Sequence record: OR352946.1
DNA: 64,000 nt
Strand: one strand, 5' to 3'
Source of the DNA: Escherichia phage AV116
The notes below the pieces were generated by a model. The model ran no database searches, was not told where the DNA came from, and worked only from the letters and a program-made list of their open reading frames with translations. The position numbers and the translations under genes are program-made. Below are positions 1 to 64,000 of this stretch, in pieces (within the stretch, counting starts at the first letter, position 1; every line of letters begins with the position of its first letter).

Positions 1-2317
<2,317 letters not shown>

Positions 2318-2344
2318 AAATAAAGCAAATTAAGAGGAATTAAA

Positions 2345-4327
2345 ATGGCACTTCTCTCTCCGGGCGTTGAGCTCAAAGAAACTACCGTACAGAGTACTGT
2401 AGTTAATAACTCCACTGGTACTGCTGCCCTGGCTGGAAAATTCCAATGGGGACCTGCATTCCAGATTAAACAAATCACTGATGAAGTTGCATTGGTTGAT
2501 ATGTTTGGTACTCCTAATACGGATACAGCAGATTATTTCATGTCTGCTATGAACTTCCTTCAATATGGTAATGACCTTCGTGTCGTACGCGCAGTTGATC
2601 GTGATACTGCTAAGAACTCATCTCCTGTGGCAGGCAATATTGAATTCACAATCTCTGCTACTGGTAGTAACTATGCGGTTGGTGATAAAATTATCGTTAA
2701 GTATTTGACCGAAACTGTTGAAGCAGATGGTTATGTCACTTCAGTTGATGTCGATGGTAAAATTCTTAACATTTATATCCCAACCGGTAAAATTATTGCT
2801 CGTGCAAAAGAAATTAATGAATATCCGGCATTGGGTTCTAACTGGACCGCCGAAGTTGCCAGTTCTTCTTCTGGACTTTCTGGCGTTATTACAATTGGTT
2901 CTATCGTAACTGATTCGGGTATTCTGTTAACTGAAGTTGAAACTTCTGAAGAAGCTATTACTTCTCTAACTTTCCAAGAATCTATTAAAAAATATGGTGT
3001 CCCAGGCGTAGTTGCTCTTTATCCTGGTGAACTTGGCGACCAGCTCGAAATTGAAATCGTATCTAAAGCAGACTATGACAAAGGTGCTTCAGCCCAGTTA
3101 AAAATTTATCCTGATGGTGGTACTCGTGCATCTACTGCTAAAGCAATCTTTGGGTATGGCCCACAAACTGATGACCAATATGCAATTATCGTTCGTCGTA
3201 ACGATGCTGTAGTTCAGAGCGTAGTTCTTTCTACTAAACGCGGTGAACGAGATATTTATGGTAGTAATATCTTTATTGATGATTTCTTTGCTAAAGGCGC
3301 AAGCAATTATATTTTCGCTACTGCACAAGGTTGGCCAAAAGGTTTCTCTGGCGTAATCAAACTGGGTGGCGGCTTATCATCTAATGAAACTGTTGACGCT
3401 GGTGATTTAATGGAAGCTTGGGATTTGTTTGCTGACCGCGAATCTGTTAATGCGCAGTTGTTTATTGCCGGTTCTTGTGCAGGTGAATCTTTAGAAGTTG
3501 CTTCTACAGTTCAGAAACATGTTGTAGCAATTGGTGATTCTCGCCAAGATTGCTTGGTTCTTTGCTCACCGCCACGTGCAACTATAGTCGGTATTCCTGT
3601 TAATCGTGCAGTTGATAATCTGGTTGATTGGCGTACTGCGTCAGGAACTTACACTGATAATAACTTTAATGTAAGTTCTACTTATGCCGCTATTGACGGT
3701 AACTATAAATATCAATATGACAAATATAATGATGTGAATCGTTGGGTTCCATTAGCTGCTGATATTGCTGGTCTTTGTGCTCGCACAGACAATATTTCTC
3801 AGCCTTGGATGTCTCCTGCCGGTTATAACCGTGGACAAATTCTTAACGTTATTAAGCTTGCAATTGAAACTCGCCAAGCGCAGCGTGATCGTTTGTACCA
3901 GGAAGCTATTAACCCTGTTACTGGTACCGGTGGTGATGGGTATGTTCTGTACGGTGATAAAACTGCCACTTCTGTTCCTTCACCATTTGACCGTATTAAC
4001 GTTCGTCGTTTGTTCAATATGGTTAAAACGAACATTGGTTCAGCATCCAAATATCGCCTGTTTGAATTGAACAACGCATTTACCCGTTCTTCTTTCCGTA
4101 CAGAGACTTCTCAATATCTACAGGGTATTAAAGCTCTCGGTGGTGTATATAACTTTAAAGTTGTTTGTGATACTACCAATAACACCCCAGCAGTTATCGA
4201 CCGTAATGAATTTGTAGCTACTTTCTACTTACAACCTGCAAGATCGATAAATTATATTACGTTGAACTTTGTAGCAACAGCAACGGGTGCCGATTTCGAC
4301 GAACTAATTGGTGCTGTAGGTGCCTAA
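2345..4327 (+). CDS. 18: tail sheath protein gp18
   Basis: 660 aa, position after terminase and before tail tube; T4 gp18-like sequence. Confidence 0.95.
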   Translation: MALLSPGVELKETTVQSTVVNNSTGTAALAGKFQWGPAFQIKQITDEVALVDMFGTPNTDTADYFMSAMNFLQYGNDLRVVRAVDRDTAKNSSPVAGNIEFTISATGSNYAVGDKIIVKYLTETVEADGYVTSVDVDGKILNIYIPTGKIIARAKEINEYPALGSNWTAEVASSSSGLSGVITIGSIVTDSGILLTEVETSEEAITSLTFQESIKKYGVPGVVALYPGELGDQLEIEIVSKADYDKGASAQLKIYPDGGTRASTAKAIFGYGPQTDDQYAIIVRRNDAVVQSVVLSTKRGERDIYGSNIFIDDFFAKGASNYIFATAQGWPKGFSGVIKLGGGLSSNETVDAGDLMEAWDLFADRESVNAQLFIAGSCAGESLEVASTVQKHVVAIGDSRQDCLVLCSPPRATIVGIPVNRAVDNLVDWRTASGTYTDNNFNVSSTYAAIDGNYKYQYDKYNDVNRWVPLAADIAGLCARTDNISQPWMSPAGYNRGQILNVIKLAIETRQAQRDRLYQEAINPVTGTGGDGYVLYGDKTATSVPSPFDRINVRRLFNMVKTNIGSASKYRLFELNNAFTRSSFRTETSQYLQGIKALGGVYNFKVVCDTTNNTPAVIDRNEFVATFYLQPARSINYITLNFVATATGADFDELIGAVGA

Positions 4328-4359
4328 TAAGACGCCTGATGGGCTATTTCGGTAGCCCA

Positions 4360-4367
4360 TATAAATA
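4360..4367 (+). promoter_or_regulatory. late promoter TATAAATA for gene 19
   Basis: TATAAATA immediately after a GGGCTA..TAGCCC stem-loop that follows the gene 18 stop. Confidence 0.65.
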
Positions 4368-4439
4368 TACTATATCGTTTAAAAATTAATTCTATGGGCA
4401 TCCGGTTAATCCTAAGCCCATATTACTACAGAGGCTAAT

Positions 4440-4931
4440 ATGTTTGTAGATGACGTAACTCGTGCCTTCGAATCAGGTGATTTCGCTCGCCCTAACCTGT
4501 TCGAAGTAGAAATCTCTTATCTTGGGCAAAACTTTAGCTTCCAGTGTCGTGCTACGGCTCTTCCTGCTGCGATCGTTGAAAAGGTTCCTGTTTCTTATAT
4601 GAACCGTAAAATTAACGTGGCCGGTGATCGTACATTTGATGATTGGACTATTACAGTAATGAACGATGATGCTCATAGCATTCGTCAGAAATTTGTTGAT
4701 TGGCAAGGTATTGCAGCAGGACAAGGTAATGAAATTACCGGTGGTAAACCTGCTGAATATAAAAAGTCTGCTATCGTTCGTCAATTTGCTCGTGATGCTA
4801 AAACGGTCACTAAAGAAGTTGAAATTGTCGGCTTGTGGCCTACTAACGTTGGCGAAGTATCTCTTGACTGGGACAGCAATAACGAGATTGAAACGTTCGA
4901 AGTAACTCTTGCTCTTGATTGGTGGGAATAA
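4440..4931 (+). CDS. 19: tail tube protein gp19
   Basis: 163 aa, T4 gp19 size and position. Confidence 0.95.
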   Translation: MFVDDVTRAFESGDFARPNLFEVEISYLGQNFSFQCRATALPAAIVEKVPVSYMNRKINVAGDRTFDDWTITVMNDDAHSIRQKFVDWQGIAAGQGNEITGGKPAEYKKSAIVRQFARDAKTVTKEVEIVGLWPTNVGEVSLDWDSNNEIETFEVTLALDWWE

Positions 4932-4979
4932 TCTGGTTGGGGAGAAATCCCCAGCTTCCCGTGATGACGGAGAAGTCCA

Positions 4980-4987
4980 TATAAATA
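4980..4987 (+). promoter_or_regulatory. late promoter TATAAATA for gene 20
   Basis: TATAAATA 29 nt upstream of the gene 20 ATG; RBS GGAGA. Confidence 0.65.
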
Positions 4988-5015
4988 TAACTATAATTCC
5001 CATTCGGAGAATACA

Positions 5016-6587
5016 ATGAAATTTAATATCTTAAGTTTGTTTGCTCCATGGGCAAAAATGGACGAACGTGATTACAAAGACCAAGAAAAAGAAAATTTAG
5101 AATCTATCACCGCACCAAAATTAGACGACGGCGCTAAAGAATACGAAGTATCTGAAAATGAAGCACAGCAAACATATAATGCTATGTTTCAGAGAATGTT
5201 CGGTAGTCAAGAACCAGGGCTCAAATCAACCCGTGAATTAATCGATACGTATCGAAATTTGATGACGAACTATGAAGTGGATAATGCAGTCTCTGAAATA
5301 GTTTCCGATGCTATCGTATATGAAGATGATACAGAAGTCGTTTCTATAAATTTAGACAACACAAAATTTAGTCCAAATATCAAATCAATGATGTTGTATG
5401 AATTTAATGAAGTGTTAAATCATTTATCTTTCCAACGTAAAGGTTCAGATCATTTTAGACGTTGGTATGTGGATTCTCGAATTTTCTTCCATAAAATTAT
5501 TGACCCTAAACGCCCTAAAGAAGGTATTAAAGAGCTTCGTCGTTTAGACCCACGTCAAGTTCAATATGTCCGTGAAGTTATTACAACTACTGAAGCAGGT
5601 GTTAAAATAGTCAAGGGTTATAAAGAATATTTCATTTATGACACATCACACGAATCTTATGCTTGTGATGGTCGCATATATGAAGCTGGCACAAAAATAA
5701 AAATCCCTAAAGCCGCGATTGTTTACGCCCATTCTGGTTTAGTTGATTGTTGTGGTAAAAATATCATTGGTTATTTGCATCGGGCTATTAAGCCAGCGAA
5801 CCAATTAAAACTTCTTGAAGATGCCGTCGTAATTTATCGTATTACTCGTGCCCCCGATCGTCGTGTATGGTACGTTGATACAGGTAATATGCCTTCAAGA
5901 AAAGCAGCAGAACATATGCAACATGTTATGAATACGATGAAAAACCGTATTGCGTATGATGCTACTACAGGCAAGATTAAAAACCAGCAGCATATTATGT
6001 CGATGACCGAAGATTATTGGTTACAACGACGTGATGGTAAAGCGGTAACAGAAGTTGACACATTACCAGGTGCAGATAATACTGGAAATATGGAAGATGT
6101 ACGTTGGTTCCGTAATGCGCTTTATATGGCTTTACGTATTCCTATTACCCGTATTCCAAGTGACCAAGGTGGTATACAGTTTGATGCCGGTACTTCTATT
6201 ACACGAGATGAATTGTCATTTGGTAAATTTATTCGTGAGCTGCAACATAAATTTGAAGAGATATTCCTAGACCCGCTTAAAACTAATTTAATTCTTAAAG
6301 GAATTATTACAGAAGATGAGTGGAATGATGAAATAAATAATATTAAGATAAAATTTCATCGGGATAGTTATTTCTCGGAATTAAAGGATGCTGAGATTCT
6401 GGAGCGTCGCATTAATATGCTTCAGATGGCCGAACCATTTATTGGTAAATATATTTCTCACAGAACAGCTATGAAAGATATTCTTCAGATGTCTGACGAG
6501 GAAATTGAACAAGAGGCTAAGCAAATTGAAGAAGAGTCGAAAGAGGCTCGTTTCCAAGACCCCGACCAAGAACAAGAGGATTTTTAA
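5016..6587 (+). CDS. 20: portal vertex protein gp20
   Basis: 523 aa, T4 gp20-like, head gene order 20-67-68-21-22-23. Confidence 0.95.
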
Positions 6588-6823
6588 TGGACGATTTAAT
6601 TCAAGCTATTAAATCAAACGACCTCGTTGCTACTCGAAAGTTTTTTGAAAGTGCAATGGCAGAAAAAACGGTTCGTTTGATTGAAGCACGCAAAGCAGAA
6701 ATCGCTTCTCAATTTTTGATTGAAGGCGAAGAACCTGAAGAAGAAAAGAAAGCTAAAGCTTCGGAAGACGACGCTGATGAAGGCGATGACGACGAAGACG
6801 AAGATGATGAGGACGATGAATAA
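6587..6823 (+). CDS. 67: prohead core protein gp67
   Basis: 78 aa with strongly acidic C-terminus ([18 protein letters not shown]); T4 gene 67 position. Confidence 0.8.
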
Positions 6824-7248
6824 TGTATCTTATCCCTGAATCTTATGAATTGGTACTCGAAAATGTCGAAGCACTTATTCCTGAAGCACAGGGCCGAATC
6901 GATGCATTGTCTTCTGCTCTCGATATTGACGATATAAATACTATTATCGAGAACATGCTTGAAACTGAAACGGATTTAGCTGTTGCAATGGCTTCCATTA
7001 TTAATGAAGAACAGTTAAATGAGTTTATCGTTAAACATGTTTCTTCTCGTGGTGAAGTCACTCGCACTAAAGACCGTAAAACTCGTGAACGTAACGCGTT
7101 CCAAACCACTGGTCTTTCTAAAGCAAAACGTAGACAAATCGCTCGTAAGGTCGTTAAAGCTAAAAAAGCTAACCCTTCAGGCCAAGTTAAAGGCTTGCGT
7201 AAGCGTAAAAAAGCTCTTAAACGTCGTAAAGCATTAGGATTAAGCTAA
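6823..7248 (+). CDS. 68: prohead core protein gp68
   Basis: 141 aa, basic C-terminus, ATGA-type overlap with flanking genes; T4 gene 68 position and size. Confidence 0.8.
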
Positions 7249-7889
7249 TGAATAAACCCGAGTTACTTATTGAAACTTGGGGTCAACCCGGTGAGATTAT
7301 TGATGGCGTTCCAATGTTGGAATCTCATGATGGAAAAGATTCTGGCTTAAAACCAGGGCTTTATATAGAAGGTATTTTTCTTCAGGCAGAGGTTGTTAAC
7401 CGAAATAAACGTTTATATCCTAAACGCGTTTTGGAAAAAGCAGTAAGTGACTATATTAAAGAACAAGTCGCAACCAAACAAGCCCTTGGAGAATTAAACC
7501 ATCCACCTCGTGCAAATGTTGACCCTATGCAAGCCGCTATCATTATTGAAGATATGTGGTGGAAAGGAAACGATGTATATGGACGTGCTAGAATTATTGA
7601 AGGCGACCATGGTCCCGGCGATAAATTAGCTGCTAATATACGAGCTGGTTGGATTCCAGGTGTTTCCTCTCGTGGTCTTGGTTCTTTAACCGACACCAAT
7701 AAAGGGTACCGTATCGTGAACGAAGGATTTAAATTAACCGTCGGTGTAGATGCCGTATGGGGACCTTCGGCTCCAGATGCTTGGGTTACTCCTAAACAAA
7801 TATCAGAATCAGAAAATTCGGTGGAAATCACCAAAAACAGTGCTGACGAAGCATTTAAAGCTCTCGCAGAGAGTTTAAAAGCATTATAA
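7248..7889 (+). CDS. 21: prohead core protease gp21
   Basis: 213 aa; position and size of the T4 prohead protease. Confidence 0.9.
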   Translation: MNKPELLIETWGQPGEIIDGVPMLESHDGKDSGLKPGLYIEGIFLQAEVVNRNKRLYPKRVLEKAVSDYIKEQVATKQALGELNHPPRANVDPMQAAIIIEDMWWKGNDVYGRARIIEGDHGPGDKLAANIRAGWIPGVSSRGLGSLTDTNKGYRIVNEGFKLTVGVDAVWGPSAPDAWVTPKQISESENSVEITKNSADEAFKALAESLKAL

Positions 7890-7892
7890 ATA
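7885..7892 (+). promoter_or_regulatory. late promoter TATAAATA for gene 22
   Basis: TATAAATA overlapping the gene 21 stop, 30 nt upstream of the gene 22 ATG. Confidence 0.65.
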
Positions 7893-7922
7893 ATAATGTA
7901 ATCTAAACCACAGGACACTAAA

Positions 7923-8735
7923 ATGATCAAAGAACAACTTTTGAAAGAAGCTCAGAACATCGAGACTTCAGTTGCTCTTAATAGTGTTTTCGAATCAGTA
8001 GAACTGTCTCCGGACGTTAAAGCTAATTTCAGCACTGTATTCGAAGCCACCGTTAAGCAGGAAGCAGTCAAACTAGCTGAATCTCATATCAAAGCCATCG
8101 CCGAAAAAGCCGAAGAAGAAGTTGAAAAGGCTAAAGAAGATGCTGAAGAGAAAGCTGATAAAAAATTGGCTGAACAAGCTTCTAAATTCCTAGACCATCT
8201 TGCAAAAGAATGGCTCGCAGAAAACCAAATCGCAGTTGATAAAGGCATTAAAGCTGATTTGTTCGAATCCATGCTTGGTGGTCTGAAAGAACTGTTTGTT
8301 GAACATAACGTTGTTGTTCCAGAAGAATCTGTAGATGTTGTAGCAGAAATGGAAGAAGAGCTGGCCGAACATAAAGAAGAAACCGCTCGTTTGTTCGAAG
8401 AAGTTACCAAACGTGATGCATATATCAATTACGTTCAGCGTGAAACCGCTATTAATGAAAGCGTAAAAGACCTGACTGAATCTCAGAAAGAAAAAGTTAT
8501 TGGCCTGGTTGAAGGTATGGATTATTCTGACGCATTTGGTACTAAGTTAACTGCTATTGTAGAAATGGTTAAAGGTTCTACTAAAGAAGAAGCCGCTATT
8601 ACCGAAAGTATAAATACAGTTGACAATGACGCTGCCGGTCTTAATTTTGTTGCCGAAGCAGTTGACACTACCACAACTCAGGTAGAACAGAATTCTAATG
8701 TAAGTTTATATGCGAAAGTCGCATCTCGTTTCTAA
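7923..8735 (+). CDS. 22: prohead core scaffold protein gp22
   Basis: 270 aa, highly charged E/K-rich helical protein typical of the T4 scaffold. Confidence 0.9.
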   Translation: MIKEQLLKEAQNIETSVALNSVFESVELSPDVKANFSTVFEATVKQEAVKLAESHIKAIAEKAEEEVEKAKEDAEEKADKKLAEQASKFLDHLAKEWLAENQIAVDKGIKADLFESMLGGLKELFVEHNVVVPEESVDVVAEMEEELAEHKEETARLFEEVTKRDAYINYVQRETAINESVKDLTESQKEKVIGLVEGMDYSDAFGTKLTAIVEMVKGSTKEEAAITESINTVDNDAAGLNFVAEAVDTTTTQVEQNSNVSLYAKVASRF

Positions 8736-8752
8736 TTTAAAGGTTAACACAA

Positions 8753-10321
8753 ATGACTACTATCAAAACTAAAGCTCAGCTCGTAGACAAATGGAAAGAA
8801 CTGCTGGAAGGTGAAGGCCTGCCGGAAATCGCTAATAGCAAGCAGGCTATTATCGCTAAAATCTTCGAAAACCAGGAAAAAGATTTCGAAGTATCCCCTG
8901 AATATAAAGACGAGAAAATCGCTCAGGCATTTGGTTCTTTCTTGACCGAAGCTGAAATTGGTGGTGACCACGGTTATAATGCTCAGAACATCGCAGCGGG
9001 TCAAACCTCTGGTGCAGTAACCCAAATTGGGCCGGCAGTTATGGGTATGGTTCGTCGTGCTATTCCTAATCTGATCGCTTTTGATATTTGTGGTGTTCAG
9101 CCTATGAACAGCCCGACCGGTCAGGTATTTGCTCTCCGTGCAGTATATGGTAAAGACCCTATCGCTGCTGGCGCTAAAGAAGCTTTCCATCCGATGTATG
9201 CCCCAGACGCGATGTTCTCTGGTCAGGGTGCTGCTAAGAAATTCCCAGCTCTGGCTGCTGACACTACTACTGTTGTAGGTGATATCTATACTCACTTCTT
9301 CCAAGAAACTGGTACTGTATATCTGCAAGCTTCTGCTGTCGTAACACTTGATTCTGGTGCAACTGATGCAGCTAAATTAGATGCAGAAGTTAAGAAACAA
9401 ATGGAAGCTGGTGCACTGGTAGAAATCGCTGAAGGTATGGCTACTTCTATCGCTGAACTCCAGGAAGGTTTCAACGGTTCTACCGATAACCCATGGAATG
9501 AAATGGGCTTCCGTATCGATAAACAAGTTATCGAAGCTAAATCTCGCCAGCTGAAAGCTGCTTACTCTATCGAATTAGCACAAGACCTCCGTGCAGTACA
9601 CGGTATGGATGCTGATGCTGAACTGAGCGGTATTCTTGCTACTGAAATTATGCTAGAAATCAACCGTGAAGTTGTTGATTGGATTAACTACTCGGCACAG
9701 GTTGGTAAATCTGGTATGACCCTGACTCCGGGTTCTAAAGCTGGCGTATTTGACTTCCAGGACCCGATTGATATCCGTGGTGCTCGTTGGGCCGGTGAAA
9801 GCTTTAAATCTCTGTTGTTCCAGATTGATAAAGAAGCAGTTGAAATTGCTCGTCAAACCGGCCGTGGTGAAGGTAACTTCATTATCGCTTCCCGTAACGT
9901 AGTTAACGTACTGGCTTCAGTTGATACTGGTATTTCTTACGCTGCCCAGGGTCTGGCTTCTGGTTTTAATACCGACACTACTAAGTCTGTATTTGCCGGT
10001 GTACTTGGTGGTAAATACCGCGTATACATCGACCAGTATGCTAAACAGGATTACTTCACCGTTGGTTACAAAGGCGCTAACGAAATGGATGCAGGTATTT
10101 ACTATGCTCCTTACGTTGCACTTACCCCGCTGCGTGGTTCCGATCCTAAGAACTTCCAGCCGGTAATGGGCTTTAAAACTCGTTACGGTATCGGTGTTAA
10201 CCCGTTTGCTGAAAGTTCCCTGCAGGCTCCAGGTGCTCGCATCCAGTCCGGTATGCCGTCTATCCTGAACAGCCTTGGTAAGAACGCTTACTTTAGACGC
10301 GTCTACGTTAAAGGAATTTAA
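8753..10321 (+). CDS. 23: major capsid protein gp23
   Basis: 522 aa, T4 gp23-like sequence and codon usage of a highly expressed gene. Confidence 0.95.
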   Translation: MTTIKTKAQLVDKWKELLEGEGLPEIANSKQAIIAKIFENQEKDFEVSPEYKDEKIAQAFGSFLTEAEIGGDHGYNAQNIAAGQTSGAVTQIGPAVMGMVRRAIPNLIAFDICGVQPMNSPTGQVFALRAVYGKDPIAAGAKEAFHPMYAPDAMFSGQGAAKKFPALAADTTTVVGDIYTHFFQETGTVYLQASAVVTLDSGATDAAKLDAEVKKQMEAGALVEIAEGMATSIAELQEGFNGSTDNPWNEMGFRIDKQVIEAKSRQLKAAYSIELAQDLRAVHGMDADAELSGILATEIMLEINREVVDWINYSAQVGKSGMTLTPGSKAGVFDFQDPIDIRGARWAGESFKSLLFQIDKEAVEIARQTGRGEGNFIIASRNVVNVLASVDTGISYAAQGLASGFNTDTTKSVFAGVLGGKYRVYIDQYAKQDYFTVGYKGANEMDAGIYYAPYVALTPLRGSDPKNFQPVMGFKTRYGIGVNPFAESSLQAPGARIQSGMPSILNSLGKNAYFRRVYVKGI

Positions 10322-10350
10322 TGCTTTAACGTTAAAATACATAACCTTAT

Positions 10351-10380
10351 GGGAGACTCCGGTCTCCCATTCTTGTTTCT
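10351..10380 (+). terminator. intrinsic terminator after gene 23
   Basis: hairpin GGGAGAC-TCCG-GTCTCCC (10351-10368) followed by T-rich ATTCTTGTTTCT. Confidence 0.7.
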
Positions 10381-11038
10381 ATAGCTTAAAACAATCATCG
10401 CGTTCATTAATCCAATTTCTTATAGTTTTTGCGGATACGTTAAAGAATTCGGCAGCGTAATCGTAGTGGTTAAATTCATGGCCTTTAATAGAAATATCCA
10501 CAAATACAAATTTCTTACCTTTATTAGAATTCTTTCTAATTTTTGCTTTATGCTCTTCTGATAGTTTTCTACCTTTAAGATGAGAATCTCTATTTTTATA
10601 AAACTTTTTATTTGCTATAGATTTGTTTTCTCGATGTTCTTTAGATTCTTTAGAACCTAATTTCTTTTTAGATATTTTGGCCCGAACTTCTTCAGTCATA
10701 CCAGCTTTTGTCTTTTCGGATAACATCTCACGATACCCAGGTTCCTGTAAAGCTACTATAACAGGATTACCCTTGCCGCCTAAGGCTGCATTATAAGTAT
10801 CTGTTCTCATGACAAAAGCCTCGTCAACTAGTTCGGCTTCCTTAGCATACATCTCTTCAGATGTTTCGAAATTGAAAAGGATTTCCTTTTTAAAATTCTC
10901 TAAGCCGTATTTCTTTATGGATTTTACTATGTTAACCCCGGAACCCATATAAGAATCGTTAACATCTGTGGTGGCATGGGCTCCAACATAAATCTTGTTA
11001 TTAATGAGATTGGTTATTTTGTAAATTAAATAATTCAT
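10379..11038 (-). CDS. segD: GIY-YIG homing endonuclease (Seg-like, segD position)
   Basis: 219 aa; N-terminal YKITN..KIYVGAH GIY-YIG-type motif and basic K/S-rich C-terminal DNA-binding region; lies between genes 23 and 24 as T4 segD does; symbol by position only. Confidence 0.75.
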   Translation of the reverse strand: MNYLIYKITNLINNKIYVGAHATTDVNDSYMGSGVNIVKSIKKYGLENFKKEILFNFETSEEMYAKEAELVDEAFVMRTDTYNAALGGKGNPVIVALQEPGYREMLSEKTKAGMTEEVRAKISKKKLGSKESKEHRENKSIANKKFYKNRDSHLKGRKLSEEHKAKIRKNSNKGKKFVFVDISIKGHEFNHYDYAAEFFNVSAKTIRNWINERDDCFKL

Positions 11039-11041
11039 ATT

Positions 11042-11308
11042 TTATGCTGCTTTGACACGTCGGTTGATGATATCACGGAAGTCAATACGATTTTCTTGGA
11101 TTTTCAGCCAGTTACCAGATTTGTCTTTGGTATGGGTAGAATATTCACCGTTCCACCAGAAGTCAGTTTCATAAGCCAGGGCTTCGTATTTCTTAACCAA
11201 TGCATTAACTGCATTACCGTTAGGATTGGTACCAAATTTTTCTACCAGAGCTTTGATGTCTTTGTCAAGGTTAGAAAGTGTGGTACGGATAAAGTTTAAT
11301 TTGTTCAT
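11042..11308 (-). CDS. hypothetical protein (88 aa) upstream of segD-like gene
   Basis: ATG at 11308 preceded by AGGAG with 7-nt spacer; the track start at 11323 places that SD inside the ORF; no recognisable domain. Confidence 0.5.
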   Translation of the reverse strand: MNKLNFIRTTLSNLDKDIKALVEKFGTNPNGNAVNALVKKYEALAYETDFWWNGEYSTHTKDKSGNWLKIQENRIDFRDIINRRVKAA

Positions 11309-11337
11309 TTTTAATCTCCTCATGTTTTGATAGGTCT

Positions 11338-11367
11338 ATAGTAACACGACGCTTTTTGTGTGTAAAC
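11338..11367 (-). promoter_or_regulatory. early sigma70-type promoter (GTTTAC-N18-TACTAT)
   Basis: minus-strand -35 GTTTAC and -10 TACTAT upstream of the 88-aa ORF/segD-like pair. Confidence 0.55.
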
Positions 11368-11373
11368 CACTTT

Positions 11374-11381
11374 TATAAATA
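11374..11381 (+). promoter_or_regulatory. late promoter TATAAATA for gene 24
   Basis: TATAAATA 30 nt upstream of the gene 24 ATG. Confidence 0.65.
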
Positions 11382-11411
11382 AAATTATATTCTCAATAAG
11401 GAAAAAATGCA

Positions 11412-12692
11412 ATGAGTAAAATCCAAAAATTATTGCGTGAATCTACAACGTCTACTAGCAACTCAATTGGTCGCCCAAATCTCGTTGCTTTGACTCGCGC
11501 TACGACTAAATTAATATATTCTGACATTGTAGCAACACAAAGAACTAATCAACCTGTTGCTGCTTTTTATGGTATCAAATATCTTAACCCAGATAACGAA
11601 TTCACATTTAAAACCGGTGCTACTTATGCGGGTGAAGTTGGATATGTAGACCGAGAAAAAATTACTGAACTCACAGAAGAATCAAAAGTCACACTAAATA
11701 AAGGTGATTTTTTCAAATATAATAATATCGTCTATAAAGTGTTAGAAGATACACCATTTGCAGATATTCAAGAAAGTGATCTAGAATTAGCTCTTCAGAT
11801 TGCAGTCGTTCATTTAAAGGTACGGTTATTTTCAGATGCAGCGGTAACAAGCAAATTTGAAAGCTCTGATAGCGAAATTTCTGATGCAAGATTCCAGATT
11901 AATAAATGGCAAACTTCAGTCAAATCTCGTAAACTTAAAACCGGCCTCACGGTTGAATTAGCGCAAGATTTGGAAGCGAATGGATTTGACGCCCCTAACT
12001 TCTTAGAAGATTTGCTTGCTACTGAAATGGCAGATGAAATTAATAAAGATATTCTTCAGTCTTTAATTACTGTATCGAAACGTTATAAAGTTACTGGAAT
12101 TACTGACACCGGATTTATTGACTTGAGCTATGCATCCGCTCCAGAAGCAGGTCGTTCATTATATCGAATGGTGTGTGAAATGGTATCACACATTCAAAAA
12201 GAGTCAACTTATACTGCAACGTTTTGTGTAGCCTCAGCTCGTGCAGCTGCTATTCTTGCTGCTTCTGGTTGGTTAAAACATAAGCCGGAAGATGATAAGT
12301 ATCTTTCACAAAATGCTTATGGATTCTTGGCAAATGGATTACCTCTTTACTGCGATACCAACAGTCCGTTAGATTATGTTATTGTGGGTGTTGTAGAAAA
12401 TATCGGCGAAAAAGAAATTGTAGGGTCCATCTTTTATGCTCCATACACTGAAGGAGTAGATTTAGATGACCCGGAACATGTCGGTGCATTTAAAGTTGTA
12501 GTTGATCCAGAAAGCTTGCAACCGTCTATCGGATTATTGGTTAGATATGCTTTATCAGCAAATCCTTACACAGTAGCAAAAGACGAAAAAGAAGCGAGAA
12601 TAATTGATGGCGGGGACATGGATAAAATGGCAGGACGTTCAGACTTGTCTGTTTTACTCGGTGTTAAATTGCCTAAAATTATTATAGACTAA
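11412..12692 (+). CDS. 24: capsid vertex protein gp24
   Basis: 426 aa, gp23 paralogue-like, T4 gene 24 position. Confidence 0.9.
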   Translation: MSKIQKLLRESTTSTSNSIGRPNLVALTRATTKLIYSDIVATQRTNQPVAAFYGIKYLNPDNEFTFKTGATYAGEVGYVDREKITELTEESKVTLNKGDFFKYNNIVYKVLEDTPFADIQESDLELALQIAVVHLKVRLFSDAAVTSKFESSDSEISDARFQINKWQTSVKSRKLKTGLTVELAQDLEANGFDAPNFLEDLLATEMADEINKDILQSLITVSKRYKVTGITDTGFIDLSYASAPEAGRSLYRMVCEMVSHIQKESTYTATFCVASARAAAILAASGWLKHKPEDDKYLSQNAYGFLANGLPLYCDTNSPLDYVIVGVVENIGEKEIVGSIFYAPYTEGVDLDDPEHVGAFKVVVDPESLQPSIGLLVRYALSANPYTVAKDEKEARIIDGGDMDKMAGRSDLSVLLGVKLPKIIID

Positions 12693-12693
12693 T

Positions 12694-12720
12694 AAAAAGG
12701 GACCGTAAGGTCCCTTTTTT
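12694..12720. terminator. bidirectional terminator between gene 24 and rnlB
   Basis: AAAAA-GGGACC-GTAA-GGTCCC-TTTTTT between convergent genes. Confidence 0.75.
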
Positions 12721-12722
12721 CG

Positions 12723-13721
12723 TTATGATACTAATTCAATCCATGCAGGACGCAGAACATCTTGCACCATTCGGACTAATTCTTTCTTAACAAGATTCGG
12801 ATCATCAGATGATGTTAATACAATACCTTCACGAGAAGTTTCTTCTAGAATATCTTGAACAGTCAATCCCATCACTTTGCCAAAATCTTTTGGCGTTACA
12901 GTCCCAATCTTAGAAATCACATTATTAACACGATTTAATGTAACATAACAAGCTAGAACATCAAGCAAGTTTTTGTCAATTTCGGTTAATGGAACCTGAG
13001 TTTTAATAGGCTTATCAGACTTTTTCTTTTCACTAAATTTAGAGTTCTTGCACTTAATAGCTACACGAGTACCGTTTGGCAGCCATTTAGGGAAACAAGG
13101 CTTCAGAACATAACCTTCTGCCGTATTATCGCCAATAACATTAGCATCAAATACACAATTATTTGCTTCTACAAGGTCTTCCGATGCCGTAGCATTATAA
13201 GCGGCTAAGACGGAATCAAGGTCGTTTGGAATCATGATAAGAGCATCAAATGTTCCACGTCCAAGCATTGGTGCCATTTTAAAACCGAATTCATTACAGA
13301 AATCTTGCATTTCGTAATCGGTCAAATACGTATTATCACCACTTTCTGTATTGATAAGGATATCGAACACATAAAAATCTTTTTCACCGTAGTCAACACC
13401 TTTCTGGATTCCACCACCAGCGAATTCACCGAATACCTGATATGATACGGCTCGAGCTGTGTACATGAATTCCTGAACGGCTTTAATAGCTTTATCATAC
13501 TTCTTGAGTACGATTTCATAACCATAAAAATCTTCTGCTGGAAGAATAGGGCCTGTGCGCTTGGCGCATGTGACGTTGTCACGTTCAATTATTAACGAGA
13601 AGTTAGTCCCATGGATTTTCTCACGTGCTACCCAAACACCATTAGTCAAACCATTAGTGTAGAGTTTTTCAATAAACTTAGAGTTGTAGTGGTTTTCAAG
13701 ACTGCTGTATTTCTTAAACAT
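12723..13721 (-). CDS. rnlB: RNA ligase 2 (RnlB)
   Basis: 332 aa; nucleotidyltransferase lysine motif EKIHGTN near N-terminus; T4 Rnl2-like. Confidence 0.9.
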
Positions 13722-13840
13722 AAATCACCATTATAAATAATAATATCAAAATAATTAGCAGAGACTCTATCTCTGACCGGATGTTTAATTTGAATGGATA
13801 GAACCTAGATTCATTATACCATCAAAAATTGTAAAGCATA

Positions 13841-13951
13841 TTAGAACTTGATTTCTATCCAATGACCATCACGCTGGTCGTGATTAATTTTGTACTGAAA
13901 GCCGTTATCACGAAGCCATTGACCGACTTGTTCAGTTATAGTTAAAATCAT
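13841..13951 (-). CDS. small ORF (36 aa from ATG), possibly 3' part of a split gene
   Basis: track ORF begins at GTG 14035; first ATG gives MILTITEQ...; overlaps the upstream 53-aa ORF out of frame. Confidence 0.3.
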   Translation of the reverse strand: MILTITEQVGQWLRDNGFQYKINHDQRDGHWIEIKF

Positions 13952-14093
13952 TCTTTGACGGATAATATGTAAATTGTGTCTGGCCTTTGTCAGCGGCTTT
14001 CTCTGCCATCGCAGAGAAGTTAGTAATAAAATCACTCAACAAATTAGCTTTAGTGGCCAGAGCCCTTTCTCTTAATTCCTGTGCAAAACTCAT
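13932..14093 (-). CDS. small ORF (53 aa), possibly 5' part of a split gene
   Basis: ATG overlaps the stop of the upstream ORF (ATGA); MSFAQELRERALATK...; below the track length cutoff. Confidence 0.35.
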   Translation of the reverse strand: MSFAQELRERALATKANLLSDFITNFSAMAEKAADKGQTQFTYYPSKNDFNYN

Positions 14094-14323
14094 TTCTTCA
14101 CCTTTTTGTTAATCAAACGTTTACGGTATACAACTTTTTCTTTTGCTTTAAACTTTGACCGAGCTATCTCGGCTTTAGTCCATAGTAATCCAACTTCTTT
14201 AGGTTGTAAACCAATTTTTTGAGCAATTTCTACGAATGAAAATCCCGCCTCATGTAATGTATAAACTTCAACTTCAGCTCTCATAATCAATCCCGTACTA
14301 TTTGGTTGTGCCATTATATACAT
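14090..14323 (-). CDS. small helix-turn-helix-like protein
   Basis: 77 aa from internal ATG; HTH-like segment HEAGFSFVEIAQKIGLQPKEVG and basic tail; the longer track ORF overlaps the hoc terminator. Confidence 0.45.
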   Translation of the reverse strand: MYIMAQPNSTGLIMRAEVEVYTLHEAGFSFVEIAQKIGLQPKEVGLLWTKAEIARSKFKAKEKVVYRKRLINKKVKK

Positions 14324-14344
14324 CAATCTCAAGTTGTGTTTTGT

Positions 14345-14380
14345 ATGCTTTAAAAACGAAGTAAGGGGCCGAAGCCCCTT
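14345..14380 (-). terminator. intrinsic terminator after hoc
   Basis: minus-strand hairpin AAGGGGC-TTCG-GCCCCTT followed by CTTCGTTTTT. Confidence 0.65.
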
Positions 14381-14384
14381 ACGA

Positions 14385-15515
14385 TTATGGATATGTATAG
14401 ATGATACCAGTTTCCAAAGCAGTTTTATGGATGATGTATCCATTACGTGATTCTTGAACATCAACTTCCGGATAGTCTTTCATCATCTTCTGAAGAGTGT
14501 AACGATGCAGGTAGTATTTACTATCTGGATCTTCAGTTTTCCAATCTTTACCTTCTTCAGTCATTTTTTGTATTTCATCCATAACCCACCAACCGCACCA
14601 GATGTAAGCTGAAGTACGATGTGGAAGAGGATGAACATAAGGTAGTTCACCTTCTGGTTCTGGAGCAACTTTATCAGTTACCTGAACTTGACCTTCTGCT
14701 GTAATAGTTTTACTATCGTAATCAGTTGCAGTAATAGTTGCAGTAACTTCAATAGTTTGACTTCCAATAGATGAGGTATCAACGGTATATACATTAGTTG
14801 ACCCTTCTACAGGAGAAGAATCTTTCTTCCATGAATACGCAATTTGCGCTTCTTCTGGAGCATCCGTAACATTAGCTGTAAATGTAGCCGAAGCATCTTG
14901 TTGAACATTAATAGAAGGAGGAGTCAATGTAACCCGTGGATTCATTGTCTTCTTATTAACCGTTAATGATACTTCATTCGAAGTAACTTCCTTTGCATCA
15001 TAATCTGTCGCAGTTACTTGGGCTACACATTTAATTCTTTTTACTCCACTTGTAGTTGGAGTATAGCTAAATGTAGAGTTAGTTTCTCCACCAACCTGTG
15101 AATCATCTACATACCACTGATACGTAGCAGACGCTCCAACCGGTTGAGAAGCTAAGGCGGCAGTAAATTGAACTGTGGTTCCAATTACTCCGGCTGAAGG
15201 ACTATTGGGAGTTACTGCCAACGTAGTCGTTTGTGTCTTGTTTTGAACTGTGATAGTTGTAGAAGCTTCTGCTGTTTCAGCTTCAGCTTCTGGAACTGTA
15301 TTTGTTGCAACTACTTTAATAGTCTTTTGACCGGCAGGTCCTTTTAGTACATAACTAAAAGTTGCTTCAGCTCCATCTTGCGGAACATCATCTACAGTCC
15401 AAGCATATGTAATAGTTCCGCCTCCAGTTTCACCACCAGGTGTAGCAGTAAACTGCTGAGTCTGATCTATAACTCCAGTAGGTGTTTTAGGAGTTATATC
15501 AACTGTAAAAGCCAT
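14385..15515 (-). CDS. hoc: head outer capsid protein Hoc (Ig-like domains)
   Basis: 376 aa, N-terminus MAFTVDITPKTPTGVIDQTQQF... T4 Hoc-like; repeated Ig-like T/V-rich domains. Confidence 0.9.
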   Translation of the reverse strand: MAFTVDITPKTPTGVIDQTQQFTATPGGETGGGTITYAWTVDDVPQDGAEATFSYVLKGPAGQKTIKVVATNTVPEAEAETAEASTTITVQNKTQTTTLAVTPNSPSAGVIGTTVQFTAALASQPVGASATYQWYVDDSQVGGETNSTFSYTPTTSGVKRIKCVAQVTATDYDAKEVTSNEVSLTVNKKTMNPRVTLTPPSINVQQDASATFTANVTDAPEEAQIAYSWKKDSSPVEGSTNVYTVDTSSIGSQTIEVTATITATDYDSKTITAEGQVQVTDKVAPEPEGELPYVHPLPHRTSAYIWCGWWVMDEIQKMTEEGKDWKTEDPDSKYYLHRYTLQKMMKDYPEVDVQESRNGYIIHKTALETGIIYTYP

Positions 15516-15524
15516 AAGTTATCC

Positions 15525-16193
15525 TTATTTTAATGTTACGAAAGAAGAATTACGAGTTTCACGAATTAGAACTGATCCATCGCGATTAATATAATAAATT
15601 AAGCTAAATAATGTTTGGTGAGCAGAAGCGTGCACAAAACTGGTTGGGCGAGATTTCCAATCTGGAGTTTCGGCTATCCATTGATAAATCCACCAAGGAA
15701 CAGTAACATATCCTGGGCCTTTGCCTAATTTAATGAGTGTAGGACTAAAATTTTCAGGCAGAACAAATTTTACTTCTTTATTTACCTCTGACTCAGGCTC
15801 TTTTTCAGATTCAACAATCTGAGTAATTGCTTCTTCGAATTTATCGTGGTCGAATTCTTTTTCTTGTTCGACAACTTCTAATACTTCAACTTGTTCTGTT
15901 GGAGAATCAAACAACAGAATAGCTTCTTCTTTAACTTCTTCGTTGGTGAAATTAACACCGTCCACATCATCTGCGGCAGTAATTAAATCGGTGATAGATA
16001 ATCCATCAGTTTCAGGTAATGGTTCATCAGCCAGTGCGTTAAGAGCTTCTTCGATATCAATAACAATATTATCGAATGATTTTGTTTTCTTAACACTAAT
16101 GCCAAATTGTTCCGCATATTCAAACAGTTTAGCTTTGGCTTCCTTTTTATCAGAAAGAGCACGTAACTCTTCAATATAGTCTTTATCGATCAT
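15525..16193 (-). CDS. inh: prohead protease inhibitor Inh-like
   Basis: 222 aa acidic protein directly upstream of hoc, as T4 inh; RBS GAGGAAA. Confidence 0.7.
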   Translation of the reverse strand: MIDKDYIEELRALSDKKEAKAKLFEYAEQFGISVKKTKSFDNIVIDIEEALNALADEPLPETDGLSITDLITAADDVDGVNFTNEEVKEEAILLFDSPTEQVEVLEVVEQEKEFDHDKFEEAITQIVESEKEPESEVNKEVKFVLPENFSPTLIKLGKGPGYVTVPWWIYQWIAETPDWKSRPTSFVHASAHQTLFSLIYYINRDGSVLIRETRNSSFVTLK

Positions 16194-16206
16194 GATATTT
16201 CCTCAT

Positions 16207-16214
16207 TATAAATA
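16207..16214 (+). promoter_or_regulatory. late promoter TATAAATA for uvsW
   Basis: TATAAATA 30 nt upstream of the uvsW ATG in the inh/uvsW divergent gap. Confidence 0.65.
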
Positions 16215-16243
16215 TAACTATATTTATTACATGGTAATTTGAC

Positions 16244-17758
16244 ATGACTGACGTTAAAGTACATTTTCATGATTTTAGTCACGTGCGCATTGAATGCGAC
16301 GAAAGTACGTTTTACGAACTTCGTGACTTTTTTAGCTTTGAAGCTGACGGGTATAAATTTAACCCGCGTTACAAATATGGGAACTGGGATGGTAGAATTC
16401 GACTTTTAGATTACAATCGTTTGTTACCATATGGACTTGTAGGACAAATAAAAAAGTTCTGTAACAATATGAGTTATTCTGTATGGATTGACCCTAAAAT
16501 CTTTGAGACCGAAGACCTTACCAGGGAAGATTTTGACGCATGGCTTTCTAAACAAGAAATTTATTCAGGCAACGCCAAAATCGAACCACATTGGTATCAA
16601 AAAGATGCGGTATATGAAGGACTAGTTAATCGTCGTCGAATTTTAAACCTTCCGACATCAGCAGGTAAATCACTAATCCAAGCACTTTTAGCTCGGTATT
16701 ATCTAGAGAACTATGAAGGTAAAATTCTCATTATCGTCCCTACAACAGCATTGACAACCCAGATGGCTAATGATTTTGTTGATTATCGCTTGTTTAGTCA
16801 TTCGATGATTAAGAAAATTGGCGGTGGCGCTGATAAAGCAGACAGAGCTAAAAACGACGCTCCAATTATTGTTGGCACATGGCAAACGGTAGTTAAGCAG
16901 CCTAAAGAATGGTTCTCTCAGTTCGGTATGATGATGAACGATGAATGCCACTTAGCAACAGGCAAAAGTATTTCTTCAATCATCGCAGGATTAAATAATT
17001 GTATGTTTAAATTCGGTTTATCTGGCTCATTAAGAGACGGAAAAGCCAATGTAATGCAGTACGTAGGTATGTTCGGTGAAATCTTCCGTCCTGTTAGCAC
17101 GTCTAAATTAATGGAAGATGGACAGGTAACTGAGCTTAAGATTAATAGTATTTTCCTTCGTTATCCGGACGAATTCACCGTTAAATTAAAAGGTAAAACA
17201 TACCAAGAAGAAGTTAAAATTATTACCGGACTAAAACGTCGTACAAAGTGGATTGCTCAACTTTCAGTCAAATTGGCTAAGAAAGACGAGAACGCCTTTG
17301 TAATGTTTAAACACGTTACACACGGTAAAGAAATATTTGAAGCTATTAAAGAGCTTGGATACGAAAAAGTTTATTACGTATCAGGTGAAGTTGATACCGA
17401 AACACGTAACGCGCTTAAAGTCATGGCAGAAAATGGTAAAGGCATTATTATTGTCGCATCATATGGAGTATTCTCTACTGGTATTTCAGTCAAGAATCTT
17501 CATCATGTTATTTTTGCCCATGGTGTTAAATCAAAAATTATTGTACTTCAAACCGTAGGTCGTGTGCTTCGTAAGCATGGTTCTAAAGCTGTTGCTACAG
17601 TTTGGGATCTCATCGACGATGCAGGTGTAAAACCTAAATCATTAAATACTAAAAAGAAGTATACTCATCTTAATTACTTGTTAAAACACGGTATTGATCG
17701 TATCCAACGTTACGCTGATGAGAAATTTAACTATGTAATGAAAACAATTAATTTATAA
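16244..17758 (+). CDS. uvsW: UvsW DNA/RNA helicase (SF2)
   Basis: 504 aa; Walker A LPTSAGKS and DECH box (MMNDECH); T4 UvsW-like. Confidence 0.9.
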   Translation: MTDVKVHFHDFSHVRIECDESTFYELRDFFSFEADGYKFNPRYKYGNWDGRIRLLDYNRLLPYGLVGQIKKFCNNMSYSVWIDPKIFETEDLTREDFDAWLSKQEIYSGNAKIEPHWYQKDAVYEGLVNRRRILNLPTSAGKSLIQALLARYYLENYEGKILIIVPTTALTTQMANDFVDYRLFSHSMIKKIGGGADKADRAKNDAPIIVGTWQTVVKQPKEWFSQFGMMMNDECHLATGKSISSIIAGLNNCMFKFGLSGSLRDGKANVMQYVGMFGEIFRPVSTSKLMEDGQVTELKINSIFLRYPDEFTVKLKGKTYQEEVKIITGLKRRTKWIAQLSVKLAKKDENAFVMFKHVTHGKEIFEAIKELGYEKVYYVSGEVDTETRNALKVMAENGKGIIIVASYGVFSTGISVKNLHHVIFAHGVKSKIIVLQTVGRVLRKHGSKAVATVWDLIDDAGVKPKSLNTKKKYTHLNYLLKHGIDRIQRYADEKFNYVMKTINL

Positions 17759-17772
17759 GGGCTTCGGCCCTT
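17757..17772 (+). other. UUCG-loop stem-loop overlapping the uvsW stop
   Basis: AAGGGC-TTCG-GCCCTT immediately before the uvsW.1 RBS AGGAG; no T-run, so a stability or processing element rather than a terminator. Confidence 0.5.
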
Positions 17773-17783
17773 AGGAGATAAAA

Positions 17784-18017
17784 ATGGTACTTGAATTTAA
17801 ACAATTTTTATACGAAGCATCTATTGACGAATTCATGGGTAAAATTGCTAGTTGTCATACCCTAGAAGGGCTTGAAGAATTGGAAGCTTATTATAAGAAA
17901 CGTATAAAAGAAACGGAATTAAAAGATACAGATGATATTTCTGTCAGGGATGCCTTAGCAGGTAAGCGTGCCGAACTTGAAGGCGACGATGATGAGGATG
18001 TGGAAGAAGACTTCTAA
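17784..18017 (+). CDS. uvsW.1: UvsW.1 small acidic protein
   Basis: 77 aa, acidic C-terminus, directly downstream of uvsW. Confidence 0.7.
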   Translation: MVLEFKQFLYEASIDEFMGKIASCHTLEGLEELEAYYKKRIKETELKDTDDISVRDALAGKRAELEGDDDEDVEEDF

Positions 18018-18024
18018 TTAAAAA

Positions 18025-18058
18025 AAAAAGGCCCGACCTTTTTGGAAGGGCCAAAAAC
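18025..18058. terminator. terminator-like element between convergent units
   Basis: A10-GGCCC...GGGCC; on the minus strand the GC stem is followed by T10. Confidence 0.55.
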
Positions 18059-18078
18059 CATAGGCAAAAAAGGTAACA

Positions 18079-18246
18079 CTATAGTAAAAGTTGGGTTTCG
18101 TTCAATTGCTCTTCTGAACTTTCTGAAACCGGCAATTGTTGGACATAGTTATAACAAGGACCAGGATGTGCTGGACCTTTGTCTGTTTCAACAACCAATG
18201 CAGAATCGATTGGAGTTTTACAGACAACACAAATCTTATCTGACAT
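18079..18246 (-). CDS. small protein (55 aa, uvsY.-2-like position)
   Basis: ATG at 18246 with AGGAGG SD 5 nt upstream; MSDKICVVCKTPIDS...; below the track cutoff; replaces the plus-strand track ORF 18042-18248. Confidence 0.5.
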   Translation of the reverse strand: MSDKICVVCKTPIDSALVVETDKGPAHPGPCYNYVQQLPVSESSEEQLNETQLLL

Positions 18247-18275
18247 GATTGCCTCCTAAGTTGAAATTACATATC

Positions 18276-18283
18276 TATTTATA
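18276..18283 (-). promoter_or_regulatory. late promoter TATAAATA (minus strand)
   Basis: plus-strand TATTTATA about 30 nt upstream of the 55-aa ORF start. Confidence 0.55.
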
Positions 18284-18503
18284 CAACTCTCATATGCATA
18301 TCAATGCCCATATCTTTAGAATAAAAATATTCATCAAGATATCCGGCAAATTTTCCTTTAATATAAAGGACGTCTTCGCCACAAGGATGGTCTGCCAGGA
18401 TACGAATATCCTGACGACGTAGACGATACTTTTCCATTAAGAATTTAATTTCAGTTTCAAATTCTTCGTCATTATTAAAGGCATCTTCAATTGAATAACG
18501 CAT
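18279..18503 (-). CDS. small protein (74 aa, uvsY.-1-like position)
   Basis: ORF directly downstream of uvsY with 1-nt stop/start overlap. Confidence 0.55.
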   Translation of the reverse strand: MRYSIEDAFNNDEEFETEIKFLMEKYRLRRQDIRILADHPCGEDVLYIKGKFAGYLDEYFYSKDMGIDMHMRVV

Positions 18504-18916
18504 TATTGCCCCGCTTCAAATTCTCGCATATCCTGGATATGTTTAAGTGCAAAACTACGAGACTTAACTGCGTCAAGTGCACCACTACAGAACTCAAGTA
18601 AAATTCCCCAGTATTGTAAAGTAGTCTCTATTTTAAGCACATCTTTATCTGCAGCCAGGACAGTTTTCATTTCAGATTTCTCGTATCGGTCCATACTGAA
18701 TTCATCACCGTCACCTCGTCCCGAGTAGTAGTCTAATCTTGCTTTTAGAGCAGTTTTCTTCTGAGTCTCTATACGCAACATTTCTTTACGAATAAATGAG
18801 TGCTTACGTAGCCATTTGCTGTATAACTTAACATTATTCGCCGTCTCGTATTGCAACTTTGTCGTATCAATAGCTAAGTCTGCGTCTAACTCTTCCTGTA
18901 AATCTTCCAGCTTCAT
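18503..18916 (-). CDS. uvsY: recombination mediator UvsY
   Basis: 137 aa from ATG at 18916 (MKLEDLQEEL...), matching T4 UvsY length; the track extends 27 codons upstream to an ATG overlapping the gene 25 stop. Confidence 0.9.
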   Translation of the reverse strand: MKLEDLQEELDADLAIDTTKLQYETANNVKLYSKWLRKHSFIRKEMLRIETQKKTALKARLDYYSGRGDGDEFSMDRYEKSEMKTVLAADKDVLKIETTLQYWGILLEFCSGALDAVKSRSFALKHIQDMREFEAGQ

Positions 18917-18996
18917 AATATTCTCTCTTTTAACTAATAATCTCCCGGCTGTATCGGAAGGACCTAAAACCATTATACATAGGTTGCCTTGAAGCA

Positions 18997-19395
18997 TTAC
19001 ACTCTATTGCTTGACGCTAACTGAAGTTTAATTTGTTCAATATCGTCAGGGTTGTCTACGACCGAAAATCTAATCTCTACTATAACCGTATAGTCATCAT
19101 ATACTGGCGTTACACTTACAGAAAGTTTGTCGATGCGTGGCTCATAGTTACGAACAGCTGCCTGGATATTACGCTCAATCGTATCGGCTGTAAGTGGTGT
19201 CATGTTCTCGAAAAGTTCATCAACCAAATCGCATCCAAATTCAGGGTCGAAGGGGCGTGAGCCTTTTCTAGTTGTCACTATGCCAAGAAGACTATTTTTA
19301 ATAGAACGAAGTCCTACAGAACGAGCAACGTCCTTGTTCCAATCCATACGCATTTCTGGGTCGATATCTGAATAAAGTTTATTGATATTAGACAT
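18997..19395 (-). CDS. 25: baseplate wedge protein gp25
   Basis: 132 aa, T4 gp25-like (GPW/gp25 family). Confidence 0.9.
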   Translation of the reverse strand: MSNINKLYSDIDPEMRMDWNKDVARSVGLRSIKNSLLGIVTTRKGSRPFDPEFGCDLVDELFENMTPLTADTIERNIQAAVRNYEPRIDKLSVSVTPVYDDYTVIVEIRFSVVDNPDDIEQIKLQLASSNRV

Positions 19396-20021
19396 TATAG
19401 TAACTCAAAGAATTCTTTGAGGCCTCGTATTGTGTGAACGTGTGACGCCCCACATTTGGGGCATTTAATAGGGGTTGCCAGATAAATTGATGGCGACACC
19501 AAAAGATTTTTAATATTGATCATGTCATCTTCTGTTATAAGGCCATAAAGGTCGTTTATTTCTGCTTCAGTTAAATCTTCAACAGGGATGGACTCTCCAT
19601 TGACAAAAACAGCCTCAATACATGAAGCAATCATTAATGCGATATTTTTATCGTCAAATAATTTAGGTTGACGGAACTTAATTTTAATACCACTAAACGA
19701 ATACCAGGGATCGGCCTGTTCATCTAATTGAGTGTGCAATAAATTCATATAGACTTGAAATGAATGCCCACAGGAACAATTCCAGGTGTGTTCTTGATTC
19801 ACTTCACCTAATGAATGTGCCCACAGATTTACCAACAATAACTCGGCTTCTTGTTTAGTCAAGTTTTTAGCGTTAGAGCAATTAGTGATAATATTGTTCA
19901 CTGCTGATTCAATAGTACCGGTAGCCCGCGCACCTATGAGTCCTAAATATTCTTTTAAAGTAAAGGCTCTACAATTCACTTCTTTATCGCCTAAACGTAC
20001 GGTAAACGTATATTTGTACAT
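19395..20021 (-). CDS. 26: baseplate hub subunit gp26
   Basis: 208 aa, T4 gp26 size; Cys/His cluster; RBS AAGGAG. Confidence 0.85.
   Translation of the reverse strand: MYKYTFTVRLGDKEVNCRAFTLKEYLGLIGARATGTIESAVNNIITNCSNAKNLTKQEAELLLVNLWAHSLGEVNQEHTWNCSCGHSFQVYMNLLHTQLDEQADPWYSFSGIKIKFRQPKLFDDKNIALMIASCIEAVFVNGESIPVEDLTEAEINDLYGLITEDDMINIKNLLVSPSIYLATPIKCPKCGASHVHTIRGLKEFFELL
19396..19426 (-). promoter_or_regulatory. split ribosome-binding site of gene 25
   Basis: mRNA reads GAGG-c-[CUCAAAG-AAUU-CUUUGAG]-UUACUAUA-AUG; SD is 27 nt from AUG linearly, near 9 nt if the 7-bp hairpin forms. Confidence 0.65.
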
Positions 20022-20039
20022 GTTAACTCCTTTATTGTG

Positions 20040-20047
20040 TATTTATA
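20040..20047 (-). promoter_or_regulatory. late promoter TATAAATA for genes 26-25 (minus strand)
   Basis: plus-strand TATTTATA 19 nt upstream of the gene 26 ATG; part of palindrome TATTTATAAATA. Confidence 0.6.
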
Positions 20048-20051
20048 AATA
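20044..20051 (+). promoter_or_regulatory. late promoter TATAAATA for gene 51
   Basis: TATAAATA 18 nt upstream of the gene 51 ATG, overlapping the divergent promoter by 4 nt. Confidence 0.6.
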
Positions 20052-20068
20052 ATAGAAAAGGAGTAATT

Positions 20069-20821
20069 ATGGCTAATATAATTCGTTGTAAATTACCGGA
20101 TGGTGTTCATCGTTTTAAGCCGTTCACTGTGGCGGATTATAGAGACTTTTTACTAGTTAGAAATGATATCGAACATCGTTCGCCGCAAGAACAAAAAGAA
20201 ATAATTGCCGATCTGATTGATGATTATTTTGGCGAGTACCCTAAAACATGGCAACCATTTATATTCCTGCAAGTTTTTGCAGGCTCTATAGGCAAAACAA
20301 AAGTTCCCGTTATTTTCACTTGCCCTAAATGCTCTAAAGAAAAAACTGCACCATTTGAGATATATCAAAAAGAACTAGTCGAACCTGAACTTGATGTTGC
20401 TGGTATAAAAATACGTTTTTCTTTCCCTGAAAAGTTTTATGACAACAAGGCATTAATGATAAGTGAAAACATAAAAGAAATATATTATAATGATGAATGG
20501 TACCCATGGAATGATTTGACTGAAGAGAACCAAATCCAAGTAATAGAAGCAATAGACATTGACTCGCTCGAGAAGGTTATTGCTTCTATGAATCCTATTA
20601 ATTTGACCCTTAGATTAGGTTGTTGTGAACGACATGTTAAAACATATACTGATATCTTAGAGGTTTTTAAATTGTTAGTTAACCCTGATGAGATTTTTAC
20701 ATTCTATCAGATAAACCATTCACTAGTAAAGAGCCAATACACATTGGATTCTATTATGCAAATGATTCCTGTTGAACGTGGTATTGCTTTAACATTAGTA
20801 GAAAAGGACCATAAAAAATGA
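20069..20821 (+). CDS. 51: baseplate hub assembly protein gp51
   Basis: 250 aa, position between 26 and 27. Confidence 0.85.
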
Positions 20822-21990
20822 AAGTATTCCAACGTCCAGGATATCCTAACTTAAGCGTTAAATTATACCAAGATTATTCGGCTTGGCAAGAAAATAGATA
20901 CGTTGAACTCGCGGCAACAATAACAACTTTAACCATGCGAGATTCGCTATATGGAAGAAATGAAGGGATTCTTCAATTTTATGACACTAAAAACATCCAC
21001 ACTAAAATGGACGGTAGACAGATAGTTCAAATCTCTGTTTCAAATTCAAACACACCTCTCCAAGTTAGAACTCGAATTTATGGATGTAGACATTATTCTG
21101 TGTCTGTGGACTCAAAAGGTGACAATATTATTGCAATTGAGCTTGGAACAATACATTCTATAGAGAACCTTAAATTTGGGCGTCCATTCTTCCCGGACGC
21201 AGGCGAATCTATACGTGAAATGTTAGGTGTCATATACAAAGACCGTGCGTTAATTACTCCGCCAATAAACACTATTAATGCTTATGTTCCTGATATCCCT
21301 TGGACAAGCACATTTGATGATTATTTGGCATATGTCAGAGAATTAGGACTTGCTACAGCGAGTGATAAGTTCGTATTCGTATGGCAAGATATTTTAGGCG
21401 TAAACATGATTGACTACGATACTCTTATTGGACAGGAAGGCATTAAGATGATTGTAGGTGAGCCAAATACTGTAGGTCAGTATATTCAAGAGCTTGAGTA
21501 TCCATTAGTATGGGATTTCACCTGGATGACTAAAGCTAACCAATTTACAAGAGACCCTATTAAAAACGCCACGATATTCGCTCATTCATTTTTAGATACA
21601 TCTATTCCGGTTATTGTTACAGGCGATGGTGATAATGCTATTCTTGTGTCAAGATCCGGTGGATATTCCGAAATGACCTATCGTAATGGATTTGAAGAAG
21701 CAAGTCGTCTTCAGACAATGGCTCAATATGACGGATATGCTAAATGCACTACTACAGGCAATTTTAACATAACGCCTGCTACTAAAATTATATTTGTTGA
21801 CCAAAAGAACCAATTCAAATCCGAATTTTACGTAGATGAAGTTATTCATGAGTTATCAAATAACAACTCACAAACTCATCTGTACATGTTTACCAACTCA
21901 ATGGTGTTAGAACCTGTTAACCCAGTTAAGGTTAAAAATGAACTTAAATCTGATTCTACCTCTAAAGAAAATAATTCTACCACAGTCTAA
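20818..21990 (+). CDS. 27: baseplate hub protein gp27
   Basis: 390 aa, T4 gp27 size and position. Confidence 0.9.
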
Positions 21991-22471
21991 TAAAAAGGTA
22001 ATGATTCCTAAATTAGGGCTCAAACATTATAATCTTTTAAAGGACGTTAAAGGTCCTGATGAAAACATGAAAATCTTAGCTGATTCTATTTGTAAAAATA
22101 TGAGTCCCGCAGATTTTGATTTTGCATGTCTACACATATTGGAATTTAATAACAAACTTAAGTCTGAAGTTGAAAAAGATGGATTCACTTATAAACTAGA
22201 TGACGTCTATGTATGCCAACGAACAGAATTCCAATTCCAAGGTAATACTTTTTATTTTAGACCACCAGGCAAATTTGAACAATTCGCTACAATCAGTGAA
22301 ATGCTATCAAATTGCTTAATAAAAGTTAATGACGAAGAGAAAGAAATTTCTTTCCTTGAGATGCCTGCTTTTGTAATCAAATGGGCAGAAGACCTTTCGA
22401 CAACTATTGCTATTCCAGGCCCTAATGGTCCTATTAAGGGTATAGCAGAAATTATTGGATTGCTTGAATGA
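21938..22471 (+). CDS. 28: baseplate hub distal subunit gp28
   Basis: 177 aa, overlaps gene 27 end. Confidence 0.85.
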
Positions 22472-24240
22472 AACCTGAAGAAATGAAATCCATGCGTAGA
22501 AATAAGGTCATTGCCGATAATAAACCACAAAAAGTAGCTGCAACAGCAGCTACCGATTCATTAGAAGCATTGAATGATATTTCATCAAAACTAGACGATG
22601 TCCAAGCTGCGTCTGAACTCACATCACAAAGTGTAGAAGATAAAGGCAATGGAATTATTGAATCAATTGGAGACTTAAAGAATTCGACAGATAATACTGC
22701 TGAAGGCACAGAGCTTATCGCAGAAGTTATTGAAAAACAAACTGAAGTCACTAAAAGTATAAACGAAGTTTCTAGTGCAATAAGCTCTAAGTTAGACCGA
22801 TTAGCTACATTATTAGAGCAAAAATTACAAACATCTACCGCTATTCAAAATACAGGAGGCACCTCTCTTGAAGTAATTGAGAACGCGATACCTGTTAAAG
22901 TGGTTGAGAATGAAACTTCTGATGAGTTGTTTAAAGCATTCCCTACACCTGAAAAGATTGATAATAAGCCAGACGAAGATTTCTTCCCAACGCCGGTTCA
23001 AGAAAGTGCTAATTCTACTTCCGATTCTAAAGGCGGGATTAGCTTTAAATTGAGCGATAAAATTGCAATGCTCACCAAAACAGTTCAAGCCGGGTTTAAT
23101 AAATCAATATCAATTTCAGACAGAATTGCTGGAATGCTTTTCAAATACACTATAACGGCTGCTATTGAAGCAGCAAAAATGGCCGCACTTATTCTTGGTA
23201 TTGTTATCGGTATTGATTTATTGATAGTCCATTTCAAATATTGGACAGACAAGTTCACTTCTGCCTGGGATTTATTTGATGAAAACTTTACTAAATTCTC
23301 CGATGAAGCTAAAGAGTGGGGTAAATTCTTAAGTGATATATTCACTTCTATTGACTCTATAAAACAATTGTGGGAAGCTGGAGACTGGGGTGGTTTAACC
23401 GTTGCTATTGTCAAAGGTGTAGGAACAGCATTAATGAACTTAGGTGAACTAATTCAATTAGGAATGGCTAAACTCTCTGCGTCTATATTGCGTGCTATAG
23501 GTTTTGGCGATACCGCGGACGAAATAGAAGGACGTGCTTTGGAAGGATTCCAAGAAACTACTGGGAACAAATTAAAGAAAGAAGACCAAGAGAAAGTCGC
23601 TAAATATCAAATGAAACGTGACGATGGGGAATTAGGAACCGTTTCTAAAGGTCTTGATATGTTACAACGCGGCAAAACATTCGTTACTAACTGGGTTCGT
23701 GGTAATGACAATAAAGAAGAGTTTAGTACAAGCGATGAGCGTGCTGCGGAATCAGCAAAATTAAAAGAGTTACCTGAAGAGGAACGTAAAGAGGCATACA
23801 TAAAAGCGAATGAAACTCGTGCGGCACTGGTTAGATTTGAGGATTATATCGATAAAATCGATATGACTAATCCGGAAAATGCTAAAAACGTCGAGAAGTC
23901 TTATGCTGATTTAAGTAAACTTATTAAAGACCCTGAACTTAATAAAACTCCTGTTGTTAAAAAGGAATTAGATGCTAGATTTGAAAAGCTAAATAATAAA
24001 ATGGCTGAAGCCAAAAAGGCTCAGACAACAGTTAAGCCTGAATCTTCGTCTAAATCTCCGGAAGCAAAACAAGTTCAGTCAATAGAGAAAGGACGTGCTT
24101 CTGAATCTAAACAACAGCAACCGGTAGCGGCGATTAGTAACACAAATAATGTCGTCAAAAAGAATACCGTAGTCCAGAATATGACCCCTGTAACAAGTAC
24201 AACGGCTCCTGGAATTTTCCATGCCACCGGTGTTAATTAA
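22468..24240 (+). CDS. 29: tail tape measure / baseplate hub protein gp29
   Basis: 590 aa, helical charged protein, T4 gp29 length. Confidence 0.85.
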   Translation: MKPEEMKSMRRNKVIADNKPQKVAATAATDSLEALNDISSKLDDVQAASELTSQSVEDKGNGIIESIGDLKNSTDNTAEGTELIAEVIEKQTEVTKSINEVSSAISSKLDRLATLLEQKLQTSTAIQNTGGTSLEVIENAIPVKVVENETSDELFKAFPTPEKIDNKPDEDFFPTPVQESANSTSDSKGGISFKLSDKIAMLTKTVQAGFNKSISISDRIAGMLFKYTITAAIEAAKMAALILGIVIGIDLLIVHFKYWTDKFTSAWDLFDENFTKFSDEAKEWGKFLSDIFTSIDSIKQLWEAGDWGGLTVAIVKGVGTALMNLGELIQLGMAKLSASILRAIGFGDTADEIEGRALEGFQETTGNKLKKEDQEKVAKYQMKRDDGELGTVSKGLDMLQRGKTFVTNWVRGNDNKEEFSTSDERAAESAKLKELPEEERKEAYIKANETRAALVRFEDYIDKIDMTNPENAKNVEKSYADLSKLIKDPELNKTPVVKKELDARFEKLNNKMAEAKKAQTTVKPESSSKSPEAKQVQSIEKGRASESKQQQPVAAISNTNNVVKKNTVVQNMTPVTSTTAPGIFHATGVN

Positions 24241-24248
24241 GGATTATT

Positions 24249-25358
24249 ATGATTAGTGTAAAAGAAATAGTAGTAGATGCAAAGGATTTAAATAAAGCAA
24301 TCCCAGTCTCAGAAAGTGCCGGGCAAAGCACTAAAACCGAAACAACTACTAAAACTTATGTTGCTCAATTTCCTACAGGAAGAGCAGCCGGAAATGACTC
24401 CACAGGAGACTTCCAGGTAACAGACCTTTATAAGAATGGATTATTATTTACCGCGTACAATATGTCTGCACGCGATTCAGGATCCCTCAGGAATTTACGT
24501 CCGGCATATGCCGGGACTTCATCTAATGGTATCATATCAGATTTAACTGATAATGTGAAAGATGCAGTGACTAAATTCTCTAATGGGTTGCTTCCTGCCG
24601 GAGCTAATAAATCTACTATAAATAAAACTCCTGTTGCTAATATCCTTTTGCCGCGTTCCAAATCTGACGTTGATACAACTTCACATCGTTTTAATGATAT
24701 TGGTGATAGCCTTATTACTAAAGGTGGAGGTACTGCTACGGGCGTTTTAAGTAACATTGCTTCTACCGCAGTTTTTGGTGCATTAGATTCTATTACTCAA
24801 GGGCTTATGGCTGATAATAACGAACAGATTTATACGACTTCTCGTAGTATGTATGGTGGTGCTGAGAACCGTACTAAAGTCTTTACATGGGATTTAACTC
24901 CACGTTCAACTGAAGACCTTATGGCTATTATAAACATTTACCAGTATTTTAACTATTTCTCATATGGTGAGACCGGTAAATCACAGTACGCCCAAGAGAT
25001 TAAAAGTTATTTAGACGAATGGTACCGTTCAACGTTTATTGAGCCTATGACACCAGACGATGCTGTAAAAAATAAGACATTGTTTGAAAAGATTACTGCG
25101 TCATTAACAAACGTATTAGTTGTAAGCAACCCTACGATTTGGATGGTTAAAAACTTTGGACACACATCTAAATTTGACGGGTTAACTGATGTATTTGGCC
25201 CATGTCAAATTCAAAGCGTACGTTTTGATAAAACTCCAAATGGACAATTTAATGGTCTCGCTGTTGCTCCTAACTTACCGTCAACATTTACGTTAGAGAT
25301 AACAATGCGAGAAATTATTACATTAAACCGTTCTTCACTTTATGCGGGGACTTTCTAA
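24249..25358 (+). CDS. 48: baseplate tail tube cap gp48
   Basis: 369 aa, position after gene 29. Confidence 0.85.
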   Translation: MISVKEIVVDAKDLNKAIPVSESAGQSTKTETTTKTYVAQFPTGRAAGNDSTGDFQVTDLYKNGLLFTAYNMSARDSGSLRNLRPAYAGTSSNGIISDLTDNVKDAVTKFSNGLLPAGANKSTINKTPVANILLPRSKSDVDTTSHRFNDIGDSLITKGGGTATGVLSNIASTAVFGALDSITQGLMADNNEQIYTTSRSMYGGAENRTKVFTWDLTPRSTEDLMAIINIYQYFNYFSYGETGKSQYAQEIKSYLDEWYRSTFIEPMTPDDAVKNKTLFEKITASLTNVLVVSNPTIWMVKNFGHTSKFDGLTDVFGPCQIQSVRFDKTPNGQFNGLAVAPNLPSTFTLEITMREIITLNRSSLYAGTF

Positions 25359-26320
25359 TGTACTCTTTAGAAGAATTTAATAACCAAGCTATAAATGCAG
25401 ATTTCCAACGAAACAATATGTTTAGTTGTGTATTTGCTACTACGCCATCGACCAAATCGTCTTCACTAATTTCGTCAATTGGTAGTTTTGCTTATAATAA
25501 CTTAGGGTTGGATTCAGATTGGCTAGGATTGACTCAAGGTGATATCAATCAGGGCGTAACAACCCTGATTACAGCAGGAACACAGAAATTAATTCGAAAA
25601 TCAGGTATAAGTAAATATCTGATTGGAGCAATGAGTCAACGTACGGTACAAAGCTTGTTAGGTGAGTTCACAGTAGGAGCTTATCTGATAGACTTCTTCA
25701 ATATGGCATATAATAATACAGGTTTAATGATTTATTCTGTAAAAATGCCTGAGAACCGATTATCTTATGAAACGGATTTCAACTATAACTCACCGAACAT
25801 CCGAATTACCGGCCGTGAAATGGACCCGTTAGTAATAAGCTTTAGAATGGATTCTGAAGCATCTAACTTTAGAGCAATGCAAGACTGGGTAAACTCAGTC
25901 CAAGACCCTGTAACAGGTCTTCGCGCTTTACCACAAGACGTCGAAGCAGATATTCAGGTTAATTTACATGCACGAAATGGTTTACCACATACCGCCGTCA
26001 TGTTCACCGGATGTATTCCTGTTAGTGTCTCTTCTCCTGAGTTAACGTATGATGGTGATAACCAAATAACAGTTTTTGACGTAACATTTGCTTATCGCGT
26101 TATGCAATCAGGTGCTGTAAATAGACAGGCTGCTTTAGAATGGTTGGAATCAGGACTTATTAGTAGTGTTTCAGGAATGTTTGGAAATAATCAGAATGAT
26201 TCTGGTCTAGGAAGCGCAGTATCAAGACTTTCTAGATTAGGTGGGACTGCTGGCGGCGTGTCTAATATAAACACATTGACAGGTGTGGTGAATTCGACGT
26301 CAAGAGTTTTAGGACTATAA
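25358..26320 (+). CDS. 54: baseplate tail tube initiator gp54
   Basis: 320 aa, position after gene 48. Confidence 0.85.
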   Translation: MYSLEEFNNQAINADFQRNNMFSCVFATTPSTKSSSLISSIGSFAYNNLGLDSDWLGLTQGDINQGVTTLITAGTQKLIRKSGISKYLIGAMSQRTVQSLLGEFTVGAYLIDFFNMAYNNTGLMIYSVKMPENRLSYETDFNYNSPNIRITGREMDPLVISFRMDSEASNFRAMQDWVNSVQDPVTGLRALPQDVEADIQVNLHARNGLPHTAVMFTGCIPVSVSSPELTYDGDNQITVFDVTFAYRVMQSGAVNRQAALEWLESGLISSVSGMFGNNQNDSGLGSAVSRLSRLGGTAGGVSNINTLTGVVNSTSRVLGL

Positions 26321-26321
26321 G

Positions 26322-26349
26322 AAAAAAGGGAGACAACGTCTCCCTTTAT
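26322..26349. terminator. bidirectional terminator after gene 54
   Basis: AAAAAA-GGGAGAC-AACG-GTCTCCC-TTTATGGG between convergent genes. Confidence 0.7.
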
Positions 26350-26353
26350 GGGT

Positions 26354-26647
26354 TTATTTACGGAATGAAAGGAATGCTGGTGCTCGGAATGGAGTATCAT
26401 CTTTAGAGTATTTAACTAATACGACCATTGGTACCTCTGTTTCTAAATGACCTGTCAATACACCGATAAAAATTTGATCAGTGTGCTCAGGGTCACGAAA
26501 GTTTTTAAGAGGTTCCATAGCAATATGGAATGCACCTGGGAATACTCGATTCAATTCGTCAATCACAGCTTCGTTAAAAACATCATCCGCTGGGATAACA
26601 TCTTCAACTACTAGTTCTTGACCATTAAAGCGAAGCATAGATTTCAT
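26354..26647 (-). CDS. hypothetical protein (97 aa, alt-downstream ORF)
   Basis: ATG at 26647 (MKSMLRFNG...) with GAGGA SD; track start at 26719 is a TTG inside the promoter. Confidence 0.5.
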   Translation of the reverse strand: MKSMLRFNGQELVVEDVIPADDVFNEAVIDELNRVFPGAFHIAMEPLKNFRDPEHTDQIFIGVLTGHLETEVPMVVLVKYSKDDTPFRAPAFLSFRK

Positions 26648-26676
26648 AACGTTTTCCTCATGTTGTTGATTGGATG

Positions 26677-26706
26677 ATAGTATCACACATCCATGTGCTT
26701 GTAAAC
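26677..26706 (-). promoter_or_regulatory. early promoter GTTTAC-N18-TACTAT
   Basis: -35 overlaps the alt stop codon; drives the 97-aa ORF. Confidence 0.5.
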
Positions 26707-28793
26707 TATCCTTGAACAAATTTAAACGGAACCGATTCTAAATCCATTAAAGATGCTAACAGTTTCAATCCTTTAGGAGCACTAGTTTTTTCTACAAATG
26801 AGGAGAACGATACCGGCTCATCTGATTCGATTTCACCCATCATAGCAACCACCTCGCCTGTTTCCATGAGAACATCACCATCGTAAATGACAGCTTCGTC
26901 CAACTGGTCTGAGGACATGACTTCAGCTTGAATAAATTTAAGGTTGGATTCTAAACCTGCACCAGTGTCAGATGACGCATCTGTAATTTTATTTATCTGC
27001 AAGAGAATGCCTCTAGGCAAAATAATTTCTTGCTCATTAGGGTGATTACTCAACTGTCCTGGATAAATCACGTTAACTTTATGAGCGCCATCAATAGCCC
27101 ATCCAACGTTAACACGGATTTGTTCTGGTGCATGCATAGCTGTTCTTACTTGACTAGGAGAAATAGTAACACCTTCGTCATTATTGTCAATGTTAAGCTC
27201 TTTGCGAACTTCTTCAGGAGCAAGTCCAAGGGCAACGTTCTCTTTAAACCCACCGAAAATAATAGGAGCTAGTGAAGTGGAAACATAGTTTCTGAAGTAG
27301 AATACCTTATTTTTAACCATTGCTTCGTAAATAGGCATTCTGATAGACTGAGCTCTATATAACGTTAGTCCTTCAGGTAAACGGTCTCCATTTAAAAACG
27401 CCGAATCAAGACCATCAATAGCGCGTTTAACTTCATCTTCATCCGCAACATCGTAAAAATCTGGTTTATAACGACCTAACAACATATTATTGATATCGGT
27501 ATACGCAGAAGAGGCATATTCACGAATAGCTCGTTTTTCAGCAACAGAGTATTGTTTAGGGTCACGATTCATTGTTATATTAAAGGTGCCTCTAGCCGAT
27601 TCTCGTGCATAAGTATACATCACATTAGACAAGAACGCTGATTTACGTTGTTTCCAAGTTTTTTCAGATACTTCAGCTAAAACGTCGTCAGCCAGTTGGA
27701 AATTATCTCGTCTAAAATCTTCAAACCATTCGTCTCTAATAGAGTCTGCAATTTCATTTGCAGCTTCAACAAAAGCAGCTAATGCTTTAACAGATGTTGT
27801 TTTTTCGGTTTTAATTTTCTTAGCAAACTTTTCTAAAGTTGGCTTAATAACACTACCATAAGAAACTTCATCAGCAAATCTAAAGGATTCATCAATACGA
27901 TTATAAATCTTATTTTCGATATCAGCAACTAAAGTGCCTTTTGCTGTGGACGATGCTTGGGCTAGTACGATTTCATATGCTTCAGGAAGTAATTCGGCCG
28001 TAGCCGGGCCACTAACTTCTTTAGCAGAATTTTCGTATTTCTGGAATAACTCACCTTCTTGACGGTCAGCTTCTAAAGATTGACTTGCTGCAATAGCACG
28101 ACGAGAAATTTTAGTGCGAGCAATAACAGGCTTATCTTTACGTTTTTCTTCTACCGCGGCAATAGAACCAGCGATAGCCGTTTCTTTGGTGACCTTTTCA
28201 CCGGTCTTTTTACTCACATAAACTTCGCCAACATCAGAATCTACTTTCGTGTACAACTCTGTGTTAATGTTAGGGATGCCTTTAATATCTTCAATGTTGG
28301 CATTTTTACGAACCATCATCACATAGGTGTGTTTACCTGTGAATTGATACATTGCCGACAATACTTTAAAACGACCACCAGTTTTAGTAGAAACTAAACG
28401 AGCAAGAAGAGTTTGAAGTTGTTGTCCACGTCCTTTCAATTTCTTGGTAGGGAATCGGAACAGAACTGCATCCATACGAAGAGCTTTAACCTGTTCATAT
28501 ACTGTATTGAAAATAGTGTTGATTGCATCAATAGGAGCAGGACCAAGGCCATTTTTCAATTCAGCGAGATTACCCTTTTCAGACAGACTCATAATAACAA
28601 CATGAGCATATTTGTCGCCAAGTTTAACTTGTTTTACAGCATCGCCTTCAGAAAGGTAAGAGAATAAGCGAACTACGATGTTTGTATCGATATCACCAAT
28701 TTTCCAGACTTGTGGAACTTTAGCTTTAGGGTTCAAATTGACGACAGGAAGACTGCCTTCAGATTCAAACACTTCATTTAATTGTTCAGACAT
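26706..28793 (-). CDS. alt: Alt ADP-ribosyltransferase (virion-packaged)
   Basis: 695 aa ORF in the T4 alt position between gene 54 and ligase; size near T4 Alt. Confidence 0.85.
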   Translation of the reverse strand: MSEQLNEVFESEGSLPVVNLNPKAKVPQVWKIGDIDTNIVVRLFSYLSEGDAVKQVKLGDKYAHVVIMSLSEKGNLAELKNGLGPAPIDAINTIFNTVYEQVKALRMDAVLFRFPTKKLKGRGQQLQTLLARLVSTKTGGRFKVLSAMYQFTGKHTYVMMVRKNANIEDIKGIPNINTELYTKVDSDVGEVYVSKKTGEKVTKETAIAGSIAAVEEKRKDKPVIARTKISRRAIAASQSLEADRQEGELFQKYENSAKEVSGPATAELLPEAYEIVLAQASSTAKGTLVADIENKIYNRIDESFRFADEVSYGSVIKPTLEKFAKKIKTEKTTSVKALAAFVEAANEIADSIRDEWFEDFRRDNFQLADDVLAEVSEKTWKQRKSAFLSNVMYTYARESARGTFNITMNRDPKQYSVAEKRAIREYASSAYTDINNMLLGRYKPDFYDVADEDEVKRAIDGLDSAFLNGDRLPEGLTLYRAQSIRMPIYEAMVKNKVFYFRNYVSTSLAPIIFGGFKENVALGLAPEEVRKELNIDNNDEGVTISPSQVRTAMHAPEQIRVNVGWAIDGAHKVNVIYPGQLSNHPNEQEIILPRGILLQINKITDASSDTGAGLESNLKFIQAEVMSSDQLDEAVIYDGDVLMETGEVVAMMGEIESDEPVSFSSFVEKTSAPKGLKLLASLMDLESVPFKFVQG

Positions 28794-28825
28794 AGTGTTT
28801 TCCTTTTAGTAATAATTTATATTTA

Positions 28826-28849
28826 TGCCAAAAAGAGCCCGAAGGCTCT
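28826..28849 (-). terminator. terminator-like hairpin upstream of alt
   Basis: minus-strand AGAGCC-TTCG-GGCTCT followed by TTTTT; a TATAAATT late-promoter-like motif and AAGGAA SD follow before the alt ATG. Confidence 0.55.
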
Positions 28850-29037
28850 TAATCCACAATCGGAAGCAAAGTACGATAAACTTCAAAATTAGAGCCTTTT
28901 TCGTACTTATCGAAATTGTCCATAAAAATATGATAGGAATCGTTATTAGGAAAATCTAATATAATCTGAGAGCAAGAGGTGGAAACATCTCCACCATCCT
29001 TCTTAGCTACAATAACTGTTTCTAAATAAGCTTTCAT
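28849..29037 (-). CDS. small hypothetical protein (62 aa)
   Basis: ATG at 29037 overlaps the ligase stop (TAATG); the track extends it into ligase. Confidence 0.45.
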   Translation of the reverse strand: MKAYLETVIVAKKDGGDVSTSCSQIILDFPNNDSYHIFMDNFDKYEKGSNFEVYRTLLPIVD

Positions 29038-30530
29038 TATAAACCTGTCTGGGACCACGGTCCAAATACGTCTTCAAACGAATCCGCTTCTGTTTTATCA
29101 AAACGGAACCCTTTAATAATTGGGAGGAAAATACCTACAGTGCCTTCACGTCCTTTAGAATGAACCCAACCATTGCATTCACAATCAGCAATACGTCCAA
29201 TCAATTTACCTTCACGAGCTTCGGTCATTAATCGTTCACGGTCCAAATCATGTCGCTCATCTAAAGGAATAAGAACCTTTACACCATCAACTGTTTTATG
29301 AGTTGTATCTTTAAACCCTGAACCACAATCGGTTGTAATACGACGACAACGTGATACGAGTTCGACACCACCTAATTTGTTAGGGTCTTTAGAGTGTTCA
29401 TAGTATCCTACAACTTCTAAAGCGATATCAATAACTTCTTTAAATTTAATTAGGTTCTTAGAACGTTTGTTTTCCCAATATGAATCACGGTTTTTAAGGA
29501 TAATACCTTCAAGTCCTTGGTCAACATATTTTTTATAAACCACTTTAGCTTCGTCAAGATTACGAACTAACTGATTTTCAATTGGCTCAATTCGCTTAAA
29601 GCCTTCAGCCATATTTTCAAGAGCAGCAAAACGAACATCGTATTTCTGACCTTTAATTTTACCACCAGAATAGACTTCATCTAAAGGAACATAGTCCCAG
29701 GCTTGAAGAACCATACCTTCAGCTTCTTTAGGAGAAATAGTCCCTTGAAGAGATTTATTTGCTAAACCATTTGAAGTGCTACGGTCTGCAACCTGTACTT
29801 CTTCGGATTCTTCATTATCATCAAATAAGAACGACAGGTCATTTCCTGAGCTCACAGCCTTTTTAATATCAAATGAATGATAAACTAATTCACCGTCGAT
29901 TAAAACCCCATTAGGGTGTCTTTCACGAGCTTCTTTAGTCATTTCCATTAATTCATCTGCTAATAGGGTAAGACCATGATATTCGTTGCCGGCACGAGAA
30001 AAGAATTGAACACCATCATCGCGAACTTCAGCGAAACAACGAGCACCATCGGCTTTTAATTGAGCAAATGCAGGCCATTTAATATTTTTAGTAATCAATT
30101 TCTCATCATATGCAGATGCTAACATCTGTGGTTGCAATTGAATAAGTCCGGGCCACACCTTATTCGCGATAGACACTGAAGCACCTACTTCAAGGTCGCG
30201 CATCATTACACGACGAAGGACTTCTACATCATCAGGTTTACCGTCAGCGATATAACCCATGAGCTCTTTAATTGCAGCATTACCAGTGAGTTTACGAGTG
30301 GCTAATGTGAACTCAATAAAATCCAACATGTCATCTAATTCAAGAAGACCATATGCTTGGGACCTTTCACCTGGTCCTGGCCATTTCTTAATATAATACT
30401 GAATGCCACGTGCATACGTTAAACGATATACACGTTCAAGTAATTTGTTGTCCTTATTTTTCTTAAGGATTTCTTGTTTTGTTTTAGTAGAACCGATCGC
30501 AGCTATTTGGTTTAAAATATCTAAAATCAT
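29037..30530 (-). CDS. 30: ATP-dependent DNA ligase gp30
   Basis: 497 aa; adenylation motif KADGAR; T4 DNA ligase-like. Confidence 0.95.
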   Translation of the reverse strand: MILDILNQIAAIGSTKTKQEILKKNKDNKLLERVYRLTYARGIQYYIKKWPGPGERSQAYGLLELDDMLDFIEFTLATRKLTGNAAIKELMGYIADGKPDDVEVLRRVMMRDLEVGASVSIANKVWPGLIQLQPQMLASAYDEKLITKNIKWPAFAQLKADGARCFAEVRDDGVQFFSRAGNEYHGLTLLADELMEMTKEARERHPNGVLIDGELVYHSFDIKKAVSSGNDLSFLFDDNEESEEVQVADRSTSNGLANKSLQGTISPKEAEGMVLQAWDYVPLDEVYSGGKIKGQKYDVRFAALENMAEGFKRIEPIENQLVRNLDEAKVVYKKYVDQGLEGIILKNRDSYWENKRSKNLIKFKEVIDIALEVVGYYEHSKDPNKLGGVELVSRCRRITTDCGSGFKDTTHKTVDGVKVLIPLDERHDLDRERLMTEAREGKLIGRIADCECNGWVHSKGREGTVGIFLPIIKGFRFDKTEADSFEDVFGPWSQTGL

Positions 30531-30796
30531 TTGATGTCCTCGATTTTGGTTACGGTTCTATTATAAGCAACTTCATCTAGAAGCGATTTCAGCGTTTTCT
30601 GATAAGTGGTAATCCATTTACCGAGCCCTTCAACATAGTATTCTGAAATGTAGATGAACCCTTGTTCAACACACTCTTTAAATATTTCTGCGTCTTTTAC
30701 TGAACGAAACAATGGCCAGTCTCGAAAGAACATGTTAACGTGACCGTAGTCACGCGTTGTGTTTTTGCCATCTGTAATATCATGAACTACAAACAT
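30527..30796 (-). CDS. hypothetical protein (30.1 position)
   Basis: 89 aa, ATGA overlap with ligase start. Confidence 0.55.
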   Translation of the reverse strand: MFVVHDITDGKNTTRDYGHVNMFFRDWPLFRSVKDAEIFKECVEQGFIYISEYYVEGLGKWITTYQKTLKSLLDEVAYNRTVTKIEDIK

Positions 30797-30805
30797 AATT
30801 ATCCC

Positions 30806-31621
30806 TTAACAATTTATAGACCAAGTCCATTTAGACGAATCTAAAGGAAAGTTTTGAATCGTCCACCATGGCTGCATATTGGTTGGTCCTGGGGTTCGCC
30901 AGGTATACGGATTCGACGGACCGCCAATTTGATTAGGCCATGCACCTGGACTTGTTGCACCAGATTCTTTAAGCAAATCCGCCAATCGTTTTAAAAGGTC
31001 TTCACGATCTGAATCTGAATTATGCTCGGGTGGAACCAAACGAGATTCAATATCATCCCACGTGTGTACACGTTGTGCAGTGCGAGGAATATCATCACGT
31101 TCACCACGAGCCAACCAATAAATCGGTACATTAAGAATTTCTGCCGCATGGTCACAATGATGAGCTAAATCGTCAACGTAACAAATCACGTTATATTTTG
31201 TTTTAGCTAGTTCAAATAATTGTTCCTTTGACGAATCATGACCACACATCATTACTTCAGAAAAAGCGCCTGGGAACAAAGCATTCAAATTAAATTGTCT
31301 ATTCAATCGAGCATCAATTGAATCACCTAGCGCCGTCACGGCTACAAAATTATAGTCTTCTTTTAGTTTATTGATAACTCGAAGAGCATCCGAATAAGGC
31401 GCTAAGTAACGAATAAAATCAGAGCGATTATATTTTTCTATTAATTGTTTACCAAGGTTATCGTCGGTATTGAATAGTTTACCAGGAGAAATAAATTTTT
31501 CGTCCTGGATCATTTTTAAAATATGTTCTAATGGAAGATTATATTTTTGGGCAAAATAAGGAAGTCCAGATTGCCAGCTTAAACATACACCATCAATATC
31601 AGTCAAAATAGTAGGCTTCAT
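30806..31621 (-). CDS. HAD-like hydrolase (30.2 position) with Pro/Trp-rich C-terminal tail
   Basis: 271 aa; N-terminal DIDGV (HAD motif I) and later VDDLAHH; last about 60 aa unusually P/W/G-rich. Confidence 0.65.
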   Translation of the reverse strand: MKPTILTDIDGVCLSWQSGLPYFAQKYNLPLEHILKMIQDEKFISPGKLFNTDDNLGKQLIEKYNRSDFIRYLAPYSDALRVINKLKEDYNFVAVTALGDSIDARLNRQFNLNALFPGAFSEVMMCGHDSSKEQLFELAKTKYNVICYVDDLAHHCDHAAEILNVPIYWLARGERDDIPRTAQRVHTWDDIESRLVPPEHNSDSDREDLLKRLADLLKESGATSPGAWPNQIGGPSNPYTWRTPGPTNMQPWWTIQNFPLDSSKWTWSINC

Positions 31622-32085
31622 AAAGAGTCTCTTAATAGGTTTAACACATCAATAAATTCAGCTTCGGTTAGTATTGTATCATCTTTTGTTAGACCACTAG
31701 CCATGCTGTGCTTCAAAATTTTTCCTTTAGAGGCTTGTAAGGCATCACGAAACCCCTTGTTTTGGATCGCTGCTTCAAAATATGCATTTGTATATAATTC
31801 TTTCCACGCTTCAGAGTATCTTGAAAATGGAACTCCTAACCAGAAGAGAGTCCCATGGTCCTGAGCTCTTGCATAAGACCTTCCAGCTTGCTGTGCAGCC
31901 AGTCCTGACAGCCCAAATATACGTTTTTGTTGTTCAACATTTCTCACCTTACATCCTTGGAGAAATCCTTCAAGACCTCCGAATTGAATATCGTCCATAA
32001 CGAAAGGCCACCGGGCAAAATTACTTAATGCACATGACGGCCACTTAAAATTGCTTCTTATTTCTAATTCAGACATCTTTAACAC
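31618..32085 (-). CDS. NADAR/YbiA-like (DUF1768-type) protein
   Basis: 155 aa; LSNFARWPF resembles the FSNFAAWP motif of E. coli YbiA as I recall it, with similar spacing of later W/K/L positions; by-eye comparison only. Confidence 0.55.
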   Translation of the reverse strand: MLKMSELEIRSNFKWPSCALSNFARWPFVMDDIQFGGLEGFLQGCKVRNVEQQKRIFGLSGLAAQQAGRSYARAQDHGTLFWLGVPFSRYSEAWKELYTNAYFEAAIQNKGFRDALQASKGKILKHSMASGLTKDDTILTEAEFIDVLNLLRDSL

Positions 32086-32287
32086 TTATAATTTCAATAT
32101 CAGCCCAATGACCGTATCCAGGTATACGGTCTTCGATAGATAAATTTCCGTCATTTTTAGGCATTTTAATTGACGTAACGTATGGTTCTAGACGGTTTTC
32201 TGCATAATACGGAAAAACGTCTGTTACACGATAAGTAACTTCGATCATTTCTGTACCCAACAATTTCTGAATTAATTTCTTTAACAT
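32069..32287 (-). CDS. hypothetical protein (72 aa)
   Basis: ORF in 30.x block, tight spacing. Confidence 0.5.
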   Translation of the reverse strand: MLKKLIQKLLGTEMIEVTYRVTDVFPYYAENRLEPYVTSIKMPKNDGNLSIEDRIPGYGHWADIEIISVKDV

Positions 32288-32288
32288 A

Positions 32289-32483
32289 TTATCCTCGCTT
32301 TAAACATTTGATTACAGACAGTTCACCACCCATGCGAACGTCTTCAGTTCCATCGACCCATAGGACGGTGTAGGCTTCTTTAATAGTAGCATTACCTAAT
32401 TTAAAAGCAGGTAAAACCTTTGAAATCATACCAGGAATACCTATACCTTTTAACTGGACAGTTTGTGATAAGAATAGATGCAT
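32289..32483 (-). CDS. hypothetical protein (64 aa)
   Basis: ORF in 30.x block. Confidence 0.5.
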   Translation of the reverse strand: MHLFLSQTVQLKGIGIPGMISKVLPAFKLGNATIKEAYTVLWVDGTEDVRMGGELSVIKCLKRG

Positions 32484-32770
32484 TAGAACCTCATCTGAAA
32501 TCCGTGTGATTTAACATTACCGCCATAAATGTCAGAGGTATTGACTTCACGTGCGGCGCTAGGGTCGATGTTAATATCATGGTTGAGCTTAGTGATTGCT
32601 AAGGTGTCACGACCGTTAACAGTACGGAATTCTACCGGGCACACATCATCAGCATAAGCCTTAATGGATTCATGAGTAGGTTGTTTGTCGACAGGAACGT
32701 CTTTACCTGCTTTAGAGAAAACAACTTCACAGAAATTTTTACGGGTATCAAAATAAGTGGTCATAAACAT
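32483..32770 (-). CDS. hypothetical protein (95 aa)
   Basis: ATG with GAGGAAA SD directly after a hairpin. Confidence 0.55.
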   Translation of the reverse strand: MFMTTYFDTRKNFCEVVFSKAGKDVPVDKQPTHESIKAYADDVCPVEFRTVNGRDTLAITKLNHDINIDPSAAREVNTSDIYGGNVKSHGFQMRF

Positions 32771-32782
32771 AATATTTTCCTC

Positions 32783-32807
32783 AAAGGAGGCCGAAGCCTC
32801 CTTTTTT
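32783..32807. terminator. stem-loop GGAGGC-CGAA-GCCTCC flanked by A3/T6
   Basis: between two minus-strand ORFs; on the minus strand it is followed by UUU and an SD, so attenuator or stability element. Confidence 0.45.
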
Positions 32808-32811
32808 AAGA

Positions 32812-33177
32812 TTAGATATCGAATTCGTTAAGAACTACATCAAAGATTGCTTCGAGATGTTCAGGTTTAGCTCGGTTACTCAGGATATGACGAATCCAAG
32901 TTTTAACCAGAAGTTTACGATTAACACCGTTCCAGCAAGGATGAGTACCTAAATCACGTTGACGGAAATCATCATCTAATGCAATTTTGAAGTTGGAACC
33001 TTCCATCATGATTGAAACAGTAATGCCATTTTCAAATCGCATATAAACGTAATTAGGAGTCATATACTGCTCAATTTCACATACTGAACCATTTTTATGC
33101 TTCCACAAGCAAACCATGTCGATAGAACCAGCGATACCGTTAGAAACATATTTACGTTCGAAGTTGATGTAGTTCAT
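32812..33177 (-). CDS. hypothetical protein (121 aa)
   Basis: first ORF after an early promoter; SD GGAGA. Confidence 0.55.
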   Translation of the reverse strand: MNYINFERKYVSNGIAGSIDMVCLWKHKNGSVCEIEQYMTPNYVYMRFENGITVSIMMEGSNFKIALDDDFRQRDLGTHPCWNGVNRKLLVKTWIRHILSNRAKPEHLEAIFDVVLNEFDI

Positions 33178-33218
33178 TTTATTCTCCGGATGTTTAAGTT
33201 GTTTGTTGGTACAAGTCT

Positions 33219-33247
33219 ATAGTAACACATCCTACAGGAGAGTAAAC
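33219..33247 (-). promoter_or_regulatory. early promoter GTTTAC-N17-TACTAT
   Basis: minus-strand -35 GTTTAC (33247-33242), 17-nt spacer, -10 TACTAT (33224-33219). Confidence 0.6.
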
Positions 33248-33269
33248 ATCTTTTTAAACTTTTTCTGCC

Positions 33270-33301
33270 CTAAACGCACAAAAGGGAGACCGAAGTCTCC
33301 C
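33270..33301 (-). terminator. intrinsic terminator
   Basis: minus-strand GGGAGAC-TTCG-GTCTCCC then TTTTGTGCGTTT, directly after the 59-aa ORF stop. Confidence 0.7.
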
Positions 33302-33306
33302 TAAAA

Positions 33307-33486
33307 TTATGCAACAACCTTTCCAAAACGAGAAGCATCATCTCGAAGAACTGCACGTGCTCTGCGCATGATCTTCTCAACTGTTTGATTAATACGAGAG
33401 TTCGACCCACGCTTGTATCCAGCGCGTTTAGAGGTACCATCAACTTTCTTTTCAACTGCTTTCTTTGCTTTAGCTTGTTTTGCCAT
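33307..33486 (-). CDS. small highly basic protein (59 aa)
   Basis: from ATG MAKQAKAKKAVEKK...; the track N-terminal extension is probably untranslated leader. Confidence 0.5.
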   Translation of the reverse strand: MAKQAKAKKAVEKKVDGTSKRAGYKRGSNSRINQTVEKIMRRARAVLRDDASRFGKVVA

Positions 33487-33650
33487 TATAAATTTCTCTT
33501 TAAATGAAAATGCAGGACTTATTGACATTGCCTGCGCAAGCCCTCGAAGGGAACATAGGTTTTGGATATTTAACGACAGGATAACCATAAACCCGTCATC
33601 ATACCTACCATGACTTACACAGCTAACCTTTTGCTGACGCATGATAGCAA

Positions 33651-33899
33651 TTATTTCAAAGTAATAACAAAATGACGTACTGCTTTACGAGCTGCAGAAG
33701 CCAAAGGCTTAGCATATTTCAGTTCATCTTTTGCTTCCAGTTCAGAAGCCAAAGCTGCCTGGACCGGGTTCAGATGTTTGAAATAACGAAGGATTTCAAG
33801 AGCTTCGGCTTCAACATCAATAGATGCGCCATAGTTTTCATGACCATTATTCCATGCGTTTCGTTGCAGTTCAAGAGCGTGTTGTAATTGTTTAATCAT
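33651..33899 (-). CDS. rIII: rIII lysis-inhibition accessory protein (by size and position)
   Basis: 82 aa ORF adjacent to gene 31, matching T4 rIII length and neighbourhood as I recall it. Confidence 0.65.
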   Translation of the reverse strand: MIKQLQHALELQRNAWNNGHENYGASIDVEAEALEILRYFKHLNPVQAALASELEAKDELKYAKPLASAARKAVRHFVITLK

Positions 33900-34015
33900 T
33901 TTAAATTCTCAATTCGAGATAATATTTAGTAGCCACGTTCGTCTGAATTTCACCTTCTTTCGACAAGTCTCTCAGTTGTAGGCTACCGCTTAGAAGAGTG
34001 TTCTCTTCATATAGT

Positions 34016-34023
34016 TATTTATA
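34016..34023 (-). promoter_or_regulatory. candidate late promoter TATAAATA (minus strand)
   Basis: plus-strand TATTTATA just downstream of the gene 31 stop, upstream of the 82-aa ORF. Confidence 0.4.
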
Positions 34024-34356
34024 TCACTTATAAAGACACGGAATAGCTTTATAGTGGCATGTTACGAATTTCTGTTTAATTTCTTTAGGTTGTTTAAGTC
34101 CTAAAGCCACAAATGGATGTGGAACATTTCGAATTTGTCCAACTGGTAGTGGAGTCAAATCACCGACTTCAACAAAACCTTCAGGAACATCAGGACCTAC
34201 AGAATGAACTACACATAGTTCAGGAACTTCACCTTGAACACGTTTACCAATCACAAGTCCTGATTCGGTAACTTCTTCATCACCTGCTTGAGCGGGTTCA
34301 GAAACCAGAATGACATATTCACCAACAGCACGAATTGGGAGTTGTACTTCAGACAT
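34024..34356 (-). CDS. 31: co-chaperonin gp31 (GroES-like)
   Basis: 110 aa [28 protein letters not shown]..., near-identical to my recollection of T4 gp31. Confidence 0.95.
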
Positions 34357-34413
34357 CTTATTTCCTTGTTGTTTGACGATAGATTAATAATACCATACTA
34401 TTCGTAAAGCATA

Positions 34414-34722
34414 TTACATAAGAAGCAAACGTTCTACCGGAGTACCATCAACCGAAATTACTTTATCAAGGCGGAAAGAACGCCACTGACCTAACTTGGT
34501 ATCGAATGCTCGAACTGATTCACGAGGTTCAGAACGAACTTCTGTTGCTGGATTTCTATTTTCATATTTGACTTCAAGTTCATCACGGGAGGCAAACATC
34601 GTACGAACATCACCATTAGCCTTTTCAAATACAACACAATGAACACCTACAGACAGAATAGTTTTAATACGTTCACGAAGAACCATAGTTTCTTGTTCAG
34701 TTAAAATCATATTATTCACCAC
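34414..34722 (-). CDS. hypothetical protein (102 aa; alternative ATG at 34710)
   Basis: ORF between gene 31 and cd; the track start overlaps the cd stop by 11 nt, whereas Met5 starts 1 nt after it. Confidence 0.5.
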   Translation of the reverse strand: MVNNMILTEQETMVLRERIKTILSVGVHCVVFEKANGDVRTMFASRDELEVKYENRNPATEVRSEPRESVRAFDTKLGQWRSFRLDKVISVDGTPVERLLLM

Positions 34723-35293
34723 AAAAGTTTCGAATTTGTTCCCAATTCAGAGAACGAAGATTATTACGAGAGTACTGAATTACTTCAATACCAGCTTGTT
34801 TTAGAATGTCTGCCCAATTTTCAGGAGACCGGTCATATAATTCTGCATATACAACCTTTTTAATGCCTGACTGTGTGATAGCTTTAGTGCAATCAGGACA
34901 TGGAGAAAGTGTCGTATATAACGTAGCACCTTCAATAGAATTACCTTTACGAGCTGCAAACAAAATTGCATTCAATTCCGCATGGATTTCGTTATTAGCA
35001 GACCATGCACTATGAGCAGCCCGATGTTCTTTAGCCAAAACAAAATTATCTGCCCGTCCAAATGCTGTAGTGCCTTCTTTATGTCCAGCAACGATGACCT
35101 GGCTTGGTTTATTCTTCAACCAGCCGTTTTCGGATGCATGTTCGCAACAGTTTGTACCACCTGAAGGAGAGCCATTATAACCTGTAGAAATAATGCGTCC
35201 ATCTTTTTCAATGACGGCACCAACTTTCCATGAACAACATTTTGATTCTTGAGAAATCAAATAAGCAATTTGAAGATATGTGCTAGCTTTCAT
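34712..35293 (-). CDS. cd: dCMP deaminase
   Basis: 193 aa; zinc-binding deaminase motifs HAELNAI and PCPDC; T4 Cd size. Confidence 0.9.
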   Translation of the reverse strand: MKASTYLQIAYLISQESKCCSWKVGAVIEKDGRIISTGYNGSPSGGTNCCEHASENGWLKNKPSQVIVAGHKEGTTAFGRADNFVLAKEHRAAHSAWSANNEIHAELNAILFAARKGNSIEGATLYTTLSPCPDCTKAITQSGIKKVVYAELYDRSPENWADILKQAGIEVIQYSRNNLRSLNWEQIRNFCGE

Positions 35294-36285
35294 TATTGAA
35301 CCTTATTAATATAAGTTAACAGCTCTTTAGTTTGTTCCCAACTGATGCACGCATCGGTAACGGAAACGCCATAGGACATATTATCAGAAATTTTTTGATT
35401 TCCTTCATGTAGGAATGATTCTATCATAATTCCTTTGACCAAATCATTAGCTGCTAAATTTTTACCAATATCAATTTGATTGCTATAATGCCCAGCAGCG
35501 TTTGCATGGCTACAGTCAACCATTACATAATGATTCAGACCTACTGCCCTTGCTTTGTTAGAAGCTTCTTGAATATCAGAAGAATGATAGTTCGGGCCGT
35601 TAGTCCCGCCACGCAATACGATATGCGTATTCTGATTACCTTCAGCTTCAACAATGCCTACAGTACCATCGACGTCCATACCCATATACCGATGAGGCCG
35701 CGCGGCACTATACATCGCGTCTGTAGCTACTTTAATAGAACCATTGGTTGCGTTCTTGAAGCCTACGCACATCGGTAGACCTGAAGCAATTTCACGATGT
35801 GTCTGACTTTCAGTCGTACGGGCGCCAATAGCAACCCATGAGAAAATACCAGAAAGATACTTAATCGTGAATGGGTCTAATACTTCAGTTGCTAATGGAA
35901 GTCCCATACGTAGAAGTTTACGACACAATGTTCGTGCAACTATAAGACCGTGGTTCATATCAAAACTTCCGTCAAGATATGGATCATTTACAAGACCTTT
36001 CCAACCTACGGTAGTTCGAGGCTTTTCAAAATAAACGCGCATCACTAACAGAACATTAGGAAGACGAGTTTGAAGTTCAGCCAGACGTTTGCCGTATTCA
36101 ACAGCAGCAATAGGGTCATGAATTGAACAAGGACCTACAACAATAAGTTTGCGTGGGTCTTCACCGTTCATAATCGAATTAACTTGTTCGCGATGAGAAG
36201 CCACTTGTGATGCGTAAGCTTCCGACAAAGGAATAATCTCAGCCAGTTCTTTTGGAGAAATAAGTTTTCTGACGACAGGTAACAT
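35293..36285 (-). CDS. 3-deoxy-D-arabino-heptulosonate-7-phosphate (DAHP) synthase, class I (AroG/AroF-like)
   Basis: 330 aa; matches recalled E. coli AroG blocks GPCSIHD, KPRTTVGWKGL, GARTTESQ, SHANA, EGNQ, VTDACI(S/G)W; ATG with AAGGA SD; stop overlaps the cd start (TAATG). Confidence 0.85.
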   Translation of the reverse strand: MLPVVRKLISPKELAEIIPLSEAYASQVASHREQVNSIMNGEDPRKLIVVGPCSIHDPIAAVEYGKRLAELQTRLPNVLLVMRVYFEKPRTTVGWKGLVNDPYLDGSFDMNHGLIVARTLCRKLLRMGLPLATEVLDPFTIKYLSGIFSWVAIGARTTESQTHREIASGLPMCVGFKNATNGSIKVATDAMYSAARPHRYMGMDVDGTVGIVEAEGNQNTHIVLRGGTNGPNYHSSDIQEASNKARAVGLNHYVMVDCSHANAAGHYSNQIDIGKNLAANDLVKGIMIESFLHEGNQKISDNMSYGVSVTDACISWEQTKELLTYINKVQ

Positions 36286-36405
36286 AACAATCCTTAGGAG
36301 ATATAAACAGATTCTGATTCAACAATACCTTTAACCGGATTAGACAGGCTAAGTTGGTAGTGCTCAGATTTATGACCATTCTCGATAGTAATGAGATAGC
36401 TCTCA

Positions 36406-36642
36406 TTATAGTGTTCCATATACTCGAGTTGCTTCAACAAGACCATCACTGCCTAATTTAAGATTAGTAATTTGGTCACCATCTTTAGGATTAACGATTA
36501 TGAGAAAAGAACGTGGAGATTCTTGAATAACTCGTAATGTTGCATCCTGGAAACGTTCAGACACTTTATTGATGAGTGCTTGAGCAAATTCTTTTACTTT
36601 AATCTGAAATTCGTGTACTGTAATTGGATTTTCACTTAGCAT
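36406..36642 (-). CDS. hypothetical protein (78 aa)
   Basis: ATG with GAGG SD, downstream of a promoter-like element. Confidence 0.5.
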   Translation of the reverse strand: MLSENPITVHEFQIKVKEFAQALINKVSERFQDATLRVIQESPRSFLIIVNPKDGDQITNLKLGSDGLVEATRVYGTL

Positions 36643-36667
36643 TTCGATTTCCTCATTTTGGTAGAGT

Positions 36668-36698
36668 CATCATAACACAACTCTACAGTGTTGTAAAC
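36668..36698 (-). promoter_or_regulatory. candidate early promoter (GTTTAC -35, weak -10)
   Basis: minus-strand GTTTAC with TATGAT/TTATGA about 17-19 nt downstream. Confidence 0.4.
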
Positions 36699-36974
36699 TT
36701 AAATTGCAAAACATTTAATTTCTTGTGAATCGAAATCAACTTCACACTGAATTACTAGATCAGCATCAAGTCCAAACACAACAATCACATGAGCCGAGCT
36801 GGGCAACAACGTAACAGACACAGAATCCACTTGGTCAGGCACTAGTGTATTCAAAACGTAGAGTAGTTCAGAGTGGACCTTAAGCTCAGTAGCCGTATCC
36901 AGCTTATCAAAGAAATGATTTGCGATAATCTGACTAAAAACTACCTTTACAATTTCAGAATATTTAGGGAACAT
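36699..36974 (-). CDS. hypothetical protein (91 aa)
   Basis: ORF in cd-pseT small-gene block. Confidence 0.5.
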   Translation of the reverse strand: MFPKYSEIVKVVFSQIIANHFFDKLDTATELKVHSELLYVLNTLVPDQVDSVSVTLLPSSAHVIVVFGLDADLVIQCEVDFDSQEIKCFAI

Positions 36975-36981
36975 AATTACC

Positions 36982-37206
36982 TCAGTGCACAGTATTTACT
37001 TTAACTCGAACAACAAATCGCTCGGTCGGTTCACCTACAGGAACAAACTCTACATGATATTCGCCTTTGTATCGAGTATTCAGGTCATTACGAATTCCCG
37101 CGAGTTTGTTGATTAATGTAGGACTCATATTAAGTCCAACTAGTTTACGAAGCATTTTGTATGCTTCATCTTCGATTTCATGATGTTTATCGTACATAGT
37201 TTTCAT
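36982..37206 (-). CDS. hypothetical protein (74 aa)
   Basis: ORF in cd-pseT small-gene block. Confidence 0.5.
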   Translation of the reverse strand: MKTMYDKHHEIEDEAYKMLRKLVGLNMSPTLINKLAGIRNDLNTRYKGEYHVEFVPVGEPTERFVVRVKVNTVH

Positions 37207-37377
37207 TTAACCATTCAATTGCCTGGTCGACATTATCAAATATACCACCGTCCAAACGTTCTTCACGCTCATAGTCCATCACATCAATACCGAACTGTCC
37301 ATTTACTAAAGGCCAGGCTACAAACAAATATTCTTTATGATGTTCGATGGCCTCAATCACTTCATATAATCGTTTCA

Positions 37378-37378
<1 letters not shown>
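37187..37378 (-). CDS. hypothetical protein (63 aa)
   Basis: ORF directly downstream of pseT. Confidence 0.45.
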
Positions 37379-38464
<1,086 letters not shown>

Positions 38465-38465
<1 letters not shown>

Positions 38466-38764
38466 TATTTTATTCCTAAGAAAGTTTCAAGAATACGAAT
38501 GTTATGCTCGCGCCGGTCTTTATTAATTTCAGCAACGTTTTTATTGATTGACGTACTTCTAACGTTTGAAGAAATAAATTTAATCATATGACTTTTGAGT
38601 TGTTGCAAATCCAACCCTTTTTCTTTAGCAGCTTTACGAAGAGCTTTACCTGCTTCATCTAGTGCCTTTGCTGCATCTTTGTCATAATCGACAAGTGACA
38701 TTCCACGGCAGATATCAATATACTCATCAGACCGTTTGATGTAATTCTCTAGTATTGTTTTCAT
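38465..38764 (-). CDS. hypothetical protein (99 aa)
   Basis: ORF in pseT-alc block. Confidence 0.5.
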
Positions 38765-38821
38765 TTAGATTTCCTCAATTATCCATAGGAGCATTATACT
38801 CTGCTCCCGAGAGTTTGTAAA

Positions 38822-39046
38822 CTATTTTACTAAAGATTCAATATACTCATGAAGAGCTTTAGTCGCTACTGCCCACTTATTCTGATATTCATTTTTCAGA
38901 TTAGCACGAGACTGAACTAACAAGCGGTCATTAGTCGGAGGCAAAGATTCTAATCGTTGAATCTGGCGTCCATAAATCATAGCCGCCATTTCAGATTCAT
39001 AGATAAGCCCTTTAATGTATTCATGCTGTTCTTTAGTCATTGGCAT
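38822..39046 (-). CDS. hypothetical protein (74 aa)
   Basis: ORF in pseT-alc block. Confidence 0.5.
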   Translation of the reverse strand: MPMTKEQHEYIKGLIYESEMAAMIYGRQIQRLESLPPTNDRLLVQSRANLKNEYQNKWAVATKALHEYIESLVK

Positions 39047-39327
39047 TTTTCCTCTTTTAAACCACTACGATAATAACATAACATAGTCTTCTGGTCATGT
39101 ATATATCTTTTTACGTCGTTTAACCAGATACGAAATTCTTGAGAGTCTTCAAATGGCATTCCAACCCACGGATTACCATCAATAACCTTTACTTGCCATT
39201 TCTGGTTGTATTCGGAAATAGGCGTAGGCCATGAAGGATGTAAAGTTTCTTTAGGGCTTACTGGCACATCCTGAGTACATCCAACTAGGAGACCAATAGA
39301 TAATACAGCCACAGTTAATTTAATCAT
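39037..39327 (-). CDS. predicted lipoprotein (96 aa)
   Basis: N-terminal signal peptide with lipobox LVGC (MIKLTVAVLSIGLLVGCTQD). Confidence 0.55.
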   Translation of the reverse strand: MIKLTVAVLSIGLLVGCTQDVPVSPKETLHPSWPTPISEYNQKWQVKVIDGNPWVGMPFEDSQEFRIWLNDVKRYIHDQKTMLCYYRSGLKEEKCQ

Positions 39328-39680
39328 TCTGAGAGCTTCCTGAGGTCTTCTGCAAAGGAATCGAAGGACCTGTTGATTTGTTTTTCGACCAATCCTGGCT
39401 TACTTGCCACCACGTTCTTCTTCTTCGAATCCTTACGGAGCTTTTCATTTTCGGCCTTAAGTTGGTCAACTAAAACACGGTTCTTATAAGTCATTTCTTC
39501 GATTGACTGATATTGAACCTTGAAGTCGTCTAATACTTTAGCATTGTTTTTAGCAGCCTCTTTGACAGAAGCTAATTCAGTATTCAACGAATCAACTTTG
39601 TTGTTTAAGACAACTATTGTTACAGTAGAAACTAGAGCAAAAGCGGCTACTATAGCGTAAATCGGATTTACTTTAAGCAT
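39324..39680 (-). CDS. predicted membrane-anchored coiled-coil protein (118 aa)
   Basis: N-terminal hydrophobic helix PIYAIVAAFALVSTVTIVVL followed by a charged helical region. Confidence 0.55.
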   Translation of the reverse strand: MLKVNPIYAIVAAFALVSTVTIVVLNNKVDSLNTELASVKEAAKNNAKVLDDFKVQYQSIEEMTYKNRVLVDQLKAENEKLRKDSKKKNVVASKPGLVEKQINRSFDSFAEDLRKLSE

Positions 39681-40168
39681 GTTTTAATAATCTCAATGAT
39701 TTCATCTCGGGACAATCCATTGATAAGAACGGTTTTCAAACCATCGCACTGGATTTTGTATGATTCAAACAATACACACAACTCTTCTGCTGTATGATAC
39801 GGACTTGAAATTCCGAGGCGGTTGAATTTGTCGGTAAGAGGGTCGCAAATAATGTAGAATTTTATACCTGCGATATGTACGTTTGGTTGACTAATATTAA
39901 TGAACACATTAGCGTCGTATTTAGTCAAATTGTTTTGAAGAAATTCTACCATGGCATTAACTGCTTCCGGCATCGCTTCGCGTTTCTCTTCAGCGTATCG
40001 GGTGGAATACTCTTTTTGTTTTACTTTCTTTTTAAGATTTTTGGCCAGTGTAACACGTAGGTCGGTAAGATATCCAACTGGACGTCCTTTCTTAAAGACC
40101 CGGATTCCGTCTGTAGAATCACCAAATGCTGCTACAACCATATCGTTAGTAATCAATTGCATATTCAT
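39668..40168 (-). CDS. alc: Alc-like protein (by position and size)
   Basis: 166 aa ORF immediately upstream of rnlA in map order, as T4 alc (about 167 aa); strong SD GAGGAG. Confidence 0.55.
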   Translation of the reverse strand: MNMQLITNDMVVAAFGDSTDGIRVFKKGRPVGYLTDLRVTLAKNLKKKVKQKEYSTRYAEEKREAMPEAVNAMVEFLQNNLTKYDANVFINISQPNVHIAGIKFYIICDPLTDKFNRLGISSPYHTAEELCVLFESYKIQCDGLKTVLINGLSRDEIIEIIKTCLK

Positions 40169-40198
40169 AATTTTCTCCTCGTGTTATTGATAAAAGCC

Positions 40199-40228
40199 AT
40201 AGTAACACCATCCTTGGTGTTTGTAAAC
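40199..40228 (-). promoter_or_regulatory. early promoter GTTTAC-N18-TACTAT
   Basis: between the rnlA stop and the alc start. Confidence 0.55.
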
Positions 40229-40230
40229 CA

Positions 40231-41364
<1,134 letters not shown>

Positions 41365-41383
41365 TCAGTTAGTTTTTTTTTAA

Positions 41384-41413
41384 ATTGTACCACAATCCTT
41401 GTGGTATGTAAAC
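41384..41413 (-). promoter_or_regulatory. early promoter GTTTAC-N18-TACAAT
   Basis: minus-strand -35/-10 pair overlapping the denA 3' end, upstream of rnlA. Confidence 0.55.
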
Positions 41414-41823
41414 TACTTTTTCTTATGTTGGATATTCCAAGGCGGGTTGAACTTTTTGATAAAAAGTGGTTCTTCAAGGTCCATTGTTGCGATGGTCATT
41501 GAACCAAGTTCGTTGGTGACTGAAAGGTCAAAACATTGGCGGGCCCAGAATTCAACCTTTTTGCCTTGCATTAAGGCATCCAAAATCATAAGTGATTTTC
41601 TTGAATCTGAAGTCTGGTCTTTTCGATTTATGGCTGTTCGATAATAGTTAATGCGTTTCTTTAAATTCTTGGTTTTACCAATATACACAAGTTCGTCATC
41701 TATAGCAATAGCATATATAACATTTTTCTTATTAGGGGCATCAATGGTTTTAATTGTTGCATCTTCTAATAGCTCCAATTCTATATATTTAATAAAGGAA
41801 TATTCGGCGGCAATATCTTTCAT
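41413..41823 (-). CDS. denA: endonuclease II (DenA)
   Basis: 136 aa, GIY-YIG-like core (YAIAIDDELVYIGKT); T4 denA size and position. Confidence 0.85.
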   Translation of the reverse strand: MKDIAAEYSFIKYIELELLEDATIKTIDAPNKKNVIYAIAIDDELVYIGKTKNLKKRINYYRTAINRKDQTSDSRKSLMILDALMQGKKVEFWARQCFDLSVTNELGSMTIATMDLEEPLFIKKFNPPWNIQHKKK

Positions 41824-41831
41824 AATAAAGT

Positions 41832-41845
41832 GGGACCGAAGTCCC
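41832..41845 (-). other. stem-loop GGGAC-UUCG-GUCCC between nrdB and denA
   Basis: tetraloop hairpin in the 26-nt gap; weak U-tract, so likely a partial terminator or RNA stability element. Confidence 0.5.
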
Positions 41846-41849
41846 GTCC

Positions 41850-42352
41850 TTAGAAATATTTTTTGTATGAATTGATTACATTTTGGTCTACATCATTATC
41901 AATTTGTGCGACAAGATAAGAACTGATTTCAACTTCCTGAGGAGCTGCTTGAACTAAATCAGAGTTCAGATATTCACGAATCCAAGGATAAGGATGTTTG
42001 GTCGGAGCATCAGTAATTGGACACGGCAAACCACACTGTTTCATACGAGACACAGTCAAGTAATCAACAAAAGCACACATACTCTGTGTATTGATACCTG
42101 GACATGTACCGTCTTTAAAGAGGTGTGCAGCCCATTCCTTCTCTTGACTATTTACTTCCATAAAAATGTCAACTGCTTCTTGTTCACATTCTTTAGCAAT
42201 TTGAACCCACTCATCACCATCAGTACCGGATTGAAGTTGACGGATAATGTACTGAGTACCCTTGAGATGGAGTTGTTCGTCACGAGCAATGAACTTCATA
42301 ATCTTTGCATTGCCTTCCATAATTTCCATATTCTTATGGAAATTAAATGTAC
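41850..42352 (-). CDS. nrdB: ribonucleotide reductase small subunit NrdB, exon 2
   Basis: exon begins GT-ACA-TTT (completing codon TGT Cys with the last T of exon 1) giving ...YVSFA-C-TFNFHKNMEIMEGNAK, like the recalled E. coli ...[21 protein letters not shown]; boundary inferred. Confidence 0.75.
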
Positions 42353-42944
42353 CGTTATGTTCGATTGAGCTCGCTAATTCTCAACCCGTTCTCTTATGAA
42401 CTGCTGCATATTACTATGCAGACCAGACTATATCACAATCCCGGAGGGATTCTCCCCATTTCGAGTCGCTTGACCCTACGTCCGAAGACTAGTCGTTGAA
42501 CCTTGCTTTGCAATTGTCGCCGTGCCATCGTTTATATGTCGATGGTGATAAATCTTTCTTTTCACAATATGGACAATTCAATTGAATTCTATTTGGATTT
42601 AATTTGCATCTGTCATTATGTTTTAGATAAAACCCAGGACCTTTACCAATGTGACCGCAGAAATCACATGTGATTTCTTTTTGTGCAGGATGGGTTCCGT
42701 TCTTAACCATTTCTAATGTTTTTGCTGATGTTCTTCCATCAGAATCTTTAGGTATAGGCCCGTTAGCATCCATCCAAATTTTTCTATAATTCAATTGTGC
42801 ATCCTCTTAAAAGTATAATCATATTTATTTTATAATATACTAATTAAAGGTGCAAGCAAAACCTTGGCTGCTAGTTTTCCTATAAAGGACTTTCCAGCAA
42901 TTAAAGGAGTTTTCGATAAACGTTACCGTTTAAAGGCGCATTTT
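42353..42944 (-). mobile_element. group I intron in nrdB (about 592 nt)
   Basis: interrupts the NrdB frame; 3' core shares GACUAUAUC and GGGUCAAG-GACUCGAAA-type elements with the td intron; ends ...AACAUAACG; carries a short ORF. Confidence 0.75.
42489..42794 (-). CDS. intron-encoded zinc-finger ORF, probable truncated homing endonuclease (I-TevIII-like)
   Basis: 101 aa with CxxC...CxxC pairs (CDFCGH, CPYCEKK); too short for an intact HNH endonuclease. Confidence 0.45.
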   Translation of the reverse strand: MNYRKIWMDANGPIPKDSDGRTSAKTLEMVKNGTHPAQKEITCDFCGHIGKGPGFYLKHNDRCKLNPNRIQLNCPYCEKKDLSPSTYKRWHGDNCKARFND

Positions 42945-43620
42945 ACGCAAAAGATACATAAAAACGAATAGCTTCCAATGCATTGATGACATGCAAACAA
43001 AGATAAAGAGATTTCATTAGGTCTCGTTTAGCTTCGGTCTCTTGTTTAATAGCTCGGTTTAAACGAAGGTCGGCATCAGGAGATTCTTTAGCTTGTTCTA
43101 CAAATTCTTTAGCATTTTCCCAATTACGAGTCTTGACTAGAACATCATCATAATATTTACCTATTGATTCAGCTCGTTTCATGATTGCTTCGTCTAATAC
43201 AATCTCATCAAATACTTTGGATGGATCGGTATAAAGATTTCGCATAATATGAGTATACGAACGAGAGTGAATAGTTTCACTGAATGTCCATGTTGCAACC
43301 CACGTATCTAATGAAGGGTCGGAAAGCAGTGCCATAAGTACCGCAGATGGGGCCCTGCCTTGGATAGAATCTAATAATGATTGATACTTAAGGTTGTTTG
43401 TAAAGATGTCCTGTTGGAACTGAGGAAGCTTATTGAACTGGGCCGAATCCAGCATCAGGTTTACTTCTTCTGGTCGCCAGAAAAACGACAATTGCTTTTC
43501 AATAAGTTCTTCAAAAACTTTATGTCGCTGAATATCATAACGTGCGAGGCCAAGACCAGAACCAAAGAACATTGGTTCATTCAAAACATCGACTTGTTGT
43601 GTGTTAAAAACTGTACTCAT
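42945..43620 (-). CDS. nrdB: ribonucleotide reductase small subunit NrdB, exon 1
   Basis: 225 codons plus 1 nt; frame runs into a stop 1 codon after ...IRFYVSFA at the intron junction. Confidence 0.8.
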
Positions 43621-43675
43621 TATATTTTCTCACTTAGTTATTAACTCATCCATGAGTAAATTATAATCAAAAGTC

Positions 43676-45940
43676 TTAAAGCTTACAAGCAGAACAATCT
43701 TCAGCTTTAGGTGTTTCTAATTCATAGTCATCTGTACCTGACCCATCACGAGTGTTATGATAGTAGAGGTTTTTTCCGCCAAAGTACCAGAAGTAAAGCA
43801 GATCGTCAAGCATTACTGACATTGGCACTTTACCTTTCTCAAATACTGCAGGGTCATAGTAAGTATTAGCAGAAGCAGATTGGCACACCCATTTCAACAT
43901 GATAGCAACTTGGGTCAAATAAGGTTTATTACCTTTCTTAGCAAGTTTCCACGCGTAGTCGTAAAGACTCATGTTATGTTCTATATTAGGAACAACCTGT
44001 CGGAAGTTGCCTTCTTTAGATTCTTTAATACTTACAGGTCCACGAGGTGGTTCTATACCATTTGTGCTATTTGAGACTTGACTGCTTGACTCACAAGGCA
44101 TGAGTGCAGACAACGTTGAGTTACGAATTCCATGTTCTTTGAGTTCAGCTCGAAGTTCTTCCCAGTCACAGACATAGTTCGGGGCTGCGATTTGGTCAAT
44201 CTTTTTATTGTACCAGTCGATAGGTAATTCGCCTCTAGACCATTTAGTGTCTGAATAATACTCACAAGGTCCTTTTTCTTTGGCGAGTTTGATTGATGCT
44301 TTGATAAGGCCATATTGCAATCTCTCGAACAATTCATGGGTCAAATCGTTAGCGTCTTCATATGAAGCAAAGTTAGAAGCTAACCATGCAGCATAGTTCG
44401 TCACACCAACACCGAGATTTCGACGCTTTTTAGCTTTTAAAGCTTCTGGAACCGGATAATCTTGATAGTCTAACAGGTTATCAAGTGCACGTACTTGTAC
44501 TTCAGCAAGTTCATTAATTTTATCTTGGTCTTGCCAATCAAATTTATCTAATACAAAAGCAGATAATGTGCATAAACCAATTTCAGCATCAGGACCATTC
44601 ACATCATTAGTTGGAATAGCGATTTCACAACATAAGTTACTCTGACGAATTGGAGCTTTTTCACGAATAAACGGAGTGTAGTTATTCGTGTTATCAACAA
44701 ACTGTGGATAAATTCGAGCAGTGCCAGAACGTTCAGTCATGAACAATTCAAAGAGTTCTAGTGCTTTGATTCTTTTCTTTCTGATTGTTGGGTCTTTTTC
44801 AGCTTTCTCATAAAGCTCACGGAATTTATCTTGATCTTCAAAGAACGAGTAGTATAGTTCACCTGACATTTCGTGAGGGCTAAATAAAGTAATATAATCA
44901 TTTTTACCAAGGCGTTCCATCATAAGGTCATTAATCTGAATTCCGTAGTCCATATGTCGAATACGGTTTTCATCCACGCCTTTGTTATTTTTCAGAACTA
45001 ATAGGTTCTCTACTTCTAAGTGCCACATCGGATAATACGCTGTAGCAGCACCACCACGAATACCACCTTGAGAACAAGATTTTACTGCAGTTTGGAAATG
45101 TTTCCAGAATGGAATAACACCTGTATGTCGAACTTCACCCGTACCGATCTTAGAACCTTCTGCACGAAGCATACCAACGTTGATACCGATACCAGCTCGT
45201 TTAGAAATATATTCAATAATTGATGCTGAAGTTTTGTTAATAGATTTTAACGAATCACCTGCTTCAATAACTACACAACTAGAGAACTGGCGAGTTGGAG
45301 TACGAGCACCTGCCATAATTGGGGTTGGCAATGAAACTTGATGAGTAGAAACGGCATCATAAAAACGAATAATATGTTTCAAACGGTCATGAGTTTCGTC
45401 TTGGTGTAAGGCCATGCCAATAGCCATGATAGCAAACTGGGGAGTTTCATAAATCTTCCCAGTTGTTTTATCTTTAACTAGATATTTTTCTTTAAGCTGC
45501 ATAGCACCAGCATAAGTCAGGTCAAAGTCTCGTTCATGTTTAATCTGTGAATCGAGATAAATGATTTCTTCTGCTGAATATTGAGACAACAGCTCAGGGT
45601 CATATTTGCCTTCATTAACACAGTAAGAAATATGGTCTATAAAAGCAGGCGGTTCAAACTGCCCATATACATCTTTACGAAGTGCAAACATTAGCCCTTT
45701 GGCGGCGACATACTGATAATCAGGTTCTTCGACAGAAATCAAGTTAGCTGCAACTTTAATACAAATCTTCTGAATATCTTTGGTGCTCATCCCGTCGACA
45801 AGATGGGTCTTAATTTCTTCATACAATTCGTATGGGTCGATTTGTGTTCCTTCACACTGCCAAGTTAATACTTGAATAATTTTCTGTGCATCAAAATTTT
45901 GGGATACACCTGAATTTTTCACTACTTTAAAATTATACAT
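43676..45940 (-). CDS. nrdA: ribonucleotide reductase large subunit NrdA
   Basis: 754 aa; active-site region NLCCEIA; T4 NrdA size. Confidence 0.95.
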   Translation of the reverse strand: MYNFKVVKNSGVSQNFDAQKIIQVLTWQCEGTQIDPYELYEEIKTHLVDGMSTKDIQKICIKVAANLISVEEPDYQYVAAKGLMFALRKDVYGQFEPPAFIDHISYCVNEGKYDPELLSQYSAEEIIYLDSQIKHERDFDLTYAGAMQLKEKYLVKDKTTGKIYETPQFAIMAIGMALHQDETHDRLKHIIRFYDAVSTHQVSLPTPIMAGARTPTRQFSSCVVIEAGDSLKSINKTSASIIEYISKRAGIGINVGMLRAEGSKIGTGEVRHTGVIPFWKHFQTAVKSCSQGGIRGGAATAYYPMWHLEVENLLVLKNNKGVDENRIRHMDYGIQINDLMMERLGKNDYITLFSPHEMSGELYYSFFEDQDKFRELYEKAEKDPTIRKKRIKALELFELFMTERSGTARIYPQFVDNTNNYTPFIREKAPIRQSNLCCEIAIPTNDVNGPDAEIGLCTLSAFVLDKFDWQDQDKINELAEVQVRALDNLLDYQDYPVPEALKAKKRRNLGVGVTNYAAWLASNFASYEDANDLTHELFERLQYGLIKASIKLAKEKGPCEYYSDTKWSRGELPIDWYNKKIDQIAAPNYVCDWEELRAELKEHGIRNSTLSALMPCESSSQVSNSTNGIEPPRGPVSIKESKEGNFRQVVPNIEHNMSLYDYAWKLAKKGNKPYLTQVAIMLKWVCQSASANTYYDPAVFEKGKVPMSVMLDDLLYFWYFGGKNLYYHNTRDGSGTDDYELETPKAEDCSACKL

Positions 45941-46580
45941 AATAATTCCATGTTGGATAATTTGATGATTTTAGACGGCGTCTAACCGTTTGGGTGCTCA
46001 TAGATAAAATTATTGACGCTTCATTTAATGTATCATATATTACGTCGTTTATAATTACTTTCTTTGCAAATGGATTCTTAGCTCCTATCATAGCGTTAGA
46101 AATAGCTTGCTTAGTTGATTCTTTTAATGGGACTCCTTTAGAAATTTTTGTTTTAATTTTTATATTGTATTGTCCGCGTTTTTTACCTAATAAAGAATTT
46201 CGTATCTTTTCTTTAGTCTCTTCAGATTTAACATGTCCTAGTTTGGAACGAGATATTTTATCTTTTGTTTTTTGGTCTAATTTTCGCCCTTTAAGCAAAT
46301 CAACCATTTTTGCTCTAGCCCATCCAAATTCTTTATTATTTCTAGAACTCATTAAATTAACCGCGGTTGCTAAACCTAAATTGTTCGGATATATTTTTAA
46401 TAAAAGAAGATGAGCCAAATAATGTTCTGAATATGTTAATTTAACTAGATTGTATGACTCATTGGTGCCACCTAAACATTTTGGGATTATATGATGCCAT
46501 TCACCATCGATATCTTCAAAATTTCTTTCTTTATTTACTAAGTTTTTATATATTTTTAAATAATCCATAGTATAATCCAC
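45933..46580 (-). CDS. free-standing HNH homing endonuclease (Mob-like)
   Basis: HNH motif EWHHIIPKCLGGTNESYNLVKLTYSEHYLAH; first ATG at 46568 gives 211 aa; 8-nt overlap with nrdA start. Confidence 0.75.
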   Translation of the reverse strand: MDYTMDYLKIYKNLVNKERNFEDIDGEWHHIIPKCLGGTNESYNLVKLTYSEHYLAHLLLLKIYPNNLGLATAVNLMSSRNNKEFGWARAKMVDLLKGRKLDQKTKDKISRSKLGHVKSEETKEKIRNSLLGKKRGQYNIKIKTKISKGVPLKESTKQAISNAMIGAKNPFAKKVIINDVIYDTLNEASIILSMSTQTVRRRLKSSNYPTWNYYV

Positions 46581-46643
46581 TTTGTAGTATCAACGGGATA
46601 GTATTTATCCCGTTAATTTATTATACACTTTTAAACTGAAGCG

Positions 46644-46898
46644 TTAATTATCCTCAGCAATAATTTCTTCGTATTCTTTAGGTGTCAAGACCGTGATATT
46701 GAAATAAACCAACGGTTCTTTTTCCACACCGTAACCACCACAGAATTCACGATATTCATAAATTCGTTCATGTGAATAACAAATGAATCGTTCACCTTTA
46801 ACTATGATTTCACTATTCGGTGAAGGGATATCTAGTTCGGTAGGATTTTTCATTTCAAAAATTGTGGTGCCATATGAATTAATAAAACGTAAAATCAT
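46644..46898 (-). CDS. hypothetical protein (84 aa)
   Basis: ORF between td exon 2 and the HNH gene. Confidence 0.5.
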   Translation of the reverse strand: MILRFINSYGTTIFEMKNPTELDIPSPNSEIIVKGERFICYSHERIYEYREFCGGYGVEKEPLVYFNITVLTPKEYEEIIAEDN

Positions 46899-46899
46899 T

Positions 46900-47211
46900 T
46901 TATACCGCCATTTTAGCTTTGATAGCTGGATGTGATTCGTAATTTTTAAGAACGAAATCAGAATGTGTCATCGTTCCGGTAACCCAGTCCATTTGGATTT
47001 TTGTAGGCCAATTCTCAAAATTACTAGGCCAATTAATTTCAAGAGAACATAACTCTTTAGGTTCACGACGAAGAACTTCTTTGCATTGTTCTACATGATT
47101 GCTGTAGATATGCGTGTTGCCGCCTGAGAACACTAAATCACCTGGGATAAGGTTACACATCTTCGCTACAATATGTGTCAAGGCAGCGTACGAGGCGATG
47201 TTGAACGGTAG
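46900..47211 (-). CDS. td: thymidylate synthase Td, exon 2
   Basis: exon begins CUACCGUUCAA as in T4; the ATG of the track ORF is the last 3 nt of the intron; encodes LPFNIASYAALTH... Confidence 0.9.
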   Translation of the reverse strand, partial: LPFNIASYAALTHIVAKMCNLIPGDLVFSGGNTHIYSNHVEQCKEVLRREPKELCSLEINWPSNFENWPTKIQMDWVTGTMTHSDFVLKNYESHPAIKAKMAV

Positions 47212-48227
47212 CATTATGTTCAGATAAGGTCGTTAATCTTATCCCGGAATTATATCCAGCTGCATGTCACCATGCAGAGCAGACTATATCTCCAACTTGT
47301 TAAAGCAAGTTGTCTATCGTTTCGAGTCACTTGACCCTACTCCCTAAAGGGATAGTCGTTAGGCATTTATGTAGAACCAATTCCACTTATCAGATTTTAC
47401 ACGGTAAGTAACTAATCCTGATGAAATTTCAAAATGTCTAGCCGCATCGGCTGCACATTCAAAAATAATCCCATCGCATGAAATCTTTTTGATGTTAGCT
47501 GGCTTTTTGCCTTTCATCTTTTCAGATAGTTTAGTTTTAGTTTTTTCTGAATGTTTGTGATTAAAGAACGGGTTATTTTCACCTGAACGTTTTCGGCACT
47601 TTCCACAAGTATCGGCCGAAGATGGTATGCGAACACCGCATTTACAAAACTTGTGGTTTTCTGGATTCCATCGGCCATTTTTACTTCCGTGTTTACCATA
47701 AAGAGCTTTCCGACCATCAGGACCAAGCTTAAGCATCTTAGCTTTAACAGTTTCAGCTCGTTTCTTAGCAATTTCTTCTTTTAATGGATGATTTGAAAGC
47801 ACATCGCCAAAAGACGCATCAGCAATATTATATCCATTAATTTTAGAATTTAGCTCTTTAATCCAAAAATTTTCTCGTTCAATAATCAAATCTTTCTCAT
47901 ATGGAATTTCTTCCAGTATAGAGCATTCAAAAACATTACCATGTTTATTAAAAGACCTTTGAAATTTTATAGAAGAGTGAACACCGTTTTCAAGGTCTTT
48001 AAAATGTCTCTTCCATCTTTTCTCAAAATCTTTAGCACTTCCAACATACACTTTACCGTTTAAAGTGTTTTTAATCTGATAAATTCCGCTTTTCATAAAC
48101 ACCTCTTTTTATATAGAAGTATTTATTAAAGGGTAGTCCTACAATTTAGCACGGGATTGTCTACTAGAGAGGTCCCCCGTTTAGATAGATTACAAGTATA
48201 AGTCACCTTATACCTAGGCCTAAATTA
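47212..48227 (-). mobile_element. group I intron in td (1016 nt)
   Basis: 5' end UAAUUUAGGCCUAGGUAUAAGGUGACUUAUACUUGUAAUCUAUCUAAACGGGG and 3' end ...CUGAACAUAAUG match the T4 td intron as I recall it; length 1016 nt as in T4. Confidence 0.9.
47359..48096 (-). CDS. intron-encoded GIY-YIG homing endonuclease I-TevI
   Basis: 245 aa from ATG (MKSGIYQIKNTLNGKVYVGSAKDFEKRW...), SD AAGAGGTG; track adds two codons from an upstream GTG. Confidence 0.9.
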   Translation of the reverse strand: MKSGIYQIKNTLNGKVYVGSAKDFEKRWKRHFKDLENGVHSSIKFQRSFNKHGNVFECSILEEIPYEKDLIIERENFWIKELNSKINGYNIADASFGDVLSNHPLKEEIAKKRAETVKAKMLKLGPDGRKALYGKHGSKNGRWNPENHKFCKCGVRIPSSADTCGKCRKRSGENNPFFNHKHSEKTKTKLSEKMKGKKPANIKKISCDGIIFECAADAARHFEISSGLVTYRVKSDKWNWFYINA

Positions 48228-48776
48228 ACCTAAGAAAACATCTACACTGCGTTGATACCATTGTAAATCAAGATGACCATTACGCACATTGAACTGATAG
48301 AACATATGGCAAGGAGGAAGAGCCATTTGATTTATTTCAGCCGGATTCCAGGCAGAAACAATTTGACGACGATCAGTTGGTAATTTTTTAATACGGTCGA
48401 TTGTTTCAACTAATTGGTCTACACCACCAAAATCACGCCATTGCTTACCATAAATAGGACCAAGTTCGCCGCTATGATATCCAAGGTCTTTTGCCTGATT
48501 TTCATAGTTGTCGTCCCAAATAGTTTTACCTTGAATAAGACTACCATGAGTACGAATACGCAAATCATTAACATTGGTAGAACCAGACATGAACCACAGT
48601 AACTCGGCAATACAAGCTTTCCATGCTAATTTCTTAGTTGTTACTGCAGGAAATCCTTTAGTAAGGTCCCAACGTAATTTAGTTCCGAACAGGGCAATAG
48701 TGCCGGTACCTGTACGGTCGTCTGTTTCGTAGCCATTTTCTAAGATATCTTTAATCAGGTATTGGTATTGTTTCAT
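48228..48776 (-). CDS. td: thymidylate synthase Td, exon 1
   Basis: 183 codons ending ...DVFLG at splice site CUUAGGU|UAAUUUAGG; active-site PCH motif present. Confidence 0.9.
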
Positions 48777-49360
48777 TTATATACGCTCTCAGTAATTTCG
48801 GTGAGTTCATCGATTCTGTAGTAATGAGATTCTACCATAGAACGTTGAAGCATAATATCTTGGACGAAATCTTTATCAAGTTGAACATCGGAATTAACAT
48901 GACATTTCTTAATGATTTTAGTCATCACGATTTCATCGGCATAAGGCAGTGCTTGTTTTAATAGAGCAGGGCCACCAATAATAGATACATCAACATGTTC
49001 AGTAGAAAGTTTAAACGGTACGTCAGTTGCAGGGCTAAACAGGTTAATTTCACCACCCGTTACCAAGGTAATAAATTCTGCTTGGGTGATATAGAACCGT
49101 GCAAGTTCGTTGGTTTTGGTCCTAGGCAGTTTTCTGGCCATATCAGTGACAACCACATGAGTACGATCCTGGAGTAGACGAGGTAATGATGCAAAAGTCT
49201 TAGCACCCATAACCATTACAGTGTTTTTAGTGCGAGCAACAAAGTTACTCATATCTTGTTTGATATGCTTCCATGGAAGTCCATCACCTAATCCAAAAGC
49301 ATATTCCAGTTTATCATCAACTGTTTTAGTCGGAGCGCATGCGAATACTAATTTAAGCAT
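48773..49360 (-). CDS. frd: dihydrofolate reductase Frd
   Basis: 195 aa; T4 DHFR-like blocks (FGLGDGLPW, VIGGPALL, LPYADE) and C-terminus ...TESVYK. Confidence 0.9.
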   Translation of the reverse strand: MLKLVFACAPTKTVDDKLEYAFGLGDGLPWKHIKQDMSNFVARTKNTVMVMGAKTFASLPRLLQDRTHVVVTDMARKLPRTKTNELARFYITQAEFITLVTGGEINLFSPATDVPFKLSTEHVDVSIIGGPALLKQALPYADEIVMTKIIKKCHVNSDVQLDKDFVQDIMLQRSMVESHYYRIDELTEITESVYK

Positions 49361-49363
49361 TTT

Positions 49364-49612
49364 TTATTTCCTCAGATTTTTCTTAACAACTTTCCAATCA
49401 GCTTTAAACGATTCAACATCAGAGTGGTGAATCCAGAATCCTGCACTTTCACCATCTTCGTAGAGTGGACATCCATCGCATTCTTCGTTCCAACCCATTT
49501 CACGTAAAGCTTCTTCAGCTTGTTCAAGGAGTTCAGCGTCTTTACCAACGATGTTGAAGTACCATTTACCTCTAACTTCAGAATCTTTGATGCTCTGGCG
49601 TTGCAATCTCAT
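49364..49612 (-). CDS. hypothetical protein (82 aa, frd-upstream ORF)
   Basis: ATG at 49612 with GAAGGAG SD; the track N-terminal extension lacks an SD. Confidence 0.5.
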   Translation of the reverse strand: MRLQRQSIKDSEVRGKWYFNIVGKDAELLEQAEEALREMGWNEECDGCPLYEDGESAGFWIHHSDVESFKADWKVVKKNLRK

Positions 49613-49674
49613 TTTATTCTCCTTCACTTTTGATTTGATAGGGCTACTATAACATAACCCTATCTGATTATACA

Positions 49675-50067
49675 CTACTTTTTAAAAGTTTTTTGCAAAA
49701 GTTTGATGATTTCGTCGACGTTGGTTTCATCTACGATACAATGGATTTTTGTTACACCTAAAGTTATACCTTCGTTAGTAGGTTGAGGCTTTACTAAATC
49801 TACTTCAATAAAGTATTTGAACTCGTCAGGATAAATCTCGAAATAAGTTTCAATTTCACCACCGGCAGAACATACAGTACCGTCTTCCATAGTTACACTT
49901 ACTACGTTTGACGTATCGCTATCATAATCAGGTTCCATTCCGTTTACAACAAAACTAGGCCCGTGGAGTTCAATCAATTTTAACATCTTAGCGTTATTGT
50001 GTGGTGCTTCTTGAACAAAGTCGTCTTTAAATAAAGGGTTAATGATATAAGATTTTCCGATTTCCAT
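49675..50067 (-). CDS. hypothetical protein (130 aa)
   Basis: ATG with GAGG SD downstream of an early promoter. Confidence 0.55.
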   Translation of the reverse strand: MEIGKSYIINPLFKDDFVQEAPHNNAKMLKLIELHGPSFVVNGMEPDYDSDTSNVVSVTMEDGTVCSAGGEIETYFEIYPDEFKYFIEVDLVKPQPTNEGITLGVTKIHCIVDETNVDEIIKLLQKTFKK

Positions 50068-50096
50068 TTTGATTTCCTCATGTTGTTGATAGGTCT

Positions 50097-50125
50097 ATAC
50101 TAACACATCCAGGTAAGAAGTAAAC
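50097..50125 (-). promoter_or_regulatory. early promoter GTTTAC-N17-TAGTAT
   Basis: minus-strand -35/-10 pair between the gene 32 terminator and the 130-aa ORF. Confidence 0.55.
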
Positions 50126-50145
50126 AACTTTTTCGGCAATTTACA

Positions 50146-50174
50146 GATACTCAAAAGGGAGACCGAAGTCTCCC
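50146..50174 (-). terminator. intrinsic terminator after gene 32
   Basis: minus-strand GGGAGAC-UUCG-GUCUCCC followed by UUUUGAGUAUC, 7 nt after the gene 32 stop. Confidence 0.75.
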
Positions 50175-50180
50175 AATTTA

Positions 50181-51080
50181 TTATAGACCAGCTAACAGGT
50201 CATCGAGGTCACCATCGTCAGAAGACGAGGAACTCATGAAGTCATCTTCAGTTTTTGCAGAACCAAAGGCTTCCATGTCTTTATCAAAATCGTCAAGGTC
50301 AGAAGCAACTTTATCTGCAACAGAAGCTGCTGCGGCTGCTGCACCACCAAGAGCGGCAGTACCAAGAACTTGATTAAATTTAGTATTCAATTCTTCAAAC
50401 GATTTGAACTTATCTTTAGAAGTCATTTCAGAAAGGTCGACCATTTGTTCGAACAATTCTTTCTGGAAAGATTCATCATCAATGTTTGGAATCGCAGATT
50501 GATTCAGGAATTTAGATTCGTCGTAGTTACTGAAACCAGAAACCTGTTTAACTTTCAGCACAAAGTTAGCACCTTCCCACGGGCAAGTTACATCAACAGG
50601 AGTTTCACCCATTTCAGTATCGACTGCAATCATTGCATTGATTTTGTCCCAAATCTTTTTACCGAAACGATATTTGAATACTTTACCTTCATTATCTGGA
50701 GCTTGAGGGTCTTTAACAACCAGAATATTAGCCCAATAAGAAGTTTTACGTTTCAGTTGAGAATATTCAGTTTTGTTGGTATTGTACAGGTCATTTTTAC
50801 TAATGTACTGACATACAGGACAAGAGTCATAATCGCCGTGTGTAGATGAACAGGTTTCAATATACCATTTACCATTTTTCTTGAACCCGTGGTTAACAAG
50901 AATTGTAAACGGAAGTGCGTCATCTGTTTTTGCCGGCAGGAAACGAATTACCGCTTGACCATTACCGGATGCATCGAGTTTCAGCTTCCATTCACCTTTA
51001 TCTTCTGAAGAGAAACCTTTGTTACCATTCAGTTTAGCCATCTGAGCTGCGAGGTCTGCGGTACTTTTACGTTTAAACAT
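50181..51080 (-). CDS. 32: single-stranded DNA-binding protein gp32
   Basis: 299 aa; zinc site with CPVC; acidic Ser/Asp-rich C-terminus; T4 gp32-like. Confidence 0.95.
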
Positions 51081-51160
51081 TTTATTTGCCTTTATTTAGA
51101 TTATTAATTAAATTTTACAGTTGGTTGCTACGACACTTATACCTCGTAGCTGGTATGATT
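51081..51160 (-). promoter_or_regulatory. gene 32 mRNA leader / translational operator
   Basis: AU-rich leader AAUUUAAUUAAUAAUCUAAAUAAAGGCAAAUAAA-AUG preceded by a GC-containing structured segment, as in the T4 gene 32 autoregulatory operator. Confidence 0.55.
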
Positions 51161-51168
51161 TATTTATA
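51161..51168 (-). promoter_or_regulatory. late promoter TATAAATA for gene 32 (minus strand)
   Basis: plus-strand TATTTATA about 80 nt upstream of the gene 32 ATG. Confidence 0.55.
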
Positions 51169-51197
51169 AAGTAATTTTAACACACAAGAAATAAAGC

Positions 51198-51851
51198 TTA
51201 ATACTTACATGATTTGATTGTTTCTATGAACAATTTCTTAGCAGCATTTCTATCGATTTGAAGTATTTTTCGATATGCCTTTAATTTGGTAGAATAATTT
51301 TGCCAGACTAAGTTATCGGTGAGTTCGTCGTGCTTATCTATAATATTCAAAAACGAGTCCAACAATAAGAAAGTCTCAAATGAAATTATATTGCTTTGTA
51401 GCAATTTGAATATGTAGCTCGACTGAACGTTGCTATTATAATCAAATATCTCTTGAAGCGCACTAACTTCAACTTTCTTACTGAAATAGTAGATGTTACG
51501 TACGTCTTCAGCAAACGTCTCCTTGGCTTGTTTGAGACGTCCAATATATTCCCTATAGAAAACTAATGCATCAGCGTCTGATATCTCACCAATCCATGCG
51601 TCTTGGTTAGCAACTAAGTTGCTTATGAATATCAAGGTGAGTTCCTTCAATTTATATTTCTCTGCTAGTTTTTCAAAGAAATATTTATCTCGGCGTTTTT
51701 GATACGCATTATCCGAAACACGCATGCACCAGTTATATTTGATTACGTCATACCGACCACCAAAGTGGTTTTTGCACATCAAGTATAGTTTATATACTGA
51801 TTTTCCATTAATATAACGTTCTCCGTCAGGAGGCATGCGTATTTTAATCAT
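51198..51851 (-). CDS. 59: helicase loader gp59
   Basis: 217 aa, T4 gp59 size and position upstream of gene 32. Confidence 0.9.
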   Translation of the reverse strand: MIKIRMPPDGERYINGKSVYKLYLMCKNHFGGRYDVIKYNWCMRVSDNAYQKRRDKYFFEKLAEKYKLKELTLIFISNLVANQDAWIGEISDADALVFYREYIGRLKQAKETFAEDVRNIYYFSKKVEVSALQEIFDYNSNVQSSYIFKLLQSNIISFETFLLLDSFLNIIDKHDELTDNLVWQNYSTKLKAYRKILQIDRNAAKKLFIETIKSCKY

Positions 51852-52528
51852 AGTTCCATCCAGGCCATTTTGAAGATTTAAGTCTATATGTAACTAAAGA
51901 CGCAGAAATATTAAAAACATTTGAAACTTCTTTACACGAGGCGTATTTTATACCATCAATAATTATAGGTTTTTGTTTTTTAATAGTTCTTTCTTTAGAA
52001 TGCGGCTTTGAATTTGCTATTCTAAGAGCTTCTTTGGTTGAATCAGGCATCGGCTTATTCGTTTTTCGCCCTTTTCGGACTTTACTCAAGGCCAATTTGT
52101 GAGCTTCAGATAGTTTCTTACCCTTATTAGGTGACGGTATTTTTCTTTCTAGTCTTGTTTTAGATACTTTAGCCTTAGTCTCTTCAGATCTAGGTTTACC
52201 TAATTTAGAAAGTGAAATAGGACCTTTTAGCTTCATCACTTTGTTTTTTACCAGGACCACCTTTACCACCGGGAACTAAGTTATAAGTATCATCTCGCAA
52301 AACAAAATCTTCATTAACCAATTCTGCTTCTTTTTTATAGGCGTCCTTGTCATTATCATATTCATAAAGAATTTCGGTATAAAAATTTTTTAGTCCATAT
52401 TTAGCTTTGGCCGCTAATATAGCGCGGCCTGATCCAATATACCAATCTTTCTCTTTATGTTTTTTGTGTACGCCTATATAAATTTTACCATTTATTTTAT
52501 TGGTAGTTTTATACACAACGTATTTCAT
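51844..52528 (-). pseudogene. Seg-like GIY-YIG homing endonuclease split by a frameshift at an A6 run
   Basis: N-terminal ORF (52205-52528, 107 aa) has GIY-YIG-like YKTTN..KIYIGVH; C-terminal ORF (51844-52269, 141 aa) has the K/S-rich DNA-binding region; frames overlap 65 nt around minus-strand A6 at 52244-52249. Confidence 0.6.
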
Positions 52529-52863
52529 AATAAGAAATCTAACGTATTAGTTTTTTCACCACGAGCAACTGATGGGCGAAGCATGTTTTCGTCAATTGCT
52601 TCGCTTGTAATTTTTTCAACAATTCCTGTAGGAATAAATTTAGCAAATTGTGTTTCTGGAATAGAATTTTCTTCCAAGAAAGCAGTTGTTGCTTCTAAAT
52701 AAGACATACCAAATTGTTCAACCATGGATTCGATAATGAATCCGTTTTCTTGTCGGTCAAGCAATTTAGCGATATCATCTTTATCGTGTTTTACTGCTAA
52801 TTCTTGTTCAGATAAACCGGCCTCATCAACCGGTTTAATATCACTTAGTGAAAACTGTGTCAT
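52525..52863 (-). CDS. 33: late transcription accessory protein gp33
   Basis: 112 aa, T4 gp33 size; MTQFSLSDIKPVDE... Confidence 0.85.
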   Translation of the reverse strand: MTQFSLSDIKPVDEAGLSEQELAVKHDKDDIAKLLDRQENGFIIESMVEQFGMSYLEATTAFLEENSIPETQFAKFIPTGIVEKITSEAIDENMLRPSVARGEKTNTLDFLL

Positions 52864-53110
52864 AAAGCTCGACTACCTCTTCGTTTTCAGCTTCAAATTG
52901 GTCACGAGCGTCTTTATGATAAAGAGCTAACAAACGATTAAACATTTTTCCATCGACGCCAAGCTCTTCTTTAGCACGAGTACGAATGTCTTTAATCAGT
53001 TCATTATAACCAGAAATTTTAAGTTTGTTATCGGAAGCTTCTTTGACTAGTTTAGCCAGTTCTTCACCATGCACATCTTGATTAAATTCAACTGCTTCTT
53101 TCTTAGCCAT
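52841..53110 (-). CDS. dsbA: dsDNA-binding protein DsbA
   Basis: 89 aa from ATG at 53110 with GAGGT SD overlapping the rnh stop; the track adds 6 codons. Confidence 0.7.
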   Translation of the reverse strand: MAKKEAVEFNQDVHGEELAKLVKEASDNKLKISGYNELIKDIRTRAKEELGVDGKMFNRLLALYHKDARDQFEAENEEVVELYDTVFTK

Positions 53111-53117
53111 GTTTACC

Positions 53118-54035
53118 TCAGAATTCATTAATTACACTTGTTAATTTAGAAAGACCAGATTTTACAAAGTATGAATAAATCTTGCCTTTAGGTTGTGGTT
53201 TATATGAGTTATAATACTCTATAATGGTTGAAGCAATATTATCAGGGATATAATCAAAATCAATGAGAACCAAATTTTCTTGATACCGTTTATATTCTTC
53301 TGCACTTAATAATACTTCAGCTTGAGAACGGTCATTAGCAATTGCTTCAATAATCGTTGTTTTCATGCTCGGAGTTCGTTCACCATCAACTCTGGTAAAC
53401 CAGAAGTCACCACGAACTCGAACAGATGCAACGCCGTCTTTACGGTCACCTTTAAGAATTTTAGTCATGCAATCAATTTCAGCAGAACCGTTCTTAATTT
53501 TAACCCATTTTTTCTGTGGTGGCGACCACTGTTTAACGTTAGGATATTTGTGTAATTGTGTAAAGTCACCATCTGATGCAACAATACATACCTTATGACC
53601 GGCTAATGACAAATATTTAGTTAATACACCGATATGGTCATCCGCTTCATACTTGTCAATATCCATTACAACGTATGGCATGTATTTCTTAATCTCATCA
53701 ACAACTTGATGGAGTGCAGTAAAATATCCTTCCCAATCCCACTTTGAAGCTTCACGATCGGTTTTACGATTTTTCTTGTAATAGTAAGCAAAATCACGTC
53801 GCCAATAACCTGAAGTAGCATTATCCATACACAATACAAATTTTGTATAGCCTTGCTTACGGAACATCACTACGTTTTTACGAATTGAATTCAAGATTAC
53901 ATGGCGAACCATCGGAACAGTAATTTTATCGCCGTCTTCAAAGTTGTTTAATGCGGCTGCCAATGCAATGTTACTAAAGTCGGCAAGTGCAATACCTTCT
54001 TTGTAATCTTCATCCAACATCATTTCTAAATCCAT
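53118..54035 (-). CDS. rnh: RNase H / 5'-3' flap exonuclease
   Basis: 305 aa, T4 Rnh size; FEN-like acidic motifs. Confidence 0.9.
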   Translation of the reverse strand: MDLEMMLDEDYKEGIALADFSNIALAAALNNFEDGDKITVPMVRHVILNSIRKNVVMFRKQGYTKFVLCMDNATSGYWRRDFAYYYKKNRKTDREASKWDWEGYFTALHQVVDEIKKYMPYVVMDIDKYEADDHIGVLTKYLSLAGHKVCIVASDGDFTQLHKYPNVKQWSPPQKKWVKIKNGSAEIDCMTKILKGDRKDGVASVRVRGDFWFTRVDGERTPSMKTTIIEAIANDRSQAEVLLSAEEYKRYQENLVLIDFDYIPDNIASTIIEYYNSYKPQPKGKIYSYFVKSGLSKLTSVINEF

Positions 54036-54067
54036 ATGAACCTCTTGTTCAGTTAGTCAACTTGTCT

Positions 54068-54097
54068 ATAGTAACACACTCATTTGAAAGCGTAAAC
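54068..54097 (-). promoter_or_regulatory. early promoter GTTTAC-N18-TACTAT for rnh
   Basis: minus-strand -35/-10 pair 33 nt upstream of the rnh ATG. Confidence 0.55.
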
Positions 54098-54100
54098 TGG

Positions 54101-54108
54101 TATAAATA
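54101..54108 (+). promoter_or_regulatory. late promoter TATAAATA for gene 34
   Basis: TATAAATA 30 nt upstream of the gene 34 ATG, abutting the divergent rnh early promoter. Confidence 0.65.
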
Positions 54109-54138
54109 AGTATTATTGAAACAATAAAGGAAAAACGA

Positions 54139-57100
54139 ATGGCCGACATCAAACGTAAGTTCAGAGCCGAAGACGGTCTGGACGCCGGTGGCGACAAGAT
54201 TGTTAACGTAGCATTAGCCGACCGTACAGTAGGTACTGATGGCGTAAACGTTGACTTCCTGGTACAAGAAAACACCGTTCAAGTATATGATTCTACGCGT
54301 GGATATAACAAAGGATTTGTTGTTCTTTATGACAACCGTTTATATCAAGCAATAAATGATATCGTGTCTCCTTCCGGGGCATTTAACCTTTTACAATGGC
54401 GTGCAGTTCGTACCGATGCACAATGGATAACTGTCGCTTCTGGGACTTATCAACTTTCTTCGGGTGAATCGATTTCGGTTAACACTGGTGCCGGCAATGA
54501 TATGGTTTTCACGTTGCCAAATACTCCTGTTGATGGTGATACTGTTGTTTTGGCTGATATTGGTGGAAGAACCGGGACAGTTAAAGTACAGATTAACGCG
54601 TCTGTACAGAGTATTTTAAACTTTAGAGGTGAACAAGTTCGTACGGTTTTAATGACGCGTCCGCGTTCACAACTATTGTTTGTGTTTAGTAATCGTTTGT
54701 GGCAGATGTATATTACCGATTATGGTAAAGAATCAATCACTGTTACACCTGCGACACCATATCAAGCACAAGCAAATGATTTTATCGTTCGTCGTTTTAC
54801 TAGTGCAGCACCAATCAACATTACACTTCCACGTAATGCTAACAATGGTGATATAATCCACCTAGTTGATTTAGATAAATTAAACCCACTGTATCATACA
54901 ATTGTTAAAACATTTGATGATACAACGTCTATTGGTGAAGTCGGGACTCATATTGCCGAAGGCAGAAATGACTCTGACGCGTTTTTTGTTTTTGATGCTG
55001 CAAATAGTTTATGGCGTATATGGGAAGGCGACCAGAAATCGCGTCTTCGTATTATCCGTGCGGATTCAAATATTCGTCCAAATGAAGAAGTTCTTATTTT
55101 TGGCACAAATAACGCTACAACCGGAACTATTAATCTTACGCTGCCTTCCGGAATTTTGTGTGGTGACACTGTTAAAATTTCAATGAACTACATGCGTAAA
55201 GGACAAACAGTAAAAATTAAAGCTGCCGAAGGTGATACAATTGCTTCTTCTGTTGCATTGCTTCAGTTCCCTAAACGTTCTGAATATCCACCTGATGCTC
55301 AATGGGTCTCTGTTACTGAACTAGAATTCAATGGCACTACTTCATATGTTCCTGTATTAGAATTAGCGTATATCGAAGACACCGTTGCTGGTACACGTTA
55401 TTGGGTTGTTCAACAAAACGTCCCAACTGTAGAACGTGTTGATGCTGGAACTGATGCTACACGAGCTCGTTTAGGTGTTATTGCTCTTGCTACTCAAGCG
55501 CAAGCAAATGTTGATTTAGAGAATACTCCAGCTAAAGAAGTGGCTATTACTCCTGAAACGTTGGCAAATCGTACAGCAACTGAAGCTCGACGTGGTATCG
55601 CTAAAATTGCTACAACAGCACAAGTTAACCAGAATTCCACAGCATCATTTGTGGACGATACTATTGTTACGCCTAAAAAACTAAATGAGCGTACAGCAAC
55701 TGAAACTCGTCGCGGTCTTGCAGAAATTGCTACTCAGGCCGAAACCGATGCTGGTCTTGATGACACAACGATTATTACACCTAAGAAATTGCAGGCACGT
55801 CAGGGTTCTGAAACACTATCGGGTATAGTTAAATATGTATCAACTACTTCTGCTACTCCTGCTGAAACTCGTGGGGCTGCAGGCACTAACGTTTATAATA
55901 AAACCGTAAATAATTTAACTATTTCTCCTAAAGCCCTTGACCAATATAAAGCAACTTATGCTCAACAAGGTGCAGTAATTTTAGCTGTTGAAAGTGAAGT
56001 AATTGCTGGTCAATCCCAAGCAGGTTATTCTCACGCTGTAGTAACTCCTGAAACACTACATAAGAAAACTTCTACTGATGGACGTATTGGTTTAATTGAA
56101 ATTGCTACGCAAGCAGAAACTAATGCTGGGACTGATTATACACGTGCAGTAACGCCTAAGACGTTAAATGATAGGAAAGCTACGGAAGGATTATCCGGCA
56201 TAGCCGAACTTGCTACGCAAGTCGAATTTGATACTGGAACTGATGATACTCGTATCTCGACTCCACTGAAAATTAAAACTCATTTTGATTCTTCTGACCG
56301 TACCAGTGTTAATTCTGATTCCGGACTTATTGAAGAAGGAACCTTGTGGAACCATTATACTCTTGATATTTCTAAAGCAAATGAAACACAACGTGGTACA
56401 CTTCGCGTAGCGACCCAGGCAGAATCTAATGCAGGAACTTTAGATGATGTTCTTATTACTCCTAAAAAGCTTTTAGGGACTAAGTCCACTGAAACGTCTG
56501 AAGGCGTAATTAAGGTTGCTACTCAGGCTGAAACTGTAACAGGAACTTCTGCTAATACTGCTGTATCTCCTAAGAATTTAAAATGGATTGTCCAGAAAGA
56601 ACCAACATGGGCTGCTACTACAGCAATTCGCGGATTCGTTAAAACTTCATCCGGTTCTATTACATTCGTTGGTAATGATACAGTCGGTTCTACCCAAGAT
56701 TTAGAACTGTATGAGAAAAATAGCTATGCAGTATCACCATATGAATTAAACCGTGTATTGGCAAATTATTTGCCGTTAAAAGCAAAAGCCGTAGATAGTA
56801 ATTTATTGGATGGTCTAGATTCATCTCAGTTCATTCGTAGGGACATCGCCCAGTCAGTTAATGGTTCACTAACCTTAACCCAACAAACGAATCTGAGTGC
56901 CCCTCTTGTATCATCTAGTACTGCTACGTTTGGTGGTTCAGTTTCGGCAAATAGTACATTAACTATTTCTAACTCTGGAACAGCTACTCGTCTGATTTTT
57001 GAAAAAGGACCTCAGTCCGGAACTAACCCAACACAGACGATGACTATCAGAGTTTGGGGAAATGAATTTGGTGGTGGTTCAGATACAACACGTTCTACTG

Positions 57101-58014
57101 TATTTGAAGTCGGTGATGAAACATCTAATCACTTTTATTCTCAACGTAATAAAGCCGGGAATATAACGTTTAGTATCAATGGTACTGTGATGCCAATAAA
57201 TGTTAACGCTTCAGGCACGTTAAATGCGAATGGTGTAGCAACATTTGGTCGTTCAGTTACAGCCAATGGTGAATTCATTAGCAAGTCTGCAAATGCTTTT
57301 AGAGCAATAAACGGTGATTATGGATTCTTTATTCGTAATGATGCCTCTAATACCTATTTTTTGCTCACTGCAGCCGGTGATCAGACTGGTGGTTTTAATG
57401 GATTACGCCCATTATTAATTAATAATCAATCCGGACAGATTACAATTGGTGAAGGCTTAATCATCGCCAAAGGTGTTACTATAAATTCAGGCGGTTTGAC
57501 TGTTAACTCGAGAATTCGTTCTCAGGGTATTAAAACATCTGATTTATATACTCGTGCGCCAACATCTGATACTGTAGGATTCTGGTCAATCGATATTAAC
57601 GATTCAGCCACTTATAACCAGTTCCCGGGTTATTTTAAAATGGTTGAAAAAACTAATGAAGTGACTGGGCTTCCATACTTAGAACGTGGCGAAGAAGTTA
57701 AATCTCCTGGTACATTGACTCAGTTTGGTAATACACTTGATTCACTTTACCAAGATTGGATTACTTATCCAACAACTCCAGAAGCACGTACAACCCGTTG
57801 GACTCGTACATGGCAGAAAACTAAAAATTCTTGGTCAAGTTTTGTTCAGGTATTTGATGGTGGAAACCCTCCTCAACCTTCTGATATTGGTGCTTTACCT
57901 TCTGATAATGCAACAATCGGAAACTTGACAATAAGGGATTTCTTAAGGATTGGTAATGTCCGCATTATTCCAGACCCTGTGAATAAATCTGTTAAATTCG
58001 AGTGGATTGAATAA
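54139..58014 (+). CDS. 34: long tail fibre proximal subunit gp34
   Basis: 1291 aa, T4 gp34 size; repetitive T/A/G-rich fibrous sequence. Confidence 0.95.
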   Translation: MADIKRKFRAEDGLDAGGDKIVNVALADRTVGTDGVNVDFLVQENTVQVYDSTRGYNKGFVVLYDNRLYQAINDIVSPSGAFNLLQWRAVRTDAQWITVASGTYQLSSGESISVNTGAGNDMVFTLPNTPVDGDTVVLADIGGRTGTVKVQINASVQSILNFRGEQVRTVLMTRPRSQLLFVFSNRLWQMYITDYGKESITVTPATPYQAQANDFIVRRFTSAAPINITLPRNANNGDIIHLVDLDKLNPLYHTIVKTFDDTTSIGEVGTHIAEGRNDSDAFFVFDAANSLWRIWEGDQKSRLRIIRADSNIRPNEEVLIFGTNNATTGTINLTLPSGILCGDTVKISMNYMRKGQTVKIKAAEGDTIASSVALLQFPKRSEYPPDAQWVSVTELEFNGTTSYVPVLELAYIEDTVAGTRYWVVQQNVPTVERVDAGTDATRARLGVIALATQAQANVDLENTPAKEVAITPETLANRTATEARRGIAKIATTAQVNQNSTASFVDDTIVTPKKLNERTATETRRGLAEIATQAETDAGLDDTTIITPKKLQARQGSETLSGIVKYVSTTSATPAETRGAAGTNVYNKTVNNLTISPKALDQYKATYAQQGAVILAVESEVIAGQSQAGYSHAVVTPETLHKKTSTDGRIGLIEIATQAETNAGTDYTRAVTPKTLNDRKATEGLSGIAELATQVEFDTGTDDTRISTPLKIKTHFDSSDRTSVNSDSGLIEEGTLWNHYTLDISKANETQRGTLRVATQAESNAGTLDDVLITPKKLLGTKSTETSEGVIKVATQAETVTGTSANTAVSPKNLKWIVQKEPTWAATTAIRGFVKTSSGSITFVGNDTVGSTQDLELYEKNSYAVSPYELNRVLANYLPLKAKAVDSNLLDGLDSSQFIRRDIAQSVNGSLTLTQQTNLSAPLVSSSTATFGGSVSANSTLTISNSGTATRLIFEKGPQSGTNPTQTMTIRVWGNEFGGGSDTTRSTVFEVGDETSNHFYSQRNKAGNITFSINGTVMPINVNASGTLNANGVATFGRSVTANGEFISKSANAFRAINGDYGFFIRNDASNTYFLLTAAGDQTGGFNGLRPLLINNQSGQITIGEGLIIAKGVTINSGGLTVNSRIRSQGIKTSDLYTRAPTSDTVGFWSIDINDSATYNQFPGYFKMVEKTNEVTGLPYLERGEEVKSPGTLTQFGNTLDSLYQDWITYPTTPEARTTRWTRTWQKTKNSWSSFVQVFDGGNPPQPSDIGALPSDNATIGNLTIRDFLRIGNVRIIPDPVNKSVKFEWIE

Positions 58015-58022
58015 GAGGTATT

Positions 58023-59150
58023 ATGGAAAAATTTATGGCTAAGTTTGGACAAGGATACGTCCAAACGCCATTTTTATCGGAAAGCAATTCAGTACGGTTT
58101 AAATTAAGCATAGCGGGCTCTTGCCCGCTATCAACATCTCCTGCTTATATTAAGTTCCAGGATAATCCGCTTGGGTCCCAGGTTTTTTCCGTTGGATTAA
58201 ACGTTCGTGTAATAAATCCTACAACAGGTGCAGTAGTTGAATCTAAGTCATATAATTTCTCTACTGAAAACGACGCCACGTCAAGTGCATTTGTTACTTT
58301 CATGGACACATATGCTTCTAATTTTATATTTGCTCTTGTTACTAACGCTAAGACAAACTTTCCACCAGAAGTTCTCACATGGTTTACTAAAGCTGGGAGT
58401 TCTGTTATTCCATTAGCTCAACAAGTTTTAAATATAGTGGACATTTCTTATTCTGCATTTTATATTTCTGGTAAGAATGCTATAGCACTAGAACATATTA
58501 AGTATAGTAATAAGAAAACTTCAACCGACTATAGTACACCACTTGATGTTGTGTACGACACTATCGATGATATTGGTGCTACCGGCTTCCCTAGTCGTAC
58601 GTACGAATCGACAGACACATTTTTATCTGCCATTGGAGGTACTAATAATGAAATTAAAAGGATGCCTACAACATCCATTATTACACCTCTCGCTGGGTAT
58701 AAATTGAAGCCTGGAGATTTCCTTTATATGAAATTCCAACTAATGGCCGATGCTGATTTGTTAGCACAAGGGACGACACGACTCTCTATTCGTTTCTTTA
58801 AATCTCCTTCTACTTCACCTATTTCATTTAAGGATATAAACTTTGATGGGGCTGCAGGTGAATGGAAGATATATGAAGACTACATAGAAATTCCTGCTGG
58901 TGCTGACGGGTTCACGATTTATTGTTATCGTACAGCTCCAGTCGGGCAAGGTGGATTAAGAAACGTTATATTCACTGAAGTATCATGTAATGGAAGCGTT
59001 TCAAAACCTGCTGAGTTTGGTATAAATGGTATTCGTGTAAATTATGTTTCAGAATCTTTAAGTGCCCCAGACATAATGACATTACCTACTCAATCTTCAA
59101 CTGATACCGGTAAGGTATTTGGACAAGAATTTAAAGAAGCATCAGAATAA
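58023..59150 (+). CDS. 35: long tail fibre hinge protein gp35
   Basis: 375 aa, position between 34 and 36. Confidence 0.9.
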   Translation: MEKFMAKFGQGYVQTPFLSESNSVRFKLSIAGSCPLSTSPAYIKFQDNPLGSQVFSVGLNVRVINPTTGAVVESKSYNFSTENDATSSAFVTFMDTYASNFIFALVTNAKTNFPPEVLTWFTKAGSSVIPLAQQVLNIVDISYSAFYISGKNAIALEHIKYSNKKTSTDYSTPLDVVYDTIDDIGATGFPSRTYESTDTFLSAIGGTNNEIKRMPTTSIITPLAGYKLKPGDFLYMKFQLMADADLLAQGTTRLSIRFFKSPSTSPISFKDINFDGAAGEWKIYEDYIEIPAGADGFTIYCYRTAPVGQGGLRNVIFTEVSCNGSVSKPAEFGINGIRVNYVSESLSAPDIMTLPTQSSTDTGKVFGQEFKEASE

Positions 59151-59155
59151 ATTTA

Positions 59156-59180
59156 GGGAGACCGAAGTCTCCCATTTTTG
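59156..59180 (+). terminator. intrinsic terminator after gene 35
   Basis: GGGAGAC-CGAA-GTCTCCC followed by ATTTTTG. Confidence 0.7.
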
Positions 59181-59188
59181 TATAAATA
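59181..59188 (+). promoter_or_regulatory. late promoter TATAAATA for gene 36
   Basis: TATAAATA 24 nt upstream of the gene 36 ATG; RBS AAGGAG. Confidence 0.65.
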
Positions 59189-59212
59189 TGGTATACATAT
59201 AAGGAGACAACT

Positions 59213-59875
59213 ATGGCCGATTTAAAAGCTGGTAGTACAACTGGCGGTGCCGTTATATGGCATCAAGGTAATTTCCCTTTAATGCCAGCAGGTGATGACG
59301 TCCTGTATAAAACGTTTAAACTCTATTCAGAATATAATAAACCACAAGCTGCTGATAATGATTTCGTTTCTAAAGCTAATGGTGGTACTTACGCTGCAAC
59401 TGTTCGATTTAACGGAGGCGTACATGTTCCTACTGTAGGTAGTAGTCAACAGTGTGGTGTTTATCCAGGTAACGGTGATGCAGCTACTTTTGATATGGCA
59501 AATATTGACATCGTTTCGTGGAATGGTATTGGTTTTAAGTCATCACAAGGTTCAGCAGACCGAACTGTTGTTATTAACGCTCGTAATGGTGATATTAGTA
59601 CAAAAGGCGTTGTGACAGCAGTAGGTCAAGTAAGAAGCGATGCGACTTCTCCTATAGCAGCGAATGATCTCACAAGAAAAGATTATGTTGATGGACGAAT
59701 AAATATTGTTACGGATAACGCAAATTCCCGTGTATTGCGTAAAGGCGATACCATGACTGGTACTTTAACAGCACCAAACTTTTTCTCACAGAATCCGGCG
59801 TCTGAGGCTAATCATGTTCCTCGTTTCGACCAGATTGTAATTAAAGATTCTGTTCAAGATTTCGGCTATTATTAA
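59213..59875 (+). CDS. 36: long tail fibre distal connector gp36
   Basis: 220 aa, T4 gp36 size. Confidence 0.9.
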
Positions 59876-59883
59876 GAGGACTT

Positions 59884-62800
59884 ATGGCTACTTTAAAACA
59901 AATACAATTTAAAAGAAGCAAAACCGCAGGTGCACGTCCTGCTGCTTCAGTATTAGCCGAAGGTGAATTGGCTATAAACTTAAAAGATAGAACACTTTTT
60001 ACTAAAGATGATTCAGGAAATATCATTGATTTAAGCATTTCTGCTGGTGGTAATATCAGTGGAAACGTGACTATTGATGGAACTTTACGCGTCAATGGAC
60101 CAATAAACAATTTTGGAAATTTTTCCACAAGTGGCCAGATTACCGCTGGTAGTAGTATTTCAGCTCAAGTTTTTAGAGCATTGCAAGGTTCGTTTTATTC
60201 AAGAGCTTCAACCGGTGAAACAGCAAATGCCCATTTATGGTTTGAAAATGCCGATGGCACTGAACGAGGCGTTATATATGCTCGTCCTCAAACTACAACT
60301 GATGGTGAAATACGTCTTAGAGTTAGACAAGGAACAGGAAGCACCGTTAATAGCGAATTCTATTTCCGTTCTATAAACGGCGGTGAATTTCAAGCCAACC
60401 GTATTTTAGCATCAGATTCGTTAGTAACTAAACGCATTGCAGCTGATACAGTTATCCACGGTGGCAAAGCCTTTGGTGTATATGATACAGATTCATTAGT
60501 TAATTATGTATATCCAGGCACCGGCGAAACGAATGGTGTAAACTATCTTCGTAAAGTGCGAGCTAAATCCGGTGGTACAATGTATCATGAAATTGTTACT
60601 GCACAAACAGACCAGGCTGATGAAGTTTCTTGGTGGACTGGTAATACACCATCATTTAAATTATATGGTATTCGTAATGACGGCCGAATGATCGTCCGCA
60701 ATAGCATAGCCATCGGGACCGTGACTGCAGGATACCCGTCAAGCGACTATGGTAATGGTGCCGCTTTAGGATTCGGTGTTTATTTAGCTCTAGGCGATAA
60801 CGGGACGGGGCTATCATACAAAAAAACCGGTGTTTATGATTTAGTTGGTTCAGGGAATTCTGTCGCATCTATTACTCCTGATAGTTTCCGTAGTACCCGT
60901 AAAGCGATTTTTGGTCGTTCCGAGGACCAAGGTACAACATGGATTATGCCTGGAACCAACGCCGCATTTTTATCAGTTCAAACACAGGCTGATGAAAATA
61001 CTGCTGGAGACGGCCAGACGCATATTGGATATAATTCTGGCGGGAAAATGTCCCACTATTTCCGCGGTAAAGGCCAAACCAACATTAATACACAAGAAGG
61101 TATGGAAGTTAACCCTGGTATTTTGAAATTGGTAACTGGTTCTAATAACGTACAGTTTTATGCCGACGGAACAGTATCTTCAATACAAAGAATTAAATTT
61201 GATAACGGATTAGTTCTTACTGGTGCTAGACCCGACGGTATTCAACTTGACGCTCCTACAACAACAGATGGCACTAAAACTATACTGTGGGCCGGTGGTA
61301 CTCGCGAAGGTCAGAATAAAAATTATGTATCTATCAAAGCATGGGGTAATGCCTTTAACGCATCTGGTGATCGTTCCCGTGAAACAGTTTTTGAGGTAGG
61401 TGATGGCCAAGGTTATTATTTTTATGCGCAGCGTGTAGCTCCTGCAACAGGTTCGACTATCGGGTCAATTCAACTCCGTATTGGAGGCGCTTTATTAACT
61501 TCTGGTGGTATTACATCGTCTGGTTCTATTGTTACAGAATCTAGCCTGGTTGCAAATAACGGAATGTCTGTAAACGGCCAGGCTAAATTTGGCGGAACAG
61601 CAAATGCATTGAGAATTTGGAACGCCGAATATGGCGCTATTTTCCGTCGTTCAGAAACAGCATTGCACATTATTCCTACTCTTAAAGACCAAGGAGAAAA
61701 TGGTGAAATAGGTAATCTTCGTCCATTGAGCATCTCACTTCATAACGGTATGGTTCAAATGCGTCATTCTGTCACGTTAGGCGATGATGGTGCCGGCGGT
61801 AATATGATTACTGTAGACAACGATAACAAACTTGTTGTTGTTACTAGTAATAGTCGAATTTCTCCTAATTTCAGAATGCAGATAGGTCGGTCGGCATACA
61901 TTGATGCAGAATGTACTGATAGAGTACGGCCGGCTGGAGCGGGTTCTTTTGCTTCCCAAAATAATGAAAATGTACGTGCGCCGTTCTATATGAATATTGA
62001 TAGAACTGATATTAGTACATATGTTCCTATTTTTAAACAACGTTATGTTCAAGGAAATAGCTGTTATTCTTTAGGAACTCTAATTAATGGTGGTAACTTT
62101 AGAGTTCATTATCATGAAGGTGGTGATAATGATTCGACGGGCCCTTTAATTAAGAACTTCGCGTGGGAATTCAATAGAACAGGCGATTTTATTTCCCCTG
62201 GTAAATTGGGAGCTGGTACAGTTCGTATTGGTACTGATGGTAATATCACCGGTGGTTCTGGCAACTTTGCTAACTTGAATACCACAATAAATAACCTTAA
62301 GACGGATATTGTCTCAAGTTATCCTATTGGTGCTCCGATTCCTTGGCCTACTGATACACCTCCTGAAGGTTATGCCATCATGGAAGGTCAAACATTTGAT
62401 AAGTCTGCATACCCAAAATTGGCTATGGCTTACCCATCCGGCGTAATTCCTGATATGCGTGGTCAAACTATCAAGGGTAAACCATCTGGGCGTGCTGTAT
62501 TAAGTACAGAAGCAGATGGTGTTAAGTCACATAGCCATAGTGCAAGTGCATCAAGCACAGATTTGGGTACTAAAAACACATCAAGTTTTGATTATGGTAC
62601 TAAAACCTCTTCAAGCTTTGATTATGGTACGAAGACCAGTAATACCACTGGTGCTCATACGCATAGTTTGAGCGGTTCCACAAACACCACCGGTGCGCAT
62701 ACCCACTCAATGCAATTTGTTTCAGGTGGAACCAGCGGTACTCCAGGAAGTGGATCACCTGACTATTCTAAATACAATGCCAACACTTCTTCTGCGGGCG

Positions 62801-63015
62801 CTCATTCGCACTCTATATCTGGTACTGCTGCAAGCGCAGGCGCTCACGCACATACTGTCGGTATTGGTGCCCATACACATACTGTAGGTATAGGTGCTCA
62901 CACTCATACTGTAGCGATTGGTTCTCACGGACATACTATCACTGTAAATAATACAGGTAATACAGAAAACACGGTTAAAAACATTGCTTTTAACTATATC
63001 GTTCGTTTAGCATAA
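59884..63015 (+). CDS. 37: long tail fibre distal subunit / receptor-binding protein gp37
   Basis: 1043 aa; C-terminal His-x-His repeats and conserved C-terminus ...[15 protein letters not shown] as in T4 gp37. Confidence 0.95.
62842..62940 (+). repeat. tandem 27-nt repeats encoding AH(A/T)HTV(G/A)IG in the gp37 tip
   Basis: three consecutive 27-nt units (62842-62868, 62869-62895, 62896-62922) plus a partial fourth; encode HxH motifs. Confidence 0.8.
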
Positions 63016-63045
63016 GGAGAAGGGACTTCGGTCCCTTTTTATAAT
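63014..63045 (+). promoter_or_regulatory. split ribosome-binding site of gene 38 / terminator hairpin after gene 37
   Basis: SD AAGGAG (63014-63019), hairpin GGGAC-TTCG-GTCCC (63022-63035), T5, then ATG 63046; SD is 26 nt from ATG linearly, about 12 nt if the hairpin folds. Confidence 0.6.
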
Positions 63046-63597
63046 ATGAAACTCTATCATTATTATTTTGACACTAAAGAATTTTACAAAGAAGAAAATT
63101 ATAAACCATTAAAAGGCGTAGGATTTCCGGCTCATTCAACACCAAAAAAACCTTTAGACCCTAAAGAAGGTTACGCTGTTGTATTTGACGAACGTGAACA
63201 AGAATGGGTATATATTGAAGACCATCGTGGAAAAACAGTATGGACTTATGATAAGCAAAAAATTGTTATTGACACTCCAGGTGCTCTTCAAAATGTTACT
63301 ACAGAAGAACCTGGTGAATTTGACATTTGGACCGACGACGGGTGGAAGGAAGATGAAGCGTATAAGCGGGTAGTTCAACGTGATAAGAAAATTCATGAAC
63401 TCTATAAATTATTCAGTGTTTTAAGTTCTCTTATTGATGCAGAGGTTGCTAATAGAGAAGAAAAACGAAAATTTAAAGAGCTCAAAAAATTCTTTGCCCT
63501 TTTAGAAAAACATGAACATCTTGGTGGTGAATTCCCTAAATTCCCTGACCTTGAAAACAAATCTATTTTCAAAGCGATTATAAATATCTTTAAGTAA
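63046..63597 (+). CDS. 38: tail fibre assembly chaperone gp38 (T4-type)
   Basis: 183 aa MKLYHYYFDTKEFYKEENYKP..., T4-type gp38 chaperone rather than the T2-type adhesin. Confidence 0.85.
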   Translation: MKLYHYYFDTKEFYKEENYKPLKGVGFPAHSTPKKPLDPKEGYAVVFDEREQEWVYIEDHRGKTVWTYDKQKIVIDTPGALQNVTTEEPGEFDIWTDDGWKEDEAYKRVVQRDKKIHELYKLFSVLSSLIDAEVANREEKRKFKELKKFFALLEKHEHLGGEFPKFPDLENKSIFKAIINIFK

Positions 63598-63606
63598 GGA
63601 GGTATT

Positions 63607-64000
63607 ATGGCAACACCAAAAGTATCATTTTCACTTAGTGATATTCTATTTGGGTTGCTAGATCGTATTTTCAAAGATAACGCTACTGGAAAGGTTTTAA
63701 TGTCCCGAGTAGCGGTAATTATTCTTTTGTTCCTAATGGCACTAATATGGTACAAAGGAAGTATTTTGCTGGATTATTATGTAAGAGCTAAGTATGATAC
63801 TTATACCGAAATAATCCAAAAAGAACGAGCTTTACGTTTTGAATCTGCGGCTCTAGAACAACTGCAAATAGTTCATATCTCATCTGGTGCAGATTTTAGT
63901 GCTGTGTATTCTTTCAGACCTAAAAACTTAAATTATTTTGTCGACCTTATAGCTTATGAAGGCAAACTACCTAGCACAATTTCTGAAAAGTCCCTTGGCG
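63607..64000 (+). CDS. t: holin T (3'-truncated by window end)
   Basis: ATG at 63607 with AAGGAGG SD; N-terminus MATPKVSFSLSDILFGLLDRIFKDNATGKV with a single TM segment, like T4 holin T. Confidence 0.85.
   Translation, partial: MATPKVSFSLSDILFGLLDRIFKDNATGKVLMSRVAVIILLFLMALIWYKGSILLDYYVRAKYDTYTEIIQKERALRFESAALEQLQIVHISSGADFSAVYSFRPKNLNYFVDLIAYEGKLPSTISEKSLG

Follow-up and report, generated by a model that had tools for sequence, protein, structure and literature searches.

The two overlapping open reading frames between genes 33 and 59 of Escherichia phage AV116 are one free-standing GIY-YIG homing endonuclease gene with an I-TevI-like architecture, here called seg, which is split by a single extra C. 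We regard this base as probably a fresh mutation that has turned the gene into a pseudogene, and favour this reading over an assembly error. The analysis covered a stretch of 64,000 nucleotides from AV116 (record OR352946.1), hereafter called the window, and the coordinates of the features are collected in Table 1.

The window comes from a T-even-type phage of the genus Mosigvirus, and its nearest relatives are AV118 and G2469. AV118 (OR352948) is about 98.8-99.8% identical to the whole window over 60 kb and shares its first base, and at positions 51100-53200 the identity is 100.0%, with AV116 being longer by one base. The lengths of intergenic homopolymers differ from AV118 at positions 18020, 41373, 18928, 33493, and 14306, the differences being A7 to A10, T7 to T9, and several single-base changes. 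At the position of the split pair, AV118, SA79RD, and PHB12 are annotated with one intact gene of 684 nt, encoding 227 aa.

Table 1. Features of the seg region of AV116, in window coordinates
Feature	Position	Strand	Description or basis
rnh	53118-54035	-	
dsbA	52841-53128	-	
gene 33 (late transcription co-activator)	52525-52863	-	upstream neighbour of seg; PF16805
upstream junction	52525..52529	-	gene 33 stop TGA overlaps seg ATG (ATGA); left TATGA copy
split seg ORF pair	51844-52528	-	
ORF1, 107 aa	52528..52205	-	103 native residues, then YFTF out of frame; TAA stop at 52205-52207
ORF2, 141 aa	52269..51844	-	first 17 residues are the out-of-frame overlap; native from Ile104 (52218) to Asp227; stop at 51844-51846
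overlap open in both frames, 68 nt	52208..52275	-	contains the A6 run and AAA-AGG
A6 run	52244-52249	-	in frame and kept in 10/10 intact genes aligned; not the break site
lesion, one extra C	52220..52221	-	coding TCT to TCCT, plus-strand G to GG; codon 103/104; from alignments with intact genes and the list of indels relative to AV118
downstream junction	51844..51852	-	seg stop and gene 59 start overlap by 8 nt (ATGATTAA); right TATGA copy
gene 59 (helicase loader)	51198-51851	-	downstream neighbour of seg
gene 32	50181-51080	-	

Domain content and named relatives

The sequence-only reading had taken the two ORFs for the halves of a Seg-like protein located between genes 33 and 59, and our results agree with both the assignment and the location, as each half matches families of homing endonucleases and the two flanking genes were identified on either side (Table 1). 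The native part of ORF1 contains the complete GIY-YIG catalytic domain and the start of the linker. It matches the Pfam family SegE_GIY-YIG (E = 2.3e-5) and PHROG 314, "homing endonuclease" (9e-37), and the score for the GIY-YIG domain PF19835 was 25.0 bits, which is exactly the cutoff of 25. In ORF2, NUMOD3-type helices are found together with a DNA-binding helix-turn-helix of the I-TevI type. The ORF matches I-TevI_DNA-bd (PF20987; 3.6e-12, 46.4 bits, cutoff 27), PHROG 314 (5e-14), and, by sequence, the PDB entry 1i3j (E = 7e-4), with a weak match to NUMOD3 (0.014, 15.8 bits) that stays below the cutoff of 20.4. A match to TIGR01453, "group I intron endonuclease", spans the intact protein from end to end (73.9 bits, cutoff 56, 1.8e-20).

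The residues that are invariant among 39 homologues (Y6, Y17, G19, H21, E67, N83, G87, and G88) are all located within residues 1-90. An AlphaFold model, which was built on the 98%-identical homologue P0001 with the 39 homologues, has a mean pLDDT of 86 and a low-confidence linker, with values below 50 at residues 91-93. The best PDB matches of the model are the catalytic domain of I-TevI (1mk0), the DNA-binding domain of I-TevI (1i3j), and I-HmuI. The gene pair thus encodes both a GIY-YIG domain with its conserved residues and a C-terminal DNA-binding module, and an uninterrupted frame that joins them is found in 31/31 relatives but is lost in AV116 by the shift after codon 103.

I-TevI, which is encoded in the td intron of T4, has the same two-domain plan, with a fold match to 1mk0 at a target TM-score of 0.64, and its C-terminal helix-turn-helix is matched by the AV116 protein both in fold (1i3j) and in sequence (PF20987, as above). 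However, the identity to I-TevI is low, 21-25% in the fold alignments, and the AV116 gene is free-standing between genes 33 and 59 rather than intron-encoded. The zinc-finger element in the linker of I-TevI has no reported match in the AV116 protein, whose linker consists of NUMOD3-type helices.

Among named proteins, SegD and SegH are the nearest in sequence. With T4 SegD, the identity is 37.5% over residues 1-171 (E = 4e-25); with proteins annotated as SegH, it is 34-35% and extends over almost the whole protein (E = 4e-28 in the tblastn search, 3e-42 in the pairwise comparison). The insertion sites differ, as segD is located between genes 23 and 24 and the SegH-annotated copy in Salmonella phage KM16 between nrdD and nrdG. 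An orthologous relationship to SegH or SegD was rejected because of the 34-37% identity and the other insertion site, and the protein is instead considered a related paralogue, although one GenBank annotator has labelled the Mosigvirus gene as "SegH-like".

The sequence-only reading had placed segG of T4 between genes 59 and 32, in which the T4 record and Table 1 of PMC2988022 agree. SegG is also a free-standing GIY-YIG endonuclease, and its gene belongs to the same replication-gene cluster at a distance of one gene (PMC2988022), but SegG has no detectable sequence similarity to the AV116 protein (BLASTP E = 3.6). A SegG orthologue was rejected on this score and because the AV116 gene is inserted at 33/59 rather than 59/32. 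The suggestion that the two insertion sites are different was thus borne out, also by the Dhakavirus phage AnYang, which carries both elements.

The frameshift and its interpretation

In the alignment of AV116 with the intact genes, the sole length difference is GGTCCTATT in AV116 versus GGTCTATT or GGGCTATT in the intact genes. All 31 intact copies that were checked, from 28 GenBank records and three metagenome contigs, are 684 nt long, compared to 685 nt in AV116, and the three contigs, which are from ENA/Logan, encode the intact 227-aa protein in the same context. The inserted C is unique to AV116 among these otherwise intact copies, and the deletion of one C in silico yields exactly the AV118 protein. 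The frame shifts after Ser103, in the linker between the catalytic and the DNA-binding domains.

The break had earlier been placed at the A6 run in the overlap. This placement did not survive the comparison with the intact genes, as all 10 that were aligned keep the run in frame (Table 1), and the change from C to CC is located 23 nt 3' of it in the direction of the gene. Six A residues are ancestral here and keep the gene in frame. With five such runs in the intact AV118 gene, the run in the overlap does not stand out. While the loss of one A would restore a frame in a simulation, A5 is present in no relative, and because the lesion is located elsewhere, the proposed search of the reads for A5 or A7 was aimed at the wrong bases. 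For intact Mosigvirus copies at greater divergence, the ratio dN/dS was 0.07-0.10, which shows that the intact copies are under purifying selection and that their protein has been kept functional; it was 0.26 for the closest intact pair, which differ at 10 sites only.

The differences between AV116 and AV118 in the rest of the window bear on whether the extra base is real. In about 59 kb of mostly coding sequence, there are two coding frameshifts, both in small accessory genes (seg and 24.3), and none in any large or essential gene, while the rest of the small indels either fall between genes or occur as pairs in diverged stretches, where they leave the frame unchanged. Gene 24.3, which encodes 83 aa in AV118 and RB69, is split in AV116 (13841-14093, minus strand) by a change from T3 to T4 on the coding strand at around position 13944, resulting in ORFs at 13932-14093 and 13841-14035. 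Its span is 252 nt and intact in 151/151 related records versus 253 nt in AV116. The pattern of indels looks like variation filtered by selection, since random consensus errors would mostly strike large essential genes. The insertion in seg also turns one base into two, in a context with no long homopolymer, and Illumina consensus indel errors are rare outside long homopolymers. The AV phage series was sequenced on Illumina MiSeq 2x250 (PMC10844046), which favours a real mutation.

The opposite reading, in which the gene of the actual phage is intact at 684 nt and an error in the sequencing or in the assembly consensus has added the extra base, is on balance unlikely but far from negligible. 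The allele is unique among the 31 copies, and that one base is its only difference from the AV118 gene; no substitutions were found in seg relative to either AV118 or SA79RD, and the lack of any other difference from AV118 means that the lesion is either very recent or not real. The insertion in gene 24.3 is a second unique single-base insertion, and it could mean that the assembly contains indel errors at a low level. Nor was the frameshifted allele found in any independent source. Exact-sequence look-ups for the AV118 protein, for ORF1, and for ORF2 in two versions found none of them in the collection, and an exact-pattern scan of JGI metagenomes gave 0 matches for both alleles. A scan of IMG/VR with the intact protein recovered only relatives of at most 44% identity, none of which was both full-length and close. 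We nevertheless hold a fresh pseudogenising mutation to be the probable explanation.

Slippage-dependent expression had been another suggestion of the sequence-only reading. Any net loss of one nucleotide within the overlap that is open in both frames would give a 227-aa product, and two such events can be envisaged. The ribosome might slip by +1 at AAA-AGG, a Lys codon followed by the rarest Arg codon directly 5' of the inserted base, if the tRNA-Lys re-paired on the A4 run during the wait of the A site for the rare codon; the product would be a 227-aa protein in which RS is replaced by GP. Alternatively, one A might be lost from the A6 run in the mRNA by slippage of the RNA polymerase. Both events gave an open frame of 227 aa when simulated, AGG makes up 24 of the 718 Arg codons in the long ORFs of the window, and no tRNA gene is located within the AV116 window. 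If the allele were leaky in this way, a trickle of full-length, near-wild-type nuclease would be made, and the gene would be naturally attenuated rather than dead. However, 0/31 relatives are frameshifted or need recoding, and a shift that is conserved among relatives, as in programmed frameshifting, was thus found in none of them. AAA-AGG and the A6 run did not evolve for recoding, as both are also found in the intact genes, where the frame is unbroken, and A6 is short for RNA polymerase slippage. Moreover, inspection by eye revealed no Shine-Dalgarno-like sequence beside the site and no recognisable stimulatory element, and Rfam gave no match there. Read-through would be accidental and probably amount to a few per cent or less, and we consider partial restoration of the frame very improbable.

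It is still harder to credit that the split has created two functional polypeptides, namely a stand-alone catalytic domain and a separately initiated DNA-binding domain that might serve, for example, as a protector or repressor of the target site. The break does fall exactly between the folded domains, in the linker for which the model has low confidence (residues 91-93, pLDDT below 50), a GTG preceded by GGTGG is found at the start of ORF2, and the isolated DNA-binding domain of I-TevI binds DNA alone. Yet ORF2 has no convincing ribosome-binding site or ATG, and the arrangement occurs in one genome only, leaving no time for selection to shape it. In the annotation, the pair should be merged into one frameshifted (pseudo)gene whose lesion is placed at 52220/52221, rather than described as a homopolymer slippage site.

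Insertion site, mobility, and expression

The earlier proposal that seg moves as a free-standing element fits its presence and absence among related phages. The gene is a selfish element that is found at this junction in many RB69-like coliphages. Of 185 phage records that match the region, 28 contain the 684-nt gene, and the others align over the flanks only. The junction between genes 33 and 59 was aligned in 11 genomes with the homing endonuclease gene (HEG) and five genomes without it. The gene 33 stop and the gene 59 start overlap (ATGA) at the empty site in the five HEG-less genomes, and the others have a cassette of 676 nt inserted there precisely, with TATGA at both boundaries. The comparison of this junction in relatives, which the sequence-only reading had proposed, thus revealed what is expected of a HEG, namely a fixed site between conserved genes that is occupied only sporadically and is precisely empty in related phages. 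In the intact phages that carry the gene, the start of gene 59 is presumably coupled to the stop of seg. The seg start (ATGAAATACG) looks like the gene 59 start (ATGATTAAAATACG) when the regions 52515-52529 and 51838-51852 are compared, and this likeness, together with the TATGA repeat, might reflect microhomology at the original insertion. No fixed or strong association between the HEG and polymorphisms in the flanks, which could indicate a co-conversion tract, was found within about 700 nt on each side in the 11 genomes with and the five without the gene. This lack would be compatible with a target that is disrupted by the insertion itself.

A motif search identified no T4-type late promoter inside the gene, and matches resembling sigma-70 promoters or terminators were only modestly above, or at, the expectation from shuffled sequences. 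Rfam scans of the region and of the whole window gave no matches, and no Shine-Dalgarno sequence was evident by eye upstream of the seg ATG. Several seg and mob genes of T4 lack promoters, overlap the upstream ORF, and are translationally coupled (PMC2988022). By analogy with these, seg is presumably co-transcribed with rnh, dsbA, 33, and 59, and translated at a low level through stop/start coupling at the ATGA shared with gene 33.

During co-infection, the intact 227-aa enzyme would presumably cut genomes that lack the HEG, at the 33/59 junction or close to it, and the repair of the cut would then copy the gene into these genomes. In AV116, the main product would be a 107-aa catalytic domain that lacks the DNA-targeting module, since the insertion shifts the frame after Ser103. 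With the catalytic domain severed from this module, the AV116 enzyme is most likely dead. The lesion may represent the first step of decay in the usual cycle of HEGs, which invade, become fixed, and decay. Frameshifted HEGs are common in phages and are a documented stage of their life cycle (PMC10448857), and copies that have lost their function remain open to mobilisation in trans (PMC2790892). The cassette is still located at its site in AV116 and could be copied in trans by the intact enzyme of a co-infecting relative. The frameshifted HEGs of ICP1 and I-TevIII of T4 are similar in that an inactivated gene is kept at its site (PMC2790892, PMC10448857). However, I-TevIII carries a large deletion (PMC2988022), whereas the lesion in AV116 is a single base that is unique to one isolate.

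Homologues at the 33/59 junction and other endonuclease loci

Homologues are also located at the 33/59 junction in the Dhakavirus phage AnYang (56% identity), the Winklervirus phage CHI14 (52%), and the Enterobacter phage KMB20 (47%). One HEG lineage thus recurs at this junction in at least three genera of the Tevenvirinae (Mosigvirus, Dhakavirus, and Winklervirus) and in KMB20. In AnYang, gene 59 is flanked by the 33/59 HEG and by a SegG orthologue at 59/32 that is 59% identical to T4 SegG (1998-3962 of the sequence examined). As the 33/59 site adjoins the separate site of SegG, gene 59 has an independent homing site on each side.

In KMB20 (vB-EclM_KMB20, OL828291), only a C-terminal ORF of 132 aa has been called (1800-2399 of the sequence examined). 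A truncated copy was rejected, since tblastn shows that the whole frame is open, beginning with the ATGA shared with gene 33, and the short call is probably a mis-annotation of the start site and not a sign of decay. Another broken copy at 33/59 was found in a Logan contig from SRR33991139 (2001-3236), where the N-terminal 147 aa are in one frame and the C-terminal helix-turn-helix is in another frame, in which it is read as an extension at the N-terminus of the gene 59 product (246 aa versus 217 aa).

The gene in AV116 is an ordinary HEG, of a kind that dozens of records already list as a homing endonuclease, and the importance of the split extends little beyond annotation. With the intact gene in one and the broken gene in the other, AV118 and AV116, which are otherwise about 99% identical, would make a nearly isogenic pair that is well suited to measurements of homing and of marker exclusion around the replication-gene cluster.

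Other endonuclease loci were also observed in the window. An intact gene for a 219-aa GIY-YIG endonuclease is located between genes 23 and 24, at the position of segD in T4 (10379-11038, minus strand). It runs antisense to the late genes. In AV118, an ORF of only 89 aa is found at this position, and the segment 10382-11316 has no alignment to that genome. No group I introns were recovered by an Rfam scan of the whole window at the gathering thresholds. At approximately 41850-48800, nrdB and td are each split by inserts with endonuclease ORFs, of 94 aa and 245 aa, respectively, according to the AV118 annotation, which also places a further HEG next to nrdA.
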